Part shown: positions 1 to 64,000 of the stretch, in pieces
How positions within the stretch are numbered: the stretch's first letter is position 1
How the letters are laid out: each line of letters begins with the position of its first letter
Sequence record: PZ172995.1
Strand: one strand, 5' to 3'
Length of the DNA stretch: 64,000 bases
Origin: a phage
Made by a program: the position numbers and the translations under genes
Notes under the pieces: generated by a model
Told to the model about the DNA's origin: nothing
Databases searched by the model: none
Seen by the model: only the letters and a program-made list of their open reading frames with translations

Positions 1-363
1 AAAGTCTCTGAAGACGGTTATTATAATGATGATGGTGATTGGGTAGCTTCACAAGATATTGTAGAGGTTAACTGTAAAGGTAATATCCAACCATACATCA
101 AAGGTTCTGTAAAGAATGGTACGCAGATTGCTTTACCGGAAGGTATTAGGCTCACTGATACAAGAATCCTGTATACAACATATAAACTTAGAACTTCAGA
201 TGATGTAGAGTGGAATGAGTCTGATATTGTTATGATTGATGGTCATGAGTATGAAGTATTTATGACTATGGATTGGTCACAGCAATTAGCCCATACGTCC
301 CATTATGAATATATCATTATTAGAAGGGATAAAATGAATGCAGTTAGAAACAGCAGAACTTGA
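1..363 (+). CDS. partial CDS, 3' end of a gene starting upstream of the window (likely virion morphogenesis protein)
   Basis: Frame 1 is open from base 1 to TGA at 361-363 (about 120 codons); overlaps next start; sits at head of tail gene block. Confidence 0.4.
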   Translation, partial: KVSEDGYYNDDGDWVASQDIVEVNCKGNIQPYIKGSVKNGTQIALPEGIRLTDTRILYTTYKLRTSDDVEWNESDIVMIDGHEYEVFMTMDWSQQLAHTSHYEYIIIRRDKMNAVRNSRT

Positions 364-937
364 AAAAGGTCTAGTTAGAACCTTAGTGGATGTTATTGGT
401 CACAGACTAGCTCGTGATAAAAATAATAGACCAAATGTAATTAGAGCTTACCCTTCTGATAACTCAAATGACAAAGGTTTAAAACCTGACCAGCCATTTA
501 TTACCGTATATTGTCAAGATGCTGCAACACCTTATGGTTGGGTTCTTGATAAATTTGTTGAAGATGATGTAGTTTGTTACAGAATTGCTTTTCAGATTCC
601 TGTACTGATTACGGTAAATGGTAAAGGTGCTCACAGCATCATGCTTGAGCTTAAACAACGATTAGAGATGAGTTCAGTCAGAGATTTAATCCTTGAAGAA
701 ACAGGGGCTACAGTACTAGACACTGGAGCAATCCCAAATGATTATACTTATCTCAATACAGATTTCGAAAATTCTGCACCTCTTGTTGTAACTCTTGTAA
801 AAAATTCAGTCCTGAAAGATGAACGTGGGGGTATTATTGAACGTGTCATTGTCGATGGTGAATTGGTTTACGAAGAAGGACAAGAGCCACCAGAATATAC
901 TATCCATCTAGATGTAGACTCCAAAGGGGTAAAATAA
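338..937 (+). CDS. hypothetical virion protein (possible neck/tail completion protein)
   Basis: 199-aa ORF, ATG overlapping upstream stop, immediately precedes sheath-like gene; no motif recognised. Confidence 0.45.
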   Translation: MQLETAELEKGLVRTLVDVIGHRLARDKNNRPNVIRAYPSDNSNDKGLKPDQPFITVYCQDAATPYGWVLDKFVEDDVVCYRIAFQIPVLITVNGKGAHSIMLELKQRLEMSSVRDLILEETGATVLDTGAIPNDYTYLNTDFENSAPLVVTLVKNSVLKDERGGIIERVIVDGELVYEEGQEPPEYTIHLDVDSKGVK

Positions 938-2290
938 ATGTGGAATCCAATTGTTAATGTAGATATTACATTGAACACCGCAGGAACTACAAGAGAAGGT
1001 TTTGGGCTACCACTATTTTTAGCTTCAACAGATAACTTTGAAGAAAGAGTCCGTGGTTACACTTCCTTAACTGAAGTTGCTGAAGATTTCGATGAAAATT
1101 CTGCTGCATATAAGGCTGCTAAACAACTTTGGAGTCAGACTCCTAAAGTAACTCAGCTTTATATTGGTAGACGTGCTATGCAGTACACTGTGTCAATTCC
1201 TGACTCTGTTACTGAAAGTACCGATTATTCTTTAACTGTAGCTGTTAGAGGTGGAGTTTCTCAACCATTCCAGTACACTTCACAGTCAGAAGATACTGCT
1301 GAGAAGGTGTTACAGCAGCTTAAAACACAGATTGAAGCAGAACCTTCTGTAAAAGACCTTGTTACTGTCAATGTAACTGGTACTGGTGGTTCAGCAACAA
1401 TGGTAATCACCAAAGCTGGTGACAACGACTTCGTGAAGGTTACTACTACAGCACAAACAGTGTCAATTGCAAGTACAACTGCTGACACGGCATCGACTGC
1501 TCTGGCAGCTATTGAAGCTTATTCAACTGACTGGTATTTCATTGCAGCAGAAGACAGAACTCAACAGTTTGTCTTAGCAATGGCTTCTGAGATTCAAGCT
1601 CGCAAGAAGATTTTCTTTACAGCTAACTCCGATGTAGCAGCACTGCAAGGTACAGAATTAGCTAGTGCAAATGATGTTCCAGCACAACTTGCTAAGAATA
1701 AATACACTCGTACAGTTTGCTTGTGGCATCACACAGCAGCAGAAGACTATCCAGAAATGGCATACATTGCTTATGGTGCTCCATATGATGCAGGTTCAAT
1801 TGCTTGGGGTAACGCACAGTTAACTGGCGTAGCTGCTTCTCTACAGCCATCTAATCAGAGACCTCTGACAAGTATTCAGAAGTCAGCTTTAGATGCACGT
1901 CACTGTAACTTCATTGACCTTGATGGTGGTGTTCCAGTGGTTCGTAGAGGGATTACTTCTGGTGGGGAATGGATTGATATCATTCGTGGTGTTGACTGGT
2001 TAGAATCAGACCTGAAAACTTCTCTGAGAGACTTGCTAATTAACCAGAAGGGTGGTAAGATTACTTATGATGATACTGGTATTACCCGTATTCGTCAAGT
2101 CATTGAAACCTCTCTACAAAGAGCAGTCAACAGAAACTTCCTGTCATCTTACACAGTTAATGTTCCTAAAGCCTCTCAAGTTGCTTTAGCAGACAAGAAA
2201 GCTCGTATCCTGAAAGATGTTACCTTCGCAGGTATCTTAGCAGGGGCTATCTTGGATGTTGACTTGAAAGGTACAGTGGCTTACGAATAA
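938..2290 (+). CDS. putative tail sheath / major tail protein
   Basis: 450-aa ORF followed by 148-aa tube-like ORF, chaperone pair and tape measure; assignment by size and synteny only. Confidence 0.45.
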   Translation: MWNPIVNVDITLNTAGTTREGFGLPLFLASTDNFEERVRGYTSLTEVAEDFDENSAAYKAAKQLWSQTPKVTQLYIGRRAMQYTVSIPDSVTESTDYSLTVAVRGGVSQPFQYTSQSEDTAEKVLQQLKTQIEAEPSVKDLVTVNVTGTGGSATMVITKAGDNDFVKVTTTAQTVSIASTTADTASTALAAIEAYSTDWYFIAAEDRTQQFVLAMASEIQARKKIFFTANSDVAALQGTELASANDVPAQLAKNKYTRTVCLWHHTAAEDYPEMAYIAYGAPYDAGSIAWGNAQLTGVAASLQPSNQRPLTSIQKSALDARHCNFIDLDGGVPVVRRGITSGGEWIDIIRGVDWLESDLKTSLRDLLINQKGGKITYDDTGITRIRQVIETSLQRAVNRNFLSSYTVNVPKASQVALADKKARILKDVTFAGILAGAILDVDLKGTVAYE

Positions 2291-2305
2291 TAGAGGTAAA
2301 TTGGA

Positions 2306-2752
2306 ATGGCTATGTATCAGCAATATTCCCCTAAAGACGTTGTGTGTAGCTGGAATGGTATTGCCATTGAAGGCTTTGCCCCAGACTCATTTTTACGTCT
2401 ACAGAGAACATCACCACTTGTGACACCAGTTGTAGGTGCAGGTGGTCAAGTTGCTCTGACAAGAAATGCAGACAAGACAGGTACTATTGAGATTGAGCTA
2501 ATGCAGACTTCTCTCTCTAATCAGATGCTTTCTGCAATTCAAGCTAAACAAGACAATATGGAACTTGAAGAAGATATCTCTTCTAACTTCGTAATCTACG
2601 ACCCATCAGGCTCTGTTCTGGCAACTGGTATTAATGCTTGGTTGCAGGAACTACCACAGATTGAACTTGGTCGTGACCAGAACTCTAAAACTTGGATTTT
2701 TGGTTGTGAGAAGCTAGACTACACTTCTACAATTCCAGCGTCAAGTGTTTAA
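2306..2752 (+). CDS. putative tail tube protein
   Basis: 148 aa, between sheath-like gene and chaperones; followed by terminator; synteny only. Confidence 0.45.
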   Translation: MAMYQQYSPKDVVCSWNGIAIEGFAPDSFLRLQRTSPLVTPVVGAGGQVALTRNADKTGTIEIELMQTSLSNQMLSAIQAKQDNMELEEDISSNFVIYDPSGSVLATGINAWLQELPQIELGRDQNSKTWIFGCEKLDYTSTIPASSV

Positions 2753-2764
2753 TAAATCCTATAA

Positions 2765-2797
2765 GGGGGAGACTTTAAAAGGTCTTCCCCTTTTTTG
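2765..2797 (+). terminator. rho-independent terminator
   Basis: GGGGGAGAC...GTCTTCCCC stem followed by TTTTTTG, 13 nt after stop of 2306..2752. Confidence 0.6.
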
Positions 2798-2825
2798 TTT
2801 CTTTTAAAAGTATTAAGGAATCACA

Positions 2826-3224
2826 ATGAAAACAGAAGCTAGAGTAATTAATGGTAAGAAAGTAAATATCGTTCTGCTTGGGGCAAGAGATGGTATTAAG
2901 ATGTCTATGAAGCTGGGTAAAATTGTTGTTCCAACCTTTGCACAGATGCTGTCAAGCCTGACTGATAAAGATAAGAAAGAAGCTCCAATGGTTCCATTTA
3001 AAGAACTTGTTGAAGCTTGTTTTGACAGAATTGAAGAAATTAACCTTGAAGAAATGGCTACCCTGTTATTTCAAGGGGCAACTGTTGATGACTTCCCACT
3101 TAATATTGATACATACTTCCAAGCAAACTATGGTGAATTTATTGATTACTTAGCATTTGCGCTGGAGGCAAACTTCGGAAGTTTTTTCGAAGCAAGCATT
3201 TTCAAAAGCCTAACTTCTCAGTAA
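2826..3224 (+). CDS. tail assembly chaperone (G-like)
   Basis: 132 aa directly upstream of tape measure; contains slippery heptamer near 3' end. Confidence 0.5.
   Translation: MKTEARVINGKKVNIVLLGARDGIKMSMKLGKIVVPTFAQMLSSLTDKDKKEAPMVPFKELVEACFDRIEEINLEEMATLLFQGATVDDFPLNIDTYFQANYGEFIDYLAFALEANFGSFFEASIFKSLTSQ
3182..3188 (+). other. candidate -1 programmed ribosomal frameshift site (T TTT TTC)
   Basis: Heptamer in 0 frame of 2826..3224 (codons agt ttt ttc); -1 frame is open from here into ORF 3227..3466 with no stop. Confidence 0.45.
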
Positions 3225-3226
3225 AC

Positions 3227-3465
3227 ATGGGTAACACTCTACAGACACCACTAACTGATGCTGCTGTAGAGGCAACCTATGAAGAAGCAGACGAGATGAA
3301 ATTTGTGCTTGCTATTTATGGTATGGAAGGGTGTAAAGAAACACTTGACCAACTCTTTGCTATGACATTCTCTGATTTATTATCATTGAGACAATTTCTT
3401 GAAATTCAGAGGTCGTATAAAGAGGAAATTGCTTACAACGAACTTAGAAGAGCAGGAAAAATGTA

Positions 3466-3466
<1 letters not shown>
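3227..3466 (+). CDS. -1 frame extension of tail assembly chaperone (GT-like fusion partner)
   Basis: 79-aa ORF in -1 frame relative to 2826..3224, ends at start of tape measure. Confidence 0.4.
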
Positions 3467-8853
<5,387 letters not shown>

Positions 8854-8854
<1 letters not shown>

Positions 8855-10323
8855 TGGCAGGACTAACTACAACAGGATTACAAACTCTAAGATATCAGGA
8901 GATTTTTGATAATATCAAATCAAGACTTCTTAGAGATATTTCACCAAACCTTGACGTTTCTGAAGATAGTCAATTAGGACTCTTCCTAGCTTCAATTGCA
9001 AGGTCTTTAGCAGATACCCATGAGATTCTATCAGAAGTCTATGACGGTGGAACAATTGACAAGGCCGAAGGCTTTAACCTTGATGATATTACAGCTTTAA
9101 ATGCTGTATATAGATATGTTGCTCAGGCAACAAGAGGTCAGGTAGAGTTTACTGGAACGACTGGTGCTACCATTCCTTCAACAACAAGATTAAGAAGTAC
9201 TGCCGGAAATATCTTTTATCCAGTTAACAACATTACCCTAACCCCATCATATTGTGTTGAAGCTGTCCTTGAAGTTAACTCTTTACGAACTGATGCAGAT
9301 TATGTTATTATTATTGATAACGTCATTTTCTCATATAAACCAACCTCATCAGACACAATCACCACACTTCTAACAAAATTAGCAGAAGCTATTAATGGTG
9401 GTATTGTAGCAAAGGCAGAAGTCATTAATGATGGAGCATCATTGAGAGTCTATAAAGATGAGGGTGATATCATTGCCAGAACAAACCCTATGGTTGTCAC
9501 TGCGACAACATTTCTGACCTTTACAAAAATTACAACTATTTCAGATGTAGTAGCTGAAGAGGTGGGTGCTACCCCTGCTTTGGCTGGTACGCTTATTGAG
9601 ATTGAGACAACTGTTGATGGTCTTGACAGTATTTATAACAGATATGACTTAACAACTGGTAGAAACGAAGAAACTGACACAGAACTGAGACAGAGATATT
9701 TAGAATCCTTAGCAGTTACTGGTGTGGGGACTTTAGATGCAATTGTAGCTGCTGTTAAAAGAGTTCAAGGTGTCTCAGATGCTTCAGGTGTTGAAAATGA
9801 TACTGAAGAGACAAACTCAGAAGGTCTTCCACCAAAATCTTTTAAGATTGTCGTAGTTGGTGGTCAAAATGATAATGTAGCTCAGGCAATCTGGGATACA
9901 AAACCTGCTGGTATTAGAGCTTATGGTTCAATTTTTGGTACAGCCTATGATTTAGGTGGTTTAGCACATAATATCTATTTTAGCAGACCAACACCAAAAT
10001 ACGCATTTGTTAAAGTCTCTTACTCTTTATATGATGAAGAAAGCTTGACAATCCCTGAAGAAGATATCAGAGACAGTATTGTACAAGGTATTAATGCCTA
10101 CGGAAGAACTCTTAAGGTTGGTAATGACGTTATCCCTAACAGAATCTATGGATATATCTATGACGTAATTAAAGGTATTGAGATTAATGAAGTTAAAGTA
10201 GCATTATCAAACAGTCAATCAGTTCCACCTAGTGACGGACAGTATACTACAGCAAGAATTACTGTTGACGGTGACCAATATACTGTTTGGGAAAGCAGCC
10301 AGTATACCATCACTAAGGAGTAA
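8854..10323 (+). CDS. putative baseplate J-like protein
   Basis: 489 aa following small wedge-like ORF and preceding fiber genes; no motif recognised. Confidence 0.4.
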
Positions 10324-10325
10324 TA

Positions 10326-11180
10326 ATGTTTGAAAAGATTGATAGTGTTTATTACAAAACACTTGATGAACGAACTGTAACACAGTTTAAAGATAAGTTT
10401 ATCTACACAAGCATCTTGAAAGCAATCACTGATGAGTTACAAACACTAGAGGATGTTTGCTGGCAGATGCACACAGAGAGAAATATCAGGACATCAGTAG
10501 GTCAACAACTTGATAATATTGGCTCACTGATTAAAGTTCCTAGACCTTTAGGTGCTGATGATGAAACATATAGAGCTATGCTTTATATCCAAATCTTCCT
10601 AAGACGCTCTGACACTACTCCAACATTCTTGCAAAAAGCAATTATGACACTGTATGGTGCAACTTTCTCTCAGATTTTTGAGCATATTACTCCTAAGACT
10701 GGTGGTATCGTTATCCGTATCAACACTAGGAAAAGCGTTCTAGATGCTGCATATACACTGTCAAAGATTTCTGCAACAACTACTGGTTCTGCTGTTATCT
10801 TAAGAGATGTTACTTTAAAAGGAACTGCTTGGACACCTGTAGAGGTTGCTGATTCAGCACTTGCCATTGTTGATGATAAAGAGAACTGGTTTGTAACTGA
10901 TGCTAACAGAGGTCTTGTCACAAATAACACTGGTGGCTCTCTGGAGTCCAACCTAGTAGGAAGTCTTGCAGATGCTGGTGTTATTGATGGTTACTTTAAG
11001 GTTGACAGAACAGCAAACTCACAGAGTGATGATTACATGACTGTAGATAGGTCTAATAATAGTGGATATTTCATCGTTGGTAAAGAAGCTGTTGCAGGTG
11101 GTGCATACGGAATCATGGCTGAGGTTGCACAAATTGTCAAAGGCAGAAAAGATAAATCACAACAAGAAGGAAATTCTTAA
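10326..11180 (+). CDS. putative baseplate/tail fiber attachment protein
   Basis: 284 aa, RBS AAGGAG, between J-like and fiber genes. Confidence 0.35.
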
Positions 11181-11482
11181 TGGCAGTTTTAAATTGGTCT
11201 ACAAATGAAGTGGATACTGATGGTAATCAGTTAAAAGTTTTACCACCACCGGAAATTCAAGAGACAGGTCTTTTAAAGGGTGAGCCTATGGGTAGACAGT
11301 GGTTCAACTATATTATCAACTACCTGCTGAATAAAGTAAACGGCACTGTTGGTGAAGTTCGCTCATATGCAACTGAGCAACCAGATTTAGTGGCTAATGG
11401 CTGGAATCTAATTAAGTCTGAGACAGGGACTGCATCAACAAGCACAAGAAACCTTTACACATATGAATATGTAGGAGCTTAA
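11180..11482 (+). CDS. hypothetical tail protein
   Basis: 100 aa, coupled start, upstream of tail fiber. Confidence 0.4.
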
Positions 11483-11484
11483 TA

Positions 11485-12660
11485 ATGGCAGTAGGTGAAA
11501 TTCAAATTAGTGCCTTGCCACAAGCGGCCTTACCAATTGATTTGAGTGATATCTTCCATCTTAAGCAAGGTGTTGAGGATAAAAGATGTACGCTTGAACA
11601 GTTGTTAGCACCTCACGCATCTTTGAGGAATAATCCTCATGGTGTAACTAAATCACAAGTAGGTCTTGATAATGTTATTAACTCTCTTCAATTAGTTGCA
11701 GCTAATAACTTGTCAGATATTGTAAATGTTGCTGAGGCAAGAGCAAATCTACAAATTATGTCGTCAGAGGAAGTGAATAACTTAATTCAGCAACATATTG
11801 ACGACAAAAGTAACCCACACAACACAACGAAAGCACAGGTTGGTTTAAGTAATGTTCAGAACTGGACAACATCCAACCTGTACAATGAAGATGCTGATAA
11901 ATATGCTACCGCGAGAGCAGTGAATAATCTATACAAAGCTATCCAAGCATCATATCCAGTGGGGACTATTCATCTGTCTGTTAACTCTGCTAACCCATCC
12001 ACTTACTTGCTTTGTGGAGGTACTTGGGAGTTGGTTTCTAAAGGTAGGGCGCTTGTTGGTTATGATACAGAAGCTAGACCTGTTGGTTCAACGTTCGGTT
12101 CTCAGACTGTAGCATTAACAAATAATAATTTACCAGCACACACCCACTCTATCTATTTAACAGGTGGTGGTCACACACACTCTGCAAGCGTATCTATCTC
12201 TAGTTTTGATTATGGTTCAAAAAGTACATCAACTTTTGATTACGGTACAAAAACGACTAATAGTGCTGGTGCTCACACTCACACGTTTAGCGGCACGACA
12301 AGTAATGATGGTAACCATAACCATAGAGTACCACTGAGAGGTAATGATAGAAGTGGGGGGGATGCTATTACTGCATCTGCTTATGCTGGGGTTAATAATA
12401 ATACGTATACTGATTTAGCAGGTGCTCACACCCATAGCTTCTCAGGCACAACTGCATCATCTGGTGCTCATAACCATACTGTTGCAATTGGTGCTCATAG
12501 CCACACTGTTAATATTGGTTCACACAGTCATACGGGCACTGTTACTGTCTCTAGCTCTGAACATACACACTCAGGAACATCTGGTTCTGTTGGTGGTGGT
12601 CAAGCTTTCAGTGTTGAGCAGCCATCTTTTGTCGTGTATGTATGGCAGAGAACAGCTTAA
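11485..12660 (+). CDS. tail fiber protein with C-terminal HxH-repeat domain
   Basis: 391 aa; C-terminal third has repeated H-T-H / H-N-H / H-S-H triplets (AHTHSFSGTT, GAHNHTVAIGAHSHTVNIGSHSHTG) and ends ...VWQRTA; RBS AGGAG. Confidence 0.65.
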   Translation: MAVGEIQISALPQAALPIDLSDIFHLKQGVEDKRCTLEQLLAPHASLRNNPHGVTKSQVGLDNVINSLQLVAANNLSDIVNVAEARANLQIMSSEEVNNLIQQHIDDKSNPHNTTKAQVGLSNVQNWTTSNLYNEDADKYATARAVNNLYKAIQASYPVGTIHLSVNSANPSTYLLCGGTWELVSKGRALVGYDTEARPVGSTFGSQTVALTNNNLPAHTHSIYLTGGGHTHSASVSISSFDYGSKSTSTFDYGTKTTNSAGAHTHTFSGTTSNDGNHNHRVPLRGNDRSGGDAITASAYAGVNNNTYTDLAGAHTHSFSGTTASSGAHNHTVAIGAHSHTVNIGSHSHTGTVTVSSSEHTHSGTSGSVGGGQAFSVEQPSFVVYVWQRTA

Positions 12661-12669
12661 TTTCTTTAC

Positions 12670-12690
12670 AGGGGCTTTGTAGCCCCTTTT
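12670..12690 (+). terminator. rho-independent terminator (weak U-tract)
   Basis: AGGGGCT-TTGT-AGCCCCT followed by TTTT between the two fiber genes. Confidence 0.45.
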
Positions 12691-12706
12691 AAGAGGAAAA
12701 TTCATA

Positions 12707-15073
12707 ATGGCAGATTACAAATTGAGTCAGTTAAACTCAATCGACACAATTCGTTCAGAAGACCTATTGCATATCAGAGTTAAGAAAAGACCTGAAATGT
12801 TGGGTGACGAAGACCGTAGAATGACCTATCAAGACTTCTTAGCTTCCTTCAAACTAGAAAGGTTTGTTCAGATTGCTGGGAGTAATATGACTGGGGATTT
12901 AGGTATTGTCAAGCTACTTTACGGTGGAAAGATTGTATTTGACCCTACAGGCTCTTCTGAGATTACTATTGGGGATGTTTTAAAGACTTTTAAACTTAAT
13001 GCAAGTGGCCTTAAACTCACTATTGCAGACTCTTCAAGGTCAGCAACTGTTTATCACACTCTGAATAAGCCAAGCCCTAATGAGCTTGGTATGAGAACTA
13101 ATGAAGAGAATGATGCAAGATATGCAAGGCTTGCTGCAAATAACATCTTTACATCCCAACAGACTATCCAAGCAAATGGTGAAGGTATTAGGTTAAAAAA
13201 CTCTTCTGAGAACTCACCGTTGTATATCAGAGGTCAGGATAGTGCTGGTGAGAATAGATGGTATATCGGTAATGGTTCAGGGGGTGATAATGTTACTATC
13301 CGCAACCACAAGACAGACTGTGAAGTTATTCTATCTAGTGTCGTGGCTATCAATAAAACATTAAGCATCACTGGTCAAGTCAAACCTTCAGATTTCTCTA
13401 ACTTAGATGCTAGATACTTCACTCAGACAGTTGCTAATCAGAGATTTGCACAGTTAGCTGGTAATAACACTTTTACAGGTGCTAATACATTTAGGACTAT
13501 GAGTATTATCTCAAATGCTGCTGCTATCACACTACAATGTGCATCAGCAAATGAATCCCTGTATCTACTTGCAAAAGATTATCAAGGTGGTAACTTATGG
13601 TATGTTGGTAAAGGTAGCTCAGGTGATGGTGTAACTATCTACAACTATACCACTAACACCTCTTTGGTCTTAGATGCTGCTGGAGTATCAGCAAATAAAA
13701 ATGTCAGAATCACTGGTCAAGTTCAACCTTCTGATTGGGCTAATATTGACTCTAGATACATTCCAGCAGGAACTTTGAGTAACCTTGCTAAACTGAGTGA
13801 TGTGAATACTTTTAGGTCTGCGCAAGTTATTAAACAGAATGGTCCAGTGTTGCAGCTAAGGAATACTATTCAGGACAGGGAGCTATATATCTCTGCTCAT
13901 AATGCTGATGATGTTAGAAAGTGGTACATCGGTAACGGGGATGCTAACCCAGCAAGGCTTATTATCCACAACGACAGAACTGCAACTACGATTTATATGC
14001 AAGACGATTTCTTGCTGAATAAAACAGTTAGAATCACTGGTCAAGTCCAACCTTCAGATTTCTCTAACTTAGATGCTAGATATTATACGCAATCTGTAGC
14101 AAACTCTAGGTACATGCTTGCTGTCTCTACTGGTTCTGGTACAGAGGCTGGTGATGGTGATGGTATTGCTTGGAATGCTAGGACTGGTCTGTATAATGTT
14201 ACAGGGAAATCTGGTTGTTCAACACAGCTAGTTTATCAAATGTTTATCGGTGGTGGCTCAACACCAACTGCACAGTTGAAGTTTAGCTACAGGAATGGTG
14301 GTGTCTGGTATAGGACAGCAAGAGATGGCTATGGATTTGAGAATAGCTGGGCTAAAATCTATACAGACCAAGATAAGCCAACCCCTTCAGATATCGGTGC
14401 ATACACTAAAGCTGAAACTGACCAGAAGATTGCAGAAGCAATTAGTGACTCTACAGACCTGAATAAAATCTATCCAGTAGGTATTGTAACGTGGTTTAAC
14501 AGTAATGTTAACCCTAATACAGCACTTCCTGGTCTAACTTGGACGTACCTGAATAATGGTGTTGGCAGAACTATTAGGATTGCAGCAGCAAATGGTTCAG
14601 ATGTTGCTACAACTGGTGGTTCAGACTCTGTAACGTTATCTGTTGGTAACTTACCTTCACACACACATAGTTTCTCTGCTACCACTTCATCATTTGATTA
14701 TGGTACTAAGACTTCTAGCACAACTGGTAACCATAACCACAACAGAGGTAACATGGAAATTTCTGGTGTGGTTGGTTGGTTCAGAAGTGATAACAGTGCA
14801 TTCTACACTGCGAGCGGTGCGTTTCAGATGGGTAGTTCTCAGGCTTCACATGGCTTCACAGGCTCTAACTTCACTTACGGTGCTGCTGCTGATTTCCACG
14901 CGTCAAGAACTTGGACAGGTGTAACCAACACAACTGGCAACCACGCGCACACTGTTGGTATTGGTGCTCACAGCCACACAGTTAGCGGTAACACAGGTGG
15001 TACTGGTTCTGGTTCAGCATTTAGCGTCACTAACCAGTTCTACAAGTTAATGGCTTGGGTAAGGACTGCTTAA
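12707..15073 (+). CDS. long tail fiber protein with internal tandem repeats and HxH C-terminal domain
   Basis: 788 aa; three ~100-aa repeats each ending ITGQV(K/Q)PSD(F/W)(S/A)N(L/I)D(A/S)RY; C-terminus has HxH repeats and ends ...AWVRTA, homologous to C-terminus of 11485..12660. Confidence 0.65.
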   Translation: MADYKLSQLNSIDTIRSEDLLHIRVKKRPEMLGDEDRRMTYQDFLASFKLERFVQIAGSNMTGDLGIVKLLYGGKIVFDPTGSSEITIGDVLKTFKLNASGLKLTIADSSRSATVYHTLNKPSPNELGMRTNEENDARYARLAANNIFTSQQTIQANGEGIRLKNSSENSPLYIRGQDSAGENRWYIGNGSGGDNVTIRNHKTDCEVILSSVVAINKTLSITGQVKPSDFSNLDARYFTQTVANQRFAQLAGNNTFTGANTFRTMSIISNAAAITLQCASANESLYLLAKDYQGGNLWYVGKGSSGDGVTIYNYTTNTSLVLDAAGVSANKNVRITGQVQPSDWANIDSRYIPAGTLSNLAKLSDVNTFRSAQVIKQNGPVLQLRNTIQDRELYISAHNADDVRKWYIGNGDANPARLIIHNDRTATTIYMQDDFLLNKTVRITGQVQPSDFSNLDARYYTQSVANSRYMLAVSTGSGTEAGDGDGIAWNARTGLYNVTGKSGCSTQLVYQMFIGGGSTPTAQLKFSYRNGGVWYRTARDGYGFENSWAKIYTDQDKPTPSDIGAYTKAETDQKIAEAISDSTDLNKIYPVGIVTWFNSNVNPNTALPGLTWTYLNNGVGRTIRIAAANGSDVATTGGSDSVTLSVGNLPSHTHSFSATTSSFDYGTKTSSTTGNHNHNRGNMEISGVVGWFRSDNSAFYTASGAFQMGSSQASHGFTGSNFTYGAAADFHASRTWTGVTNTTGNHAHTVGIGAHSHTVSGNTGGTGSGSAFSVTNQFYKLMAWVRTA
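13113..14110 (+). repeat. in-frame tandem triplication (~290-340 nt units) inside tail fiber gene
   Basis: Protein-level repeats NSPLYIRGQ...WYIGNG...ITGQVKPSDFSNLDARY / ESLYLLAK...WYVGKG...ITGQVQPSDWANIDSRY / RELYISAH...WYIGNG...ITGQVQPSDFSNLDARY; coordinates approximate. Confidence 0.6.
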
Positions 15074-15080
15074 TCCCTTG

Positions 15081-15109
15081 TTGACTGATTGTTAAGATGG
15101 TGTTAATAT
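15081..15109 (+). promoter_or_regulatory. sigma70-like promoter candidate (TTGACT-N17-TAATAT)
   Basis: Hexamers at 15081-15086 and 15104-15109, 44 nt upstream of ATG 15153. Confidence 0.4.
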
Positions 15110-15152
15110 TCTTTATGGGTATTCTCACCATCTTGGCTGATGAGGTGATTAA

Positions 15153-15350
15153 ATGCCTACAATCCTAGCAATTCTTCTAAAAAATCTAGGTAGCTTCTTC
15201 TGGAAACTCATTTTATCCCTTCTAAGTGAATACATGATTGAGAAAGTGTTCTTTAAGCTTGCAAGATATCTTGCTAGTAAGACAGACACACCTATTGATG
15301 ATGAGTTCGTAGATAACTTAGAAAAAGCTTTTAAGGGGGAGAATAAATGA
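15153..15350 (+). CDS. small membrane protein (holin-like size)
   Basis: 65 aa, hydrophobic N-terminal segment (PTILAILLKNLGSFFWKLILSLL), charged C-terminus; RBS GGTGA. Confidence 0.35.
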   Translation: MPTILAILLKNLGSFFWKLILSLLSEYMIEKVFFKLARYLASKTDTPIDDEFVDNLEKAFKGENK

Positions 15351-15718
15351 AGTGGCTAGAGGAAGCTTTTAAAAATAATATTGGTGCAATTGTAGTTGGT
15401 ATTTTTAGTGTTATTGGGATGTATACCACGATGCAAGTTTCAAGTGGTAAACAAGAAGTGTCTATCACAACAAAATTACAGCAGCTAGATAATTATTCCA
15501 AAAGTAATTATTCAGCTATTCGTGATTTACAGTCTGATATGAGGCTGCTTCAGCTAGGGATGGAGAACCAGAAAGTCCAGTTAGAGAATGTTAAGGGTGA
15601 GAACGCAAAACTTACTAAGACTCTTGATAAATTCTCTGATAGTGTGAACAATCTGGCTCAATCAGTATCAGCCCTCCAAGCTATTACTGAAAAGAACACA
15701 AAGAATACTGAAAAGTAA
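15347..15718 (+). CDS. membrane-anchored coiled-coil protein
   Basis: 123 aa, N-terminal TM-like segment (IGAIVVGIFSVIGMY) then heptad-like Q/L/K-rich region; overlaps upstream stop. Confidence 0.4.
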   Translation: MKWLEEAFKNNIGAIVVGIFSVIGMYTTMQVSSGKQEVSITTKLQQLDNYSKSNYSAIRDLQSDMRLLQLGMENQKVQLENVKGENAKLTKTLDKFSDSVNNLAQSVSALQAITEKNTKNTEK

Positions 15719-15723
15719 AGTTT

Positions 15724-15752
15724 AAGGCTCCTTTTTACGGGAGCCTTTTTTG
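15724..15752. terminator. bidirectional rho-independent terminator
   Basis: GGCTCC-TTTTTAC-GGAGCC stem flanked by A-rich 5' and TTTTTTG 3'; between convergent genes ending 15718 (+) and 15755 (-). Confidence 0.7.
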
Positions 15753-15754
15753 TT

Positions 15755-16654
15755 TTATTTACCTACTGATAAAGGTGCTTCAATCTTTCCTGCATGTTGG
15801 TAGTTGTTAATTCCACCGATAAAGTCACTTGCAGTGAGATGTTTTAGGTCACTTAAAGTATTAAGTTGTAAACCAATCTCAAAAGTAGGTGCATGAAACT
15901 CTTCATTGTTCATCAGTTCATAAACCTGCTTCATATGATTCTGATAAATCTGAGTATCTCCAAAGACACCTATCAAGTACCGTGGAGTGTATCCAGTCAT
16001 CTTACAAAGAACTTCCAGAATAAAACCGTAAGATGCAATATTGAATGGAAGTCCTAAAAAGGTGTCTACTGAACGCTGATACCATTGTAAGTCAACTTCA
16101 CCCTCGTTAGTAATATAAATCTGAAACAGAACATGACAAGGTGCTAGAGCCATTGAGTTTGCTGCAATATCTGCTGCATTCCAAGCATTAACAAGCATGT
16201 AACGGTCTGTGATATCACCCTTCATCTTTGTTACTAAGGTCTCTAACTGGTCTACAACACAACCGTTATGACCTTCAAAGTTTCTCCACTGAACTCCGTA
16301 GATTCTTCCACCTGCATCCTCTAACCAATCTTGTTCAGAAGAATAATTAGAGCTTAACCAGCGTTTAAAATCATCTGACCAGATAGTCCAACGTTCCCCA
16401 TCATTTTCACCCCAAGTGCGGTAACGGAGTTCACCAAGCTTATTCTCACCGTTCAGGAACCATAAAGCTTCCCCAATAACTTGCCGTGTAAACACCTGTT
16501 TAGATGTTAAGAGCGGGAAACCAGTTCGCATATCAAAACGAAACTGAGGTGGAGCAAATGCAGAGATAACATCTCCAGTTCGTGTAGTACGCAGTTCGCC
16601 AACTGATAAAACATGGTTCAGGATATTTTTGTAACTTGAATCTGCTTGTGACAT
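15755..16654 (-). CDS. thyA: thymidylate synthase
   Basis: 299 aa with hallmark motifs: RTGDVISAF (R-TG-G region), ALAPCHVLFQ (active-site PCH), WYQRSVDTFLGLPFNIASY. Confidence 0.9.
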   Translation of the reverse strand: MSQADSSYKNILNHVLSVGELRTTRTGDVISAFAPPQFRFDMRTGFPLLTSKQVFTRQVIGEALWFLNGENKLGELRYRTWGENDGERWTIWSDDFKRWLSSNYSSEQDWLEDAGGRIYGVQWRNFEGHNGCVVDQLETLVTKMKGDITDRYMLVNAWNAADIAANSMALAPCHVLFQIYITNEGEVDLQWYQRSVDTFLGLPFNIASYGFILEVLCKMTGYTPRYLIGVFGDTQIYQNHMKQVYELMNNEEFHAPTFEIGLQLNTLSDLKHLTASDFIGGINNYQHAGKIEAPLSVGK

Positions 16655-16655
16655 A

Positions 16656-17201
16656 TCAAAAGTGTCCTTTTACTTGTGGAACATAAATTTCAAAGGTTGC
16701 TTTACCATCATCTGATGGTTTTGACTGTACCTTTGTAAATACACGACCATCATACAACTTCTCGAAGAAGTTTTCAAAAGGTAAATGCACAGTGACCTCT
16801 TCAGTAACCTTATGGAAAACTGTATGGAACACTACATCAGCATACGGTAAAGCATTGATAAGGACACCTGCACCACCAATTACAAAGACATCTTCATCAA
16901 TAGAGCTATCAAGATACTTCAAAAATGCTCCAAACGACTCTTTACTGGCTTTAGCATACATTACCTCATCTTTGCCAAAGTCTATGCCTAAGTATGGTAC
17001 AGAGTTTGTTAAGATGAGGTTTGCACGTTCTGGTAAAGGTTTACTACCCAGAGTCTTAAAAGTCTCATTCCCCATCACTACTAAGTTATTTTTAGTGAGT
17101 CTCTTAAACTCTTGCATGTCCTGTTTATGTCGAGGCCACGGCATACCAGTTGGAGTACCAAACTCACCATTTTCACCACTTGCAAAGATTAGTTTAATCA
17201 T
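16656..17201 (-). CDS. folA: dihydrofolate reductase
   Basis: 181 aa; MIKLIFA...GMPW, VVMGNETFKTL, VIGGAGV motifs; adjacent to thyA. Confidence 0.8.
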   Translation of the reverse strand: MIKLIFASGENGEFGTPTGMPWPRHKQDMQEFKRLTKNNLVVMGNETFKTLGSKPLPERANLILTNSVPYLGIDFGKDEVMYAKASKESFGAFLKYLDSSIDEDVFVIGGAGVLINALPYADVVFHTVFHKVTEEVTVHLPFENFFEKLYDGRVFTKVQSKPSDDGKATFEIYVPQVKGHF

Positions 17202-17458
17202 TTTATAAATCCTTTCTTAATGAACCAGTTGATAACATTCTTCACAGCTTTATTGCTATGGTAGATTAAGTGTGGTGTAGGCTGGTATGAACCATAGGCC
17301 CAGAATGATAGATGCTCACCACAACCAACACATGTAGTACTTTCTTCAGCTATATGACCATTAACAATCACATGAACTTCACCTTGCAAGTCTGTACACC
17401 CACAATGTGGGCAACGGATAGGTGTTCCATCAGACTCATAGCAGTGTTCAATTTTCAT
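17198..17458 (-). CDS. small Cys-rich zinc-ribbon protein
   Basis: 86 aa with CPHCGC...CVGCGEH pattern. Confidence 0.4.
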   Translation of the reverse strand: MKIEHCYESDGTPIRCPHCGCTDLQGEVHVIVNGHIAEESTTCVGCGEHLSFWAYGSYQPTPHLIYHSNKAVKNVINWFIKKGFIK

Positions 17459-17974
17459 TTATTTAACCTCAAAAACTGGTTCAAGAACCAATATAAAGTC
17501 TACACAGTCATCTTCTTCATCCAGAATACCATCAAAGTTCTTAGGAACGAAGTCGAATAGACTCATAACAAAACAGTCAGAAGTAACCCTAATAGTGCCT
17601 CCCATATTCTCTACAGTCAACACTGTACGACTTTCTTTTACCTCTCGCAGAAGATTGCTCACAAAGTCATCTAAGAAGTACTTCATCAGTGACTTAAAAC
17701 CTTTAGGGTAATCTGTACCAGAGTATGTTTCAATCTGGGGCGCAAGCTTAACATTTATACTAGTCTTTGCTAAGAACGTGCTAGAGAACATACTATCAGG
17801 TAACTTACAAACAGTCTTTCCAGTACCTTCATGTTCAATCTCAACAAAACCAGCTTCGTCGCCACATGTGACTATTTTAAAAGATGCTTCATTATCATGC
17901 TGTGAAGCCATAAACTTTTTAAGCATCACTTTAAGGAAGTCTGCATGAGCATCTTGTAAGTAGATATCAATCAT
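17459..17974 (-). CDS. hypothetical protein
   Basis: 171 aa, contiguous with neighbours on minus strand; no motif recognised. Confidence 0.45.
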   Translation of the reverse strand: MIDIYLQDAHADFLKVMLKKFMASQHDNEASFKIVTCGDEAGFVEIEHEGTGKTVCKLPDSMFSSTFLAKTSINVKLAPQIETYSGTDYPKGFKSLMKYFLDDFVSNLLREVKESRTVLTVENMGGTIRVTSDCFVMSLFDFVPKNFDGILDEEDDCVDFILVLEPVFEVK

Positions 17975-17987
17975 AGTTAATCACCTA

Positions 17988-18347
17988 TTATGGGAACAGA
18001 CACTTGATGTCATCATTTTTGAAAACGAAACTTGTGTAGTTGTGACCATCAACATCCAGCCAAACAGCCTGAACATCGACACCATCAAGATTGTGGTAAA
18101 GCTCTTTGATGAAGTGGTCTTTCACAATCTGGCTGCTAGTGGTTTCCAGCTTAATGTTTGAGATTGCTGAACCTACAGCCATATAACCCATTACACGTTT
18201 CTTCTCAGTATGCTTAATCTTACCATCTTTGTAAGCCATAATGAGATTGGAAAGAATCTTCACACCATAATACTTTTCAAGGTGAGTAGGTACACCATAA
18301 AAGCCTAATGCGAAGTTTTCAGAGTGGATAATGTTTTCACGTTTCAT
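17988..18347 (-). CDS. hypothetical protein
   Basis: 119 aa ORF; no motif recognised. Confidence 0.45.
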   Translation of the reverse strand: MKRENIIHSENFALGFYGVPTHLEKYYGVKILSNLIMAYKDGKIKHTEKKRVMGYMAVGSAISNIKLETTSSQIVKDHFIKELYHNLDGVDVQAVWLDVDGHNYTSFVFKNDDIKCLFP

Positions 18348-18348
18348 A

Positions 18349-18678
18349 TTAATCTGCCAACCTTAAGTTAAAATTAACACCAAATTTTTCGCATACTTCC
18401 AACATAAACTCAAGCGAGACATTACCAGTGAGATTGATTATGTTGGATACACGAGCCTGAGAGATACCACAAATTTTAGCAACTTGCTCTTGAGAAAGAC
18501 CTCTGGATTTAATCTCTCTCTTAAAACGATGTGCAACGAAATCTCTCATTTCGTCTACATCCATTGGACAAATATAACTCTCCATTTCAGCTTCTCTGTC
18601 AGCCTCCCAATCATCTTGTGGAGCATAAGGGTCAAAAACCTCATTCATCTTTCTTCTTCCGTTTGCGTGAAGTGTCAA
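18349..18678 (-). CDS. HTH (XRE-like) DNA-binding protein
   Basis: 109 aa; C-terminal region LSQEQVAKICGISQARVSNIIN resembles helix-turn-helix. Confidence 0.5.
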   Translation of the reverse strand: MTLHANGRRKMNEVFDPYAPQDDWEADREAEMESYICPMDVDEMRDFVAHRFKREIKSRGLSQEQVAKICGISQARVSNIINLTGNVSLEFMLEVCEKFGVNFNLRLAD

Positions 18679-18853
18679 TCAATGAATCTATGCTTGTAGC
18701 CCTAACCTTTTCACGTTCATCGTTAAGATAATCATCAAGAGCCTTTTCAATCTGTGAATCATCTTGACAGATAACTGTAAAGACTGTAAAGCCATCTGTA
18801 TCATCAATTATCTTACCATAACCGCTTCTTGGATGTAACTTTTTAAGAGCCAT
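18641..18853 (-). CDS. hypothetical small protein
   Basis: 70 aa, overlaps downstream gene by ~38 nt; uncertain. Confidence 0.3.
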   Translation of the reverse strand: MALKKLHPRSGYGKIIDDTDGFTVFTVICQDDSQIEKALDDYLNDEREKVRATSIDSLIDTSRKRKKKDE

Positions 18854-18854
18854 A

Positions 18855-19238
18855 TCAAATACCTGTGCAGCTTCTGTTTTCTAAGAAATACTCAACACCA
18901 TACATAGCTTTTTGCATCAAATCTTCTTTAAACTGAATACGATGATTGAGCATAGCCTGTACATCAATATCATCATGGTGCTTCTCTTTAATATTTGCAG
19001 ATTGCAGGAAATACTCTGCAAGAACACGATACTGATAGTCAGTTACCTTGTCAGTCATCTCTGTTAAAGACTCTTCAGAGATTGGTTTAAGTAACTCACC
19101 ATTAGCCAGAGCAACACCTTTAACAATCTGGCAAGTGTCTTCTGGAACACCTGATAAGTCCACGTTTGGGAGTTCTGTTGCATTGACTGGTAAATTCATT
19201 GCCATAACCATTGCAGCAGCTAATAAAATCTTTTTCAT
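18855..19238 (-). CDS. secreted/periplasmic protein with signal peptide
   Basis: 127 aa; N-terminus MKKILLAAAMVMAMNLPVNA is a signal-peptide-like segment; own promoter-like element upstream. Confidence 0.5.
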   Translation of the reverse strand: MKKILLAAAMVMAMNLPVNATELPNVDLSGVPEDTCQIVKGVALANGELLKPISEESLTEMTDKVTDYQYRVLAEYFLQSANIKEKHHDDIDVQAMLNHRIQFKEDLMQKAMYGVEYFLENRSCTGI

Positions 19239-19282
19239 AATGACCTCAAAGTTATATTAAATTTTGTATTACATTGAGTATA

Positions 19283-19311
19283 AAAATAAGCTATAACACC
19301 TGACTTGTCAA
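19283..19311 (-). promoter_or_regulatory. sigma70-like promoter candidate on minus strand (TTGACA-N17-TATTTT)
   Basis: Reverse complement of 19306-19311 is TTGACA, of 19283-19288 is TATTTT; ~45 nt upstream of ATG at 19238. Confidence 0.4.
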
Positions 19312-19417
19312 CAGATTTTATAGCTTATTTGGCAGATTTTTTATAAGGCTACTGCCATCCTTCCATACATTACCTAACCAAGCCGAACATCACACAACCA
19401 GACCGAGCCGCACCCCG

Positions 19418-19501
19418 CCTTATTAAAAGACCCTGTTTAAAGACCTTTTAAAAAGGTAAGTCTCATTTTAATGTAGCTGAGACTAACTACCCATACCTCA
19501 C
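19418..19501. repeat. conserved intergenic element, copy A (~85 nt)
   Basis: CCTTATTAAAAGACCCTGTTTAAAGACCTTTTAAAAAGG followed by a ~52-nt core (GTAAGTCTCATTTTAATGTAGCTGAGACTAACTACCCATACCTCAC) identical to 20842-20893; core carries inverted repeat AGTCTCA/TGAGACT; partial third copy at ~19557-19595. Confidence 0.7.
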
Positions 19502-19585
19502 CTTACCACGCCGAACAGTACCGGACTATACCAGACCATGCCGAACATTGCCGAGCCTTATTAAAAGACCCTCTTAAAGACCTTT

Positions 19586-19610
19586 TAAAAAGGAGCCTCC
19601 GAAGAGGCTA
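19586..19610 (-). terminator. rho-independent terminator on minus strand (UUCG loop)
   Basis: Minus-strand read: GTAGCCTC-TTCG-GAGGCTCC then TTTTT; directly downstream of stop of 19621..20061. Confidence 0.65.
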
Positions 19611-19620
19611 CCTAGTCAAC

Positions 19621-20061
19621 TTAGAAAGGTTTTCTACGTTGCTTGTTAATGTTAGCTTTCATAGCAGCTAAATGGTTTTGCTGTTCAATCAGTCGTGAAC
19701 GTTCTTGATGACTAAGTGCCATAGTGTTCACATTCTCAATTGCTTGAGTGGCTTGCTTTAAAGCACGACCAATCTTACCAGACATTTTACGTTTTGCAAT
19801 AGTTGCTTGATGTTTAGGTTCAACCACACGATAACCAACACCCATTGAAGCAACCAGATAAATCTTCTCTTCTTTAAGAAGCTTCTCAATAAACTTCTCA
19901 AGTCGGTTTAGACGTGTAAGTGCATAAGCCTTCATTTCATCTTCGTACTTAACAATGTCACCTTGATAAGTTGGCTTCGCAATACCTAAGAAGGTATCCA
20001 TCTCAGAATGTGATACAGTGTCACCGTAACTAAACTTTGCTGCTAATGCTTTTGTATTCAT
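19621..20061 (-). CDS. hypothetical protein (basic C-terminal half)
   Basis: 146 aa; no motif recognised; second gene of a two-gene unit bracketed by repeated intergenic elements. Confidence 0.45.
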   Translation of the reverse strand: MNTKALAAKFSYGDTVSHSEMDTFLGIAKPTYQGDIVKYEDEMKAYALTRLNRLEKFIEKLLKEEKIYLVASMGVGYRVVEPKHQATIAKRKMSGKIGRALKQATQAIENVNTMALSHQERSRLIEQQNHLAAMKANINKQRRKPF

Positions 20062-20063
20062 AA

Positions 20064-20669
<606 letters not shown>

Positions 20670-20808
20670 TTAGTTGATTGTTAAGTTGTTTGTAAAGAAC
20701 CCTCAACAGAAGACTCTTTAGAAACTTGGTAGATTTTTAACGTGGCTACTACCATCCACCCTTACCGCGACACACCGAACCAGACCTTACACCACCTTAC
20801 ACCACCCC

Positions 20809-20893
20809 ACCTCATTAAAAGACCCTCTTAAAAGGCCTTTTAAAAAGGTAAGTCTCATTTTAATGTAGCTGAGACTAACTACCCATACCTCAC
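20809..20893. repeat. conserved intergenic element, copy B (~85 nt)
   Basis: CCTCATTAAAAGACCCTCTTAAAAGGCCTTTTAAAAAGG plus core identical to copy A; flanked by A/C-rich (minus strand G/T-rich) CACC/CCGAAC-repeat sequence as in copy A. Confidence 0.7.
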
Positions 20894-21061
20894 ATCACCG
20901 CACCATACTACACCTGACACCACCTTACACCACCGCACCATACCTGACCGAGCTACACATCACTTAAAAACCCTCTTAGAAAGACTCTTAAGTGATGCTG
21001 GTGAGTACCTGTTGGTTTATGCTGCTCAGTATACTCACCAAATTTTCTATGTCAACAACTT

Positions 21062-22198
21062 TTATTCATAATCTCGTATAACGAGACCAACAGGGAACTG
21101 TAAAGACCCCTTACGAGTCATCTTCTGGAACTGAACAGTTAAAGGTTTCCCGATAAACTCTTCAGGATGTTCAGCAAGATACTGTTTCTTCTCGTGTGTA
21201 GTTTTCCATGAGACATCTACAAAGACGTTAGGAAGAGTCTCTACAACGAACTTGCCATGACCACGCTTATCAGTCTTTACACCAGTCACTTTAAACTCTT
21301 CAGTGTGCATCTTCTTGTGCTTAATCAAGAAGTATGAACGGTGACAACACTCATAGAAGGAGTCTTCAGAGATTGAACGGTACATTGCACCTTCAAACTT
21401 AGCTTCAACCCACTTATCATGAGCTTCATCAAACTCTTCCCAAGAATTTACACGACGAGACTTAACAGGAACAACTTTACAGCCATCTCTAAAGTCATTC
21501 AATGGTGAAGTCTCAATAATATCTCTACGCTCAGGCCACGTCTTAGTGCTGTCACAGATATCGTACCAGTAGAACTGGAGTAGATGTCGGTCTGGATTGT
21601 CAGCATTCTTAATCATAGACACAATATCTTCTAAGTCCCAACCGTGAGCATAAATCTCACCATCAAAGTCTTCTACTTGTGGATGCAATTTAAGCAACAA
21701 AAGCAAATCTGGGATTAGTTCTTCTGGGACGTTGTAAATAGTATTCTCACGAGAATAAGCCGTGAAGCTAACTAAATCAGCATCTCTTGAAATCCTACAA
21801 CGGACACCATCAAGTTTCGGTTGAGCATCAGCAGGGAACTTCAGATACTTTGCATGGCTAACCTTTGCAGCATCATGAGCAAGCTGTACACCTACCTTCT
21901 CAGTATTCTGTGCAGACTCTTTTGTGTAAGCATAACCTTTGCGGTCAACCTGCTTTTTATACTTTGCAGCAACTTCAAAGAGAGCTTGCTGTTCAGCGTT
22001 ACGCTCATTCTTTTTACCGATGTTTTTAGGTTCTGCTGTATACTCTTCAAACATCATCTTGCCATTTTCTTTACCGTAGGTTGTAATAACTTTGTCACCT
22101 ACAGCAACGCATGACCAGACGTTGAAAGAGCCATCTTTATTTTGTTTGTACAGTATTGTCATTTTTAACCTCTGAGTGATACCAAGTGTAACAAGCAT
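21062..22198 (-). CDS. ATP-dependent DNA ligase
   Basis: 378 aa with adenylation motif KLDGVRC (KxDGxR); true start may be internal Met at ~22162 (RBS GAGG upstream). Confidence 0.8.
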   Translation of the reverse strand: MLVTLGITQRLKMTILYKQNKDGSFNVWSCVAVGDKVITTYGKENGKMMFEEYTAEPKNIGKKNERNAEQQALFEVAAKYKKQVDRKGYAYTKESAQNTEKVGVQLAHDAAKVSHAKYLKFPADAQPKLDGVRCRISRDADLVSFTAYSRENTIYNVPEELIPDLLLLLKLHPQVEDFDGEIYAHGWDLEDIVSMIKNADNPDRHLLQFYWYDICDSTKTWPERRDIIETSPLNDFRDGCKVVPVKSRRVNSWEEFDEAHDKWVEAKFEGAMYRSISEDSFYECCHRSYFLIKHKKMHTEEFKVTGVKTDKRGHGKFVVETLPNVFVDVSWKTTHEKKQYLAEHPEEFIGKPLTVQFQKMTRKGSLQFPVGLVIRDYE

Positions 22199-22355
22199 TA
22201 CATGCGTAAAGCTCTAAGTCATTTTTATCTGGTTTATGGAAACAGTTTGACCCACAACGACACCGAAATAGTTTACCATCAACACGAAGAATGAATGTTT
22301 CAAGCTCACCATCTTCTGTAAGAACTGCGTTCTTAAATTTATCTGCTACAGTCAT
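22137..22355 (-). CDS. small zinc-ribbon protein
   Basis: 72 aa; CRCGSNCFHK...CNACYTWYH four-Cys pattern. Confidence 0.4.
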   Translation of the reverse strand: MTVADKFKNAVLTEDGELETFILRVDGKLFRCRCGSNCFHKPDKNDLELYACNACYTWYHSEVKNDNTVQTK

Positions 22356-22558
22356 TTTCTCTTACCGCCAATCTCTACGTCGATAACTTGAACATCACCA
22401 GCAACATCAAACTTATGGATGATGCTTTCCACAGTGTAAGTCCAACCCCCAATGCGAACCAACTCACCTTCTCGTGGGACGATTGGATTACGTTGAGCTA
22501 CGGTTGTAGTGGAGTGAACAACATCATAACAGTAGATATAGTTTACTAGGACTTCCAT
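22352..22558 (-). CDS. hypothetical small protein (start adjusted to internal Met)
   Basis: ORF-track frame 22352..22657; Met at 22558 is preceded by GAGG 8 nt upstream and avoids overlap with 22569..22805. Confidence 0.35.
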   Translation of the reverse strand: MEVLVNYIYCYDVVHSTTTVAQRNPIVPREGELVRIGGWTYTVESIIHKFDVAGDVQVIDVEIGGKRK

Positions 22559-22568
22559 CGTAAAAACC

Positions 22569-22805
22569 TCACTCAATAACCGTGGTATGTGATTGACTAT
22601 TTTTACCATATCTATAAGATGTTGTTGTTTGAGAGTTTGGACATCTGACAACAACAATATCTGTGCTTATTGCATCACCATTTAACTTATAGACTTTGCA
22701 ATCTTGCATCTCTGGCGGGAGACTATAAGAAGCATTCTTGTCCTCGTAAGAGGGGTTACAGCCAGATAGAAAGATAATACTAAGCACAATTACTGCTTTC
22801 CACAT
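22569..22805 (-). CDS. putative lipoprotein
   Basis: Start adjusted to Met (MWKAVIVLSIIFLSGC...) with AGGAGA RBS; lipobox-like FLSGC after hydrophobic segment. Confidence 0.5.
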   Translation of the reverse strand: MWKAVIVLSIIFLSGCNPSYEDKNASYSLPPEMQDCKVYKLNGDAISTDIVVVRCPNSQTTTSYRYGKNSQSHTTVIE

Positions 22806-22818
22806 AATACTTCTCCTA

Positions 22819-22974
22819 TTACTGTTCACGATGTTCTACTTCTCTGTACGTTCGTCGATAGTTTATAATAAGCTGTGCTAATTCGTTGCTTTTAACATCT
22901 GAACGTAGCAGTTGCCAATCAAAACCTTTACCGACCCTTCCATATAAACTAAAGAGTTTTACTTTGCGTTTCAT
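22819..22974 (-). CDS. small basic protein (51 aa), not in supplied ORF track
   Basis: ATG with upstream GGAGA RBS (GGAGATACCAAAATG); translation MKRKVKLFSLYGRVGKGFDWQ...; below 60-aa cutoff. Confidence 0.35.
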   Translation of the reverse strand: MKRKVKLFSLYGRVGKGFDWQLLRSDVKSNELAQLIINYRRTYREVEHREQ

Positions 22975-22991
22975 TTTGGTATCTCCAATAC

Positions 22992-23204
22992 TCAGATGTC
23001 AATGCTAATACGTTCACCCTTAAGGACTCCTGTACGGTCCCTTGCAATCTTACCGTCAACAATAAGGATATGCGCAGACTTTAAAGATTCACTATTAAAA
23101 CCTTTTACGAACTTACTAGGCATCACTACAATAAGCATCTCCTGAATCAACTCTGGAGTATAGCAATTGTCGTGAAGTTGCTGAATAACGTCTGAAAGTG
23201 TCAT
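22992..23204 (-). CDS. small protein, paralog A of 23407..23625
   Basis: Start adjusted to MTLSDV... (RBS GGAGACATCAAAAATG); C-terminal DGKIARDRTGVLKGERI matches paralog B GGKIAKDKTGYLKGERV. Confidence 0.45.
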   Translation of the reverse strand: MTLSDVIQQLHDNCYTPELIQEMLIVVMPSKFVKGFNSESLKSAHILIVDGKIARDRTGVLKGERISIDI

Positions 23205-23410
23205 TTTTGATGTCTCCAATACTCAATATCAATAAGTTCTTGTGCAATGCTTTTCAGATTACCTTTCAAGAAAACCTTCTCAGAACCTGAAAGAGATGAA
23301 TTGTCAATTAACCTGTTCATTCTCTCAAACAACTTCTGCTTACGGTTCTTGATAGTTTCCTTTGAAGCATCTTTCATCATTGCTGCATGGGTTCTTCCAC
23401 GGTGGCTCAT
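23201..23410 (-). CDS. small basic protein
   Basis: 69 aa, K/R-rich, sandwiched between two paralogous small genes. Confidence 0.4.
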   Translation of the reverse strand: MSHRGRTHAAMMKDASKETIKNRKQKLFERMNRLIDNSSLSGSEKVFLKGNLKSIAQELIDIEYWRHQK

Positions 23411-23625
23411 AGTAAACTCTCAATATTTACACGCTCACCTTTTAAGTAGCCTGTCTTATCTTTTGCGATTTTACCTCCAGCAATAAAGATATCTACTCTA
23501 CGTAGAACTTCAGGGTTTACCTTCAAATTCCTACAGCTACTGCAAAGAACAATAAACATCCCTTCAATCTCTTTTTGAGAATAACCTGCACATTGCAACT
23601 GAACTTCAATCTCTGAAAGTGTCAT
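23407..23625 (-). CDS. small protein, paralog B of 22992..23204
   Basis: 72 aa starting MTLSEI...; shares N- and C-terminal sequence with paralog A. Confidence 0.45.
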   Translation of the reverse strand: MTLSEIEVQLQCAGYSQKEIEGMFIVLCSSCRNLKVNPEVLRRVDIFIAGGKIAKDKTGYLKGERVNIESLL

Positions 23626-23686
23626 GTGACCTCCTATACAAGATATAGTATAAGGTACTCTTCCATGAGCACCTTGTCAATACTAA

Positions 23687-26416
23687 TTAGTGTACTTCAA
23701 GCCAGCTTTTACCAACCTTACCAGTACCTGTAACAAGTGTTTCTTTCTTAAGACCTAAGTTTTTAGAAGCTTGTCCATAATACCAGTCAGTAACTGCTTT
23801 CACATCTGCCGTCATACTTTCTGGACATTCCCAGCTTGTTTCATCGTGATATGCGCAGAGCAAACGAGCACCAATAGCTGGTTGACGACCATTCAACTTC
23901 ATCAAGCCTTCGTCAATCATACGGCGACAAGCAAGGTTAATTGCCTCATTTTGAATCTGAGCCTCCGAACCCATTAGCAAATAATTCAATAACTTATGTG
24001 GAGATTTACACCACAACCAAGCTCCAGCAACCTTTACAAAACCTCCTTTAGAGATTGCAGCAGTCTTACCAAACACCTCTTCAAGTGCCTTTTTAGTCGC
24101 TTTGTAGTCAGCTTCCAAGTCATCTAGCAGCTTCTTAATTTTAGGCAAACGAATAAAGTAAGTCTGTTTAGTCAGTGCACCTTCCTGAGTAGTTGCAGCT
24201 TTAATCGTCTTAGCAAACTTCTCATCACCTGCACCGAACAGCAGTGCATAGATACCATTCTTAGCTTTCTTACGACCCTTACTAATCTCATGAAGGAGAT
24301 TCTCATCTTGAGTAGCTCGGCAAGTCAAGATATCCTGCTCATCATTCAAGCTAAAGTAAATACTGTTCAGTGTGTGTGCATCAGTCCCTGAATAGACAAC
24401 GTAAAGGTCATTCTCAGAGTCATAGCGAAGGTACTTATCAATCTCTGGATTGAGGTACTCATCAAAATGTTTGCAGTAATAGCGTCCATCTTCTTGACGA
24501 ATAAACTCAATTTCTTCTTTACCTTGCGTTACCGCTTTGGTGAAGTCTTTGTCACCCATAAAGTTACAAAGAAGAACTAGCTGGGCTGAGTTCATGTCTA
24601 CAGAGACAACGTTAGTACCTTCTTCACAAATCCACACTGCCCTCATTGGTTCCCCATAGACAGCAGCACCAGACGGTACGTTTACAATACCATACTGTGT
24701 CATACGTCCAGTTGAAGTACCAAATACCATTGCACCAGCACTAAGGCGACCATCTGGACGAATCTGGTTCAACCAACCTTTTTCATCATCCTTTGAGTTC
24801 TCAATAGTTCTGCGTCGGTGCATCAAAGTATAGTACTTAGCAATCTTCTGTCCAAGCTCACCTTCAATCGTATCATAAGATGATTCAGTAAGTTTTGGTG
24901 AAGTACGGATTAAGCAAGGCTCAAGCAAATCTGTGTACTTCTTCACAGACCAGTTATGCTCAATGTATTGGACACCTTCATGTTCAACATAACTCAAACC
25001 ACACCGTTCAACCATCTCCTGCCACTTAGGATGCTTGGTAATCATCTTTTTGTTGTCTTTGAAACGACAAACCTTAACAGGACGACCATCTGAGTCTTTC
25101 TTGTAGTTCCAGTCATCTGGAATCCAACCAACTGATTTCAAGTAGTCTTTAACAACTGCTACCTGAGTCATACGAGAAACTTCGAACTCAATTGGTGTAT
25201 ATGGTGCATCAATCAAACCTGTGTAGCGACTTGACTCAAGTTCAAAGTGGTTAACAACATGACTGTTATAGTACTTCACAGTCTTAACTGTTTTTACTGG
25301 CTTCCAGTCTTTGCACTTCTTACCAATCTTTGCATTCAACTCATTGCAAATTGCACGAGCATCCTTCATTGCTACAAAACCTTCCTTGTACTCTTCACCA
25401 GTTACAGAGTTGGTTGGGGTATAGCAATTCCGCTTTTCAATGTTAAAAATCTTGGTAGTTGGTTTACCAAATGGCTTGATTTCATATGTCTGCATCTCAC
25501 CGTTACGTACCTGTTGACGATACTTTGTCTTAGGGTACTTGGTAATTCTTTTCAGTCCATCTGCATGACCAAACGCTTCAACATACTCATTCCAAGCTTT
25601 TGCAAACTCTTCTCCAGTAACTTTACCTTTGGTTTTAATAGTTGGAGGAAGATGTGGTTCAACTTCTGAAGCAAGCTCATTAGTCAACTTATCAAGTTCC
25701 TTTACATGGAACTCCATAAGCTCTTTATCAGCTTTCCAACCATTGATAGCCTGTTGACTCATCCAGAAAGATGTTTCTTTAGCTCGCATGTAGGTTTCAT
25801 AAGTATCTACGCCACACTTCTTCAGCTTGAGATATTCATTATCCAGTGCACGTTTAGTTTTGGCGTTAATACGGATATCCTCTACGACACGAGTGAAGAT
25901 TTCTGCATTCCACACACCCCAATGTTCAATCTCTGGTTTACGTACACCAACACGAGCACCCCATGCTGCCAAGCCATGAGCACCTTTATAGCCCTTTGGA
26001 GTTGGTCTATCCATCCACTGAACACGAGACTGGATAAGAGAATCCTGAAAGAAATTACTCCACGGCTTACACTTTGGATTATCAAAGTTCCATAAATCAG
26101 GTGCAATGTGATTGAAAACCCACCAGTCATAACCCAAACCATTATGGATGCAAAGTCGTTTTGCCTTTAACGCAAACTCAATACCTTCACGCAAACCACC
26201 CTTGATGTACTTGGTGTATTTGTGACCGAGGATAGGCTCATCTGTAAAGACCCATACAGGTGGCTCTTCATCGTCAGATTTATAGTCTGCGAAAGCCATT
26301 ACGTGCACTTTAGTGAACTCAAGGAGTAAACCATCAGTTTCTGTATCACCAACTAAATGTAAGTTTTTAAAATCTACGTTTTCCATTTTTACTCCCTCTA
26401 AAATCATTAACCTCAT
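23687..26416 (-). CDS. DNA polymerase, family A (T7 gp5-like) with 3'-5' exonuclease domain
   Basis: 909 aa; N-terminal exo motif DTETDGL; motif B-like KAKNGIYALLFGAG; motif C-like CAYHDE; RBS GAGGGAG. Confidence 0.85.
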   Translation of the reverse strand: MRLMILEGVKMENVDFKNLHLVGDTETDGLLLEFTKVHVMAFADYKSDDEEPPVWVFTDEPILGHKYTKYIKGGLREGIEFALKAKRLCIHNGLGYDWWVFNHIAPDLWNFDNPKCKPWSNFFQDSLIQSRVQWMDRPTPKGYKGAHGLAAWGARVGVRKPEIEHWGVWNAEIFTRVVEDIRINAKTKRALDNEYLKLKKCGVDTYETYMRAKETSFWMSQQAINGWKADKELMEFHVKELDKLTNELASEVEPHLPPTIKTKGKVTGEEFAKAWNEYVEAFGHADGLKRITKYPKTKYRQQVRNGEMQTYEIKPFGKPTTKIFNIEKRNCYTPTNSVTGEEYKEGFVAMKDARAICNELNAKIGKKCKDWKPVKTVKTVKYYNSHVVNHFELESSRYTGLIDAPYTPIEFEVSRMTQVAVVKDYLKSVGWIPDDWNYKKDSDGRPVKVCRFKDNKKMITKHPKWQEMVERCGLSYVEHEGVQYIEHNWSVKKYTDLLEPCLIRTSPKLTESSYDTIEGELGQKIAKYYTLMHRRRTIENSKDDEKGWLNQIRPDGRLSAGAMVFGTSTGRMTQYGIVNVPSGAAVYGEPMRAVWICEEGTNVVSVDMNSAQLVLLCNFMGDKDFTKAVTQGKEEIEFIRQEDGRYYCKHFDEYLNPEIDKYLRYDSENDLYVVYSGTDAHTLNSIYFSLNDEQDILTCRATQDENLLHEISKGRKKAKNGIYALLFGAGDEKFAKTIKAATTQEGALTKQTYFIRLPKIKKLLDDLEADYKATKKALEEVFGKTAAISKGGFVKVAGAWLWCKSPHKLLNYLLMGSEAQIQNEAINLACRRMIDEGLMKLNGRQPAIGARLLCAYHDETSWECPESMTADVKAVTDWYYGQASKNLGLKKETLVTGTGKVGKSWLEVH

Positions 26417-26581
26417 ACATTACTGCAAAAAATTATAAAAAGCAAGTTGACAATGTACTTGACAAGGTGTTAATCTTTGCGAAGTGGGTTTTTACTTAAA
26501 AGGTTACTTAACAGTTTAACTATACAGATACTTTAAAACTCTTAAAAGATTATTTAATAGCTTTTAAAAAGCTTTAAAGTA

Positions 26582-26600
26582 TAACGTATAGAATACGTTA
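26582..26600. promoter_or_regulatory. 19-bp perfect palindrome (candidate operator) in divergent promoter region
   Basis: TAACGTATAGAATACGTTA in the 227-bp gap between divergent DNA polymerase (-) and 26644 (+) genes; two TTGACA hexamers at ~26447 and ~26459 nearby. Confidence 0.4.
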
Positions 26601-26643
26601 AGATAAAAGATTAAAACTTAATAGTTACTTAAAAGAGGCTTAC

Positions 26644-27066
26644 ATGCAGAAAATGTTTGTTCACCCAGACATAGCTGACTTTGTTAGAGCTTTGCAGAAG
26701 TTGGAAGAACTTGACATTGCTGCTCAACGGGAATATGCTCACCATCACAGGAGAATGGTTGATATACAACATGAAATAGAGTTGTCTGAAAACTATGAAG
26801 ATGACTTAAAATGCTCTGTGTTTGAGCATATGAAAGATGTTGCTACAGCGAGACGTAAAGCTAAAGACACAGTTGCTTTACTAGATTCTCTTAAAAAGAG
26901 GTTGCAAAGTGGTACAGACCTGTGTAATCTAGCGTCACTGATTAATGATGTTGAAACTTCTTGGGATAGACATTACTATCCACGTTCTGAAAAGACACTT
27001 GACTTTTCTTCATCAGAAAACTTAAAATGTTCTAGAAAGAAACTTAACCAACTGAGAGAGAAATAA
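26644..27066 (+). CDS. hypothetical protein
   Basis: 140 aa, RBS AAGAGG; no motif recognised. Confidence 0.45.
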   Translation: MQKMFVHPDIADFVRALQKLEELDIAAQREYAHHHRRMVDIQHEIELSENYEDDLKCSVFEHMKDVATARRKAKDTVALLDSLKKRLQSGTDLCNLASLINDVETSWDRHYYPRSEKTLDFSSSENLKCSRKKLNQLREK

Positions 27067-27067
27067 T

Positions 27068-27880
27068 ATGAATACTACTGTAGACCAGATGCTTGAAGAA
27101 AAAGGTATTGACGAAGCATTCTTAATCAATGCCGTAGAAAGCATGGCTATGATTCTTCGTGGAAACAACTACACAGAACAGTTTATGCCTGCAAGCTATA
27201 ACTTGCCTAAAGACAAGTCTGATAACGGTGCTTTTGCAGAACAGGTTAATATGATGCTGTGCGACAAAAAACTTGCCTTAGCATCTATCGTTGTAGGTGT
27301 TGATGCTCTTGCAGAGTTCATTTTTTATGAGATGCAGAAAAATGACTATATTGCCATGACCTCTGAAGAAAAAGACTCGCTACTGCTCTTAGATAATAAT
27401 GAGCTAGTTGACCTGTTAATTTCGTCAACGAGTGCTGTTATGGCTGCTCTTGAGAAGCGCATGGAAGAGAAGCTGTCACGATATGAAAAACTTGATTGGG
27501 GTGTAGAAGAGTTAAACCCACGAATCAAAGAGATTATCCAGCAAACTAAAGACTCTTTAGCAGAAGCTGTGAAAGATGATTCTGTAGCTGATGTAGAACC
27601 ACTACAGGTGAAGGTTGCTCTGATGATTCCAGCTATTTCTACAATGATGAATATCGTTGCACTAATCCAACTTTCTCAGATGTTGGGTGTGACCATTGAG
27701 TTCGTTGAGGAGATGACTGGTGGTGTCAGTATGCAAGCAATCAATGATGTTTTGGTAAACATTGGTGCTTCAATCATTGAAGAGAAGCTACGTATCAACT
27801 TCGGTGATGATTTTGTGAAGCAAATCTCAGCTATGGCTGAAAAAGAGCACTCACAAATTACTAGTGACCAACTGCACTAA
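27068..27880 (+). CDS. hypothetical acidic protein
   Basis: 270 aa, rich in D/E; coupled to upstream gene; followed by terminator. Confidence 0.45.
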   Translation: MNTTVDQMLEEKGIDEAFLINAVESMAMILRGNNYTEQFMPASYNLPKDKSDNGAFAEQVNMMLCDKKLALASIVVGVDALAEFIFYEMQKNDYIAMTSEEKDSLLLLDNNELVDLLISSTSAVMAALEKRMEEKLSRYEKLDWGVEELNPRIKEIIQQTKDSLAEAVKDDSVADVEPLQVKVALMIPAISTMMNIVALIQLSQMLGVTIEFVEEMTGGVSMQAINDVLVNIGASIIEEKLRINFGDDFVKQISAMAEKEHSQITSDQLH

Positions 27881-27898
27881 GTCTTTATGAATCTTATA

Positions 27899-27922
27899 AG
27901 CCTCCTTAGTTGGGGGCTTTTT
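27899..27922 (+). terminator. rho-independent terminator
   Basis: AGCCTCC-TTAGTT-GGGGGCT followed by TTTTT. Confidence 0.5.
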
Positions 27923-27941
27923 AGTAATTAAGGGAGATAAA

Positions 27942-28685
27942 ATGAGTAGTATTATTGCATTTACTGGAAAAGCACGTTCTGGAAAGGACACCTCATGTTC
28001 TATTGTCAAGAATATCTTAGAAGATGAGTATGGCTACAATGTTGCAGTAATGGCCTATGCAGACAATCTTAAGCTATCTGCATCAAAGATATTTGACTTG
28101 ACGTGGAATGACCTGTACGGTGAAACTAAAGAGACTCCACAGGTCTTTGATTTATCATACTCTGAACTTATGAGTAAAGTTACAGAAGCTATGGAGTTCA
28201 CCTTCAGAGATGAACGTTACCATATGGACTTTAAGCTTATGTCAGAGTTAACCGGACGATTAATCATGGAACTTAAGAAGGTTGCTAAGCCAACTCTATT
28301 GACACGTCTGGGATTTAGCAAGAAGTATAAATTCTCATCAAGACAAATTCAACAGATTTGGGGTACTGAAGTTATCCGTAAAGTTATGGGTGACAAGTTC
28401 TGGGCTAAAGACCTTGAAAAAAGAATGGTAAACTTCTTTGACGTTTGCTCACTTAGAAATCAAGAAGGTGTTGTTTTAATCAGTGACTTAAGGTTTGACT
28501 CTGAAGCTGAGTGGCTGAGCAGATTTGCACACCAAATTATTGAAGTAAAAAGAGACAATGTGGACAAGGTTTCATCACATGTTTCAGAAAATGGAATTTC
28601 TACCAAATATGCGCGTGACATTATTCATAATAATGGTACTCTTGAAGACCTTGAAAGCAAGCTAAGAGCTATCCTGAAAATTTAA
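27942..28685 (+). CDS. deoxynucleoside monophosphate kinase (T4 gp1-like)
   Basis: 247 aa; N-terminal P-loop IIAFTGKARSGKDT typical of phage dNMP kinases. Confidence 0.65.
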   Translation: MSSIIAFTGKARSGKDTSCSIVKNILEDEYGYNVAVMAYADNLKLSASKIFDLTWNDLYGETKETPQVFDLSYSELMSKVTEAMEFTFRDERYHMDFKLMSELTGRLIMELKKVAKPTLLTRLGFSKKYKFSSRQIQQIWGTEVIRKVMGDKFWAKDLEKRMVNFFDVCSLRNQEGVVLISDLRFDSEAEWLSRFAHQIIEVKRDNVDKVSSHVSENGISTKYARDIIHNNGTLEDLESKLRAILKI

Positions 28686-28693
28686 AAGAGAGA

Positions 28694-28894
28694 ATGAAGA
28701 TGAGAGTAAAAGATAATTTTAAAGTTATTGACCATCGTTTAGTGGAACTCTCATCTCTTTCCAATGAGGTAATGATTGAACGTCTTAAGAGAGTTGAATC
28801 ACGAAGGAAAGAGATTGCAGATGAAATTCATGAACTGGACAAGATTGAAAATGGATTGAAGGCAGAACTACAACGAAGAGGTGCTAATGTCTAA
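28694..28894 (+). CDS. small coiled-coil protein
   Basis: 66 aa, charged helical sequence; overlaps primase-helicase start. Confidence 0.4.
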   Translation: MKMRVKDNFKVIDHRLVELSSLSNEVMIERLKRVESRRKEIADEIHELDKIENGLKAELQRRGANV

Positions 28895-30872
28895 AGGTCG
28901 TAAATTGAAAGAGGCTGGTCAGTTTATTGGTCATTGTGCATGTCCACGTTGTGGTTCATCAGATGCTGGTTCAATCTACCATCATGACGATGATTCTTAT
29001 TCGATGACTTGCTTTAGCTGTAACAAAGGTTTCCCAGAGTGGGATTTTGATAAAGGACAAATCGTGAGCACTTATTCTACTGGTTCAGATAATAAAAACC
29101 GTACTTTCCGTGGAATGGATTTAGACGATGTAAAAGAAAACCTAGAAGCAATGGACTTGAAAGACAGGAAGATTCCTGCAAAAGTCCTCGAACGCTTAGG
29201 TATCAAGGTTGACATTGATAGTGACGGTGAAATTGATGCACATTTCTATCCAACTTACAAACGTAATGAAGATGGCAAGCTAGAACATGTTGGTTATCGT
29301 GTTCGTCACCGTTACCCAGAAGACCATCCAAAAGAACACCTACGTGGTAAGTTAAAAGACTTTTCAGGTGGTGTTGGAGATATTAAAGGTGAACTGGCAA
29401 TGTTCGGTTCATGGATTGCTCCAGAAGGTGGGAACCGACTGTTCATCTGGGAAGGTGAGATGGAATGTGCGACAGCTATCTACATGACTTCTTTGGCGAT
29501 TAAAGATAAGTCTCGTCGTAAGAATTACTGTCACGTATCTGTTCCATCAGGTGCAAACATTAAGTCTATCAAAGACAACTATCAGTACATCACATCATTT
29601 GATGAGATTTACTTGTGCTTTGATAACGATGAAGCAGGTGCTAAAGCTACCAAAGAGGCTGCTGGTATCCTACCTATTGAGAAGGTTCGTTTGTTCCAGT
29701 ATCCAGAGGGTGTAAAAGACCTTAATGAATGGTGGACAAAGTTCTACAAAGAGAAAGACACAGTTCTGGAAGGATTTAAACAGCGTATCTACAACGCACC
29801 TCGTTACTGTCCTGCTGGTATCAAGAACTTCGCAGATGGTTTTGAGGCAATGAAGAATCGTGGTCAGATTCCATTGATTCCTTTCCCAGAATCTTTCGGG
29901 GATTTGAACAGGTTGACTTATGGTGGTTACGGTTTAGGTGAGATTACAACTCTGGCAGCACCATCTTCAGTAGGTAAATCAGCATACACCCGTGAAATGA
30001 TTTACACTGCTTGGAAGGAAACCGATTACAATATTGGTGTAATTCCAGTTGAAGATACCTATGAAGAGTTGATGGAGATGCTCTGTGCAATCCACTTAAG
30101 CAAGCAGATTTCTGAGATTCCTTATGACGAACGTGATTGGGATGAATTAAAGGAAGCACACGCAGAACTATCTAAAGGTCGTCGTATCCACATCGTAGAC
30201 CATCAAGGGGCAATTGACCAAGATAACCTGCTGGAATTTGTTGACTATCTTGTTAACAGTTTAGACTGTAAGATTATTATTCTTGACCCTATTACGTTGG
30301 CTCTGTCACGTTCAGATACGGATGAAGAGGAAGTTTTGTCTGAACTATTGCGTCGTTGCAAACGCTACCAGTATGCACAGGTTAACGTCTGCCACGTTCG
30401 TAAGAGTGCAGGTGGTCAGAAAGCTAACTCTGAAGGTGGAGATATCTCTGAAGAGGATATTAAGGGTTCTGGTGCATACTTCCAGATTTCCATGAACAAC
30501 ATTCTGTTAATGCGTAACAAGGTTGACCCAGACCCTGTTAAGAAAAACTTGACAAAAATCAAGTTAACTAAGTGTCGTCGTCATGGTAAGTCAACAGGTA
30601 TTGCTGGTCACACTTGGTACAATCCAGATACAGGACGGCTTATCAAAGCTTCTGGGTGTGGTGTTGATATTGATGGTGCAGCAGAAAATATTCGTCAACA
30701 GTTTGGTATTGGTGAAGCTGAAGACCATTACGATGACTCTTTACCTCATTATGAGGATGAAGTGTTTGACCGTGAGACTGGTGAAGTCTATACTGAAGAA
30801 CAGCGCCAAAGCTCAACGATTCCACCTGTATTAAGTGAGGATGCAGATGACTGCCCGTTTGAAACTGAGTGA
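28881..30872 (+). CDS. bifunctional DNA primase-helicase (T7 gp4-like)
   Basis: 663 aa; N-terminal Cys4 zinc ribbon CPRCGSSD...CFSCNKGF; central TOPRIM-like acidic region; helicase Walker A APSSVGKSA and DnaB-like C-terminal half. Confidence 0.85.
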   Translation: MLMSKGRKLKEAGQFIGHCACPRCGSSDAGSIYHHDDDSYSMTCFSCNKGFPEWDFDKGQIVSTYSTGSDNKNRTFRGMDLDDVKENLEAMDLKDRKIPAKVLERLGIKVDIDSDGEIDAHFYPTYKRNEDGKLEHVGYRVRHRYPEDHPKEHLRGKLKDFSGGVGDIKGELAMFGSWIAPEGGNRLFIWEGEMECATAIYMTSLAIKDKSRRKNYCHVSVPSGANIKSIKDNYQYITSFDEIYLCFDNDEAGAKATKEAAGILPIEKVRLFQYPEGVKDLNEWWTKFYKEKDTVLEGFKQRIYNAPRYCPAGIKNFADGFEAMKNRGQIPLIPFPESFGDLNRLTYGGYGLGEITTLAAPSSVGKSAYTREMIYTAWKETDYNIGVIPVEDTYEELMEMLCAIHLSKQISEIPYDERDWDELKEAHAELSKGRRIHIVDHQGAIDQDNLLEFVDYLVNSLDCKIIILDPITLALSRSDTDEEEVLSELLRRCKRYQYAQVNVCHVRKSAGGQKANSEGGDISEEDIKGSGAYFQISMNNILLMRNKVDPDPVKKNLTKIKLTKCRRHGKSTGIAGHTWYNPDTGRLIKASGCGVDIDGAAENIRQQFGIGEAEDHYDDSLPHYEDEVFDRETGEVYTEEQRQSSTIPPVLSEDADDCPFETE

Positions 30873-30942
30873 TAGTTATAAAAGAGAGGGGTTCATACCC
30901 TTCTTTGAAGAAAAAAGTTTAAACGAATTTCAGGAAGAGTGT

Positions 30943-30971
30943 TTGACAAAGGTTGATAGGTTCTATAGAAT
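30943..30971 (+). promoter_or_regulatory. sigma70-like promoter candidate (TTGACA-N17-TAGAAT)
   Basis: Hexamers at 30943-30948 and 30966-30971, ~70 nt downstream of helicase stop; same architecture as promoters at 31282 and 50349. Confidence 0.5.
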
Positions 30972-31124
30972 GCTCTACATGAAATGTGATGGAGGCGTTG
31001 AGGTAGAAGAAAAGTTCCATCACAGTATGATAACAGTCACTATTACTATACCTCGACATAATATTGGTTGGCTGTTTATAATTAAAGAAAATGTGTTTGA
31101 ATATCAAGTATATCGGAGAATATC

Positions 31125-31274
31125 ATGAAACACTCTAAAGCATTTGAACAAGTTTTTGGGGATTCCTTAAAAGCCACTGCTGGTAAACCAGCAAAATACT
31201 ACGAAGAGAAGCGTGTAAGAACTGGAAAAACTGCACGTAAAGCAGCTTCTAAAGATAAGCACAACTTCCAGTAA
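31125..31274 (+). CDS. small basic protein (49 aa), not in supplied ORF track
   Basis: ATG preceded by GGAGA RBS; translation MKHSKAFEQVFGDSLKATAGKPAKYYEEKRVRTGKTARKAASKDKHNFQ. Confidence 0.4.
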   Translation: MKHSKAFEQVFGDSLKATAGKPAKYYEEKRVRTGKTARKAASKDKHNFQ

Positions 31275-31281
31275 TTAATGT

Positions 31282-31310
31282 TTGACAATAGAGTATCAAC
31301 AAATTAGAAT
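31282..31310 (+). promoter_or_regulatory. sigma70-like promoter candidate (TTGACA-N17-TAGAAT)
   Basis: Hexamers at 31282-31287 and 31305-31310, 37 nt upstream of SSB-like gene. Confidence 0.55.
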
Positions 31311-31346
31311 TGGTACTCTTCATAAATTGAGATAGAGGTTTAAATA

Positions 31347-32204
31347 ATGTCTAAAGTTGTTAAAATGAAAGCTCCGGTAGAGAAGTACAATGGTACTGAA
31401 CGTCAAACTCTGCGTTACCTTCTGAAAGATGTCTGGTTTTATTACCTGAACACTTCACCACGTCCGGGAAAAGGTAAATCCATTGATAAGAAGTTCCCAG
31501 GAAAAGACTGCAACTACAGTGTTTCAATTCTGGCAGAAGATGGTAACAAGCTGTTTAAAGAGTTCACTAAGTCTAAGAAAAACCCAGAAGGTTGGGATAA
31601 AGTTACTACTGAAGCTGTTGATGCAGATGACTTCGAAGAGAAGTTTGGTTGCAAACCACCATTTGAAGCAGACACTTACTACATCTTGAAAGTAAGTCGT
31701 GCAGCAGCTTATAAAGATGGTGCTGTGTGGACAGCTAAACAGTCATTCCCTGTAATGCTGATTGAAGAAGTAAACGGTAAGCGTGTAGCTGTTAAGCAGC
31801 CGATGAAGAAAATCAAAGCTCAAGCATCTGACAAACATGAAGATGACAAGAACTATGATGTAATTCATCCAGATATTGCAGTTGGTAACGGTTCTTTTGG
31901 TAGCGTGATTCTTTCTACTCACTTCTACACTTTTGAGAACAATGTTCTGACAAAACCTATTCAGGAACAGTTTATCATTGATACTCTTGTACCTTACACT
32001 GGTGGTAACGGTGGTAACGGTGAACCTGAACTGGATGAAGACGAACTGGCTATGCTTGGTCTTGATGGTGTTGAAGATAACGGTGAAATCACTGAAGAAG
32101 ACGCAAAAGACCACAAACCTTCGAATCACTCTGATGATGGTGATGATGAAGACTTGCCAGACCCAGATGACGAAGAAGATGAAGACTTCGATACAGAAGA
32201 CTAA
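31347..32204 (+). CDS. single-stranded DNA-binding protein (T7 gp2.5-like) candidate
   Basis: 285 aa with strongly acidic C-terminal tail (DDGDDEDLPDPDDEEDEDFDTED) and position beside primase-helicase. Confidence 0.5.
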   Translation: MSKVVKMKAPVEKYNGTERQTLRYLLKDVWFYYLNTSPRPGKGKSIDKKFPGKDCNYSVSILAEDGNKLFKEFTKSKKNPEGWDKVTTEAVDADDFEEKFGCKPPFEADTYYILKVSRAAAYKDGAVWTAKQSFPVMLIEEVNGKRVAVKQPMKKIKAQASDKHEDDKNYDVIHPDIAVGNGSFGSVILSTHFYTFENNVLTKPIQEQFIIDTLVPYTGGNGGNGEPELDEDELAMLGLDGVEDNGEITEEDAKDHKPSNHSDDGDDEDLPDPDDEEDEDFDTED

Positions 32205-32222
32205 TCTCTAAAAGTTACTTTA

Positions 32223-32250
32223 AAGCCCTGTACTTAGTATGGGGCTTTTT
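32223..32250 (+). terminator. rho-independent terminator
   Basis: AAGCCC...GGGCTT stem followed by TTTTT after SSB-like gene. Confidence 0.5.
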
Positions 32251-32266
32251 CATATGGAGAGTCACA

Positions 32267-33307
32267 ATGGAGAAGTATACGCTAACAAAACTTCCCGATT
32301 CAGTTACACATGTCTTTATTGACTCTGACAGTATTGCCTATAAAGGTGCTTGTGTAGTTGAGAAAGCAAAATATAAATACGTCAATAAACTCACAGCAGA
32401 AGAATCTGAATCATTTGATAATGCAAAAGATGCTGCAAGATGGTTAGCAGACCAGAGAATCCTTGTAGAAGAGCTTGGCCTAGCATTTGATGAAGATGAA
32501 TGGGAAAGACAGACTTGGAAAGAAGCTAAGAGTGAAAAAGAAGCTATCATGGCTACTCAGCAGGTTCTTCAGGAATGGCTTAAGGTTGTTGGTAAAGAAA
32601 GAACTTGGGTAGGTTACTTAACAGAGAAAGGTGTGCATAAGCATAAAGACGTTAAAGGTCTTGAGCACCAATATCAAGGTAACCGTAAAGATGCTGTCAC
32701 ACCAACACACTTAGTTGCTTGTCGTGAATATCTCCTGTCAAGACCAGAGTTCAAACTCTTAAAGGGTGGCTTCGAAGCCGACTCAATCGTTATTGCTAAA
32801 GCTGAAAAGATGGGTAAGAAAGCTGCTCTTATGAGTATTGACAAAGACCTTCGACAAGCTGAAGGGACTTATTGTATTGATATGACTTATGAAAAGTCAC
32901 CACTAATTTTTATTGCTGACAATAATGTTGGTGATATCTGGGATTGCCCTATCAAATCAAAACCAAAAGCTGCAAAAACAGTTGGTGTAGGTTTTAAATT
33001 CTTGTGTTATCAGGCTGTTGCTGGAGATAATGCAGACAACTACTTCGGCCTTAAAGGTGCTGGTAAAGTAGCTGTGATGAATGCTTTAGAGGGTAAAGAG
33101 ACCTACAAAGAGTGTCTTGATGCTATCTATGAACTTTATGCTAAAAAAGATTCTTATACCTATGTATCATGGGATGGACAGACTGTTACCAAAACACCAT
33201 TAGAGTTAATGGAACAGCATTTCTGGATAGCATATCAAGAGAGAAATCCAAAAGATAATTTCTCTTTTAAGAAATATAATTGGGAGCCGTGTATGAATGA
33301 AGATTAA
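32267..33307 (+). CDS. 5'-3' exonuclease / flap endonuclease (FEN family)
   Basis: 346 aa; acidic clusters (VFIDSDSIAY, GFEADSIVIA, MSIDKDLRQ) and H3TH-like GLKGAGKVAV motif. Confidence 0.7.
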   Translation: MEKYTLTKLPDSVTHVFIDSDSIAYKGACVVEKAKYKYVNKLTAEESESFDNAKDAARWLADQRILVEELGLAFDEDEWERQTWKEAKSEKEAIMATQQVLQEWLKVVGKERTWVGYLTEKGVHKHKDVKGLEHQYQGNRKDAVTPTHLVACREYLLSRPEFKLLKGGFEADSIVIAKAEKMGKKAALMSIDKDLRQAEGTYCIDMTYEKSPLIFIADNNVGDIWDCPIKSKPKAAKTVGVGFKFLCYQAVAGDNADNYFGLKGAGKVAVMNALEGKETYKECLDAIYELYAKKDSYTYVSWDGQTVTKTPLELMEQHFWIAYQERNPKDNFSFKKYNWEPCMNED

Positions 33308-33794
33308 AGGATTTGGCAATTGTCCTACCTATGGTCATTGGGTATCTTTATGTGGGGAAGTTGACCCCACTAAACATTTTGGTTTTGTCTATTTAGTACA
33401 CTGTAAGAAGACCGGACAATATTATATCGGAAAGAAACAGCTTAATAGTGTGACCAAAAGAAAAGTTGCTGGCAAGACTCGGAAGAAGGTAGTCACTAAG
33501 GAGAGTGATTGGATGACTTATGAGACTTCTTCTGAGTATATTAAAAAAGATATTGAGAGCTTTGGGAAAGAATTTTTTGACTTTTACATTATCCAAACCT
33601 ACTACACGAAAGGTGGTCTAGTTTATGGTGAAGCAAACCTCCAACATAAATTCGATGTAATGACAAAAAGGATTGACTCTAAGCTCAGACTCTTCTACAA
33701 TGCCAATATTGCAGCAATTAAGTTTATCACTAAAGAAACTTATGAAGATGCTGAAAAAAGAATCCATAAGGTAATGAAAGCAAATTGTGCTTGA
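33297..33794 (+). CDS. GIY-YIG-like domain protein (possible homing-type endonuclease)
   Basis: 165 aa; FVYLVHCKKTGQYYIGKK matches GIY-(x9-11)-YIG spacing; weak. Confidence 0.4.
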   Translation: MKIKGFGNCPTYGHWVSLCGEVDPTKHFGFVYLVHCKKTGQYYIGKKQLNSVTKRKVAGKTRKKVVTKESDWMTYETSSEYIKKDIESFGKEFFDFYIIQTYYTKGGLVYGEANLQHKFDVMTKRIDSKLRLFYNANIAAIKFITKETYEDAEKRIHKVMKANCA

Positions 33795-33800
33795 TAACTA

Positions 33801-34046
33801 TTGAGAGAGAATAAAATGTTTAACAAAAGTAAAGCTGTGAGTCATGTAGCAAAGGTTGACAGCAAGATTGAAGAACTTGAGCGCATTCTTGCAAATGCCA
33901 GAGAGTCAATAATTAAAGAGGTTGAAGCTGTTGAATCTCAAATGCAGCACCTAATGCTTAAACGTCAAGAGTTACGTGAGCATCTGGAATATATTGAAAC
34001 ACGAGAGCTAAAAGTTAACAGATTTTTAAGGAGTCCGAATGTTTAA
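33801..34046 (+). CDS. small coiled-coil protein
   Basis: 81 aa, charged helical sequence. Confidence 0.4.
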   Translation: MRENKMFNKSKAVSHVAKVDSKIEELERILANARESIIKEVEAVESQMQHLMLKRQELREHLEYIETRELKVNRFLRSPNV

Positions 34047-34794
34047 CTCAAGAGAATCAGTAAAAAACTGGAATCTTCGTTGCGGAAACACCCAAAAGCA
34101 ACCTTACAGTGATGAGTATTGGGAATCTTTGAAATCCCAGTCTCTGTGTATGCTTGAAGAAGCAAAAGAGCTTGTAAAAGCAATTGAAGAGAAAGACCCC
34201 ATTGAGACATTGGATGCTCAGGCAGATTTGCAATATGTTCTTGACGGTCTAATTTATCTGTCACAACATGACCACAATGGCGCTATGGAAGCTGTTTGCC
34301 ATAATAATGACCTGAAGTACACAGACGACTATGAAGAAGCTTTAAAACGTCTTGCAGATATTGAGAAGCGTACTGGTCAAGAGTGTATTATCAGAATGTC
34401 AGTGGTTGATGGTAAAGAGTGGTATGCGATTGTCCGTGCAGCCGATGGGAAGATTATGAAGCAATCAAATCTCCCTAAAGTACAACTTGGTGAATACATT
34501 GTAGAACTTGAAAGCCAAGAACTTTTTGTGGTAGTATCTGAGACATGCGTTATCTGCAAAGGTATTGTATGTAGCTTAAAGGATTTGGGTGTAGATGGTT
34601 TTGTAGAAGTTAATCCAATTACCTCTAAAGCAGATAAAGATTTCTGTAAAGAGAATGGATTATGGATTGCAGATATTGTCTACTACGATGGTGAGCAGTT
34701 CCATGTAACCTCATACCCGAAACTGAATTATGATGCTAATAACCTAAAGTGCTGGTTAAAAGGGGTTGGTTATAATGGATTCACAGAACATTAA
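34039..34794 (+). CDS. MazG-like nucleotide pyrophosphohydrolase candidate
   Basis: 251 aa; N-terminal EEAKELVKAIEE ... LDAQADLQYVLDGL resembles MazG EExxE/ExxD helices; low confidence. Confidence 0.35.
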   Translation: MFNSRESVKNWNLRCGNTQKQPYSDEYWESLKSQSLCMLEEAKELVKAIEEKDPIETLDAQADLQYVLDGLIYLSQHDHNGAMEAVCHNNDLKYTDDYEEALKRLADIEKRTGQECIIRMSVVDGKEWYAIVRAADGKIMKQSNLPKVQLGEYIVELESQELFVVVSETCVICKGIVCSLKDLGVDGFVEVNPITSKADKDFCKENGLWIADIVYYDGEQFHVTSYPKLNYDANNLKCWLKGVGYNGFTEH

Positions 34795-35098
34795 TAAAGA
34801 AGGTGTGGCTCAGAAGAGCCACTTCTCAAACTACAATATTTCTATGACGGTGTTTATGAATGACCCGTTACTTGAGAAGTATGGTGAGACTCCAGATACA
34901 CTTCTGGATAATGAACAAGTTTTAAAAGCAGTCCTGTACAAATATGGGATTGATATTGAGAAAGAGTATTCCTTTGAAATCTGCCAACACAGAAATACTT
35001 TTGGTAAAGTTGTGATGGCTCCGCTCTTTATGGGTGTAGAAAGGACTGACTACGGTTGGTTATATCTAAAAAGAAACTTGGAGAAATACCGTGTCTAA
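34766..35098 (+). CDS. hypothetical protein
   Basis: 110 aa; true start may be a few codons downstream. Confidence 0.4.
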   Translation: MVIMDSQNINKEGVAQKSHFSNYNISMTVFMNDPLLEKYGETPDTLLDNEQVLKAVLYKYGIDIEKEYSFEICQHRNTFGKVVMAPLFMGVERTDYGWLYLKRNLEKYRV

Positions 35099-35432
35099 AG
35101 CAAAAAAGTTATCTTATGATGACATTATCTCAGGTGCTAAGTTAGGTGTTGACAGTATCGGACAAGATGTTAAGCACGGAGACACAGTTATGTACTGTGA
35201 TGACCGAAGAGGGAGAAGTGCAATCTTGTTTGGAAGAATTGTTTGCAAGATGCGAGGTAATTACGTTGTTGCAGACATGGATGTGAACGTTACACAAAAA
35301 CTTGAAACACTTATGGATGATAATACATCATCATCATGGTTCTTCCTGAATTGTATGCACACTTCTTCAGTCACAAAAGTAAGTGATAAGTTTTACGATA
35401 TGTGGCAGAATGAGCAAATTTTCAAGATTTAA
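35091..35432 (+). CDS. hypothetical protein
   Basis: 113 aa; followed by strong terminator. Confidence 0.45.
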   Translation: MSKAKKLSYDDIISGAKLGVDSIGQDVKHGDTVMYCDDRRGRSAILFGRIVCKMRGNYVVADMDVNVTQKLETLMDDNTSSSWFFLNCMHTSSVTKVSDKFYDMWQNEQIFKI

Positions 35433-35436
35433 ACTA

Positions 35437-35461
35437 GGGAGCCTCTTCGGAGGCTCTTTTC
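35437..35461 (+). terminator. rho-independent terminator (UUCG tetraloop)
   Basis: GGGAGCCTC-TTCG-GAGGCTC followed by TTTTC. Confidence 0.7.
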
Positions 35462-35478
35462 ACCTGTAGGATTCAAAA

Positions 35479-37713
35479 ATGATTAAGACAATTAAAAAAT
35501 CAAACGGTACAGTAGTAAACTTTGACCCAGAAAGACTGAATAAGTGGGCATCATGGGCAGATAAGCGTGGTATTATCTGGTCAGAAGTCACTATGGAAGC
35601 TATGAAACGTGTCTATGAAGGTTGCACCACAAAAGAGATGCACCAAGCCATGATTGATGTTTGTGTTGATAAACAAACTCAAGAGTACTCAGATATGGCT
35701 GGACGGCTACTTCTGGGAATTATCTACAAAGAAGCCTTTGGAGGCTTTACTAAGGTTCCTACGCTGGTTACCTTCGTTAAAAATATGGAGAGAGCAGGAC
35801 TTTGGGAGAAGATGGATTATTCTCAGGAAGAGCTTGAATATCTGCAAGGGTACATTGTGCACTCAAAAGATATCTCTTACGGTTATGCAGTCCTGAAACA
35901 GTTCAGAGACAAGTATGGTATCCGTGATATTAAAACGGGAAGACTTTTTGAGTCACCACAATTTATGTTTATGGGTATGGCTATGAAAGCCTTTGAGAAG
36001 CAACCAAAGCACCGTAGACTGCAAGATGTTATCAAGCTGTACACTTACCTATCTGACCTGAAGATTAACGCTCCTACGCCTTATCTGAATGGTTTAAGAG
36101 CTACTAAATCAGGTTATGCGTCATGCTGTTTGATTAAGGCGAATGATACTGCTGAGTCTCTAGGTATTGCTGCAAAGGTTGCCTATGACATGACCACAAA
36201 GCAAGCTGGTATTGGTATGCTGATGGAGACTCGCACTATTGGTGATGGTATCCGTCAAAATACTATTGAGCATATGGGTAAGCTGCCTTATTACAAGCTT
36301 GTACGTTCATCTGTAGAGGCAAACAAACAAAAGAGCCGTGGTGGTTCAGCTAACAACTTCTACACTGCTCTAGACCCGCAGATTGAAGATTTACTGCGTT
36401 TGAAGCACCCTACAACGGTTCCTTCGAAACGTATTAATGAGATGGACTACTCATTCGGCACAAATGATTATTTCTGGCAGTGTGTTCAATATGATACCGA
36501 TTGGTTGCTATTCTCTTACAAGGATGCACCAAAACTCTATGACATGTTCTACACAGCATCTGCTGATGAGTTTGCTATGGCAGTTGGTCACGCAGTACAT
36601 TCAGGTGTTAAGCACAGACGGGTGAAGGCTCGTGAAATTGCTAAACTGTTTATCCAGCAGCGTTATGCAACAGGCCGTGTGTACCCATTCTTCACGAATA
36701 ATGCAAACACACATACACCATTTAAAGAACCTTTGAAGATGTCAAATCTTTGTATGGAAATTGTGTTGCCAGTGTATGGGTTTGAGAAAGAGACAGACCT
36801 TTACAGAGATGATGCTGTGAAAGAGGATGGTGAGGTAGCTCTTTGCTTCCTAGCTAGTTTGGTTGCAGGGAGAATTTCAGAAGATGAATACGCTGACGTT
36901 GCTTATTATGCTCTTGCAATGGTTGACTCCGTTATTGACCTTATGGATTATCCGTATCCGTCGATGCGCAACCATGTTCAGAAGCGTCGTTCTGTTGGTA
37001 TTGGCCTTACAAATGTGGCTCATTACCTTGCGAAAAACTACGTGAACTACTCTTCAAGAGCAGGTAAGACGAAGCTTCATGAGCTTGCTGAAATGCACTC
37101 TTACTACTTACACGAAGCTTCTTTAAGACTTGCTAAAGAACGTGGTGTACCTGAGTATATGCAGTTCACTAAGTATCCTGAAGGTTGGGTTCCTCCGAAG
37201 ACAGCTAACAGGAAGATTGATGAGAAGCATGATGCAAAACTTCGTTATGATTGGGATGACTTAGCACAACGTATTAAAGAAAATGGTGGAATCCGCAACT
37301 CTGTATTAGAAGCTTACATGCCTAATGAAAGTTCTTCACTGGCAACTAATACGACAAATGGCTTGTATCCAATTCGTGACTTTATTTTAACTAAAAAGTC
37401 TGCAACTGGTAACGTACTGTTTATTGTTCCAGATTACGAAGAGTTGAAGTATGTCTATGAAATTGCTTGGGATATTGACACCTTTGACCTGATTGATTGT
37501 TATGCAATTGTTCAAAAGTTCACTGGTCAAGCTATCTCTTCAGATTTCTATGTTGACTATGCAAAGTCTAAGAAGGTATCATTGGCTCAAGCTTTGAAGT
37601 ACATGATTTATGCCAACTCAGTAGGTATGAAAACCATGTACTACCTTAACAGTCGCATTGGTGTAGGTAAATCTGCACTGCAAGATGCTTATTGCGAGGG
37701 TTGTGGTGTTTAG
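35479..37713 (+). CDS. nrdA: ribonucleotide reductase class Ia large subunit
   Basis: 744 aa; N-terminal ATP-cone-like segment; active-site NLCMEIVLP; C-terminal Cys pair (CEGCGV). Confidence 0.9.
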   Translation: MIKTIKKSNGTVVNFDPERLNKWASWADKRGIIWSEVTMEAMKRVYEGCTTKEMHQAMIDVCVDKQTQEYSDMAGRLLLGIIYKEAFGGFTKVPTLVTFVKNMERAGLWEKMDYSQEELEYLQGYIVHSKDISYGYAVLKQFRDKYGIRDIKTGRLFESPQFMFMGMAMKAFEKQPKHRRLQDVIKLYTYLSDLKINAPTPYLNGLRATKSGYASCCLIKANDTAESLGIAAKVAYDMTTKQAGIGMLMETRTIGDGIRQNTIEHMGKLPYYKLVRSSVEANKQKSRGGSANNFYTALDPQIEDLLRLKHPTTVPSKRINEMDYSFGTNDYFWQCVQYDTDWLLFSYKDAPKLYDMFYTASADEFAMAVGHAVHSGVKHRRVKAREIAKLFIQQRYATGRVYPFFTNNANTHTPFKEPLKMSNLCMEIVLPVYGFEKETDLYRDDAVKEDGEVALCFLASLVAGRISEDEYADVAYYALAMVDSVIDLMDYPYPSMRNHVQKRRSVGIGLTNVAHYLAKNYVNYSSRAGKTKLHELAEMHSYYLHEASLRLAKERGVPEYMQFTKYPEGWVPPKTANRKIDEKHDAKLRYDWDDLAQRIKENGGIRNSVLEAYMPNESSSLATNTTNGLYPIRDFILTKKSATGNVLFIVPDYEELKYVYEIAWDIDTFDLIDCYAIVQKFTGQAISSDFYVDYAKSKKVSLAQALKYMIYANSVGMKTMYYLNSRIGVGKSALQDAYCEGCGV

Positions 37714-37768
37714 TTTTAATAACTATGAGGGTCGTAAAAGACCCTCTAAAATTAACTTTGGAGAAACT

Positions 37769-38026
37769 ATGAAAGACTTAATAGCAAATCACGAGTGGCC
37801 CATATACTTGCTCCACAAACCTCGGAAAACGATGTACTATGTGAGTAGCACAGACATGATGATAAAACAAAATGATGACTCATGGGTCGCTGGTGTCTCT
37901 TACATCTCTACAGCAGATGGTAAAATCTATGCAAGACCTTATGACATGTTTAACAAAGAAAATTGGGAAGTTTTAGACAGAAAACAAGCCTTAGAGATGA
38001 TAAAGAAAGGAGAAATCACACTATGA
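37769..38026 (+). CDS. hypothetical small protein between nrdA and nrdB
   Basis: ORF-track frame 37685..38026 overlaps nrdA; Met at 37769 has GGAG RBS; stop overlaps nrdB ATG. Confidence 0.35.
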   Translation: MKDLIANHEWPIYLLHKPRKTMYYVSSTDMMIKQNDDSWVAGVSYISTADGKIYARPYDMFNKENWEVLDRKQALEMIKKGEITL

Positions 38027-39096
38027 TTAACCAACACCCAATCTTTTTAGGTGGTGAGAGAAAAACTTTTGACTCACTTAATAAACACTACCCAAAAATC
38101 TTTGAACTTTATAAACAACAAAAAGCACAAGACTGGTCAGAAGATGAGTTCCCTTTTGAACAATCACGTCTTGATTTTGAGAGTGTTCCAGCATCTATGT
38201 CAGGTGTAATGCTTGAGATTCTTAAGTGGCAATGGGAAGCAGATACCCAAGTTGCTAAGAGCTTGGCATTTGCCTTTGCACCATTTATCTCTGATGACAT
38301 CTATGCAACTGCAATTATGAAGCAGTCGGAGATTGAAAACCTACATGCTCTTACTTACTCGGAGATTGTAAGGCAATGTATTAAAAATCCTGAAACAATC
38401 TTAGATGAGATTAACCAGAATGTTGCTGTACAAGACCGATTAAAAACTGTGAATCGTGTTCTTGAAGAATTACTAGATGAAGGCATAAACTATCGTCTGA
38501 GTTATGTCCGTGACTCGCTTCTGGACAAAGACCCTTTACACTTTCATAAAGTGATTCTAAAAGGTCTATTTGCAGTGACTGCACTTGAAGGTATCTCTTT
38601 TATGGCATCCTTTGCATGTACTTTTGCACTTGATGCTCAAGATAAATTTCAAGGTATTGCTCAAGCTGTCCAGAAAATTATGCTTGACGAAATCCTTCAC
38701 ACTAAAATTGATATTGAAGTTTTAAAAGAAACTTTAAGAGATGATGAGTGGCAAAAAGCTTTCCAACAAATTCTCCCAGAGATTAAAGTAATCTTAGATG
38801 AAGTAGTTGAAAGCGAAGAGAAATGGTCGTATTATATCTTCTCCGAAGGACGCGCTGTAGTTGGGTTAAATACAAAACTTCTTCATGAGTGGGTTTACTA
38901 TAATGCTGCCCCACTGTATGATATGTTTGGCATTCCCAGAGATTTTGTAGCTCCTAAAGAACCACCTTTGAAGTATATGATTAAGAAGATGGAAATTGAT
39001 AAAGAGCAGAATGCTAATCAGGAGCAACAGAACGGTGCGTATTTATTGAATACTGTTGTAGATGATTTGAATAGTGGATTTTTAGAGGTTCCTTAA
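38023..39096 (+). CDS. nrdB: ribonucleotide reductase class Ia small subunit
   Basis: Start set at MINQHPIFLGG (RBS AAGGAG); iron-ligand-like ExxH (DEILHT) and LEGISFMASFA region; alternative upstream start 37963. Confidence 0.8.
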   Translation: MINQHPIFLGGERKTFDSLNKHYPKIFELYKQQKAQDWSEDEFPFEQSRLDFESVPASMSGVMLEILKWQWEADTQVAKSLAFAFAPFISDDIYATAIMKQSEIENLHALTYSEIVRQCIKNPETILDEINQNVAVQDRLKTVNRVLEELLDEGINYRLSYVRDSLLDKDPLHFHKVILKGLFAVTALEGISFMASFACTFALDAQDKFQGIAQAVQKIMLDEILHTKIDIEVLKETLRDDEWQKAFQQILPEIKVILDEVVESEEKWSYYIFSEGRAVVGLNTKLLHEWVYYNAAPLYDMFGIPRDFVAPKEPPLKYMIKKMEIDKEQNANQEQQNGAYLLNTVVDDLNSGFLEVP

Positions 39097-39338
39097 TGAC
39101 TTATGTAATTTACTCCAAAACTGGATGCCCTCAGTGTGAGACTGCAAAGAATTTTGCGAAAGCTCGTGGTATTGACCATGTTGTGAGGATGTTAGGGCAG
39201 GATTATGAACTGTCAGACCTGATGGATATTGCACAGATGCCAGTTCGTCAGATGCCATTCATCATGAAAACTGACGGTCAAAACCTAAAACCTGTTGGAA
39301 CGCTACAGAATTTTATGGCAGAGGTGAATAATGCTTAA
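39096..39338 (+). CDS. glutaredoxin/NrdH-like redoxin
   Basis: 80 aa with CPQC active-site motif near N-terminus; adjacent to nrdB. Confidence 0.7.
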   Translation: MTYVIYSKTGCPQCETAKNFAKARGIDHVVRMLGQDYELSDLMDIAQMPVRQMPFIMKTDGQNLKPVGTLQNFMAEVNNA

Positions 39339-39537
39339 ACGCCTTTGGGAAGGTTTGGTTGTTGATGCACCAGCTATTGTGATTGGTATGCTTGTTGTTA
39401 ACCTATTTACTGATTTTGAACAAGGTTCATTGTTTGGAGCCATGTTACTATGGGTTATCTTTGAAATATTAGAAATACAGTTAGGCATCACTGAAAAACT
39501 AAGAGAACTCTTTTCGAAGTTTTCTAAAAAGATTTAA
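39331..39537 (+). CDS. small membrane protein
   Basis: 68 aa with hydrophobic segments (VVDAPAIVIGMLVVNLF, FGAMLLWVIF). Confidence 0.4.
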   Translation: MLKRLWEGLVVDAPAIVIGMLVVNLFTDFEQGSLFGAMLLWVIFEILEIQLGITEKLRELFSKFSKKI

Positions 39538-39544
39538 AATGAAA

Positions 39545-39566
39545 GGGTCTCTTCGGAGACCTTTTT
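39545..39566 (+). terminator. rho-independent terminator (UUCG tetraloop)
   Basis: GGGTCTC-TTCG-GAGACC followed by TTTTT. Confidence 0.7.
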
Positions 39567-39585
39567 AGCATGTAAAGGGGCAATA

Positions 39586-41730
39586 ATGAACAAAGTACAA
39601 ATTATTAAAAAGAATGGCTCACTTGAAGAACCGGATATCAAAAAAGTTTTAGCAGCAGTAACTAAGTCAGCTAACAGGGTTGGATATAAAGAACTCCCAC
39701 CAGATGTTACCCAAGCTCTTGAGTCAGCATTTATGAGGATTCTGGTAAAGTCCACTAAGCAGAATAATTTGCTCATCTCGGTAAATGATATTCACAGCAT
39801 CGTTGAAGGTGCTTTGGCAGAAGTCAATCACGAGATTTATGAGTCTTACTCAACATACAGAAATTACCGTAAAGAGGTTGCTCAAAATTGGGATGAGCTT
39901 TACCAAAAGACTAAGGACACGCTCTTCTTAGGTGACCGTGAAAATGCTAACTTTGACAGTAGTTTAATTTCTACAAAAGGTTCAATTATTCGTGGTTATC
40001 TGACTAAAGAAATCTTTAAACAGTACCATTTAACACCAGAGGAACTCGAAGCCATTGAAAAGGGGTTTATCTACATCCATGACTTAAGAGACCTAATTTT
40101 TGGTGGGATTAACTGTTGCCTGTTTGACATTGGTAAAGTACTGAAAGGCGGCTTTGAAATGTCTGGCATCGAATACTGTGAACCGAAGTCAGTACTGTCA
40201 GCCTTACAGGTTATCGGTGATGTAGTTCTTTCAGCAACTGCACAACAATTTGGTGGCTTTACTTTAGCAGAGATTGATAAGGTGCTTGTACCGTATGCTA
40301 AGAAGTCTCTACGCTATCATGCTGAGAAAGCAGCATCTTACGGTATTCCTAAAGAGCATTACCATAACTATGTCATGGAGCAGCTACAGATTGAATTAAC
40401 TCAAGGCTTCCAGTCACTAGAGATGAAACTAAACACTGTACCTTGCAGCCGTGGTGATTTTGCATTCACAACTTTAACATTTGGTTTACTTGACTCAGAT
40501 ATGTCTAATGAAGACAACCGGCTACAATACATGATTGCAAACACCATTCTTGATGTTCGCATGAATGGACAAGGTAAGAGTAAGAAGCCTGTTGTATTCC
40601 CTAAACTGGTTTATATTCATGACCAGAAGAGACACGATGAGAATATCTGTCAAGGCCAACTGTACAGTAAAGCTATTGAGTGTTGCTCTAAAGCAATGTA
40701 TCCAGATTTCTTAAGCGTATCTGGTCATGGTGCTGTAGCAGAGGCTTTTGAGCGTTCTGGCAAGGTAATTTCACCGATGGGTTGCAGAGCTTTCTTATCC
40801 CCATATCTTAACGAGAATGGAGAAGAGTTCTACGTTGGTCGTGCTAACATTGGTGCTGTATCTTTGAACTTACCAATGATTTACCAGTATTCTAAAGAGA
40901 ATGGTTTAGATTTCTGGAAAGAACTTGATAAGTACCTAGAGATGATTCGCAGCTTCCACAAGAAACGCTACGAAATGATTGCTAATATGCCAGCAAGTTC
41001 TAACCCTCTTGCATTCACACAAGGTGGTCTGTACAAAGGGACTAAGAAACCTACTGACAAGGTTGGCTGGGATATTGTGAAGTCTTTCACAGCTTCTTTT
41101 GGGGTTACTGCGCTTGATGAGTTATCTGTTCTTGCTGAGGGTAAACGACTCCATGAAGTTGGAAGCTATAGTTTTGCATACGATGTTCTGGCATACATTA
41201 ACATGAAAACTGAAGAGTTTAAGAATGAAGATGGCTTCTTATATGCGGTATATGGCACTCCAGCAGAATCACTTTGCGGAACTCAGCTAAAACAGTTCAG
41301 AGATATGTTTGGCGTTATCAAAGGCGTTTCTGATAAGGAATACTTTACAAACAGTTTCCATATGAATGTTGCAGCAGACATCTCACCATTTGAGAAGCAG
41401 GACTTAGAAGAGCCGTTCTTCCATATCTGTAGAGGTGGTAGAATCCAGTATGTCAGAGTAGCTAACCCAGAAAACTTACCAGCACTTAAAAGTTGTATTA
41501 CAAGAGGGATGTTGAAAGGTTTTTATCAGGGACTTAACTTTGACTTAGCAATCTGTGAACATTGTGGTAACAGACCAAAGGCTGATGTTGAAGAATGTGA
41601 GGTTTGCCATTCACATGACATCTCTGTGATTAACAGGGTGTGTGGGTATCTTGGGTGGACTAAGATTAAAGGCGAATCCCGAATGAACGATGCAAAAATT
41701 GCTGAGATTCGTGATAGAGTCTCTATGTAA
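39586..41730 (+). CDS. nrdD: anaerobic ribonucleoside-triphosphate reductase
   Basis: 714 aa; N-terminal ATP cone; C-terminal Cys4 (CEHCG...CEVCH) and glycyl-radical motif RVCGYLG. Confidence 0.9.
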   Translation: MNKVQIIKKNGSLEEPDIKKVLAAVTKSANRVGYKELPPDVTQALESAFMRILVKSTKQNNLLISVNDIHSIVEGALAEVNHEIYESYSTYRNYRKEVAQNWDELYQKTKDTLFLGDRENANFDSSLISTKGSIIRGYLTKEIFKQYHLTPEELEAIEKGFIYIHDLRDLIFGGINCCLFDIGKVLKGGFEMSGIEYCEPKSVLSALQVIGDVVLSATAQQFGGFTLAEIDKVLVPYAKKSLRYHAEKAASYGIPKEHYHNYVMEQLQIELTQGFQSLEMKLNTVPCSRGDFAFTTLTFGLLDSDMSNEDNRLQYMIANTILDVRMNGQGKSKKPVVFPKLVYIHDQKRHDENICQGQLYSKAIECCSKAMYPDFLSVSGHGAVAEAFERSGKVISPMGCRAFLSPYLNENGEEFYVGRANIGAVSLNLPMIYQYSKENGLDFWKELDKYLEMIRSFHKKRYEMIANMPASSNPLAFTQGGLYKGTKKPTDKVGWDIVKSFTASFGVTALDELSVLAEGKRLHEVGSYSFAYDVLAYINMKTEEFKNEDGFLYAVYGTPAESLCGTQLKQFRDMFGVIKGVSDKEYFTNSFHMNVAADISPFEKQDLEEPFFHICRGGRIQYVRVANPENLPALKSCITRGMLKGFYQGLNFDLAICEHCGNRPKADVEECEVCHSHDISVINRVCGYLGWTKIKGESRMNDAKIAEIRDRVSM

Positions 41731-41884
41731 AACTTGACAGGGTGGTGTGGGTCTTGATAGGCTTACATCACCTTTTTTATTGGATGTTAGATATGGCAGA
41801 GAGTATTATTGGGTTGTTCATAGGTTCTGTCTTACTAGGGTTCTTTTTAGGACTTTCTTATTGTGAATTGAGAGATAATTTAAA

Positions 41885-42085
41885 ATGTTTAAAATATCAA
41901 AAACGTTGATATACATACTCCACATTCTAATCTTCTTCTTTGGGGTTAGTGTTATGGTATGGGGTTTTTCAGACCCACAATGGAGTTTATCATATCATGG
42001 ACAAATGGATTTATGGTCATGCTTCAAACCATTTTTAGGGTTAGCTATAGCATTCAGTGCATTACCAACCAGGGTGAAATTATGA
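41885..42085 (+). CDS. small membrane protein
   Basis: 66 aa with two hydrophobic segments. Confidence 0.35.
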   Translation: MFKISKTLIYILHILIFFFGVSVMVWGFSDPQWSLSYHGQMDLWSCFKPFLGLAIAFSALPTRVKL

Positions 42086-42477
42086 TTAAGTTGAACCAAA
42101 AACAGTTAGAGTGGGTTAAAGATTACGCCTCAGAGTGTGGCTCTTGCGAAAAGAATCACGTAAAATACTCAACATTCCATACAGTCTTCACATTGTACAT
42201 CAGCGACAATGTTCTAAGTGATTCCGTAGAAGACGGTGTAGCATTGCCTAATGAGTTACTTGATAAATTAGCTGTAGTCACTGGAACTTGGTCTGAAGAA
42301 GACGGTCATGAATTATCTGATGATGTTGTCTTCTACACTCTTGAAAACATCATGAATCCAGAGTACATTATGCTAATGACTTGTGCACAAGACTGTGTGC
42401 CATTGCAAAACTTCATTAAAGAACACTGTGAAGAATTTATTACTAAACAGGTTCCTTGTCAGGTAGTGTTTGAATAA
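42082..42477 (+). CDS. hypothetical Cys-containing protein
   Basis: Start set at internal Met MIKLNQ... of ORF 41959..42477 (ATGA overlap with upstream gene). Confidence 0.4.
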   Translation: MIKLNQKQLEWVKDYASECGSCEKNHVKYSTFHTVFTLYISDNVLSDSVEDGVALPNELLDKLAVVTGTWSEEDGHELSDDVVFYTLENIMNPEYIMLMTCAQDCVPLQNFIKEHCEEFITKQVPCQVVFE

Positions 42478-42512
42478 GTAAAACAATTAAATAATATTGG
42501 TGAGGTAACTAG

Positions 42513-42998
42513 ATGAATTACATGGAGATTCGACCATTTGACACAGCTAATGGTGAAGGGGTTCGTGTGAGCATCTTCGTAGCTGGCTGCAAACATCACT
42601 GTGAAGGCTGCTTTAACAGGGAGTCTTGGAAGTTTAATGCTGGTAAAGTGTTTACTTATGCAAACCTTTACGGCATCATTCAGCTAATGAATGATAATGC
42701 TATCAGTGGGCTGTCAATACTTGGTGGGGAACCTCTGGATGACAGAAACATTCAAGAGGTCACCAACATATGCAAGCGTATTAAAACTGTTTATCCAGAA
42801 AAGTCTATATGGCTTTGGACAGGTTTTCAACTACACGAAAAAATCCACTTAGATGTTATGAAATATGTTGACGTGGTGATTGATGGTAAGTATGATTCTT
42901 CTAAACCAACAATTAAACCATATCGTGGTTCTGATAACCAAAACCTCTGGAGAAAAGAGTATGGATGGCAAGGCGATTGTCAATGGCGAGCAGAATGA
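42513..42998 (+). CDS. nrdG: anaerobic ribonucleotide reductase activating protein (radical SAM)
   Basis: 161 aa; CX3CX2C cluster VAGCKHHCEGCFN. Confidence 0.85.
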   Translation: MNYMEIRPFDTANGEGVRVSIFVAGCKHHCEGCFNRESWKFNAGKVFTYANLYGIIQLMNDNAISGLSILGGEPLDDRNIQEVTNICKRIKTVYPEKSIWLWTGFQLHEKIHLDVMKYVDVVIDGKYDSSKPTIKPYRGSDNQNLWRKEYGWQGDCQWRAE

Positions 42999-43236
42999 TT
43001 ATTCTGGCAAGTGGACTTACGACATCAACAAGTTAGATGCTTGGATGATTTACACAAGAGAAAAGTTTGGTGAACGTTCATTATGTGCCCTTGCAACGAT
43101 GGTGAAGAACGTTACCTTTGTCATCCATGAATCAGATAAATTTGGAGACTTCTACAGGATTCAAAACATCAGAGAAGGTGTAACTCCAATAGGAATCACT
43201 GAAGAAGAACTTCATAAGTTCTGTATTAAACTTTAA
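42961..43236 (+). CDS. hypothetical small protein
   Basis: ATG at 42961 (MDGKAIVNGEQ...) with RBS AGAAAAGAG inside 3' end of nrdG; ORF-track frame 42880..43236. Confidence 0.4.
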   Translation: MDGKAIVNGEQNDYSGKWTYDINKLDAWMIYTREKFGERSLCALATMVKNVTFVIHESDKFGDFYRIQNIREGVTPIGITEEELHKFCIKL

Positions 43237-43251
43237 TGAGAGAGACTAAAA

Positions 43252-43518
43252 ATGGGAATTTTAGGTAATATGAAAGCTGGCTTCTTGAAGGCACTGGCAA
43301 AAGCAGCAGCAATCATTTCTATGACTGGAAAGCAGGTTGGTGTAGATGCTTCAGCAGTTGCACAAGTTCTTGCAAGCCAAATTGAACAGCACCCTTACAT
43401 CTACGTAGGCCGTGGCAAAGGTGGTAAGAAACAAGCACATCGACCAACTGGTGCAGCAGCAATTAAACGTGCAGCTAAAAAAGCTAGTAACCGTAAACGT
43501 AACAAGAAGGCTAAATAA
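43252..43518 (+). CDS. small basic protein
   Basis: 88 aa, A/K-rich, C-terminal RKRNKKAK. Confidence 0.4.
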   Translation: MGILGNMKAGFLKALAKAAAIISMTGKQVGVDASAVAQVLASQIEQHPYIYVGRGKGGKKQAHRPTGAAAIKRAAKKASNRKRNKKAK

Positions 43519-43520
43519 TC

Positions 43521-43841
43521 ATGAGCAAAGTTTATAACACTCGTAAATTACAGATTTTCGTACTGTGCCAGTTTATGGCTAAAGAGTATAACTACTACTA
43601 TTGTGGTACAGGGTTCATTAGTGATAATGACGGCTCATATCTACCATTCAAAGAGGCTGTAAAACTCTTCAATGAAGAGAAAAGCTCTAAGAAAGATATT
43701 GAAAAGGTTAAGCTAACCTACAGCAAGAAAGATAAGAAGATTATCTGCCTAGATAACTTTGTCAAAGTTACTGGAGAAGCAAAAGAGTTTATGGATGAGA
43801 GTGAAATCTCATTCACAAGCATCTTGAAAGTAGCTCAGTAA
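43521..43841 (+). CDS. hypothetical protein
   Basis: 106 aa; followed by terminator. Confidence 0.4.
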   Translation: MSKVYNTRKLQIFVLCQFMAKEYNYYYCGTGFISDNDGSYLPFKEAVKLFNEEKSSKKDIEKVKLTYSKKDKKIICLDNFVKVTGEAKEFMDESEISFTSILKVAQ

Positions 43842-43853
43842 ACAGATACTATA

Positions 43854-43880
43854 AGGGGACTGTAAAGGTTCCCTTTTTTA
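43854..43880 (+). terminator. rho-independent terminator
   Basis: AGGGGAC...GTTCCCT stem (one G-U) followed by TTTTTTATTTT. Confidence 0.55.
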
Positions 43881-43893
43881 TTTTGGAGATAAT

Positions 43894-44409
43894 ATGTATC
43901 TGTCAAATCTGAAACGTTCTGCTGCAATGTCAGTTCTAAGACTCAGCTTCGATGAACGTCAAGAGTTCATTGACACCCACCAATATGACCCTTCTAACTC
44001 TAATCACATGATTCTCTGGAATCGTGACAGTACTCGTGAAAGAGCACTATTCCGCTATTATCCACACTACACTGTAGATAACTTGTATGAATGTTTTGTT
44101 GTGAAGAACACCATTGCAGTTCTCAATAAACTTTGCAGATACACAGGTAGTCAATCCTTCACATTAGGTCACCACAAGCCTGTTACAAAAGGTGGTGAAC
44201 ATCACTGCGCAAACTGGTTTATCCAAACTAAAGCTGATAACCAGAAGCAAGGAGATAGCCTTCTAAGCACTCCTAAGATGACCTATGAAGAGCAAGAGAA
44301 ATATATCAAAAATAATATGCCAGATGTGCTTGACAACAACTATACAGATTTGGCAATATCTCTCCTGTTGAAGTTCGAGACAGTTTATAGGGCAACTTAC
44401 AATGGCTAA
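43894..44409 (+). CDS. HNH endonuclease-like protein
   Basis: 171 aa; LGHHKPVTKGGEHHCANWFIQTKADNQKQGD resembles HNH core (HH ... N ... N/K). Confidence 0.45.
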   Translation: MYLSNLKRSAAMSVLRLSFDERQEFIDTHQYDPSNSNHMILWNRDSTRERALFRYYPHYTVDNLYECFVVKNTIAVLNKLCRYTGSQSFTLGHHKPVTKGGEHHCANWFIQTKADNQKQGDSLLSTPKMTYEEQEKYIKNNMPDVLDNNYTDLAISLLLKFETVYRATYNG

Positions 44410-44680
44410 AGAGAAGTGGGAGATTTTACCACTAGTCAGTGAGGGTGGTAACGGTTGTGAAATGTACATGATACGAGGTCATGTTCCAGAACCAATTGCA
44501 CTTGAGATGGTAAACAATTTTACAGATGGCTCCTACAAAGACTTAGGAGAACCAACTGTCAAGCAACAATGGGTTAAACCTGTACCAGACAGCACAGGTA
44601 ACTGTAGTGTACTTTATCACGTTGTAGACCCTGCAAAATGCAAATCTGCAATGGCAGTAACAAACGTAACTTTTGATTGA
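44402..44680 (+). CDS. hypothetical protein
   Basis: 92 aa, coupled to Prs-like gene. Confidence 0.4.
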   Translation: MAKEKWEILPLVSEGGNGCEMYMIRGHVPEPIALEMVNNFTDGSYKDLGEPTVKQQWVKPVPDSTGNCSVLYHVVDPAKCKSAMAVTNVTFD

Positions 44681-45573
44681 GAGAGAAAACTATGAAAACA
44701 TCTATCCGTGTTACAGTTCATTCACCAACTAAAGGGACTCATGAAGAAGAGTTTAACATCATCCAATTCCCTTCTGGTGAGATTGGTGGACACTTTTCAC
44801 CAGAGTTTGTTGATTTTACTGCCTATGCAGCATCATCTATCAACAATGTGATTATGATTGTAAAAGGCTACGACAAGGACACATTGTTTGCTGTGGCACT
44901 TGCTAAAGAGGCAATTGATGATTTGATTCCTCATGATTATGCCTTAAAGACTGTCATCTTTTACTACTTACCAAATGCACGATATGACCGTCACATGTTT
45001 AAAGGTGATGCAGCAGCTTTGAAGGTTTTTGCTAAACAGGTTAATGCAATGGGTTTTGGCGCGGTCTGTGCAGTTGACCCTCACAGTTATGTGCCAGATA
45101 ACCTGTTTAACTGCTTCCAAAGTATTCCTCAAAATGAAATTGCAGTCCACTATGCAAATGACCCACTGGTTGATTACTTAGTAGCCCCAGATGCAGGTGC
45201 TTCTAAGAAGATTGCAGAAACTGCTAAAGAGTTGGATAAACCATACATCACAATGTCTAAAGTACGTAACCTTAAGACTGGTGAAATTACTGGTATGCGA
45301 ATCCTTGATGATGTTGATTTGACCGATAAAACTGTTATGATTCTCGACGATATCTGTGATGGTGGTCGAACCTTCATAGAAGCAGCTAAACATCTTCGTG
45401 AAGCAGGTGCAAAACGTGTGGAACTCTATGTAACACATGGCATCTTCTCTAAAGGTGTTGAAAACCTTCTTGACAATGGTATTGACCACATCTACACTAC
45501 AAACTCTTTAGGGGAAGCTAAAGACCGTGGTTTAACACATTATGGTCAAGTTACTGTAGCAAACCTTGATTAA
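44677..45573 (+). CDS. ribose-phosphate pyrophosphokinase (Prs)-like protein; candidate ADPR pyrophosphokinase
   Basis: 298 aa; type I PRTase PRPP-binding loop VMILDDICDGGRT; N-terminal FPSGEIGG resembles Prs. Confidence 0.7.
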   Translation: MREKTMKTSIRVTVHSPTKGTHEEEFNIIQFPSGEIGGHFSPEFVDFTAYAASSINNVIMIVKGYDKDTLFAVALAKEAIDDLIPHDYALKTVIFYYLPNARYDRHMFKGDAAALKVFAKQVNAMGFGAVCAVDPHSYVPDNLFNCFQSIPQNEIAVHYANDPLVDYLVAPDAGASKKIAETAKELDKPYITMSKVRNLKTGEITGMRILDDVDLTDKTVMILDDICDGGRTFIEAAKHLREAGAKRVELYVTHGIFSKGVENLLDNGIDHIYTTNSLGEAKDRGLTHYGQVTVANLD

Positions 45574-45582
45574 AACTTTATA

Positions 45583-45605
45583 GGGGGCTTTTAAGCCCCA
45601 TTTTG
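45583..45605 (+). terminator. intergenic hairpin / weak terminator between Prs-like and NAMPT-like genes
   Basis: GGGGGC-TTTTAA-GCCCC followed by ATTTTG. Confidence 0.35.
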
Positions 45606-45619
45606 AGAGAGATTAAAAG

Positions 45620-47401
45620 ATGACTAAATCACTTTATGCAGTACCAGCAGGTTTAAACGCAGATGCTTACAAATCTGGTCACATTTACCAGTATCCTAGC
45701 GCAACAGAATACTTGATGTTCAACCTGACACCACGTAGTGATAAATGGTTTAACAGTCCTTTAGCAATTGACGGTGTGGTGGCTTTTGGTATTCAACGTT
45801 TTGTTAAAGACTACTTAATAGACCACTGGAACGCCACCTTCTTCGAACGTGACAAAGAAGAAGCAATTGACGAAATCTTAGAAGTCATGAACGGTGTTCT
45901 GGGTAAAGATGCTATTGGCCGTGAACATTGGGAAGCACTTCACGACTTAGGTTATCTACCAGTTGAAGTATACGCTGTAGAAGAAGGCACAGTTGTTCCT
46001 ATGCGTGTACCAATGATTGTCTTCCAGAACACTGTTTCAGGTTTCCATTGGGTAGCGGGGTATCTGGAAGATGCTTTCTCTGCTGAGATTTGGAAGGCTT
46101 GTACCATTGCAACTATTGCATTGCACTACAAACGTATCTGTAAGAAGTGGTCTGACCTTACTTGTGATAACGACTTACATTTGCCTTATCAGTGCCATGA
46201 CTTTGCTATGCGTGGTATGTCCGGCTTTACCGATGACGCATTTAACGCTGTAGGCCACTTAACCAGCTTTAAAGGAACTGATAGCTTCCCTGCTGTATAT
46301 ACAGCTAAACGCATCTATGGACAGTCCTACCCAATCTCTGATATTGGTAGCTCTGTACCAGCCACTGAGCACTCTGTAATGTGTGCAAACATTGCTTGGG
46401 AAGGTGGTAATGAGTTGATTGAAGAAGAAAGACGCTTTAAAGGTGAGTTACAGACCTTCCGTCGTTTCTTAACAGAAACTTACCCAACTGGTATTGCAAG
46501 TGTTGTTTCAGACACTTATAACTTTTGGAGAACTGTGTCAGAAATCTTACCAGCACTTCGTAAAGAGATTATGGAACGTGATGGCAAACTGGTCATTCGT
46601 CCTGACTCTGGCGACCCTGTACATATTGTCACAGGTTATAAAGCAATCCACTTAGAGTGTGCTAAAAAGGCTTATTACGAACACCTAAGCAAGCTGGAAG
46701 CCAGCGACACAATGCTGAATGCTGTTCTGAACATGAAGCTTGAAAACATCAACTATGGTATTGCTGGATGGCTACTGTCAGAAGGCTACGAAATGGTTGT
46801 TGACAGAGAAGACTTTGAAGTTGCTGATACAGTGCTGTTGAAAAATGCTTATATGGTTGGTTCTGCAAACGTTGTAACACGTCCTGTAGCAGAGATTGAT
46901 GGGGCTATTAAGACCCTGTATAACATCTTTGGAGGGACTATCAACTCTAAAGGTTTTAAGGTACTGGATGAGCACATTGGCCTTATTTATGGTGACTCTA
47001 TCACGTTGGAACGTGCAAACGAAATCCTGAAACGTTTGTATGAAATGGGTTTTGCAAGCTCTAACGTAGTGTTTGGTGTAGGTTCTTATACTTACCAGTA
47101 CATGACTCGTGACACCTTTGCATTTGCTGTCAAAGCAACTCTTGCAAGTATTGGTGGTAAAGAGATTATGCTTGCAAAAGACCCTAAAACAGATAGCGGT
47201 GTTAAGAAGTCTGCTTTTGGTGGTGTAGCACCCATGTGGGATGGTGATAAGCTGAAAGCTGTAGATGGCTATGGATTCCAGAGCTTTGCAGATGTGCTTG
47301 AACATCCAGCTTGTGCTTTACGTTTAGTCTTTAGTGACTCTGAGCAGTTCGGTTACACAACTCTTGGTGATATTCGAAATAATATTGACAAGCAACTTTA
47401 A
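45620..47401 (+). CDS. nicotinamide phosphoribosyltransferase (NAMPT/NadV)-like protein
   Basis: 593 aa; N-terminal LNADAYKSGH resembles NAMPT/NAPRTase family substrate-binding region; adjacent to Prs-like gene. Confidence 0.65.
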   Translation: MTKSLYAVPAGLNADAYKSGHIYQYPSATEYLMFNLTPRSDKWFNSPLAIDGVVAFGIQRFVKDYLIDHWNATFFERDKEEAIDEILEVMNGVLGKDAIGREHWEALHDLGYLPVEVYAVEEGTVVPMRVPMIVFQNTVSGFHWVAGYLEDAFSAEIWKACTIATIALHYKRICKKWSDLTCDNDLHLPYQCHDFAMRGMSGFTDDAFNAVGHLTSFKGTDSFPAVYTAKRIYGQSYPISDIGSSVPATEHSVMCANIAWEGGNELIEEERRFKGELQTFRRFLTETYPTGIASVVSDTYNFWRTVSEILPALRKEIMERDGKLVIRPDSGDPVHIVTGYKAIHLECAKKAYYEHLSKLEASDTMLNAVLNMKLENINYGIAGWLLSEGYEMVVDREDFEVADTVLLKNAYMVGSANVVTRPVAEIDGAIKTLYNIFGGTINSKGFKVLDEHIGLIYGDSITLERANEILKRLYEMGFASSNVVFGVGSYTYQYMTRDTFAFAVKATLASIGGKEIMLAKDPKTDSGVKKSAFGGVAPMWDGDKLKAVDGYGFQSFADVLEHPACALRLVFSDSEQFGYTTLGDIRNNIDKQL

Positions 47402-47415
47402 AAGTATATGATAAG

Positions 47416-47437
47416 AGGCTCCTACGGGAGCCTTTTT
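47416..47437 (+). terminator. rho-independent terminator
   Basis: AGGCTCC-TACG-GGAGCCT followed by TTTTT. Confidence 0.7.
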
Positions 47438-47454
47438 AATTTCTGGAGAAGATT

Positions 47455-47790
47455 ATGAAAATCAAAGAAATGAACATCAACATTGTCTTAGAAGAACGTT
47501 GGGAGAACATCAAGAAGCCTGAAAATGGTCATAAGTTCCTCAACAAAATCTTAGTGGCAGCTAAAGAAGAACTGACTGGCAAGGTTGCAGCAGCAATCAC
47601 AATAAAGGTGTGTGTAAAAGGTCTTCCAGACAATCACCAATTTGCACTTGACGAGTTTAAAGAAAGCTTCTACAATCCAAACAAACAGATGCTTGAAAGT
47701 AACTTTGCAGTATCTACAAGTATCGTTCATGACAGAAGCTTTATCCTTTACAAGAATATGAGAGGTGAGTCATGCAAGCATATTGGATAG
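47455..47790 (+). CDS. hypothetical protein
   Basis: 111 aa, RBS GGAGAAGA. Confidence 0.45.
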   Translation: MKIKEMNINIVLEERWENIKKPENGHKFLNKILVAAKEELTGKVAAAITIKVCVKGLPDNHQFALDEFKESFYNPNKQMLESNFAVSTSIVHDRSFILYKNMRGESCKHIG

Positions 47791-47948
47791 AAATTTTACT
47801 GTCACTTGGTAGTGTAGCAGTGTTCGTTTACCTTCTTTGCAAGTACTATGCAGAGCACAAAAAATGTGACTTCTGTGACGGAGAAGGTTATACAAGAGCA
47901 GGTTGTTGCCCTATGTGTGGCGGTTCTGGTAAAATGTTTAATAAGTAA
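47772..47948 (+). CDS. small membrane plus zinc-ribbon protein (58 aa), not in supplied ORF track
   Basis: ATG with RBS AGAGGTGA; hydrophobic N-terminus then CDFCDG...CCPMCGGSG. Confidence 0.4.
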   Translation: MQAYWIEILLSLGSVAVFVYLLCKYYAEHKKCDFCDGEGYTRAGCCPMCGGSGKMFNK

Positions 47949-47976
47949 TTTAACAGTAAACTAAGAGGAAAGTATT

Positions 47977-50343
47977 ATGCGCATGGTAAATGACCACGCA
48001 GAAGTGATTAAGAGTTCAACTTCTTTAGAGACGTCTCAAGCACAGATTACAATGACACCTGAAATGTTCAGCCTTTTGAGTTCTGGTGTATATACCTTTA
48101 AAGAAAGGGCAGTTATTCGTGAACTGTCATGTAACGCAGTAGATGCTCAGAAAGAAGCTGGAAAAGAGAACATCCCGTTCCATGTGCATTTACCTACTCG
48201 TTTTGAGCCTTACTTTGAAGTTCGTGATTTTGGAACTGGATTGACTCATGATAAAGTTATGAGTTTGTATCTAAATTACGGGGCTTCTACGAAGAATGAC
48301 TCTAATGACTACATTGGTGCAATGGGTATCGGCTCAAAATCCCCATTTGCAATTGCTCAGTCATTCACAGTATCTAGCTATGTTGATGGTGTTGTCAATA
48401 AGTACTCTGTTTACCTTGAGAATGGTATCCCTCAAGTAACTAAGTTGACCACTAACCCAACAAAAGAACCTAATGGTTTAGCTGTACGTGTAGCAGTTGC
48501 TGACCACCGTATTTCAAAGTTCTTTGAAGAAGCTGGTCATGTATACTCATACTTTGCTGTAAAACCAGAAAGTAATATCGAGTATGATGATGTATTAGCA
48601 GATATGAATGTCATTGCCCGTGAAGAAGGTGTTTATGATGCCATGATTCACAAACAAAGCTGGCGTTCTAGTGGTAACAGGACAGAGTTTAATGTGGTGA
48701 TGGGTAACATTGCCTATCCAGTGAACATGGAAGCATTACTTGGTGATGATTTCTTCAAAGTCTTACCAGAATTTTTCCGTAGGAGCGTAGACCTTGTAAA
48801 CATCTACATGCCTATTGGTTCAGTTGCTATTGCAGCTTCTCGTGAAGCATTGCAGATGAATGACACGACAAAAAATGTTATCATCGAGGCTACTAAAAAG
48901 ATAACTGAAGCAATTACAAAGGATGTTATCAAGAAAGTTAATAGTCAACCTACACTCATGGATGCTGCACAGGCTTATGCTGAGTTACGCTTGAACTCAC
49001 GAGAGATGTTTAATGCTGTGTGTCCAAAGCTAGAGTGGGGAGGCGTTAAGCTTGATTCTCTGGAAGAAGAATTACTAAACATTCGTCGTGGAATTATCTA
49101 CGCAGAAGATGGCTCAGTTATTTATGAACGTGATGGTAAAGGTAATATTAAGGTTGATAGGAACGGAAACAACATACCTAAAGTAGATTATCTTTATAAT
49201 CCAGTTGCTTATGTTAAGTTCAACTCTTTAGAAAGTAAGATTCGTGCAACAGCACTTTCCTACACTCAAGAGGCAAGTATGTTCAATATCTTTGGCGCAA
49301 TGCGTAAAAGTCAAATTGAGCAGTTTTTGTTTGTTATAAATGACCGTCGCAATAAAAATGGTACTGAGAAGACTGTAGGACGCAATCAGATTCTGCGTGG
49401 TGCATGTCGAGACTATGCCAGTGAGTCAAATCTGTTTCACAGATACAATGGTATTGTCTTTGTATTCTCGACTGAAAAAGAGTTAGACGACCTAATCAAT
49501 CTGCACAAACTTGATAAAAGCTTGTTAAAGATTGTGAAGATGTCTGATAAGGAACACCATTACCAGCGTAAAGAAACTGTAAGAGGTGTTGTAAAACTCT
49601 GGAAAGCTGTTCCAGCAGAAGGTGTAGCTTCATACAAAGAGGTGTCAGAAGACTTAGATACGATTGAAGAACCTCAGCTTTATATTAAGGCAGTAGGCGA
49701 CACAGTTGATGGTGAATGTTTTTGCTCATCTCCAGAAGATGTAGCTAAGTCAGTTGCCAATGTCATTGGAAAGACAGTCTATGTTTTCCGAAAAGCAAAT
49801 TGGAAAAAGATACCAGAAGACTGGATTGAAGTAGATGAGAAACTCTTGAACGACAGCTTAACTGATGTTCACTGGATTAATCATAACAGGTATATGACAC
49901 GTATCTATATGAATGGTGTCCTTGACCTTACAAGCAGTTGGATTATTGCCAGAAACTTTACGTTTAATAACAGGAAGATTTCTCGTGGCTATTGCTATTC
50001 ACGGGATACAAACAAAACTATCTTCTTAGAAGGTAATGAAGATGCTGTTGAGGCAATGTTTGGTAAAATCCAATACGTTGCTGCACCGTTTGCATACACT
50101 TACACTGTTAGTCGGTTGCAAACTTTGAAAGAATGCCTTGACAATGACACAAAGCTGTACAAGAAAATTAAGAAAGCTGGTGACCGTATGGTTATTAAGG
50201 TGACAAACTATCTTTCAAAAAGAAAACAAGAAAACTTCTTGCTTTCTCATTTAGATTGGAATAAAGTGTCACCCATCGAAGTGAGTAAGTTCTTAGGCTT
50301 TGATGTGAAGTGTGTTCCAGAAGGGACTACAATTTACGATTAA
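47977..50343 (+). CDS. rIIA: rIIA-like protein with GHKL-type ATPase domain
   Basis: 788 aa; N-box-like ELSCNAVDA, G1-like RDFGTGL, G2-like GAMGIGSKS; followed by rIIB-sized gene. Confidence 0.55.
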   Translation: MRMVNDHAEVIKSSTSLETSQAQITMTPEMFSLLSSGVYTFKERAVIRELSCNAVDAQKEAGKENIPFHVHLPTRFEPYFEVRDFGTGLTHDKVMSLYLNYGASTKNDSNDYIGAMGIGSKSPFAIAQSFTVSSYVDGVVNKYSVYLENGIPQVTKLTTNPTKEPNGLAVRVAVADHRISKFFEEAGHVYSYFAVKPESNIEYDDVLADMNVIAREEGVYDAMIHKQSWRSSGNRTEFNVVMGNIAYPVNMEALLGDDFFKVLPEFFRRSVDLVNIYMPIGSVAIAASREALQMNDTTKNVIIEATKKITEAITKDVIKKVNSQPTLMDAAQAYAELRLNSREMFNAVCPKLEWGGVKLDSLEEELLNIRRGIIYAEDGSVIYERDGKGNIKVDRNGNNIPKVDYLYNPVAYVKFNSLESKIRATALSYTQEASMFNIFGAMRKSQIEQFLFVINDRRNKNGTEKTVGRNQILRGACRDYASESNLFHRYNGIVFVFSTEKELDDLINLHKLDKSLLKIVKMSDKEHHYQRKETVRGVVKLWKAVPAEGVASYKEVSEDLDTIEEPQLYIKAVGDTVDGECFCSSPEDVAKSVANVIGKTVYVFRKANWKKIPEDWIEVDEKLLNDSLTDVHWINHNRYMTRIYMNGVLDLTSSWIIARNFTFNNRKISRGYCYSRDTNKTIFLEGNEDAVEAMFGKIQYVAAPFAYTYTVSRLQTLKECLDNDTKLYKKIKKAGDRMVIKVTNYLSKRKQENFLLSHLDWNKVSPIEVSKFLGFDVKCVPEGTTIYD

Positions 50344-50348
50344 AGTGT

Positions 50349-50378
50349 TTGACAAGGGGCTTCAAAGCCCCTTAGAAT
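50349..50378 (+). promoter_or_regulatory. sigma70-like promoter candidate (TTGACA-N18-TAGAAT) with hairpin in spacer
   Basis: Hexamers at 50349-50354 and 50373-50378; spacer is AGGGGCTTCAAAGCCCC stem-loop; 45 nt upstream of 50423. Confidence 0.45.
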
Positions 50379-50422
50379 AGCCTTACAAAATGATTTATTA
50401 ACTAACAAGAGAGAGTAATAAG

Positions 50423-51529
50423 ATGACTACTAAAACTAAAGCACAGATTGACGCAGAAATCTACAAACTGGTTAAAGAAGGCAAGCTGACTAAAACAGCT
50501 ATTGCACAGAAGTTCAATACTTCAACCCGTTCAGTTGGTCGTGCTGTAGAGCGTCATGAAGCAACCTTAAAAGGTAAGAAAAAGGTAGCTTCTAAACCAG
50601 CTACAAAGACTTTGAAGCAAGTTGCTAAATCAGTTAAAAAGAAAACTGGAAAACCAGTTGAAAAGGTTGTTAAAGAGGCTGTACAAAAGGCTCCGGTAAA
50701 TAAACTACACGAAGCTATGCAGAATGGTAACCAGATTGAGTATATGATTACTGGCGATTCTGTTATCATGACTTTCGGTGCAGATTCTGAAATCGTTGAA
50801 TCTACCCATCCGAACTACAAAGAAATCGTAATGGCTGTTGTAGGTGGTGAGTACAAGAAAGCTTTCGAACTGATGAACATTCGTAAATCTATCGAAAACT
50901 TCACTCAGGGTGCTATCACAATCAAAGGTGACAAGTTATTCTACGGTGCTGTTGAGATGCGTTCTACTCTGGTTGACCGTATTCTTCATATGATGAAGAC
51001 TGGTGATAAAGGTTTTGAACGACTTGTAATGTTCTTCGAAAAACTGATGGAAAACCCATCTAAAGGCTCTGTAGAACAACTGTGGGGATTCATATCTCAC
51101 CTTGATGTTGAAATTGATGAAGAAGGTTACATTATCGGTTGGAAAAAGGTACAAAGTAAAGCTGATGGTTCTCTGGTAGACAGCCACACTCATAAAGTAC
51201 CTAATGACTTGGGTAACCTAGTTGAGATGCCTCGTTGGATGGTTGATAGTGACCCTAACCGCACTTGCTCTCAGGGTTTACATGTTGGTGCATGGGAATA
51301 CGTATCATGTTTTGGAGGTGATACCATTCTGAAAGTTCGTGTCCATCCACGAGATGTTGTATCTGTTCCGGTTGATTACAACGATATGAAGATGCGTGTA
51401 TCAGCTTATGAATCTTTTGCGATTGTTGACAGCAACCGTAAAGTTATCAAGACTTACTCTGGCTCTGGTGGGCATCGTGTAGTGATTGGTTCTCACGGTG
51501 AGTTAATCTCCAAGACACCACGCGTTTAA
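50423..51529 (+). CDS. rIIB: rIIB-like protein candidate
   Basis: 368 aa directly downstream of rIIA-like gene; N-terminal HTH-like segment; assignment by synteny. Confidence 0.4.
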   Translation: MTTKTKAQIDAEIYKLVKEGKLTKTAIAQKFNTSTRSVGRAVERHEATLKGKKKVASKPATKTLKQVAKSVKKKTGKPVEKVVKEAVQKAPVNKLHEAMQNGNQIEYMITGDSVIMTFGADSEIVESTHPNYKEIVMAVVGGEYKKAFELMNIRKSIENFTQGAITIKGDKLFYGAVEMRSTLVDRILHMMKTGDKGFERLVMFFEKLMENPSKGSVEQLWGFISHLDVEIDEEGYIIGWKKVQSKADGSLVDSHTHKVPNDLGNLVEMPRWMVDSDPNRTCSQGLHVGAWEYVSCFGGDTILKVRVHPRDVVSVPVDYNDMKMRVSAYESFAIVDSNRKVIKTYSGSGGHRVVIGSHGELISKTPRV

Positions 51530-51540
51530 TAGTTTACAAT

Positions 51541-51564
51541 AGGCTGCTTCGGCGGCCTTTTTTA
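51541..51564 (+). terminator. rho-independent terminator (UUCG loop)
   Basis: GGCTGC-TTCG-GCGGCC (one G-U) followed by TTTTTTA. Confidence 0.65.
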
Positions 51565-51624
51565 TTTGTATTTTGTGCAGAGTGCTGTATAATTGTTGTC
51601 ACGATAAACTAAACAGGAGAACCA

Positions 51625-52173
51625 ATGAAGAAGTTGATTCTAGGTTTGTGCTTAATGTTTACAGCACACTTATCTTATGCAGTTGACTGCCCAGAGCTAT
51701 CAATTAGCCAAAAAGTAAACATGTTAAAAGCTTACCAGTATGGTGAGAATAATATGGGTAAAGGTTGGGGTATCACTCTAGCTGCTATAGCCTTACAAGA
51801 GTCAGAGTTAGGTCTGAATATGGAGAATAAAAAGACCCATGACTATGGTATCTTCCAGAATCACTTGAAGACTGTTGTAAAGCGTAACAAAATCAGTCCT
51901 AATGTGGCTAAAAAGAAACTCTTAAAAGATTTTGACTATGCTGCAAAGGAAACACACAAAGAGCTTGAGTTTTGGACGAAGGTACATGGTCAACCAAAGT
52001 CAAAGAAGACTTTACAAAAAGTTTTAGCGTCATATAATGCTGGGTATTCGTACAAAATCCCTAAAGCTAAGAAATACTCTCAAGATGTCTACAACAATAT
52101 GAAAGTTATTGCTCAATGTGAATTTGCAACAAACATTTCTAAGGTAAACCATGAAAAAATTAAGAAAGTCTGA
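51625..52173 (+). CDS. secreted lytic transglycosylase (SLT domain) candidate, possible endolysin
   Basis: 182 aa; N-terminal signal-like MKKLILGLCLMFTAHLSYA; ALQESELG, YGIFQN and ASYNAGYS resemble SLT motifs (ES, GLMQ, AYNAG). Confidence 0.5.
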   Translation: MKKLILGLCLMFTAHLSYAVDCPELSISQKVNMLKAYQYGENNMGKGWGITLAAIALQESELGLNMENKKTHDYGIFQNHLKTVVKRNKISPNVAKKKLLKDFDYAAKETHKELEFWTKVHGQPKSKKTLQKVLASYNAGYSYKIPKAKKYSQDVYNNMKVIAQCEFATNISKVNHEKIKKV

Positions 52174-52846
52174 TGAAGTACTGTGTCATGCTTATGACTT
52201 ACATCCTCATGAGTTAGGTCTTGATTCCTGTGTATGGACCCCAGAACAGTGCAGAGATTTTGAAGATACTGCAAGAGAGGTTGTATGTTCACTTGAAGAG
52301 TTCCACACATCAGAATCAATTGTGAATGTTGTGGACAAAGAGACTGGACAATCTATAGGTGTAAGACGTGACAGTTTAGTCATAGTCAATAAAGACCTTG
52401 TAGAAAAAGGTAACCTCATCTTAGCAGACATTGATGGTGTTCTTACAAATTTTAATCACGAAGATTGCTCAACAGAATTGATTGATGGGTCATTTTCACA
52501 GTACACTAATTTGCTTGACTCTGTAAGTGCAAAGCCAACGTATGTTTTCAATATTATTGATGCAATCTCTAATCATGCTGCCATTGGACTCTTGACAGCG
52601 AGGGGTGAATCTCAGAGAATACCTACTGAGATGTTTTTAAGGCATTACATAGAGCATGATTACATGCTTTTCATGCGTGGTTTTGGAACTAACTCTATAA
52701 GTGCAGAAAGTTTAAAAGTGAGGATGATTCAGTCTTGCATTCTTCCTTACTTTAATATAGTATGCTTTATAGAAGATACAGAGAAGAATGTTCAGAAGGT
52801 AAACAGAATCCTTCCACACATTAAAACCATGTTAGTTAAACATTGA
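52151..52846 (+). CDS. HAD-superfamily phosphatase candidate
   Basis: 231 aa; ILADIDGVLTNF matches HAD motif I (DxDGxL); later GLLTARGE motif II-like. Confidence 0.45.
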   Translation: MKKLRKSDEVLCHAYDLHPHELGLDSCVWTPEQCRDFEDTAREVVCSLEEFHTSESIVNVVDKETGQSIGVRRDSLVIVNKDLVEKGNLILADIDGVLTNFNHEDCSTELIDGSFSQYTNLLDSVSAKPTYVFNIIDAISNHAAIGLLTARGESQRIPTEMFLRHYIEHDYMLFMRGFGTNSISAESLKVRMIQSCILPYFNIVCFIEDTEKNVQKVNRILPHIKTMLVKH

Positions 52847-53322
52847 GAGAAAAACTTATGAACAATATCATTACGGTAGCACTGGACGATACGACAAACA
52901 AATCTGTAGTAGTTCGTAAATTGATTCAAGGTAACTTTGAAGGTAAAATTTTTCGTGCTGTCAATGTAAAAGCTGATGGCAGCATTCGTGAATATCGTGC
53001 ATTGTTGAATGTTAAAAAGCACGTAAAAGGCGCTGGTTCAACGACTGCACACAAAGAAAACCTGATGACTATTTATGATATGGGTAAGGCTTCAGAGTTA
53101 GGTGCTGAAGGTATCGTTAAAGAAGGTGCTCCGTATCGCTCTTTCAATCTGGAAACTACTCTTATGCTTTCCTTTACAAGTGGTTCTAAAACAATCACTT
53201 ACCTCTTTACTGATGCTGCAACGGTATCTGCTATTAAGGATGGCACTGTCAAAGCTGGCGTAGTTGCTGCTGCAAAAGCTTCTTCGATGGCTGCGAATAT
53301 CCTTGCTAAAGTCCTCAGTTAA
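52843..53322 (+). CDS. hypothetical protein
   Basis: 159 aa; no motif recognised; followed by terminator. Confidence 0.45.
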   Translation: MREKLMNNIITVALDDTTNKSVVVRKLIQGNFEGKIFRAVNVKADGSIREYRALLNVKKHVKGAGSTTAHKENLMTIYDMGKASELGAEGIVKEGAPYRSFNLETTLMLSFTSGSKTITYLFTDAATVSAIKDGTVKAGVVAAAKASSMAANILAKVLS

Positions 53323-53333
53323 GGTTAAGATAC

Positions 53334-53356
53334 AGGCTCCTTCGGGAGCCTTTTTC
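53334..53356 (+). terminator. rho-independent terminator (UUCG tetraloop)
   Basis: AGGCTCC-TTCG-GGAGCCT followed by TTTTC. Confidence 0.7.
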
Positions 53357-53374
53357 ATTTCAGGAGATTGTTAA

Positions 53375-53722
53375 ATGACATTTAAAGAGTTCTGCCAAGC
53401 TACTTTCATAATTGTTTTCTTAGTTGGGGCAGGTGTCTGGGGAGGATACTCTTACAGAGACTACCAAGTTGCTGAAGCTGAGTTAAGCAATGAGAAACTA
53501 ATAAGTGTTGCTAAAGATGCTTATCAGGAAGGTTTAGCCACACTCAGCACCAATTACAAAAATGATTTGAAAGATGTGCTTGCTAAGAATAAGCATACAA
53601 AAGAGGTACTAACATATGAAAAAACTAAGCCAGAGTTTTATAATGTTTGTGTTACTGATAATTATGTCAGGGTGTTCAACGAACAAAGTGAACAGTACAT
53701 TCAAAAACTCCCAAGTAAGTGA
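53375..53722 (+). CDS. i-spanin (Rz-like) candidate
   Basis: 115 aa; N-terminal TM segment (ATFIIVFLVGAGVWGG) then charged helical periplasmic region; contains start of overlapping lipoprotein gene. Confidence 0.5.
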   Translation: MTFKEFCQATFIIVFLVGAGVWGGYSYRDYQVAEAELSNEKLISVAKDAYQEGLATLSTNYKNDLKDVLAKNKHTKEVLTYEKTKPEFYNVCVTDNYVRVFNEQSEQYIQKLPSK

Positions 53723-53885
53723 GAGTGACAAGTACACTCAAGAAGAGTCAAGATTCACTGTCAAAGGTAATACTGGTAGTGATGTGGCAGCAGCCCTTGA
53801 GTTTTATCGTGATGGTTTTTACCAGTGCACAATCAAAGCTAATAACCTGATTGATATGATTTTATTAGGAAATAAACAGCAATGA
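53616..53885 (+). CDS. o-spanin (Rz1-like lipoprotein) candidate
   Basis: 89 aa in +1 frame overlapping 3' end of 53375..53722; signal plus lipobox (LLIIMSGC). Confidence 0.5.
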   Translation: MKKLSQSFIMFVLLIIMSGCSTNKVNSTFKNSQVSESDKYTQEESRFTVKGNTGSDVAAALEFYRDGFYQCTIKANNLIDMILLGNKQQ

Positions 53886-54151
53886 CAGAGAATGAAGATA
53901 CTTTCTATGTAGAAGGGTACTTACTACTACCACGACCAAAAGAAACTTATATGCGGGTTGATTTCTCACCAACCATTATGGATAACGTGATGTGCCATAT
54001 CTTTATGCAAGGTGTCACAGCACAGCTTAAGCATGTTGGTAAAGAGTGCAAAATAAAGGTTGACACTCATCCAGAAATCAAAGAGAATCACTACACATGG
54101 TTCTTACCAGACTCTAAAGAAATCTTAGCAGTTCTTAAAACGAGGAAATGA
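53882..54151 (+). CDS. hypothetical protein
   Basis: 89 aa, coupled starts. Confidence 0.4.
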   Translation: MTENEDTFYVEGYLLLPRPKETYMRVDFSPTIMDNVMCHIFMQGVTAQLKHVGKECKIKVDTHPEIKENHYTWFLPDSKEILAVLKTRK

Positions 54152-54462
54152 TTATGAAATTCCAGCCAACAAATCGTGGATTTTCTTATGCAGAATTTAA
54201 AGATGCTAAAGGGGAAATTTGTACTTTACAAGAGAGTTCATCATATGAACCATGTATCTGGTTAGGTGCTAAAGAGGTCTCTGTTCAGTACCTAGATGGT
54301 GGCTGGAAAACACTTGATATCCCAGCATTAGTAGGCAAAGATTTTGTAGGTAACCAAAGAATGAAACTCAACCAAGAACAGGTGAAAGAGTTATTACCAT
54401 ACCTTCAGTACTTTGCTGAAAATGGTGAATTACCAACAGAGGAACTTACAAATGCAGATTAA
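54148..54462 (+). CDS. hypothetical protein
   Basis: 104 aa, coupled starts. Confidence 0.4.
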   Translation: MIMKFQPTNRGFSYAEFKDAKGEICTLQESSSYEPCIWLGAKEVSVQYLDGGWKTLDIPALVGKDFVGNQRMKLNQEQVKELLPYLQYFAENGELPTEELTNAD

Positions 54463-54778
54463 TGGAAGAGACTTTGTAGCCGTTTACTACGAGAAAGATA
54501 AAGAAGTTGGCGTAGCACAAGTATCTTATGGTAATGGTAAGTGGTTGTATGGGACAATTGCAGTAGTCGGAACAAGAAGTGATACAAAAACTTTTAAAGA
54601 TTGTGTTGACCTTCTTGAAGAATCCATCCACAATCATTGGTGTCTGATATGGATGACTGACAACGAAGTGATAGAACGCTTCAAAAAGATTGGTATCAAC
54701 ATTGATAGCATTGAGCATGTTGACTTGTATGAGCTAACTGAGAAGGTAAACTATGAAAGTAATACTAGCCAGAGATAA
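54452..54778 (+). CDS. hypothetical protein
   Basis: Start set at internal Met MQINGRDF... of ORF 54413..54778. Confidence 0.4.
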   Translation: MQINGRDFVAVYYEKDKEVGVAQVSYGNGKWLYGTIAVVGTRSDTKTFKDCVDLLEESIHNHWCLIWMTDNEVIERFKKIGINIDSIEHVDLYELTEKVNYESNTSQR

Positions 54779-54986
54779 AAAGACCCGCAAGATTGTACGT
54801 TCAGCAGTATTCATAGGGAGAGATGAAGTCGTCCCGTTTGCAGGGGAAGATGTACTAACTTATAAGAAGGGTTTAAAACGTAAATTCAGTGACCGTTTAC
54901 GCGGATTCATCTCTGAACCATTAGAAGATTTCAAAAGTCGCTGTGGCGAAGGCATCATCATTCAAGAGGCAATTATTCATGGCTGA
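54753..54986 (+). CDS. hypothetical small protein
   Basis: 77 aa ORF. Confidence 0.35.
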   Translation: MKVILARDKKTRKIVRSAVFIGRDEVVPFAGEDVLTYKKGLKRKFSDRLRGFISEPLEDFKSRCGEGIIIQEAIIHG

Positions 54987-55179
54987 TTTCTGCAAAGATT
55001 GTGCTATCGAAATGTTTGGACGTGATACAGGTGACTTAAAAGGTCTTATCACTGAAGATGACTTTAAAGCTGGCTATGCAATGCCAGTAATCTGTGAAGG
55101 TTGTGGATGTATCTGGGTAGACCACGAAGGACAACGTGTAAAACCTTCAGAAGATAAAGAATCTTGGGAGAGATGCTAA
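54979..55179 (+). CDS. small Cys-rich protein
   Basis: Start set at MADFCKDC...; CxxC ... CEGCGC pattern; directly upstream of macrodomain gene. Confidence 0.35.
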   Translation: MADFCKDCAIEMFGRDTGDLKGLITEDDFKAGYAMPVICEGCGCIWVDHEGQRVKPSEDKESWERC

Positions 55180-55965
55180 ATGGGTATTGTAAAAATCATC
55201 AATGGGGATATCTTCTCCGCATTTGATAAAGGTAAGTTTGATATTATTGGTCACGGTTGCAACTGTATGAATTTAATGGGCGCAGGTATCGCTGACAAGA
55301 TTTCTAAACTTTACCCAAAAGCATATGAGACTGATACAGAAGTCTATCTGTATGCAGGTGGTATAGGTCACAAACCATGTGAAAATTTACTAGGCAATTT
55401 CTCTGTAGCACGTTTAGAACAAGGCCGTATAGCTAACCTTTACACTCAGCTTAAGACTGGTAAAGATGCCCGATACAGTGCTTTAGAGTCATCTTTGAAA
55501 CAACTTAACAGATACTGTGAAGTCAATCAGTTGAAGAAAGTTGGGTTACCTATGATTGGTGCAGGTATCGGTGGACTAGACTCTCAAGCCGTCACAGTCA
55601 TCATTAATCAGGTGATGAAGAGTGTAGATGTGTATCTGTATGTCTATGAAGGAGAGATGTACCACAAGTTACGCTCAGGTTGGAAGAACTACTGTGAACC
55701 AGAATACTTTGCTGGTGTAGTAGTGTTCACTAATGATGTAGTTACCCTCTTCAGACGAAGAAAAGGCAAGATACATCAAAGTAACCCTCCGGTTGAAAAG
55801 ATGTCTCTAAGTAACGCTCTAGTTACCCACCTGTCGAAGAGCAATCACAGAATTGCAGTAACATTTGGCAGTGATGCAGATACATATATCTATGCAAGAA
55901 CTGATGAGGATGTTGAGGAAATTTTCTCTTCACCGGAAGTAACCTTCTTAGACGCAAAGAACTAA
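55180..55965 (+). CDS. macrodomain protein (TARG1/DarG-like ADP-ribose binding/hydrolase fold)
   Basis: 261 aa; N-terminal IINGDIF...DIIGHGCNCMNLMGAGIA and later GLPMIGAGIGGLD match TARG1-type macrodomain motifs. Confidence 0.6.
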   Translation: MGIVKIINGDIFSAFDKGKFDIIGHGCNCMNLMGAGIADKISKLYPKAYETDTEVYLYAGGIGHKPCENLLGNFSVARLEQGRIANLYTQLKTGKDARYSALESSLKQLNRYCEVNQLKKVGLPMIGAGIGGLDSQAVTVIINQVMKSVDVYLYVYEGEMYHKLRSGWKNYCEPEYFAGVVVFTNDVVTLFRRRKGKIHQSNPPVEKMSLSNALVTHLSKSNHRIAVTFGSDADTYIYARTDEDVEEIFSSPEVTFLDAKN

Positions 55966-56034
55966 GAAACTCTGTAGAATATTCACAATAGGTTAAGCCT
56001 TTCTTATCTGGTAAATTTTTCAGGTAAGGAGGGC

Positions 56035-56234
56035 TTTTTCATTTCAGGATTGTGCAGGTAGAGTTCTGGACAGAAATCTGTAGAGAAAATTTTGAACTCC
56101 AAAGAGAAAATTCATTTTCAAACTGTGCAGGTAATCTCCAAAGAGCTTTTTCATTTTCAAAACGTGCAGACCCCGCTCAGGTCGGGCAAGAAAAATCATT
56201 TTAGAATTGTGCAGGTAGGTGGGTGCAGGTGGGG
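56035..56234. repeat. cluster of four to five direct repeats (~25-bp unit TTTTCATTTTCAAA-yTGTGCAGGTA)
   Basis: Copies at ~56035-56060, 56111-56133, 56146-56170, 56193-56217, partial 56218-56234, in a 500-bp gene-free gap. Confidence 0.65.
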
Positions 56235-56471
56235 ATGTCGCCATTTCTCACAAGGCTACCACATCTGAAAAGAAAAGTCAACAGAAAAATTTGTAGCGGA
56301 TTGAAAAATAATTCTTGATTGTAGTTCTGTTTTGTGGTAGTCGCGTGCACCCGTTTCATTACAATTTTTGCAAAAAATATTTTTAAAATTCCTATTGACT
56401 CTTTGAGTATGGTTATCTAATATTTGCATCAGACGGGCAATCAAGCCCACTTCCTAAACTGGAGAATCAAA

Positions 56472-56678
56472 ATGCTTTACAGTCGTGAATTGATGGTTAC
56501 AACTAACGTTAACACAAAGGTAAAACGTTTTTATATGCAAGTGTGCGGCGCATGGCGTAGAATATCAGAAGCTGACTATTGCAACTATGTAGAGACGGCT
56601 ATTAATTCTAATTGCTACCTTACAATAAACACTAAGAAGTTTACAAGACAGACAGCAATTTACTACTACGATAAATAA
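56472..56678 (+). CDS. small early protein
   Basis: Start set at MLYSRE... after RBS CTGGAGAATCAAAATG (ORF-track frame 56424..56678). Confidence 0.45.
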   Translation: MLYSRELMVTTNVNTKVKRFYMQVCGAWRRISEADYCNYVETAINSNCYLTINTKKFTRQTAIYYYDK

Positions 56679-56679
56679 A

Positions 56680-56769
56680 AAAGTACTTTACAAGGGGCTT
56701 AAAAGCTGATATCTTAAGCCCCAGATAAAGAGCTTTACTAAATTAACCCTTAAACTAGGAGATTCAAAA
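56680..56769 (+). promoter_or_regulatory. early intergenic cassette type 1 (stem-loop + AGATAAAGAGCTTTAC + SD)
   Basis: AGTACTTTACA, hairpin GGGGCTTAAAAGCTGATATCTTAAGCCCC (56694-56722), AGATAAAGAGCTTTAC, CCTTAAACTAGGAGATTCAAAAATG. Confidence 0.6.
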
Positions 56770-57150
56770 ATGGCTTATCGTGCACCGAAATTCATCAACA
56801 AAGACAACTTCCGCAACGCACTGGAGAAGTCACTTGGTGAAAATTTTAAAGGTAACATTATCGTTGTTCACGTATTCAATTTTAAGTATGATGTAAACGG
56901 GAATAGAATCAACCATTACACAGCAACCATGTTAGATGGTACGCTATCAAGTGAAAAAGCTGTACTGAATGCACTTGCAGGACGTGGTAAAAACCTGATA
57001 AGATGCGATAAGAGACGTTATCAGGGTGGCGCATATGGTTATGATGATGCTGTTTATCATCTTGAAAATATGGGCTATTCAGTGGAAAAAGCTGGAGTGT
57101 CTCAAATAATCGGCAGTGACGGCTATGTGACAATTTTCAAAATTAACTAA
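56770..57150 (+). CDS. small early protein
   Basis: 126 aa, preceded by conserved AGGAGATTCAAAAATG. Confidence 0.5.
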   Translation: MAYRAPKFINKDNFRNALEKSLGENFKGNIIVVHVFNFKYDVNGNRINHYTATMLDGTLSSEKAVLNALAGRGKNLIRCDKRRYQGGAYGYDDAVYHLENMGYSVEKAGVSQIIGSDGYVTIFKIN

Positions 57151-57151
57151 T

Positions 57152-57238
57152 AAAGTACTTTACAGGGGGCTTATAGTTCGATAAAGTAAGCCCCAGATAA
57201 AGAGCTTTACCACTAAATCCTAAATTGGAGATTCAAAA
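57152..57238 (+). promoter_or_regulatory. early intergenic cassette type 1
   Basis: Hairpin GGGGGCTTAT...GTAAGCCCC (~57166-57194) + AGATAAAGAGCTTTACCACTAAATCCTAAATTGGAGATTCAAAAATG. Confidence 0.6.
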
Positions 57239-57529
57239 ATGGCTATTATTAAAAACGTTGTAATTCCTGCAAAAACTCGTGATGACGCTCGCATCATGGC
57301 GAAAAAGTTAGGCGGGAAAGTGGTTGACAACGGAAAACAAACTGCTGTAAGGTGGAACGTGAAGGCGGATAAACAAATGAATTTAAAAAATTCACCAATA
57401 AACCTTTTTACATGTGTAAACACTATCGGGAAAACGAATGTATACACTAAAAAGGCATATATCAGACGCATCGCCATGACGTCACCTATTCGGACAATGA
57501 GAAGTCATGCAAAGCTGAAAATTAAGTAA
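57239..57529 (+). CDS. small early protein
   Basis: 96 aa after conserved SD context. Confidence 0.5.
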   Translation: MAIIKNVVIPAKTRDDARIMAKKLGGKVVDNGKQTAVRWNVKADKQMNLKNSPINLFTCVNTIGKTNVYTKKAYIRRIAMTSPIRTMRSHAKLKIK

Positions 57530-57530
57530 T

Positions 57531-57619
57531 AGAGTACTTTACAGGGGGCTTAAAAGCTGATATCTTAAGCCCCAGATAAAGAGCTTTACCACTCAATCCT
57601 TAAACTAGGAGATTCAAAA
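57531..57619 (+). promoter_or_regulatory. early intergenic cassette type 1
   Basis: Hairpin GGGGGCTTAAAAGCTGATATCTTAAGCCCC (57545-57573), near-identical to copy at 56694. Confidence 0.6.
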
Positions 57620-58132
57620 ATGAAAACTGTAGACGCTACCTTTGAAGTTGTAAAAGAAAAATTTTCCATCATTTACGAAGCTGTCAATTGCTACGAAGCA
57701 AGCCATAATCTTGATAATTGGAAGTTTACAGATGACCATCAAGGCGGTGTGACTATTAAAAACCCCAACTGTCAGCGTAATGGATTTAAATATGCAATTC
57801 CTTTACATTACAGCCTTAAACAGCTTTCAATTGACTATGCAAAACAAGGCCGGGAAAATCCATCGAAAGAGGCTTACATCAGCTTACAGAAAGAACTAGA
57901 AAGAGATTTAGAGGCTTCAGAATATAACATCGCCGCGAAAGTTGTAGATGCAAACGGTAGCACGGTTTTAGAGAGTTTTTATATTGGTTATGCTTTCGAT
58001 TGGTGCTACAGTGACGGCGATGATTTAGATGACAGACTAAAAGAGGAAGTGAACAACGCAGACGCAGAATCTGAAGTATTAGAACGCTTGGAAGCATTAA
58101 AAGATTCAGTGATGAATATCTTTAAGAACTAA
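57620..58132 (+). CDS. small early acidic protein
   Basis: 170 aa, D/E-rich C-terminal half. Confidence 0.5.
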   Translation: MKTVDATFEVVKEKFSIIYEAVNCYEASHNLDNWKFTDDHQGGVTIKNPNCQRNGFKYAIPLHYSLKQLSIDYAKQGRENPSKEAYISLQKELERDLEASEYNIAAKVVDANGSTVLESFYIGYAFDWCYSDGDDLDDRLKEEVNNADAESEVLERLEALKDSVMNIFKN

Positions 58133-58133
58133 A

Positions 58134-58223
58134 TAGACCTCTTTACACGGGGCTAACAAGCGGATATGATAGCCCCAGATAAAGAGATTTATCAAATTAA
58201 CCCTTAAACTAGGAGATTCAAAA
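58134..58223 (+). promoter_or_regulatory. early intergenic cassette type 1 (variant)
   Basis: Hairpin GGGGCTAACAAGCGGATATGATAGCCCC (~58149-58176) + AGATAAAGAGATTTATC + CCTTAAACTAGGAGATTCAAAAATG. Confidence 0.55.
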
Positions 58224-58520
58224 ATGAAATTATCAAATAAAGTTAGGGAAAACCTTAGCAAATTACTCAACAAAATTGATTTTATAGAGACATCAAGGAA
58301 TAGTCATGATGTTATGGAATGGTTACACGGCAAAATAAAAGGCCGTCGTGTAGTGATTTGCTTATGGAATAGTTGCAGGGAGTATAAAAAGCCTGTATTG
58401 CAAATTAATGTTTATGATGATACTTTTAAAAGTCCTGTAAAGTCTAAAAGCGATTTATTAGAATCCTATGAGATAACTGTAAATGGCAAAGTATCACGTA
58501 AAGAGGAAACACCATGTTAA
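58224..58520 (+). CDS. small early protein
   Basis: 98 aa after conserved SD context. Confidence 0.5.
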   Translation: MKLSNKVRENLSKLLNKIDFIETSRNSHDVMEWLHGKIKGRRVVICLWNSCREYKKPVLQINVYDDTFKSPVKSKSDLLESYEITVNGKVSRKEETPC

Positions 58521-58846
58521 TGACTGGTATCACTGCAATCATTGCCATTTTCGCGCTATATAAGGCATATAAAGCCTATAATCTAGCAAATAAGGCAATC
58601 ACACAGCAAGTTAGCAATAACCTTGTAGAGAGCTTTCTAGGGCGTTTAAGTGATGAGCAAATAAAGCGGCTAGAGATGAGCTTCAGATATAAAGCGAAAA
58701 CCTATCAGATAAGTGACATCTTCAAAGATGATTTCCAGTTAGTTGATGATTATAATTCTCTGATAAATGCTTTAAACATCAGTGACTTGAAAGACTATCA
58801 CGCTGTAATTGTTCAAGAATTGAGCAAACGAAAACAAAGTGTTTGA
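58514..58846 (+). CDS. small early membrane protein
   Basis: 110 aa; N-terminal hydrophobic segment (MLMTGITAIIAIFALY); stop overlaps TTGACA of next cassette. Confidence 0.45.
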   Translation: MLMTGITAIIAIFALYKAYKAYNLANKAITQQVSNNLVESFLGRLSDEQIKRLEMSFRYKAKTYQISDIFKDDFQLVDDYNSLINALNISDLKDYHAVIVQELSKRKQSV

Positions 58847-58937
58847 CACTGATTTTTAGATAGGTTAAATTACACATCAACGGGGAGGGAATGACCTTCC
58901 CCACTAAATAAAGTCCTTAAACTAGGAGATTCTAAAA
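58843..58937 (+). promoter_or_regulatory. early intergenic cassette type 2 (TTGACA-N17-TAAATT promoter + 5' stem-loop + SD)
   Basis: TTGACA 58843-58848, TAAATT 58866-58871, hairpin GGGGAGGGAATGACCTTCCCC (~58881-58902), SD AGGAGATTCTAAAAATG. Confidence 0.6.
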
Positions 58938-59096
58938 ATGTTTTGTGCAGGTGATAAAGTTGTCTGGAATGATATAGATGACGGTTTATGTACGAAAGTT
59001 GTTGTTATCTTAGAAATTGATTATATCACTGGTGTTGCAACTGTAGCAGATAATGATATAATCTTTGATGTCTTAATTAGTGAACTGTCAAAATAA
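58938..59096 (+). CDS. small early protein (52 aa), not in supplied ORF track
   Basis: ATG after conserved cassette SD; translation MFCAGDKVVWNDIDDGLCTK... Confidence 0.4.
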   Translation: MFCAGDKVVWNDIDDGLCTKVVVILEIDYITGVATVADNDIIFDVLISELSK

Positions 59097-59121
59097 AGTC
59101 CTTAAACTAGGAGATTCAAAA

Positions 59122-59394
59122 ATGTACACTACTAACAACGGTCGCACTTTAAATGTAACCCTACGCCACTATGTGAACGGTGTAATGCACTTCGAGGATT
59201 TACAAGCTGAACAACATATATTGGATTGGCAACTTGCAGGACTCCAAAAAACTGCTACCGGATACGGGAAAAAGATTCCAACTAGCTGGAAAGTATACTA
59301 CGAAGGCCGTTTGCGTAGAATTTATCAAGATGTATGCGGCAATAGCGCATCAAGTTACATCATAGTAAAAGGCAAAAAGCTGCATTTAGCATAA
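59122..59394 (+). CDS. small early protein
   Basis: Start set at MYTTNNGRT... after AGGAGATTCAAAAATG (ORF-track frame 59080..59394 begins upstream with GTG). Confidence 0.45.
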   Translation: MYTTNNGRTLNVTLRHYVNGVMHFEDLQAEQHILDWQLAGLQKTATGYGKKIPTSWKVYYEGRLRRIYQDVCGNSASSYIIVKGKKLHLA

Positions 59395-59395
59395 A

Positions 59396-59479
59396 GTACT
59401 TTACAAGGGGCTTATAAATCTGTACAGTAAGCCCCAGATAAAGAGCTTTACCACTAAATCCTAAATTGGAGATTCAAAA
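59396..59479 (+). promoter_or_regulatory. early intergenic cassette type 1
   Basis: Hairpin GGGGCTTATAAATCTGTACAGTAAGCCCC (59407-59435) + AGATAAAGAGCTTTACCACTAAATCCTAAATTGGAGATTCAAAAATG. Confidence 0.6.
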
Positions 59480-59884
59480 ATGGCTATTAATAATCGTGAG
59501 TTATCTATCTTAAAAGCACGTTTGACCGTTAACCGGATTAATGTTATCACATCAGCAGCACCGGATGAAACACTGCAAAACATTATTGGGAAGATTCAAA
59601 GTGTTATCTTAGACGTTGAAAGCGTAAAAAACTCATTGGCTGACGTTGCAGCCGGTATCACGCTAGACGGTGCACAACATGAGATGGCTGACATGTTAGG
59701 CAAATCAAAGGTAATGAATAAAGAATTAGACTTGAAAATGTTTCGATTTGCTGTTAAAGTGTGGCTATCCGTCGAGTATGACGCTAATTTTGCAATCGCT
59801 GATTTCTTTGCCACTTGGTTACAACGTAACTTAACAAATCATGATTTCCGTGATGTCTGTGATGCAATCTACGCAGAACTTTAA
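59480..59884 (+). CDS. small early protein
   Basis: 134 aa after conserved SD context. Confidence 0.5.
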   Translation: MAINNRELSILKARLTVNRINVITSAAPDETLQNIIGKIQSVILDVESVKNSLADVAAGITLDGAQHEMADMLGKSKVMNKELDLKMFRFAVKVWLSVEYDANFAIADFFATWLQRNLTNHDFRDVCDAIYAEL

Positions 59885-59891
59885 AAAGATG

Positions 59892-59984
59892 TTGACACTG
59901 ATTTTTAGATAGATTAAATTACTCATCAACGGGGAGGCAATAACCTCCCTACTAAATAAAGTCCTTAAACTAGGAGATTCTAAA
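59892..59984 (+). promoter_or_regulatory. early intergenic cassette type 2
   Basis: TTGACA 59892-59897, TAAATT 59915-59920, hairpin GGGGAGGCAATAACCTCCC (~59931-59949); near-identical to cassette at 58843. Confidence 0.6.
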
Positions 59985-60182
59985 ATGGCTATTATTAACG
60001 GCTTAACCATTGAAACAACACACATCAAAGATATCAAAGTTGGTGATGTAGTCCTTTCCCACGGCGTAGAAAAAACTGTCACTGCAAAGGATATCAAAGA
60101 GGATTCTTTCATGGGTAGAACTCTCTTCGGTGATTCTTATTGCTTAGGTTATCTTGCAGTTTTAAAAGTTGTCAAAAATTAA
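59985..60182 (+). CDS. small early protein
   Basis: 65 aa after conserved SD. Confidence 0.45.
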   Translation: MAIINGLTIETTHIKDIKVGDVVLSHGVEKTVTAKDIKEDSFMGRTLFGDSYCLGYLAVLKVVKN

Positions 60183-60183
60183 G

Positions 60184-60274
60184 TAATAAAGTACTTTACA
60201 AGGGGCTTAAAAAGTTGGTATCTTAAGCCCCAGATAAAGAGCTTTACACAGTCCTTAAACTAGGAGATTCAAAA
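60184..60274 (+). promoter_or_regulatory. early intergenic cassette type 1
   Basis: Hairpin GGGGCTTAAAAAGTTGGTATCTTAAGCCCC (60203-60231) + AGATAAAGAGCTTTACAC + CCTTAAACTAGGAGATTCAAAAATG. Confidence 0.6.
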
Positions 60275-60817
60275 ATGAAATGCTTTCACGGTACTACTCA
60301 AGAAAACTTCACCAACCTGATTAATAACGGTGATAAACCATCAGGCGCATGGAATTGTTCGGATATGGATGGCAATTTTTACGTTTATCCAGAAAATAAA
60401 ATCTATGGCGACGATGAGGAAGAAATAATCTCTGAAGGCATTCAACAAGCTTTAGGCAATGCCACTATAACGGCAGCTTTTCAGATGAAAACTCAAAACA
60501 TTGTTATCTTGGAACTTGATATTCCAGAGGATGAGTTGAATGATGATTATTCTTGTGATAATATGTCGAGCGTGGCAAGTTTTACAGAGTATTTCGATAT
60601 AAGCTGGATTAAAAAGGTTTACATCACTGAATTTAATGCTATGTTTTCGCCTTTTTGTCTCCCTTCACTGGATAACCCAAATTTAAACTATATTGACGAG
60701 TCTCTGGAACTTCTCGCTAAAAGTGTTCAACAATCAGACAGTATTCAGGTTTTTTGTGACATCATGGATACACTAACAGGAAACATCATAGAAAGTGATT
60801 TGAAGAGCTTTTTATAA
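60275..60817 (+). CDS. early protein
   Basis: 180 aa, acidic; no motif recognised. Confidence 0.5.
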   Translation: MKCFHGTTQENFTNLINNGDKPSGAWNCSDMDGNFYVYPENKIYGDDEEEIISEGIQQALGNATITAAFQMKTQNIVILELDIPEDELNDDYSCDNMSSVASFTEYFDISWIKKVYITEFNAMFSPFCLPSLDNPNLNYIDESLELLAKSVQQSDSIQVFCDIMDTLTGNIIESDLKSFL

Positions 60818-60883
60818 TAACCTATACAATCACCTTATAAATACTGATTAGCCCCTCACAGGGGCTTTTAGGAGGCCTAAATC

Positions 60884-61117
60884 ATGCTTACAACCATTTA
60901 TCTCATCCTTTCTATTTGTAATGGTCATTCATGCGATTTTAAAGGGCTTGAGGAGTTTACAGGGAGTAAAGAAAATGCCGTTCAAGTGTGCCAGATAGCA
61001 AGGCAAGACTATCCCGCCAGTGATGATATACAATGTTACTTTAAGACAGAAGATAATGACGGCGTTTATTTTGATAGCGTAGATGGTCAATATGAAATTA
61101 TCATTGAAAAAGACTAG
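60884..61117 (+). CDS. small early protein with N-terminal hydrophobic segment
   Basis: 77 aa; MLTTIYLILSICNGHSC... signal-like N-terminus. Confidence 0.4.
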   Translation: MLTTIYLILSICNGHSCDFKGLEEFTGSKENAVQVCQIARQDYPASDDIQCYFKTEDNDGVYFDSVDGQYEIIIEKD

Positions 61118-61129
61118 ACAAGCCTGATA

Positions 61130-61206
61130 AAAGTCTGTAAATTGTCAATCAACGGGAGGTAATAACCTCCCCACTAAGTAAAGTCCTTAAACTAGGAGAT
61201 TCAAAA
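61130..61206 (+). promoter_or_regulatory. early intergenic cassette type 2 (variant lacking clear TTGACA)
   Basis: GTCTGTAAATTGTCAATCAACGGGAGGTAATAACCTCCCCACTAAGTAAAGTCCTTAAACTAGGAGATTCAAAAATG; hairpin ~61154-61172. Confidence 0.55.
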
Positions 61207-61548
61207 ATGGCTTATGTAACCGTAATTACCGATAAAGATGGTTCATCTTGGTCAACTCAAGTAAGTGATAAGATGTCACCTATGCAGTGCCTAAAATACT
61301 TTGAGCAATGGAACAAAGGTGAAGAAACAAGCCCCTTCCAAGTGATGCAGATTATCCATACAGATAACGAAGGGAATAAAACTGTTTTGAATAGTGAGTA
61401 CTATGCAACCAGATTCGAAACGAGAAGTAAAGCAATGAAACTCTTACGTGAATCCGGTTACTCTCATATTGCCTCACTAATCTGGGATGACCTGCTAAAA
61501 AGTCAGCGTATCAGCTATGTAAAACCTGAAAAAACATTCATCAGTTAA
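61207..61548 (+). CDS. small early protein
   Basis: 113 aa after conserved SD. Confidence 0.5.
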   Translation: MAYVTVITDKDGSSWSTQVSDKMSPMQCLKYFEQWNKGEETSPFQVMQIIHTDNEGNKTVLNSEYYATRFETRSKAMKLLRESGYSHIASLIWDDLLKSQRISYVKPEKTFIS

Positions 61549-61699
61549 TCAATAACTTACAAAAAACTTTTAAAAAAGTGTTGACAATCCCTCTTGACAT
61601 TGGTAACTTTGTTCGAGGGGGTTTATCTAAAAGGGATTAACTTAAAAGATTCTTTATAGATAAACTTAAAAAATTGCTTGCAATCAGCTATCAAAACAA

Positions 61700-61769
61700 G
61701 TAAATTACTAATCAACGGGAGGTAATGACCTCCCCACTAAGTAAAGTCCTTAAACTAGGAGATTCAAAA
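61700..61769 (+). promoter_or_regulatory. early intergenic cassette type 2
   Basis: TAAATTACTAATCAACGGGAGGTAATGACCTCCCC (hairpin ~61717-61735) + ACTAAGTAAAGTCCTTAAACTAGGAGATTCAAAAATG; TTGACA boxes at ~61572-61600 upstream. Confidence 0.55.
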
Positions 61770-62300
61770 ATGAACAAGTTCAAAGCTATCAATTACATTC
61801 GTTCGAGTAGCATCATGTCAAAACCTGTTAAAGATACCTATGAATTTCGTTGCAATGGGGTGCATTTTGCAACCATCACCAAATCAGAAAACGGAGCTTA
61901 TTACATCCATCGCCGTAATGTTGCAACCGTTGTTGTCTCTCATTTTATGCAAGCTGTCGCGGAACTTCTCCCGATGTTTTTAGGGCTTTACTTGGATGAG
62001 TGTAAAAACGTTCACAATCACGTTAAAAACCTTTTAAACAGCTATAAAATGGCTTATGAACGTTCTATCAAGTCATTGAACAAGTTTTACAACGCACCTG
62101 AAAATACTGTGTCAATAGCCTATGGTGTAAGCGGTGAAATGGTAAACTTATCCAATGTGGAAGAAATCAAGCTGCATGATTTACGCCCTAACGGTTACGC
62201 TAAAACCATCGGTGAAGGTTTAACTTTCAATATCAAGAACTTAGAAAAAACTTTAAAAGATATTGAAAAAGATATTGACGAGACAATCAAAAGTCTGTAA
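61770..62300 (+). CDS. early protein
   Basis: Start set at MNKFKAIN... after cassette SD (ORF-track frame 61725..62300). Confidence 0.5.
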   Translation: MNKFKAINYIRSSSIMSKPVKDTYEFRCNGVHFATITKSENGAYYIHRRNVATVVVSHFMQAVAELLPMFLGLYLDECKNVHNHVKNLLNSYKMAYERSIKSLNKFYNAPENTVSIAYGVSGEMVNLSNVEEIKLHDLRPNGYAKTIGEGLTFNIKNLEKTLKDIEKDIDETIKSL

Positions 62301-62366
62301 ATTGTCAATCAACGGGGAGGGAATGACCTTCCCCACTAAACAAAGTCCTAAACTGGAGTTATCAAG
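62301..62366 (+). promoter_or_regulatory. early intergenic cassette type 2
   Basis: GTCTGTAAATTGTCAATCAACGGGGAGGGAATGACCTTCCCC (hairpin ~62314-62334) + ACTAAACAAAGTCCTAAACTGGAGTTATCAAGATG. Confidence 0.55.
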
Positions 62367-62630
62367 ATGGAAAACGTCGAACTGACCACACTTTTACAAA
62401 TTGCAACCGACAAAGAGGATGTAGCATTATTCCACCGTATCGAAAGTGATTTGTTCAATGGTGAAATCATTAAAGAATCTTACGAAGTGGTCGGATTCAA
62501 AGATGGTAAATCATTTGGATTCTTTGACCTCGACAAAGGCAACGCTATTACAAAGTATGATGTTTTATCTTGTGAGATTCTGACAAAATACAACGAAAAA
62601 AGACTTGCAACATACGCCAACATGCAGTAA
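62367..62630 (+). CDS. small early protein
   Basis: 87 aa after cassette. Confidence 0.5.
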   Translation: MENVELTTLLQIATDKEDVALFHRIESDLFNGEIIKESYEVVGFKDGKSFGFFDLDKGNAITKYDVLSCEILTKYNEKRLATYANMQ

Positions 62631-62695
62631 ATTACTAATCAACGGGAGGGATAACCTCCCTACTAAGTAAAGTCCTTAAACTAGGAGATTCTAAA
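62631..62695 (+). promoter_or_regulatory. early intergenic cassette type 2
   Basis: TAAATTACTAATCAACGGGAGGGATAACCTCCC (hairpin ~62644-62660) + TACTAAGTAAAGTCCTTAAACTAGGAGATTCTAAAATG. Confidence 0.55.
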
Positions 62696-62944
62696 ATGGC
62701 AACTATCCGCGCAATTGTAAATTCTTATGGCTGCTACACTCTGGACGTTAAATTTGATATAGGTGGGACCGATGAGTGTTTCGAACTGGTGAAAACAGTC
62801 ATTAAACAAGTTATCCCAGACTATAACCCTACTGATGACTTCTGGAAAGATGCAGTAAAAGAGGCGTTGAACGATGAATATCATTACCATTATTGGGGTG
62901 ATTTGATTGTCTCCCTGTACTACAATAAACAAGGTTGCAACTAA
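62696..62944 (+). CDS. small early protein
   Basis: 82 aa; last ORF before ~1 kb non-coding repeat region. Confidence 0.5.
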   Translation: MATIRAIVNSYGCYTLDVKFDIGGTDECFELVKTVIKQVIPDYNPTDDFWKDAVKEALNDEYHYHYWGDLIVSLYYNKQGCN

Positions 62945-62982
62945 TCGACGCAACGGGGCTAAATAGCCCCAGATACCTTTAT

Positions 62983-63006
62983 AGCCCCTTAAATGGGGCT
63001 TTTTTA
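62983..63006 (+). terminator. rho-independent terminator
   Basis: AGCCCC-TTAAAT-GGGGCT followed by TTTTTT; preceded by second hairpin GGGGCTAAATAGCCCC at ~62955-62970. Confidence 0.65.
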
Positions 63007-63049
63007 CGTCTTAACAAATCCCTATACAACCCTTTTCCTTTCCTTTCCA

Positions 63050-63700
63050 GAATCTATCCCATACCTTAAAAGCAATAACTCTATAGCTTACTCTATAGCC
63101 CCTTATCAAATCAACTTAAATATAAGCCCATAACCCGAAAGGGAAGGGCAACCATTTAAACGCTCTATAAAGCCCTATAACAGCCTTATCAACCTAACTT
63201 AAGGGATTGCATTACCTCACCCTTAAAAGCCCTTTATAAAGCTTCCCAGAGCCTTAAAAGAATCTTATAAGGGTGTAAGCTTTATTATCTCGTTAGCTAT
63301 CTTGTGAATGGTTAAACAACCCCTTGATAGTAACTGAAAAGTATGTTATAGGGGCTATAAAGTTACTTTGAAGTAGTTTAAAAGTTACTTAAAAGTTACG
63401 TAAATGCTAGCCCCCTTAACATTTTCTTAACAATTTCTTAACAATCCCTACATAGTTATGCTTTTAAGGTACTTGTTAGCAACTTGTTAGCCCCTTGTTA
63501 AATCTCTGTTAAAACCACGTAAAAGCCTTGTAAGAGCCTTTGACATAGCCTATAAAGCCTCTGTAAAGCCCTATAAATAGCTTTCTGTATAGTTGGGGTG
63601 TAATTACTAGGAAGAGACTAAAAAGAGCTTATAAGGAGCTATAAAGGGCTTTTAAGAGGGCTATTTAAAGGGTCACTAAGAGAGAAAGGGAACGATAAGA
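63050..63700. repeat. dispersed short direct repeats of CTATAAAG(C/G)C family in gene-free region
   Basis: About ten copies or variants (CTCTATAAAGCCCTATAA, CTTTATAAAGC, GGCTATAAAGTTAC, CCTATAAAGCCTCTGTAAAGCCCTATAAATAGC, GAGCTATAAAGGGC ...). Confidence 0.6.
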
Positions 63701-63995
63701 AAAGAGATAGTGACCATGTTAATAGCTTGTTAAAAAGATTAAACACTTGTTAGAAACTTGTTAATTATCTTAACAAAATAACTCTTTAAAATTAACTTGT
63801 TAGCTCTTGTTAGTCATCTGTTAAGACACTGTAAAGCCTATGTATCAACTGTTAAGAAACTGTTAAGTTCTTGTTAAAACTGTTAAGAATCTGTTAAGAC
63901 CTCTGAAGAGATGTTAAGAGGTTGTAAGAACTGTTAAGAGATTGTTAATGATATTTTAAAATTCTGCAAAGGGGATGTTACAGGGCTGTTAAGGG
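63420..63995. repeat. iteron-like array of CTTGTTA(A/G) / CTGTTAAG repeats, ~11-13 bp periodicity
   Basis: Two inverted copies (TTCTTAACAA x2, ~63428-63450), four copies ~63471-63510, and at least 15 copies from ~63725 to 63995 (e.g. CAACTGTTAAGAAACTGTTAAGTTCTTGTTAAAACTGTTAAGAATCTGTTAAGAC). Confidence 0.7.
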
Positions 63996-64000
63996 CTACC

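Follow-up and report, generated by a model that had tools for sequence, protein, structure and literature searches.

Small terminase recognition sites can be built from repeated boxes, as in the R sites of lambda cosB and in pacL and pacR of SPP1. In R1 parC, ten 11-bp iterons are bound by ParR. In T7, the secondary origins phiOL and phiOR adjoin arrays of short repeats at the genome termini, and to our knowledge no function has ever been assigned to these flanking arrays. They are named SRL and SRR (Dunn & Studier 1983). The 160-bp terminal repeat of T7 has CCTAAAG arrays both within it and on either side (NC_001604). A T7 concatemer junction together with an origin is sufficient for packaging, according to the passages of PMC13236587 that refer to Chung & Hinkle (1990). 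Insertions near the ends of the T7 genome are mostly tolerated, except at positions 142 and 162. Even for T7, how the boundaries of a short direct terminal repeat (DTR) are recognized on concatemers, and how the second copy is regenerated, is incompletely understood. Felix O1-type phages find wide use in the typing and biocontrol of Salmonella and E. coli, and their available genomes number in the hundreds.

The DNA analysed here, referred to as the window, is a stretch of 64 kb from a Felix O1-like myovirus (Felixounavirus). A cluster of CTATAAAGCC-like repeats at 63050-63700, near its right end, was compared with the corresponding DNA of related phages; 256 phage records match the region, nearly all of them from Felixounavirus or Mooglevirus. 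We found that the CTATAAAGCC motif is one variant inside a continuous, periodic patchwork of 10-12-bp units.

Location and boundaries of the junction

The initial annotation had described the region as gene-free, and this was confirmed. The last credible ORF ends at 62944, and period-3 power is 0.47 compared with a window mean of 5.19. A terminator at 62983-63005 borders the gene-free region, and in complete relatives the corresponding DNA has gene blocks converging on it and an annotated terminator on either side. The junction, which has no genes and is insulated from transcription, extends for ~1.6 kb from one convergent terminator to the other; it makes up ~2% of the genome and encodes no protein. 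The window contains roughly its first kilobase, and the right flank is located at the opposite end of the linear genome. A hidden small protein gene was considered and rejected, as period 3 is absent and relatives display indels of 1, 10 and 11 bp. Small CDSs have been annotated in the junctions of D4, UAB_69 and M7, with reading frames that are not conserved; such spurious entries can be deleted.

The records of D4 and ZX4221 carry 100% identical copies (581 and 591 bp, respectively) at either end, and these copies align to 63410-64000 of the window at 92-93% identity. Through these two relatives, the locus is recognized as a DTR, a sequence of several hundred base pairs present at both ends of the linear DNA. 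The first and last DTR bases are identical in D4 and ZX4221, records with mapped ends start at the equivalent of 63410 and finish at the equivalent of 64000, and the window terminates on exactly the final DTR base of both phages. Judged by this correspondence, the genome physically ends, on its right, at the last base of the window. As the left genome end is outside the window, homology is the basis for placing the DTR boundaries. In UAB_69, a DTR is annotated at this position, 2 nt off at each end. The DTR of UAB_Phi87 is 608 bp as determined by Bal31 digestion and run-off sequencing (PMC4837284), a length that was not placed here as the GenBank record of this phage is not oriented to the physical ends. 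The DTR of another relative has been published as 613 bp (PMC6454146), and PMC11737134 is further evidence for the DTR. In the literature on Felixounavirus DTRs we found lengths only, and no description of repeat arrays.

Two other candidate end structures were rejected. A 64-bp terminal overlap in the KMM2 record seems to be a product of assembly rather than a DTR. A hairpin over the left DTR boundary (GGGGCTA...TAGCCCC; DNA fold z −2.0) is not a general feature, because its left arm is missing in 4 of 20 relatives, including both Mooglevirus representatives. With ends at 63410 and 64000, correct orientation of assemblies is made easier. The cluster at 63050-63700 comprises unique flank ahead of the DTR and the initial 290 bp of the DTR. 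The features of the junction within the window are as follows.

62955-63005, plus strand: two stem-loops after the last plus-strand gene, forming the left border of the gene-free junction
62955-62970, plus strand: stem-loop 1, GGGGCTAAATAGCCCC, preceded by the gene stop at 62944
62983-63005, plus strand: intrinsic terminator AGCCCCTTAAATGGGGCT with T-run; AYO145A and Mordin have an annotated terminator at this position
63006-63409, no strand: unique left flank of the DTR, with C-rich-spaced A/T-core units mostly 10-12 bp apart (CTCTATAG, CTTAAAAGCC, CTATAAAGCC, CTTATAAGGG and similar)
63121-63151, no strand: invariant 31-bp block TATAAGCCCATAACCCGAAAGGGAAGGGCAA, containing a small hairpin CCCGAAAGGG, outside the periodic units
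63165-63174, plus strand: exact copy 1 of CTATAAAGCC, followed by CTATAACAGCC; 11-bp tandem pair at 63165-63189
63222-63238 (left arm) and 63640-63656 (right arm), no strand: perfect 17-nt inverted repeat, the left arm being CTTAAAAGCCCTTTATA
63359-63404, plus strand: about four 11-bp units of the AAAGTTAC type abutting the left DTR boundary, one unit being present or absent among relatives
63410-64000, no strand: right-hand copy of the DTR, 591 bp, boundaries by homology to end-mapped relatives; first bases GCCCCCTTAAC, last bases GGGCTACC
63415-63445, minus strand: three 11-bp units TTCTTAACAAT, reverse complements of TTGTTAAGAA, just inside the left DTR edge
63463-63540, plus strand: 11-bp array of TTTAAGG, TTGTTAGC (twice), TTGTTAA, TGTTAAA, TAAAAGCC and TAAGAGCC
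63549-63581, plus strand: tandem set of exact copy 2 (63550-63559), CTGTAAAGCC (63561-63570) and CTATAAATAGC (63571-63581)
63590-63650, no strand: switch of the spacers from C-rich to G-rich and thereby of the polarity of the A/T-core units, containing the only strong predicted static bend of the region
63612-63672, minus strand: G-rich-spaced units GCTTATAAGGA, GCTATAAAGGG, CTTTTAAGAGGG and CTATTTAAAGGG, reverse-complement versions of left-flank units, including a one-mismatch motif copy at 63639-63648
63717-63997, plus strand: TGTTA(A/G) array, the other repeat family of the initial annotation, with 16 cores at 9-12 bp spacing, continuing to the right end of the genome

Periodic units and the motif cluster

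Each unit of 10-12 bp consists of an A/T core (TATAAAG, TTAAAAG, CTATAG or TGTTAAG) and a short spacer, which is C-rich at the left and G-rich at the right. In relatives, this patchwork occupies the ~1.6 kb between the two terminators. The strongest spectral components are found at 10.1-11.3 bp (11.1 in the left flank), with period 3 absent, and Tandem Repeats Finder returned a patchwork of arrays with periods of 10-12. Cores fitting TNTWAR occur at 46 per kb in the region versus 6.4 per kb elsewhere, and 47% of the spacings between neighbouring cores are 10-11 bp, versus 2% elsewhere. GC skew flips from −0.4 to +0.4 across the region, and the two flanks display partial mirror symmetry. The left flank shares 56 7-mers with the right flank in reverse complement and 28 directly; the corresponding numbers of 8-mers are 24 and 11, and reverse-complement sharing is 2.7-3 sd above shuffles. 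Intrinsic curvature was rejected as the basis of the ~10.5-bp phasing. In an approximate wedge model, the predicted static curvature of the region is near the window mean of 17 degrees, with a single peak at 63600-63649.

We then counted the motif itself. Exact copies of CTATAAAG(C/G)C are present twice in the whole window (63165 and 63550), with 0.2 expected. When one mismatch is allowed, the window contains 19 copies (6.3 expected), of which four lie in 63050-63700 and six in 62975-63838. With up to two mismatches on both strands, 15 copies were found in 63050-63700, compared with 1.7 expected from the density in the remaining window and 3.3 from dinucleotide shuffles of the region (maximum 9, n=300). 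The enrichment over background is real in 63050-63700, while the previously given figure of about ten copies or near-copies holds under the loose definition only. The tandem sequence CCTATAAAGCCTCTGTAAAGCCCTATAAATAGC that had been quoted is present at 63549-63581. On the other hand, the proposal of a second, separate repeat family was not borne out, as the motif grades into the TGTTAAG family via forms like CTGTAAAGCC, and the 11-bp array at 63463-63540 bridges both. With its C-rich spacers, the CTATAAAGCC family is the variant that prevails in the left flank and in the initial third of the DTR.

The initial annotation had raised the possibility of a promoter or factor-binding element. If the motif were a phage-specific promoter or transcription-factor site resembling the T4 late TATAAATA, its A/T-rich, TATA-like cores and the exact TATAAATA at 63572-63579 would be accounted for. 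The recurrence of AGATAAAGAGC upstream of early genes would also be in line with this. Five exact copies of this related sequence are indeed present at 56.7-60.2 kb, as had been noted for the early cassettes, but their context differs, in that they are a fixed part of a hairpin-containing cassette. However, the region has no downstream gene, and the terminators that flank it on both sides face inwards. Near-copies outside the region are mostly intragenic (10 of 13 inside coding DNA), and when the motif was mapped against gene starts throughout the window, just one of these 13 was found within 100 nt upstream on the same strand. The 4 copies of TATAAATA in 64 kb are about the number expected by chance (3.6), and the T that creates the regional copy is not conserved in relatives. 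A T4-type late promoter was thus not supported.

Sigma-70 promoters, defined by −35 and −10 hexamers at a spacing of 16-18 bp upstream of a gene, were represented in 63000-64000 only by weak 9/12 matches with no downstream ORF, and the overall count was within 2 sd of shuffles. There is no obvious transcript product, because we detected no Rfam match at E<=1 and RNA folding was unremarkable (z −1.3 and −1.5); a small RNA or riboswitch was rejected on the same grounds. The T7 RNA polymerase pause signal ATCTGTT was also rejected; its two copies in the DTR are part of TGTTAAG units, and over the whole genome the signal is no more frequent than expected by chance. We conclude that the CTATAAAGCC-like repeats are not promoters, and we see next to no prospect for a promoter or transcription-factor site of the kind described above. 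Binding of a factor is possible and is favoured for processing of the genome end, not for transcription. The view that this is regulatory or structural rather than coding sequence agrees with our results, which support non-coding DNA with a cis-acting or structural role.

Conservation and possible functions

The comparison covered 20 loci from relatives, and all identity figures are from the same 14 phages. It should be noted that 12 of the 20 loci (8 of the 14) were fetched by an exact 18-mer at 63404-63421, which inflates conservation there. Identity in the non-coding region is 0.89, with 0.93 at 63050-63300 and the highest value, 0.98, at the left DTR edge (63415-63445), part of which is covered by the 18-mer used to fetch 8 of the 14 loci. 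In the adjacent gene, third codon positions have an identity of 0.71, and first and second positions 0.90-0.92. Conservation of the non-coding DNA equals that of the first two codon positions in the genes next to it. Long blocks of the left flank are invariant across three genera, and invariant blocks survive in Mooglevirus and Suspvirus. TGTTA cores are conserved at 0.97-1.00 versus 0.84-0.93 for their spacers. Unlike TGTTAAG, the core of the CTATAAAGCC motif is conserved no better than its own spacers; selection therefore acts on larger blocks and not on the decamer. The copy at 63165 is CTATAACGCT in Mooglevirus and Suspvirus, that at 63639 is CTATAGAG in most Felixounaviruses, and positions 3-4 of copy 2 are variable among relatives. 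This variation of the decamer and the lack of extra conservation in its core likewise speak against a promoter.

A more distant version of the same plan was found in Erwinia phage M7 (Kolesnikvirus), which has a 444-bp DTR with similar boundary sequences and TGTTAAG arrays. The likeness consists of TAGCC at the start and, at the end, of ..CCACTAA/GTAGATATACA compared with ..CTACCAA/GCAGATATACA (the slash marks the boundary). The array motif of the M7 left flank differs and is TTCTAAG. Such turnover would be expected for sites that co-evolve with a phage-encoded binder.

Indels among relatives are most often 10-11 bp (13 events) or 21-23 bp (10 events) long. These unit-sized gains and losses, many degenerate variants that resemble duplication followed by drift, and the tolerance of the region towards small palindromic insertions are what a neutral satellite would display, arising by slippage or by out-of-register annealing of DTRs in a tolerated non-coding end and having no sequence-specific role. 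This is very unlikely in view of a conservation (0.89-0.98) well above that of third codon positions in the same phages, the blocks invariant in three genera, the TGTTA cores that surpass their spacers, and the overall plan that Kolesnikvirus maintains despite sequence turnover.

We favour, with about even confidence, the possibility that the motif cluster is part of a Felix O1-like concatemer junction whose phased units bind a phage protein for end formation or packaging. The junction would be a cis-acting element for making and packaging the genome ends. We propose that the roughly helically phased units are sites for a phage protein, which may be the small subunit of the terminase or some other factor that binds the junction. 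Once bound, this protein would mark both DTR boundaries on replicated concatemers, terminase could then cut at 63410 and 64000, and packaging could be accompanied by duplication of the DTR, as in short-DTR phages of the T7 type. The terminase genes are located outside the window. Several points do not fit this packaging role readily. In a search for a DNA-binding protein encoded by the flanking genes, six ORFs of the window and three of the relative Shy gave no Pfam match and only PHROG families of unknown function. The number of units is far above the need of a single terminase ring, the CTATAAAGCC core lacks the extra conservation seen in TGTTAAG, and analogous arrays may be individually dispensable, going by the insertion tolerance of T7. 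A PhageMaP study of Bas63 reports genes only, with no intergenic data for the junction locus.

Packaging is compatible with a function in replication, and the two are not mutually exclusive. As a replication origin, the arrays would be initiator iterons, the switch at ~63590 a bidirectional origin, and the AT-rich stretch past the DTR an unwinding element. Phased short repeats combined with an abrupt change from negative to positive skew on the plus strand are consistent with this, as are a 100-bp stretch of 22% GC in Shy, 50-150 bp past the right DTR end, and the phiOL and phiOR promoters of T7, annotated at 405 and 39229. However, no initiator gene was recognized by Pfam or PHROG among the genes adjoining the region, and a T7-type replisome starts at promoter-dependent origins, with no convincing promoter found here. 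The skew switch spans a few hundred base pairs and merely mirrors motif orientation, and the exact match with mapped genome ends favours end processing. We consider an origin unlikely.

The arrays might also serve the ends in the virion or during entry, by binding a phage or host protein that protects them from exonucleases, by anchoring or pacing the first or last DNA through the portal, or by giving the DNA a special shape. Arrays are present at both physical ends, their polarity when read inwards is partly the same, and their period is near the helical repeat. However, predicted static curvature in the approximate model is ordinary save at 63600-63649, and the left flank (63006-63409) lies at least 590 bp from the actual end. 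Such an end function seems highly improbable.

In its most specific form, the packaging reading would make the ~1.6-kb junction a 'terminus organiser'. Here ~150 near-helically phased sites, with mirror-image polarity either side of the DTR, would polymerise a dedicated phage protein into a nucleoprotein scaffold, which in turn would place one nick on each strand, the two being opposed and exactly 591 bp apart. Specificity would be encoded by the flank motif, which differs between genera (CTATAAAG-type for Felixounavirus, TTCTAAG for Kolesnikvirus) and would co-evolve with this protein. We regard this as a long shot, which if true would provide a concrete mechanism for DTR duplication in short-DTR phages. 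The plan of the junction is clearly modular, with boundary sequences, invariant blocks, phased units and mirrored flanks. Conserved and modular, the junction is therefore a good natural system for finding a junction-binding factor and a minimal packaging signal. In phage engineering it should be left alone, or built into packaging-competent phagemids.

Comparison with known systems

The likeness to T4-type late promoters is confined to one exact TATAAATA octamer, which in the junction is at chance frequency, unconserved and without a downstream gene. R1 parC resembles the junction in its 11-bp head-to-tail units, a format in which one face of the helix can be coated cooperatively. The junction differs from parC in having no partition genes, in belonging to a lytic phage, in its far more degenerate units and in the position of its arrays at termini. 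Lambda cosB and the SPP1 pac sites share with the junction several short phased sites flanking a cleavage position, which could let an oligomeric binder position a nuclease. Those sites consist of 3-7 boxes over ~100-200 bp in cos or headful systems, whereas the junction has about ten times more units and two putative cut sites 591 bp apart.

The closest analogue of the junction is the set of CCTAAAG arrays around the terminal repeat of T7. As in T7, a short motif is reiterated inside the DTR and inward of it in non-coding DNA. Both phages have a short exact terminal repeat, both junctions are non-coding, and in both the motif has an A/T core and ends in AAAG (CCTAAAG in T7, often CCTAAAGCC). 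In both, arrays occur within the repeat, and also just inside its left copy and immediately ahead of the right one. The replisomes are also alike, the window encoding a family A polymerase and a Toprim plus DnaB-type primase-helicase of T7-like kind. The families are unrelated, T7 being a podovirus of the Autographiviridae and our phage a myovirus of the Ounavirinae, and we found no alignable similarity between the arrays beyond short strings (TAAAGCC, TGTTACAG). The likeness is one of architecture only. The T7 junction contains the promoters A0, phiOL and phiOR and depends on T7 RNA polymerase, whereas convergent terminators close the junction here. The T7 arrays have periods of 13 bp (SRL) and ~11.3 bp (SRR) over ~170-240 bp each; the Felix O1-type junction has a period of 10-12 bp over ~1.6 kb, and its units are far more numerous and have two polarities.

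Position of the junction at the genome end

The decamer CTATAAAG(C/G)C clusters at 63050-63700. We found 256 phage records that match window 62900-64000, 229 of them with at least 80% coverage; almost all come from Felix O1-like myoviruses (Felixounavirus, Mooglevirus and Suspvirus; identity 77-97%). Complete relatives have a gene-free gap of about 1.6 kb at the homologous site, with small early-type genes in a plus-strand block on one side and a minus-strand block on the other. Inward-pointing intrinsic terminators are annotated at both borders of the gap in AYO145A and Mordin, and the left one was found in the window. The records of several relatives start or stop within the gap and contain it twice. 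In vB_EcoM_D4, whose ends were assigned with PhageTerm (PMC11737134), the record starts and ends with the same 581 bp, which correspond to window 63410-64000 in the alignment. In ZX4221, which comes from a different laboratory, the repeat is 591 bp and has the same start (GCCCCCTTAAC) and end (GGGCTACC) as D4, and a direct terminal repeat (DTR) is annotated in UAB_69 at the equivalent site, with a 2-nt offset at either end. Since these repeats coincide with 63410-64000, the window end is taken as the physical right genome end; the position of the junction (the gene-free DNA around and including the DTR) and the DTR boundaries follow by homology to these end-mapped relatives.

Features of the junction (window coordinates)
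62983-63005, left inward terminator
63006-63409, left flank
63050-63700, decamer cluster (360 bp of unique DNA ahead of the DTR and the initial 290 bp of the DTR)
63121-63151, 31-bp block TATAAGCCCATAACCCGAAAGGGAAGGGCAA with small hairpin CCCGAAAGGG
63222-63238 with 63640-63656, perfect inverted repeat of 17 nt
63410-64000, DTR
Directly inside the left DTR boundary, three inverted TTCTTAACAA units

The Felixounavirus DTR itself is already known. It was determined experimentally as 608 bp in UAB_Phi87 by Bal31 digestion and run-off sequencing (PMC4837284), and a DTR of 613 bp has been predicted in Ro111lw (PMC6454146). The GenBank record of UAB_Phi87 (L005; 87,603 bp) is not oriented to the physical ends, the paper giving 87,669 bp including the DTR. 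The DTR ends differ by 2 nt between records (window 63408-63411, and 63999-64000 plus 2 nt), being GCCCCC...CTACC in D4 and ZX4221 and TAGCCCCC...CTACCAA in UAB_69 and Erwinia phage M7; the offset could stem from differences in how the ends were mapped, or from cuts that leave a short overhang. The ends of the Citrobacter phage KMM2 record (L011/L012) overlap by 64 bp only, within the TGTTAAG array; this appears to stem from assembly and not to be the true DTR. In the literature searched, we found no description of the array architecture around the Felixounavirus DTR or of its conservation; a few GenBank records carry automatic repeat_region features.

A junction built of 10-12-bp units

The initial annotation had described about ten copies or near-copies of the decamer, with a tandem set, as a second repeat family. 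The tandem set was found at 63549-63581, and local enrichment was evident with up to two mismatches, whereas the figure of ten requires a loose definition. As a distinct entity the family did not hold, as the motif grades into the TGTTAAG family via intermediates such as CTGTAAAGCC.

Occurrence of CTATAAAG(C/G)C
0 mismatches: 2 copies in the window (63165, 63550); expected 0.2
Up to 1 mismatch: 19 in the window, 4 of them in 63050-63700; expected 6.3 (window)
Up to 2 mismatches: 15 in 63050-63700; expected 1.7 (density elsewhere) or 3.3 (local shuffles; 300 runs, maximum 9)

The DNA from about 63066 to 64000 is readable throughout as consecutive 10-12-bp units, each an A/T core (TTAAAAG, CTATAG, TATAAAG, TTATAAG, TGTAAAG, TGTTAG or TGTTAAG) plus a spacer. 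The top Fourier components were 10.1-11.3 bp, with a peak power of 7.4 in the 10-11.5-bp band against a background of 2.3 ± 0.7, and Tandem Repeats Finder returned a patchwork of arrays of period 10-12. The density of TNTWAR cores was 46 per kb in the region and 6.4 per kb elsewhere, and 47% of neighbours were spaced by 10 or 11 bp, compared with 2% elsewhere. The generalised pattern CTNWWAAG occurs at about three times chance over the entire window (200 vs 64 ± 8), not at the terminus alone; many copies are palindromic (CTTAAAAG/CTTTTAAG or CTTTAAAG), each counted on both strands.

The units also have polarity. Plus-strand spacers are C-rich on the left (GC skew -0.4 to -0.5 at 62950-63250) and G-rich from about 63590 on (+0.24 to +0.47), and in Shy (97% identical) the flank past the DTR is also G-rich-spaced (+0.3 to +0.56). 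G-rich-spaced units such as GCTATAAAGGG are left-flank units in reverse complement, and 7- and 8-mers common to the two flanks are twice as frequent in reverse complement as in direct orientation (2.7-3 sd over shuffles). The flanks are thus partly mirror-symmetric, and the arrays in both DTR copies, read inward, therefore have partly the same polarity. After the inverted TTCTTAACAA units, TGTTAAG units continue up to the right end. Static curvature, predicted with an approximate model, is ordinary apart from 63600-63649.

Conservation of the non-coding DNA

Twenty relatives were aligned, and identities were calculated from one common set of 14 phages. An exact 18-mer (63404-63421) served to fetch 12 of the 20 loci (8 among the 14), so conservation is overestimated at these positions, and only there.

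Identity to the window (14 phages)
63006-64000, all non-coding DNA: 0.89
63050-63300, left-flank segment: 0.93
63410-63460, left edge of DTR: 0.98 (overlaps the 18-mer site and is inflated there)
Adjacent 82-codon gene, codon position 3: 0.71
Adjacent 82-codon gene, codon positions 1 and 2: 0.90-0.92

The junction DNA is under strong purifying selection. Long left-flank blocks are unchanged even in Mooglevirus and Suspvirus (overall identity about 76-78%), including two CTCTATAG units, CTTAAAAGCCCTTTATA, AGAGCCTTAAAAGAATCTTATAAGGG and the 31-bp block at 63121-63151. The latter is invariant in all three genera, is not composed of 11-bp units and may be a specific site of recognition. In TGTTA(A/G) units, conservation is 0.97-1.00 in the core and 0.84-0.93 in the spacers, a pattern resembling a footprint. 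The CTATAAAG-type units showed core conservation no higher than that of their spacers among the relatives compared. The exact decamer varies as well: the copy at 63165 is CTATAACGCT in other genera, the copy at 63639 is CTATAGAG in most relatives, and the T creating TATAAATA at 63572 is one that the window shares with its closest relatives only. Indel lengths peak at 10-11 bp (13 events) and 21-23 bp (10 events), and units are therefore gained or lost whole. A neutral satellite is unlikely, as the level of conservation is too high.

The alignment also contained palindromic insertions of 23-50 bp, in some relatives only, at various junction sites (window 62990-63050, 63310-63325, 63680 and 63795). 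They include TATGAGATAGGAATCTATCGAATCCTA in UAB_69 and nataliec, ATTCGATAGAATCTATC-type inserts in Shy, and TAGGGATTGGTAACAATACCAAT in Andreotti, which recurs as its reverse complement elsewhere in UAB_69; they resemble very small mobile palindromes.

Function of the region and comparison with T7 and M7

The motif had been proposed as a possible promoter or factor-binding element in regulatory or structural rather than coding DNA. The non-coding nature of the junction was borne out, as period 3 is absent (Fourier power 0.47 vs 5.19) and there is no gene. Small CDSs annotated in the junction or DTR of D4, UAB_69 and M7 overlap the arrays (L001 3013-3177, L006 2473-2768 and L037 636-845 in the pieces compared); their reading frames are not conserved, and they are likely annotation artefacts. 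On the other hand, the promoter interpretation was unsupported, and the region shows no promoter behaviour. A promoter at the motif would have no downstream gene, and the border terminators stop transcription from both sides. Outside the terminal region there are 13 near-copies, of which 10 are in coding DNA and only one lies upstream of a start on the same strand at a distance of 100 nt or less. The T4-late-like TATAAATA occurs at chance frequency (4 vs 3.6 expected), sigma-70 matches in the region are weak, an Rfam search of the region gave no match, and its RNA stability was not unusual. The observation in the initial annotation is confirmed in part, and its view of the region as non-coding regulatory or structural DNA is supported.

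A related motif, AGATAAAGAGC, does recur upstream of early genes (5 exact copies), with ATAAAG alone in common with the decamer. It is a fixed piece of the first of two reiterated cassette types preceding small plus-strand ORFs at 56640-62700, together with CTTTACA and the hairpin GGGGCTTAAAAG..CTTAAGCCCC; 57-bp direct repeats of this type are known in Felix O1 (PMC3185647). The second type (61700-62700) has CAACGGGAGG..CCTCCCC, then AAAGTCCTTAAACTAGGAG directly ahead of ATG.

We infer that proteins bind the units, and that the region would act in cis, marking both edges of the DTR so that terminase can cut there and the repeat can be duplicated as the DNA is packaged. The flanking genes examined yielded no candidate for such a protein. 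A role as replication origin is also compatible with the data.

In T7, concatemers form through terminal repeats. The window encodes a T7-like replisome (family A polymerase, and Toprim plus DnaB-type primase-helicase), which by analogy would fit such a mechanism. The arrays are of the same kind as those of T7, short-repeat arrays associated with terminal repeats. On inspection, the 160-bp T7 repeat contains three CCTAAAG units; at the left end it is followed by a 13-bp-period array (175-340) of eight CCTAAAG plus ATAAAG variants, and CCTAAAG, CCTAAGG and CATAAAG units stand ahead of it at the right end. A concatemer junction and origin are cited as enough for T7 packaging (Chung & Hinkle 1990, as cited in PMC13236587), T3/T7 packaging specificity lies in the terminal 5% of the genome (PMC3276506), and the T7 end loci mostly tolerate insertions, except at positions 142 and 162 (bioRxiv 10.1101/2024.10.10.617714). 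Two short strings, TAAAGCC and TGTTACAG, are common to both junctions (window 63549-63570 and 63975-63985; T7 piece L035, 41-49, 213-235 and 161-172). The T7 polymerase pause signal ATCTGTT has two copies in the DTR and is at chance level genome-wide, so this is probably coincidence.

Erwinia phage M7 (Kolesnikvirus) matches the window at about 75% identity over only about 90 bp of the TGTTAAG array. Like the window, M7 has a junction without genes (about 1.4 kb), inverted TTAACA units close to the left DTR edge and, nearer the right edge, TGTTAAG arrays. Its DTR is 444 bp and begins with TAGCC, and the right boundary (slash) is ..CCACTAA/GTAGATATACA, compared with ..CTACCAA/GCAGATATACA in the window. 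The left flank of M7 differs, a TTCTAAG array replacing the CTATAAAG-type units. Such a pattern, in which the plan is kept and the flank motif changes with the genus, is expected of sites co-evolving with a phage-encoded binder.
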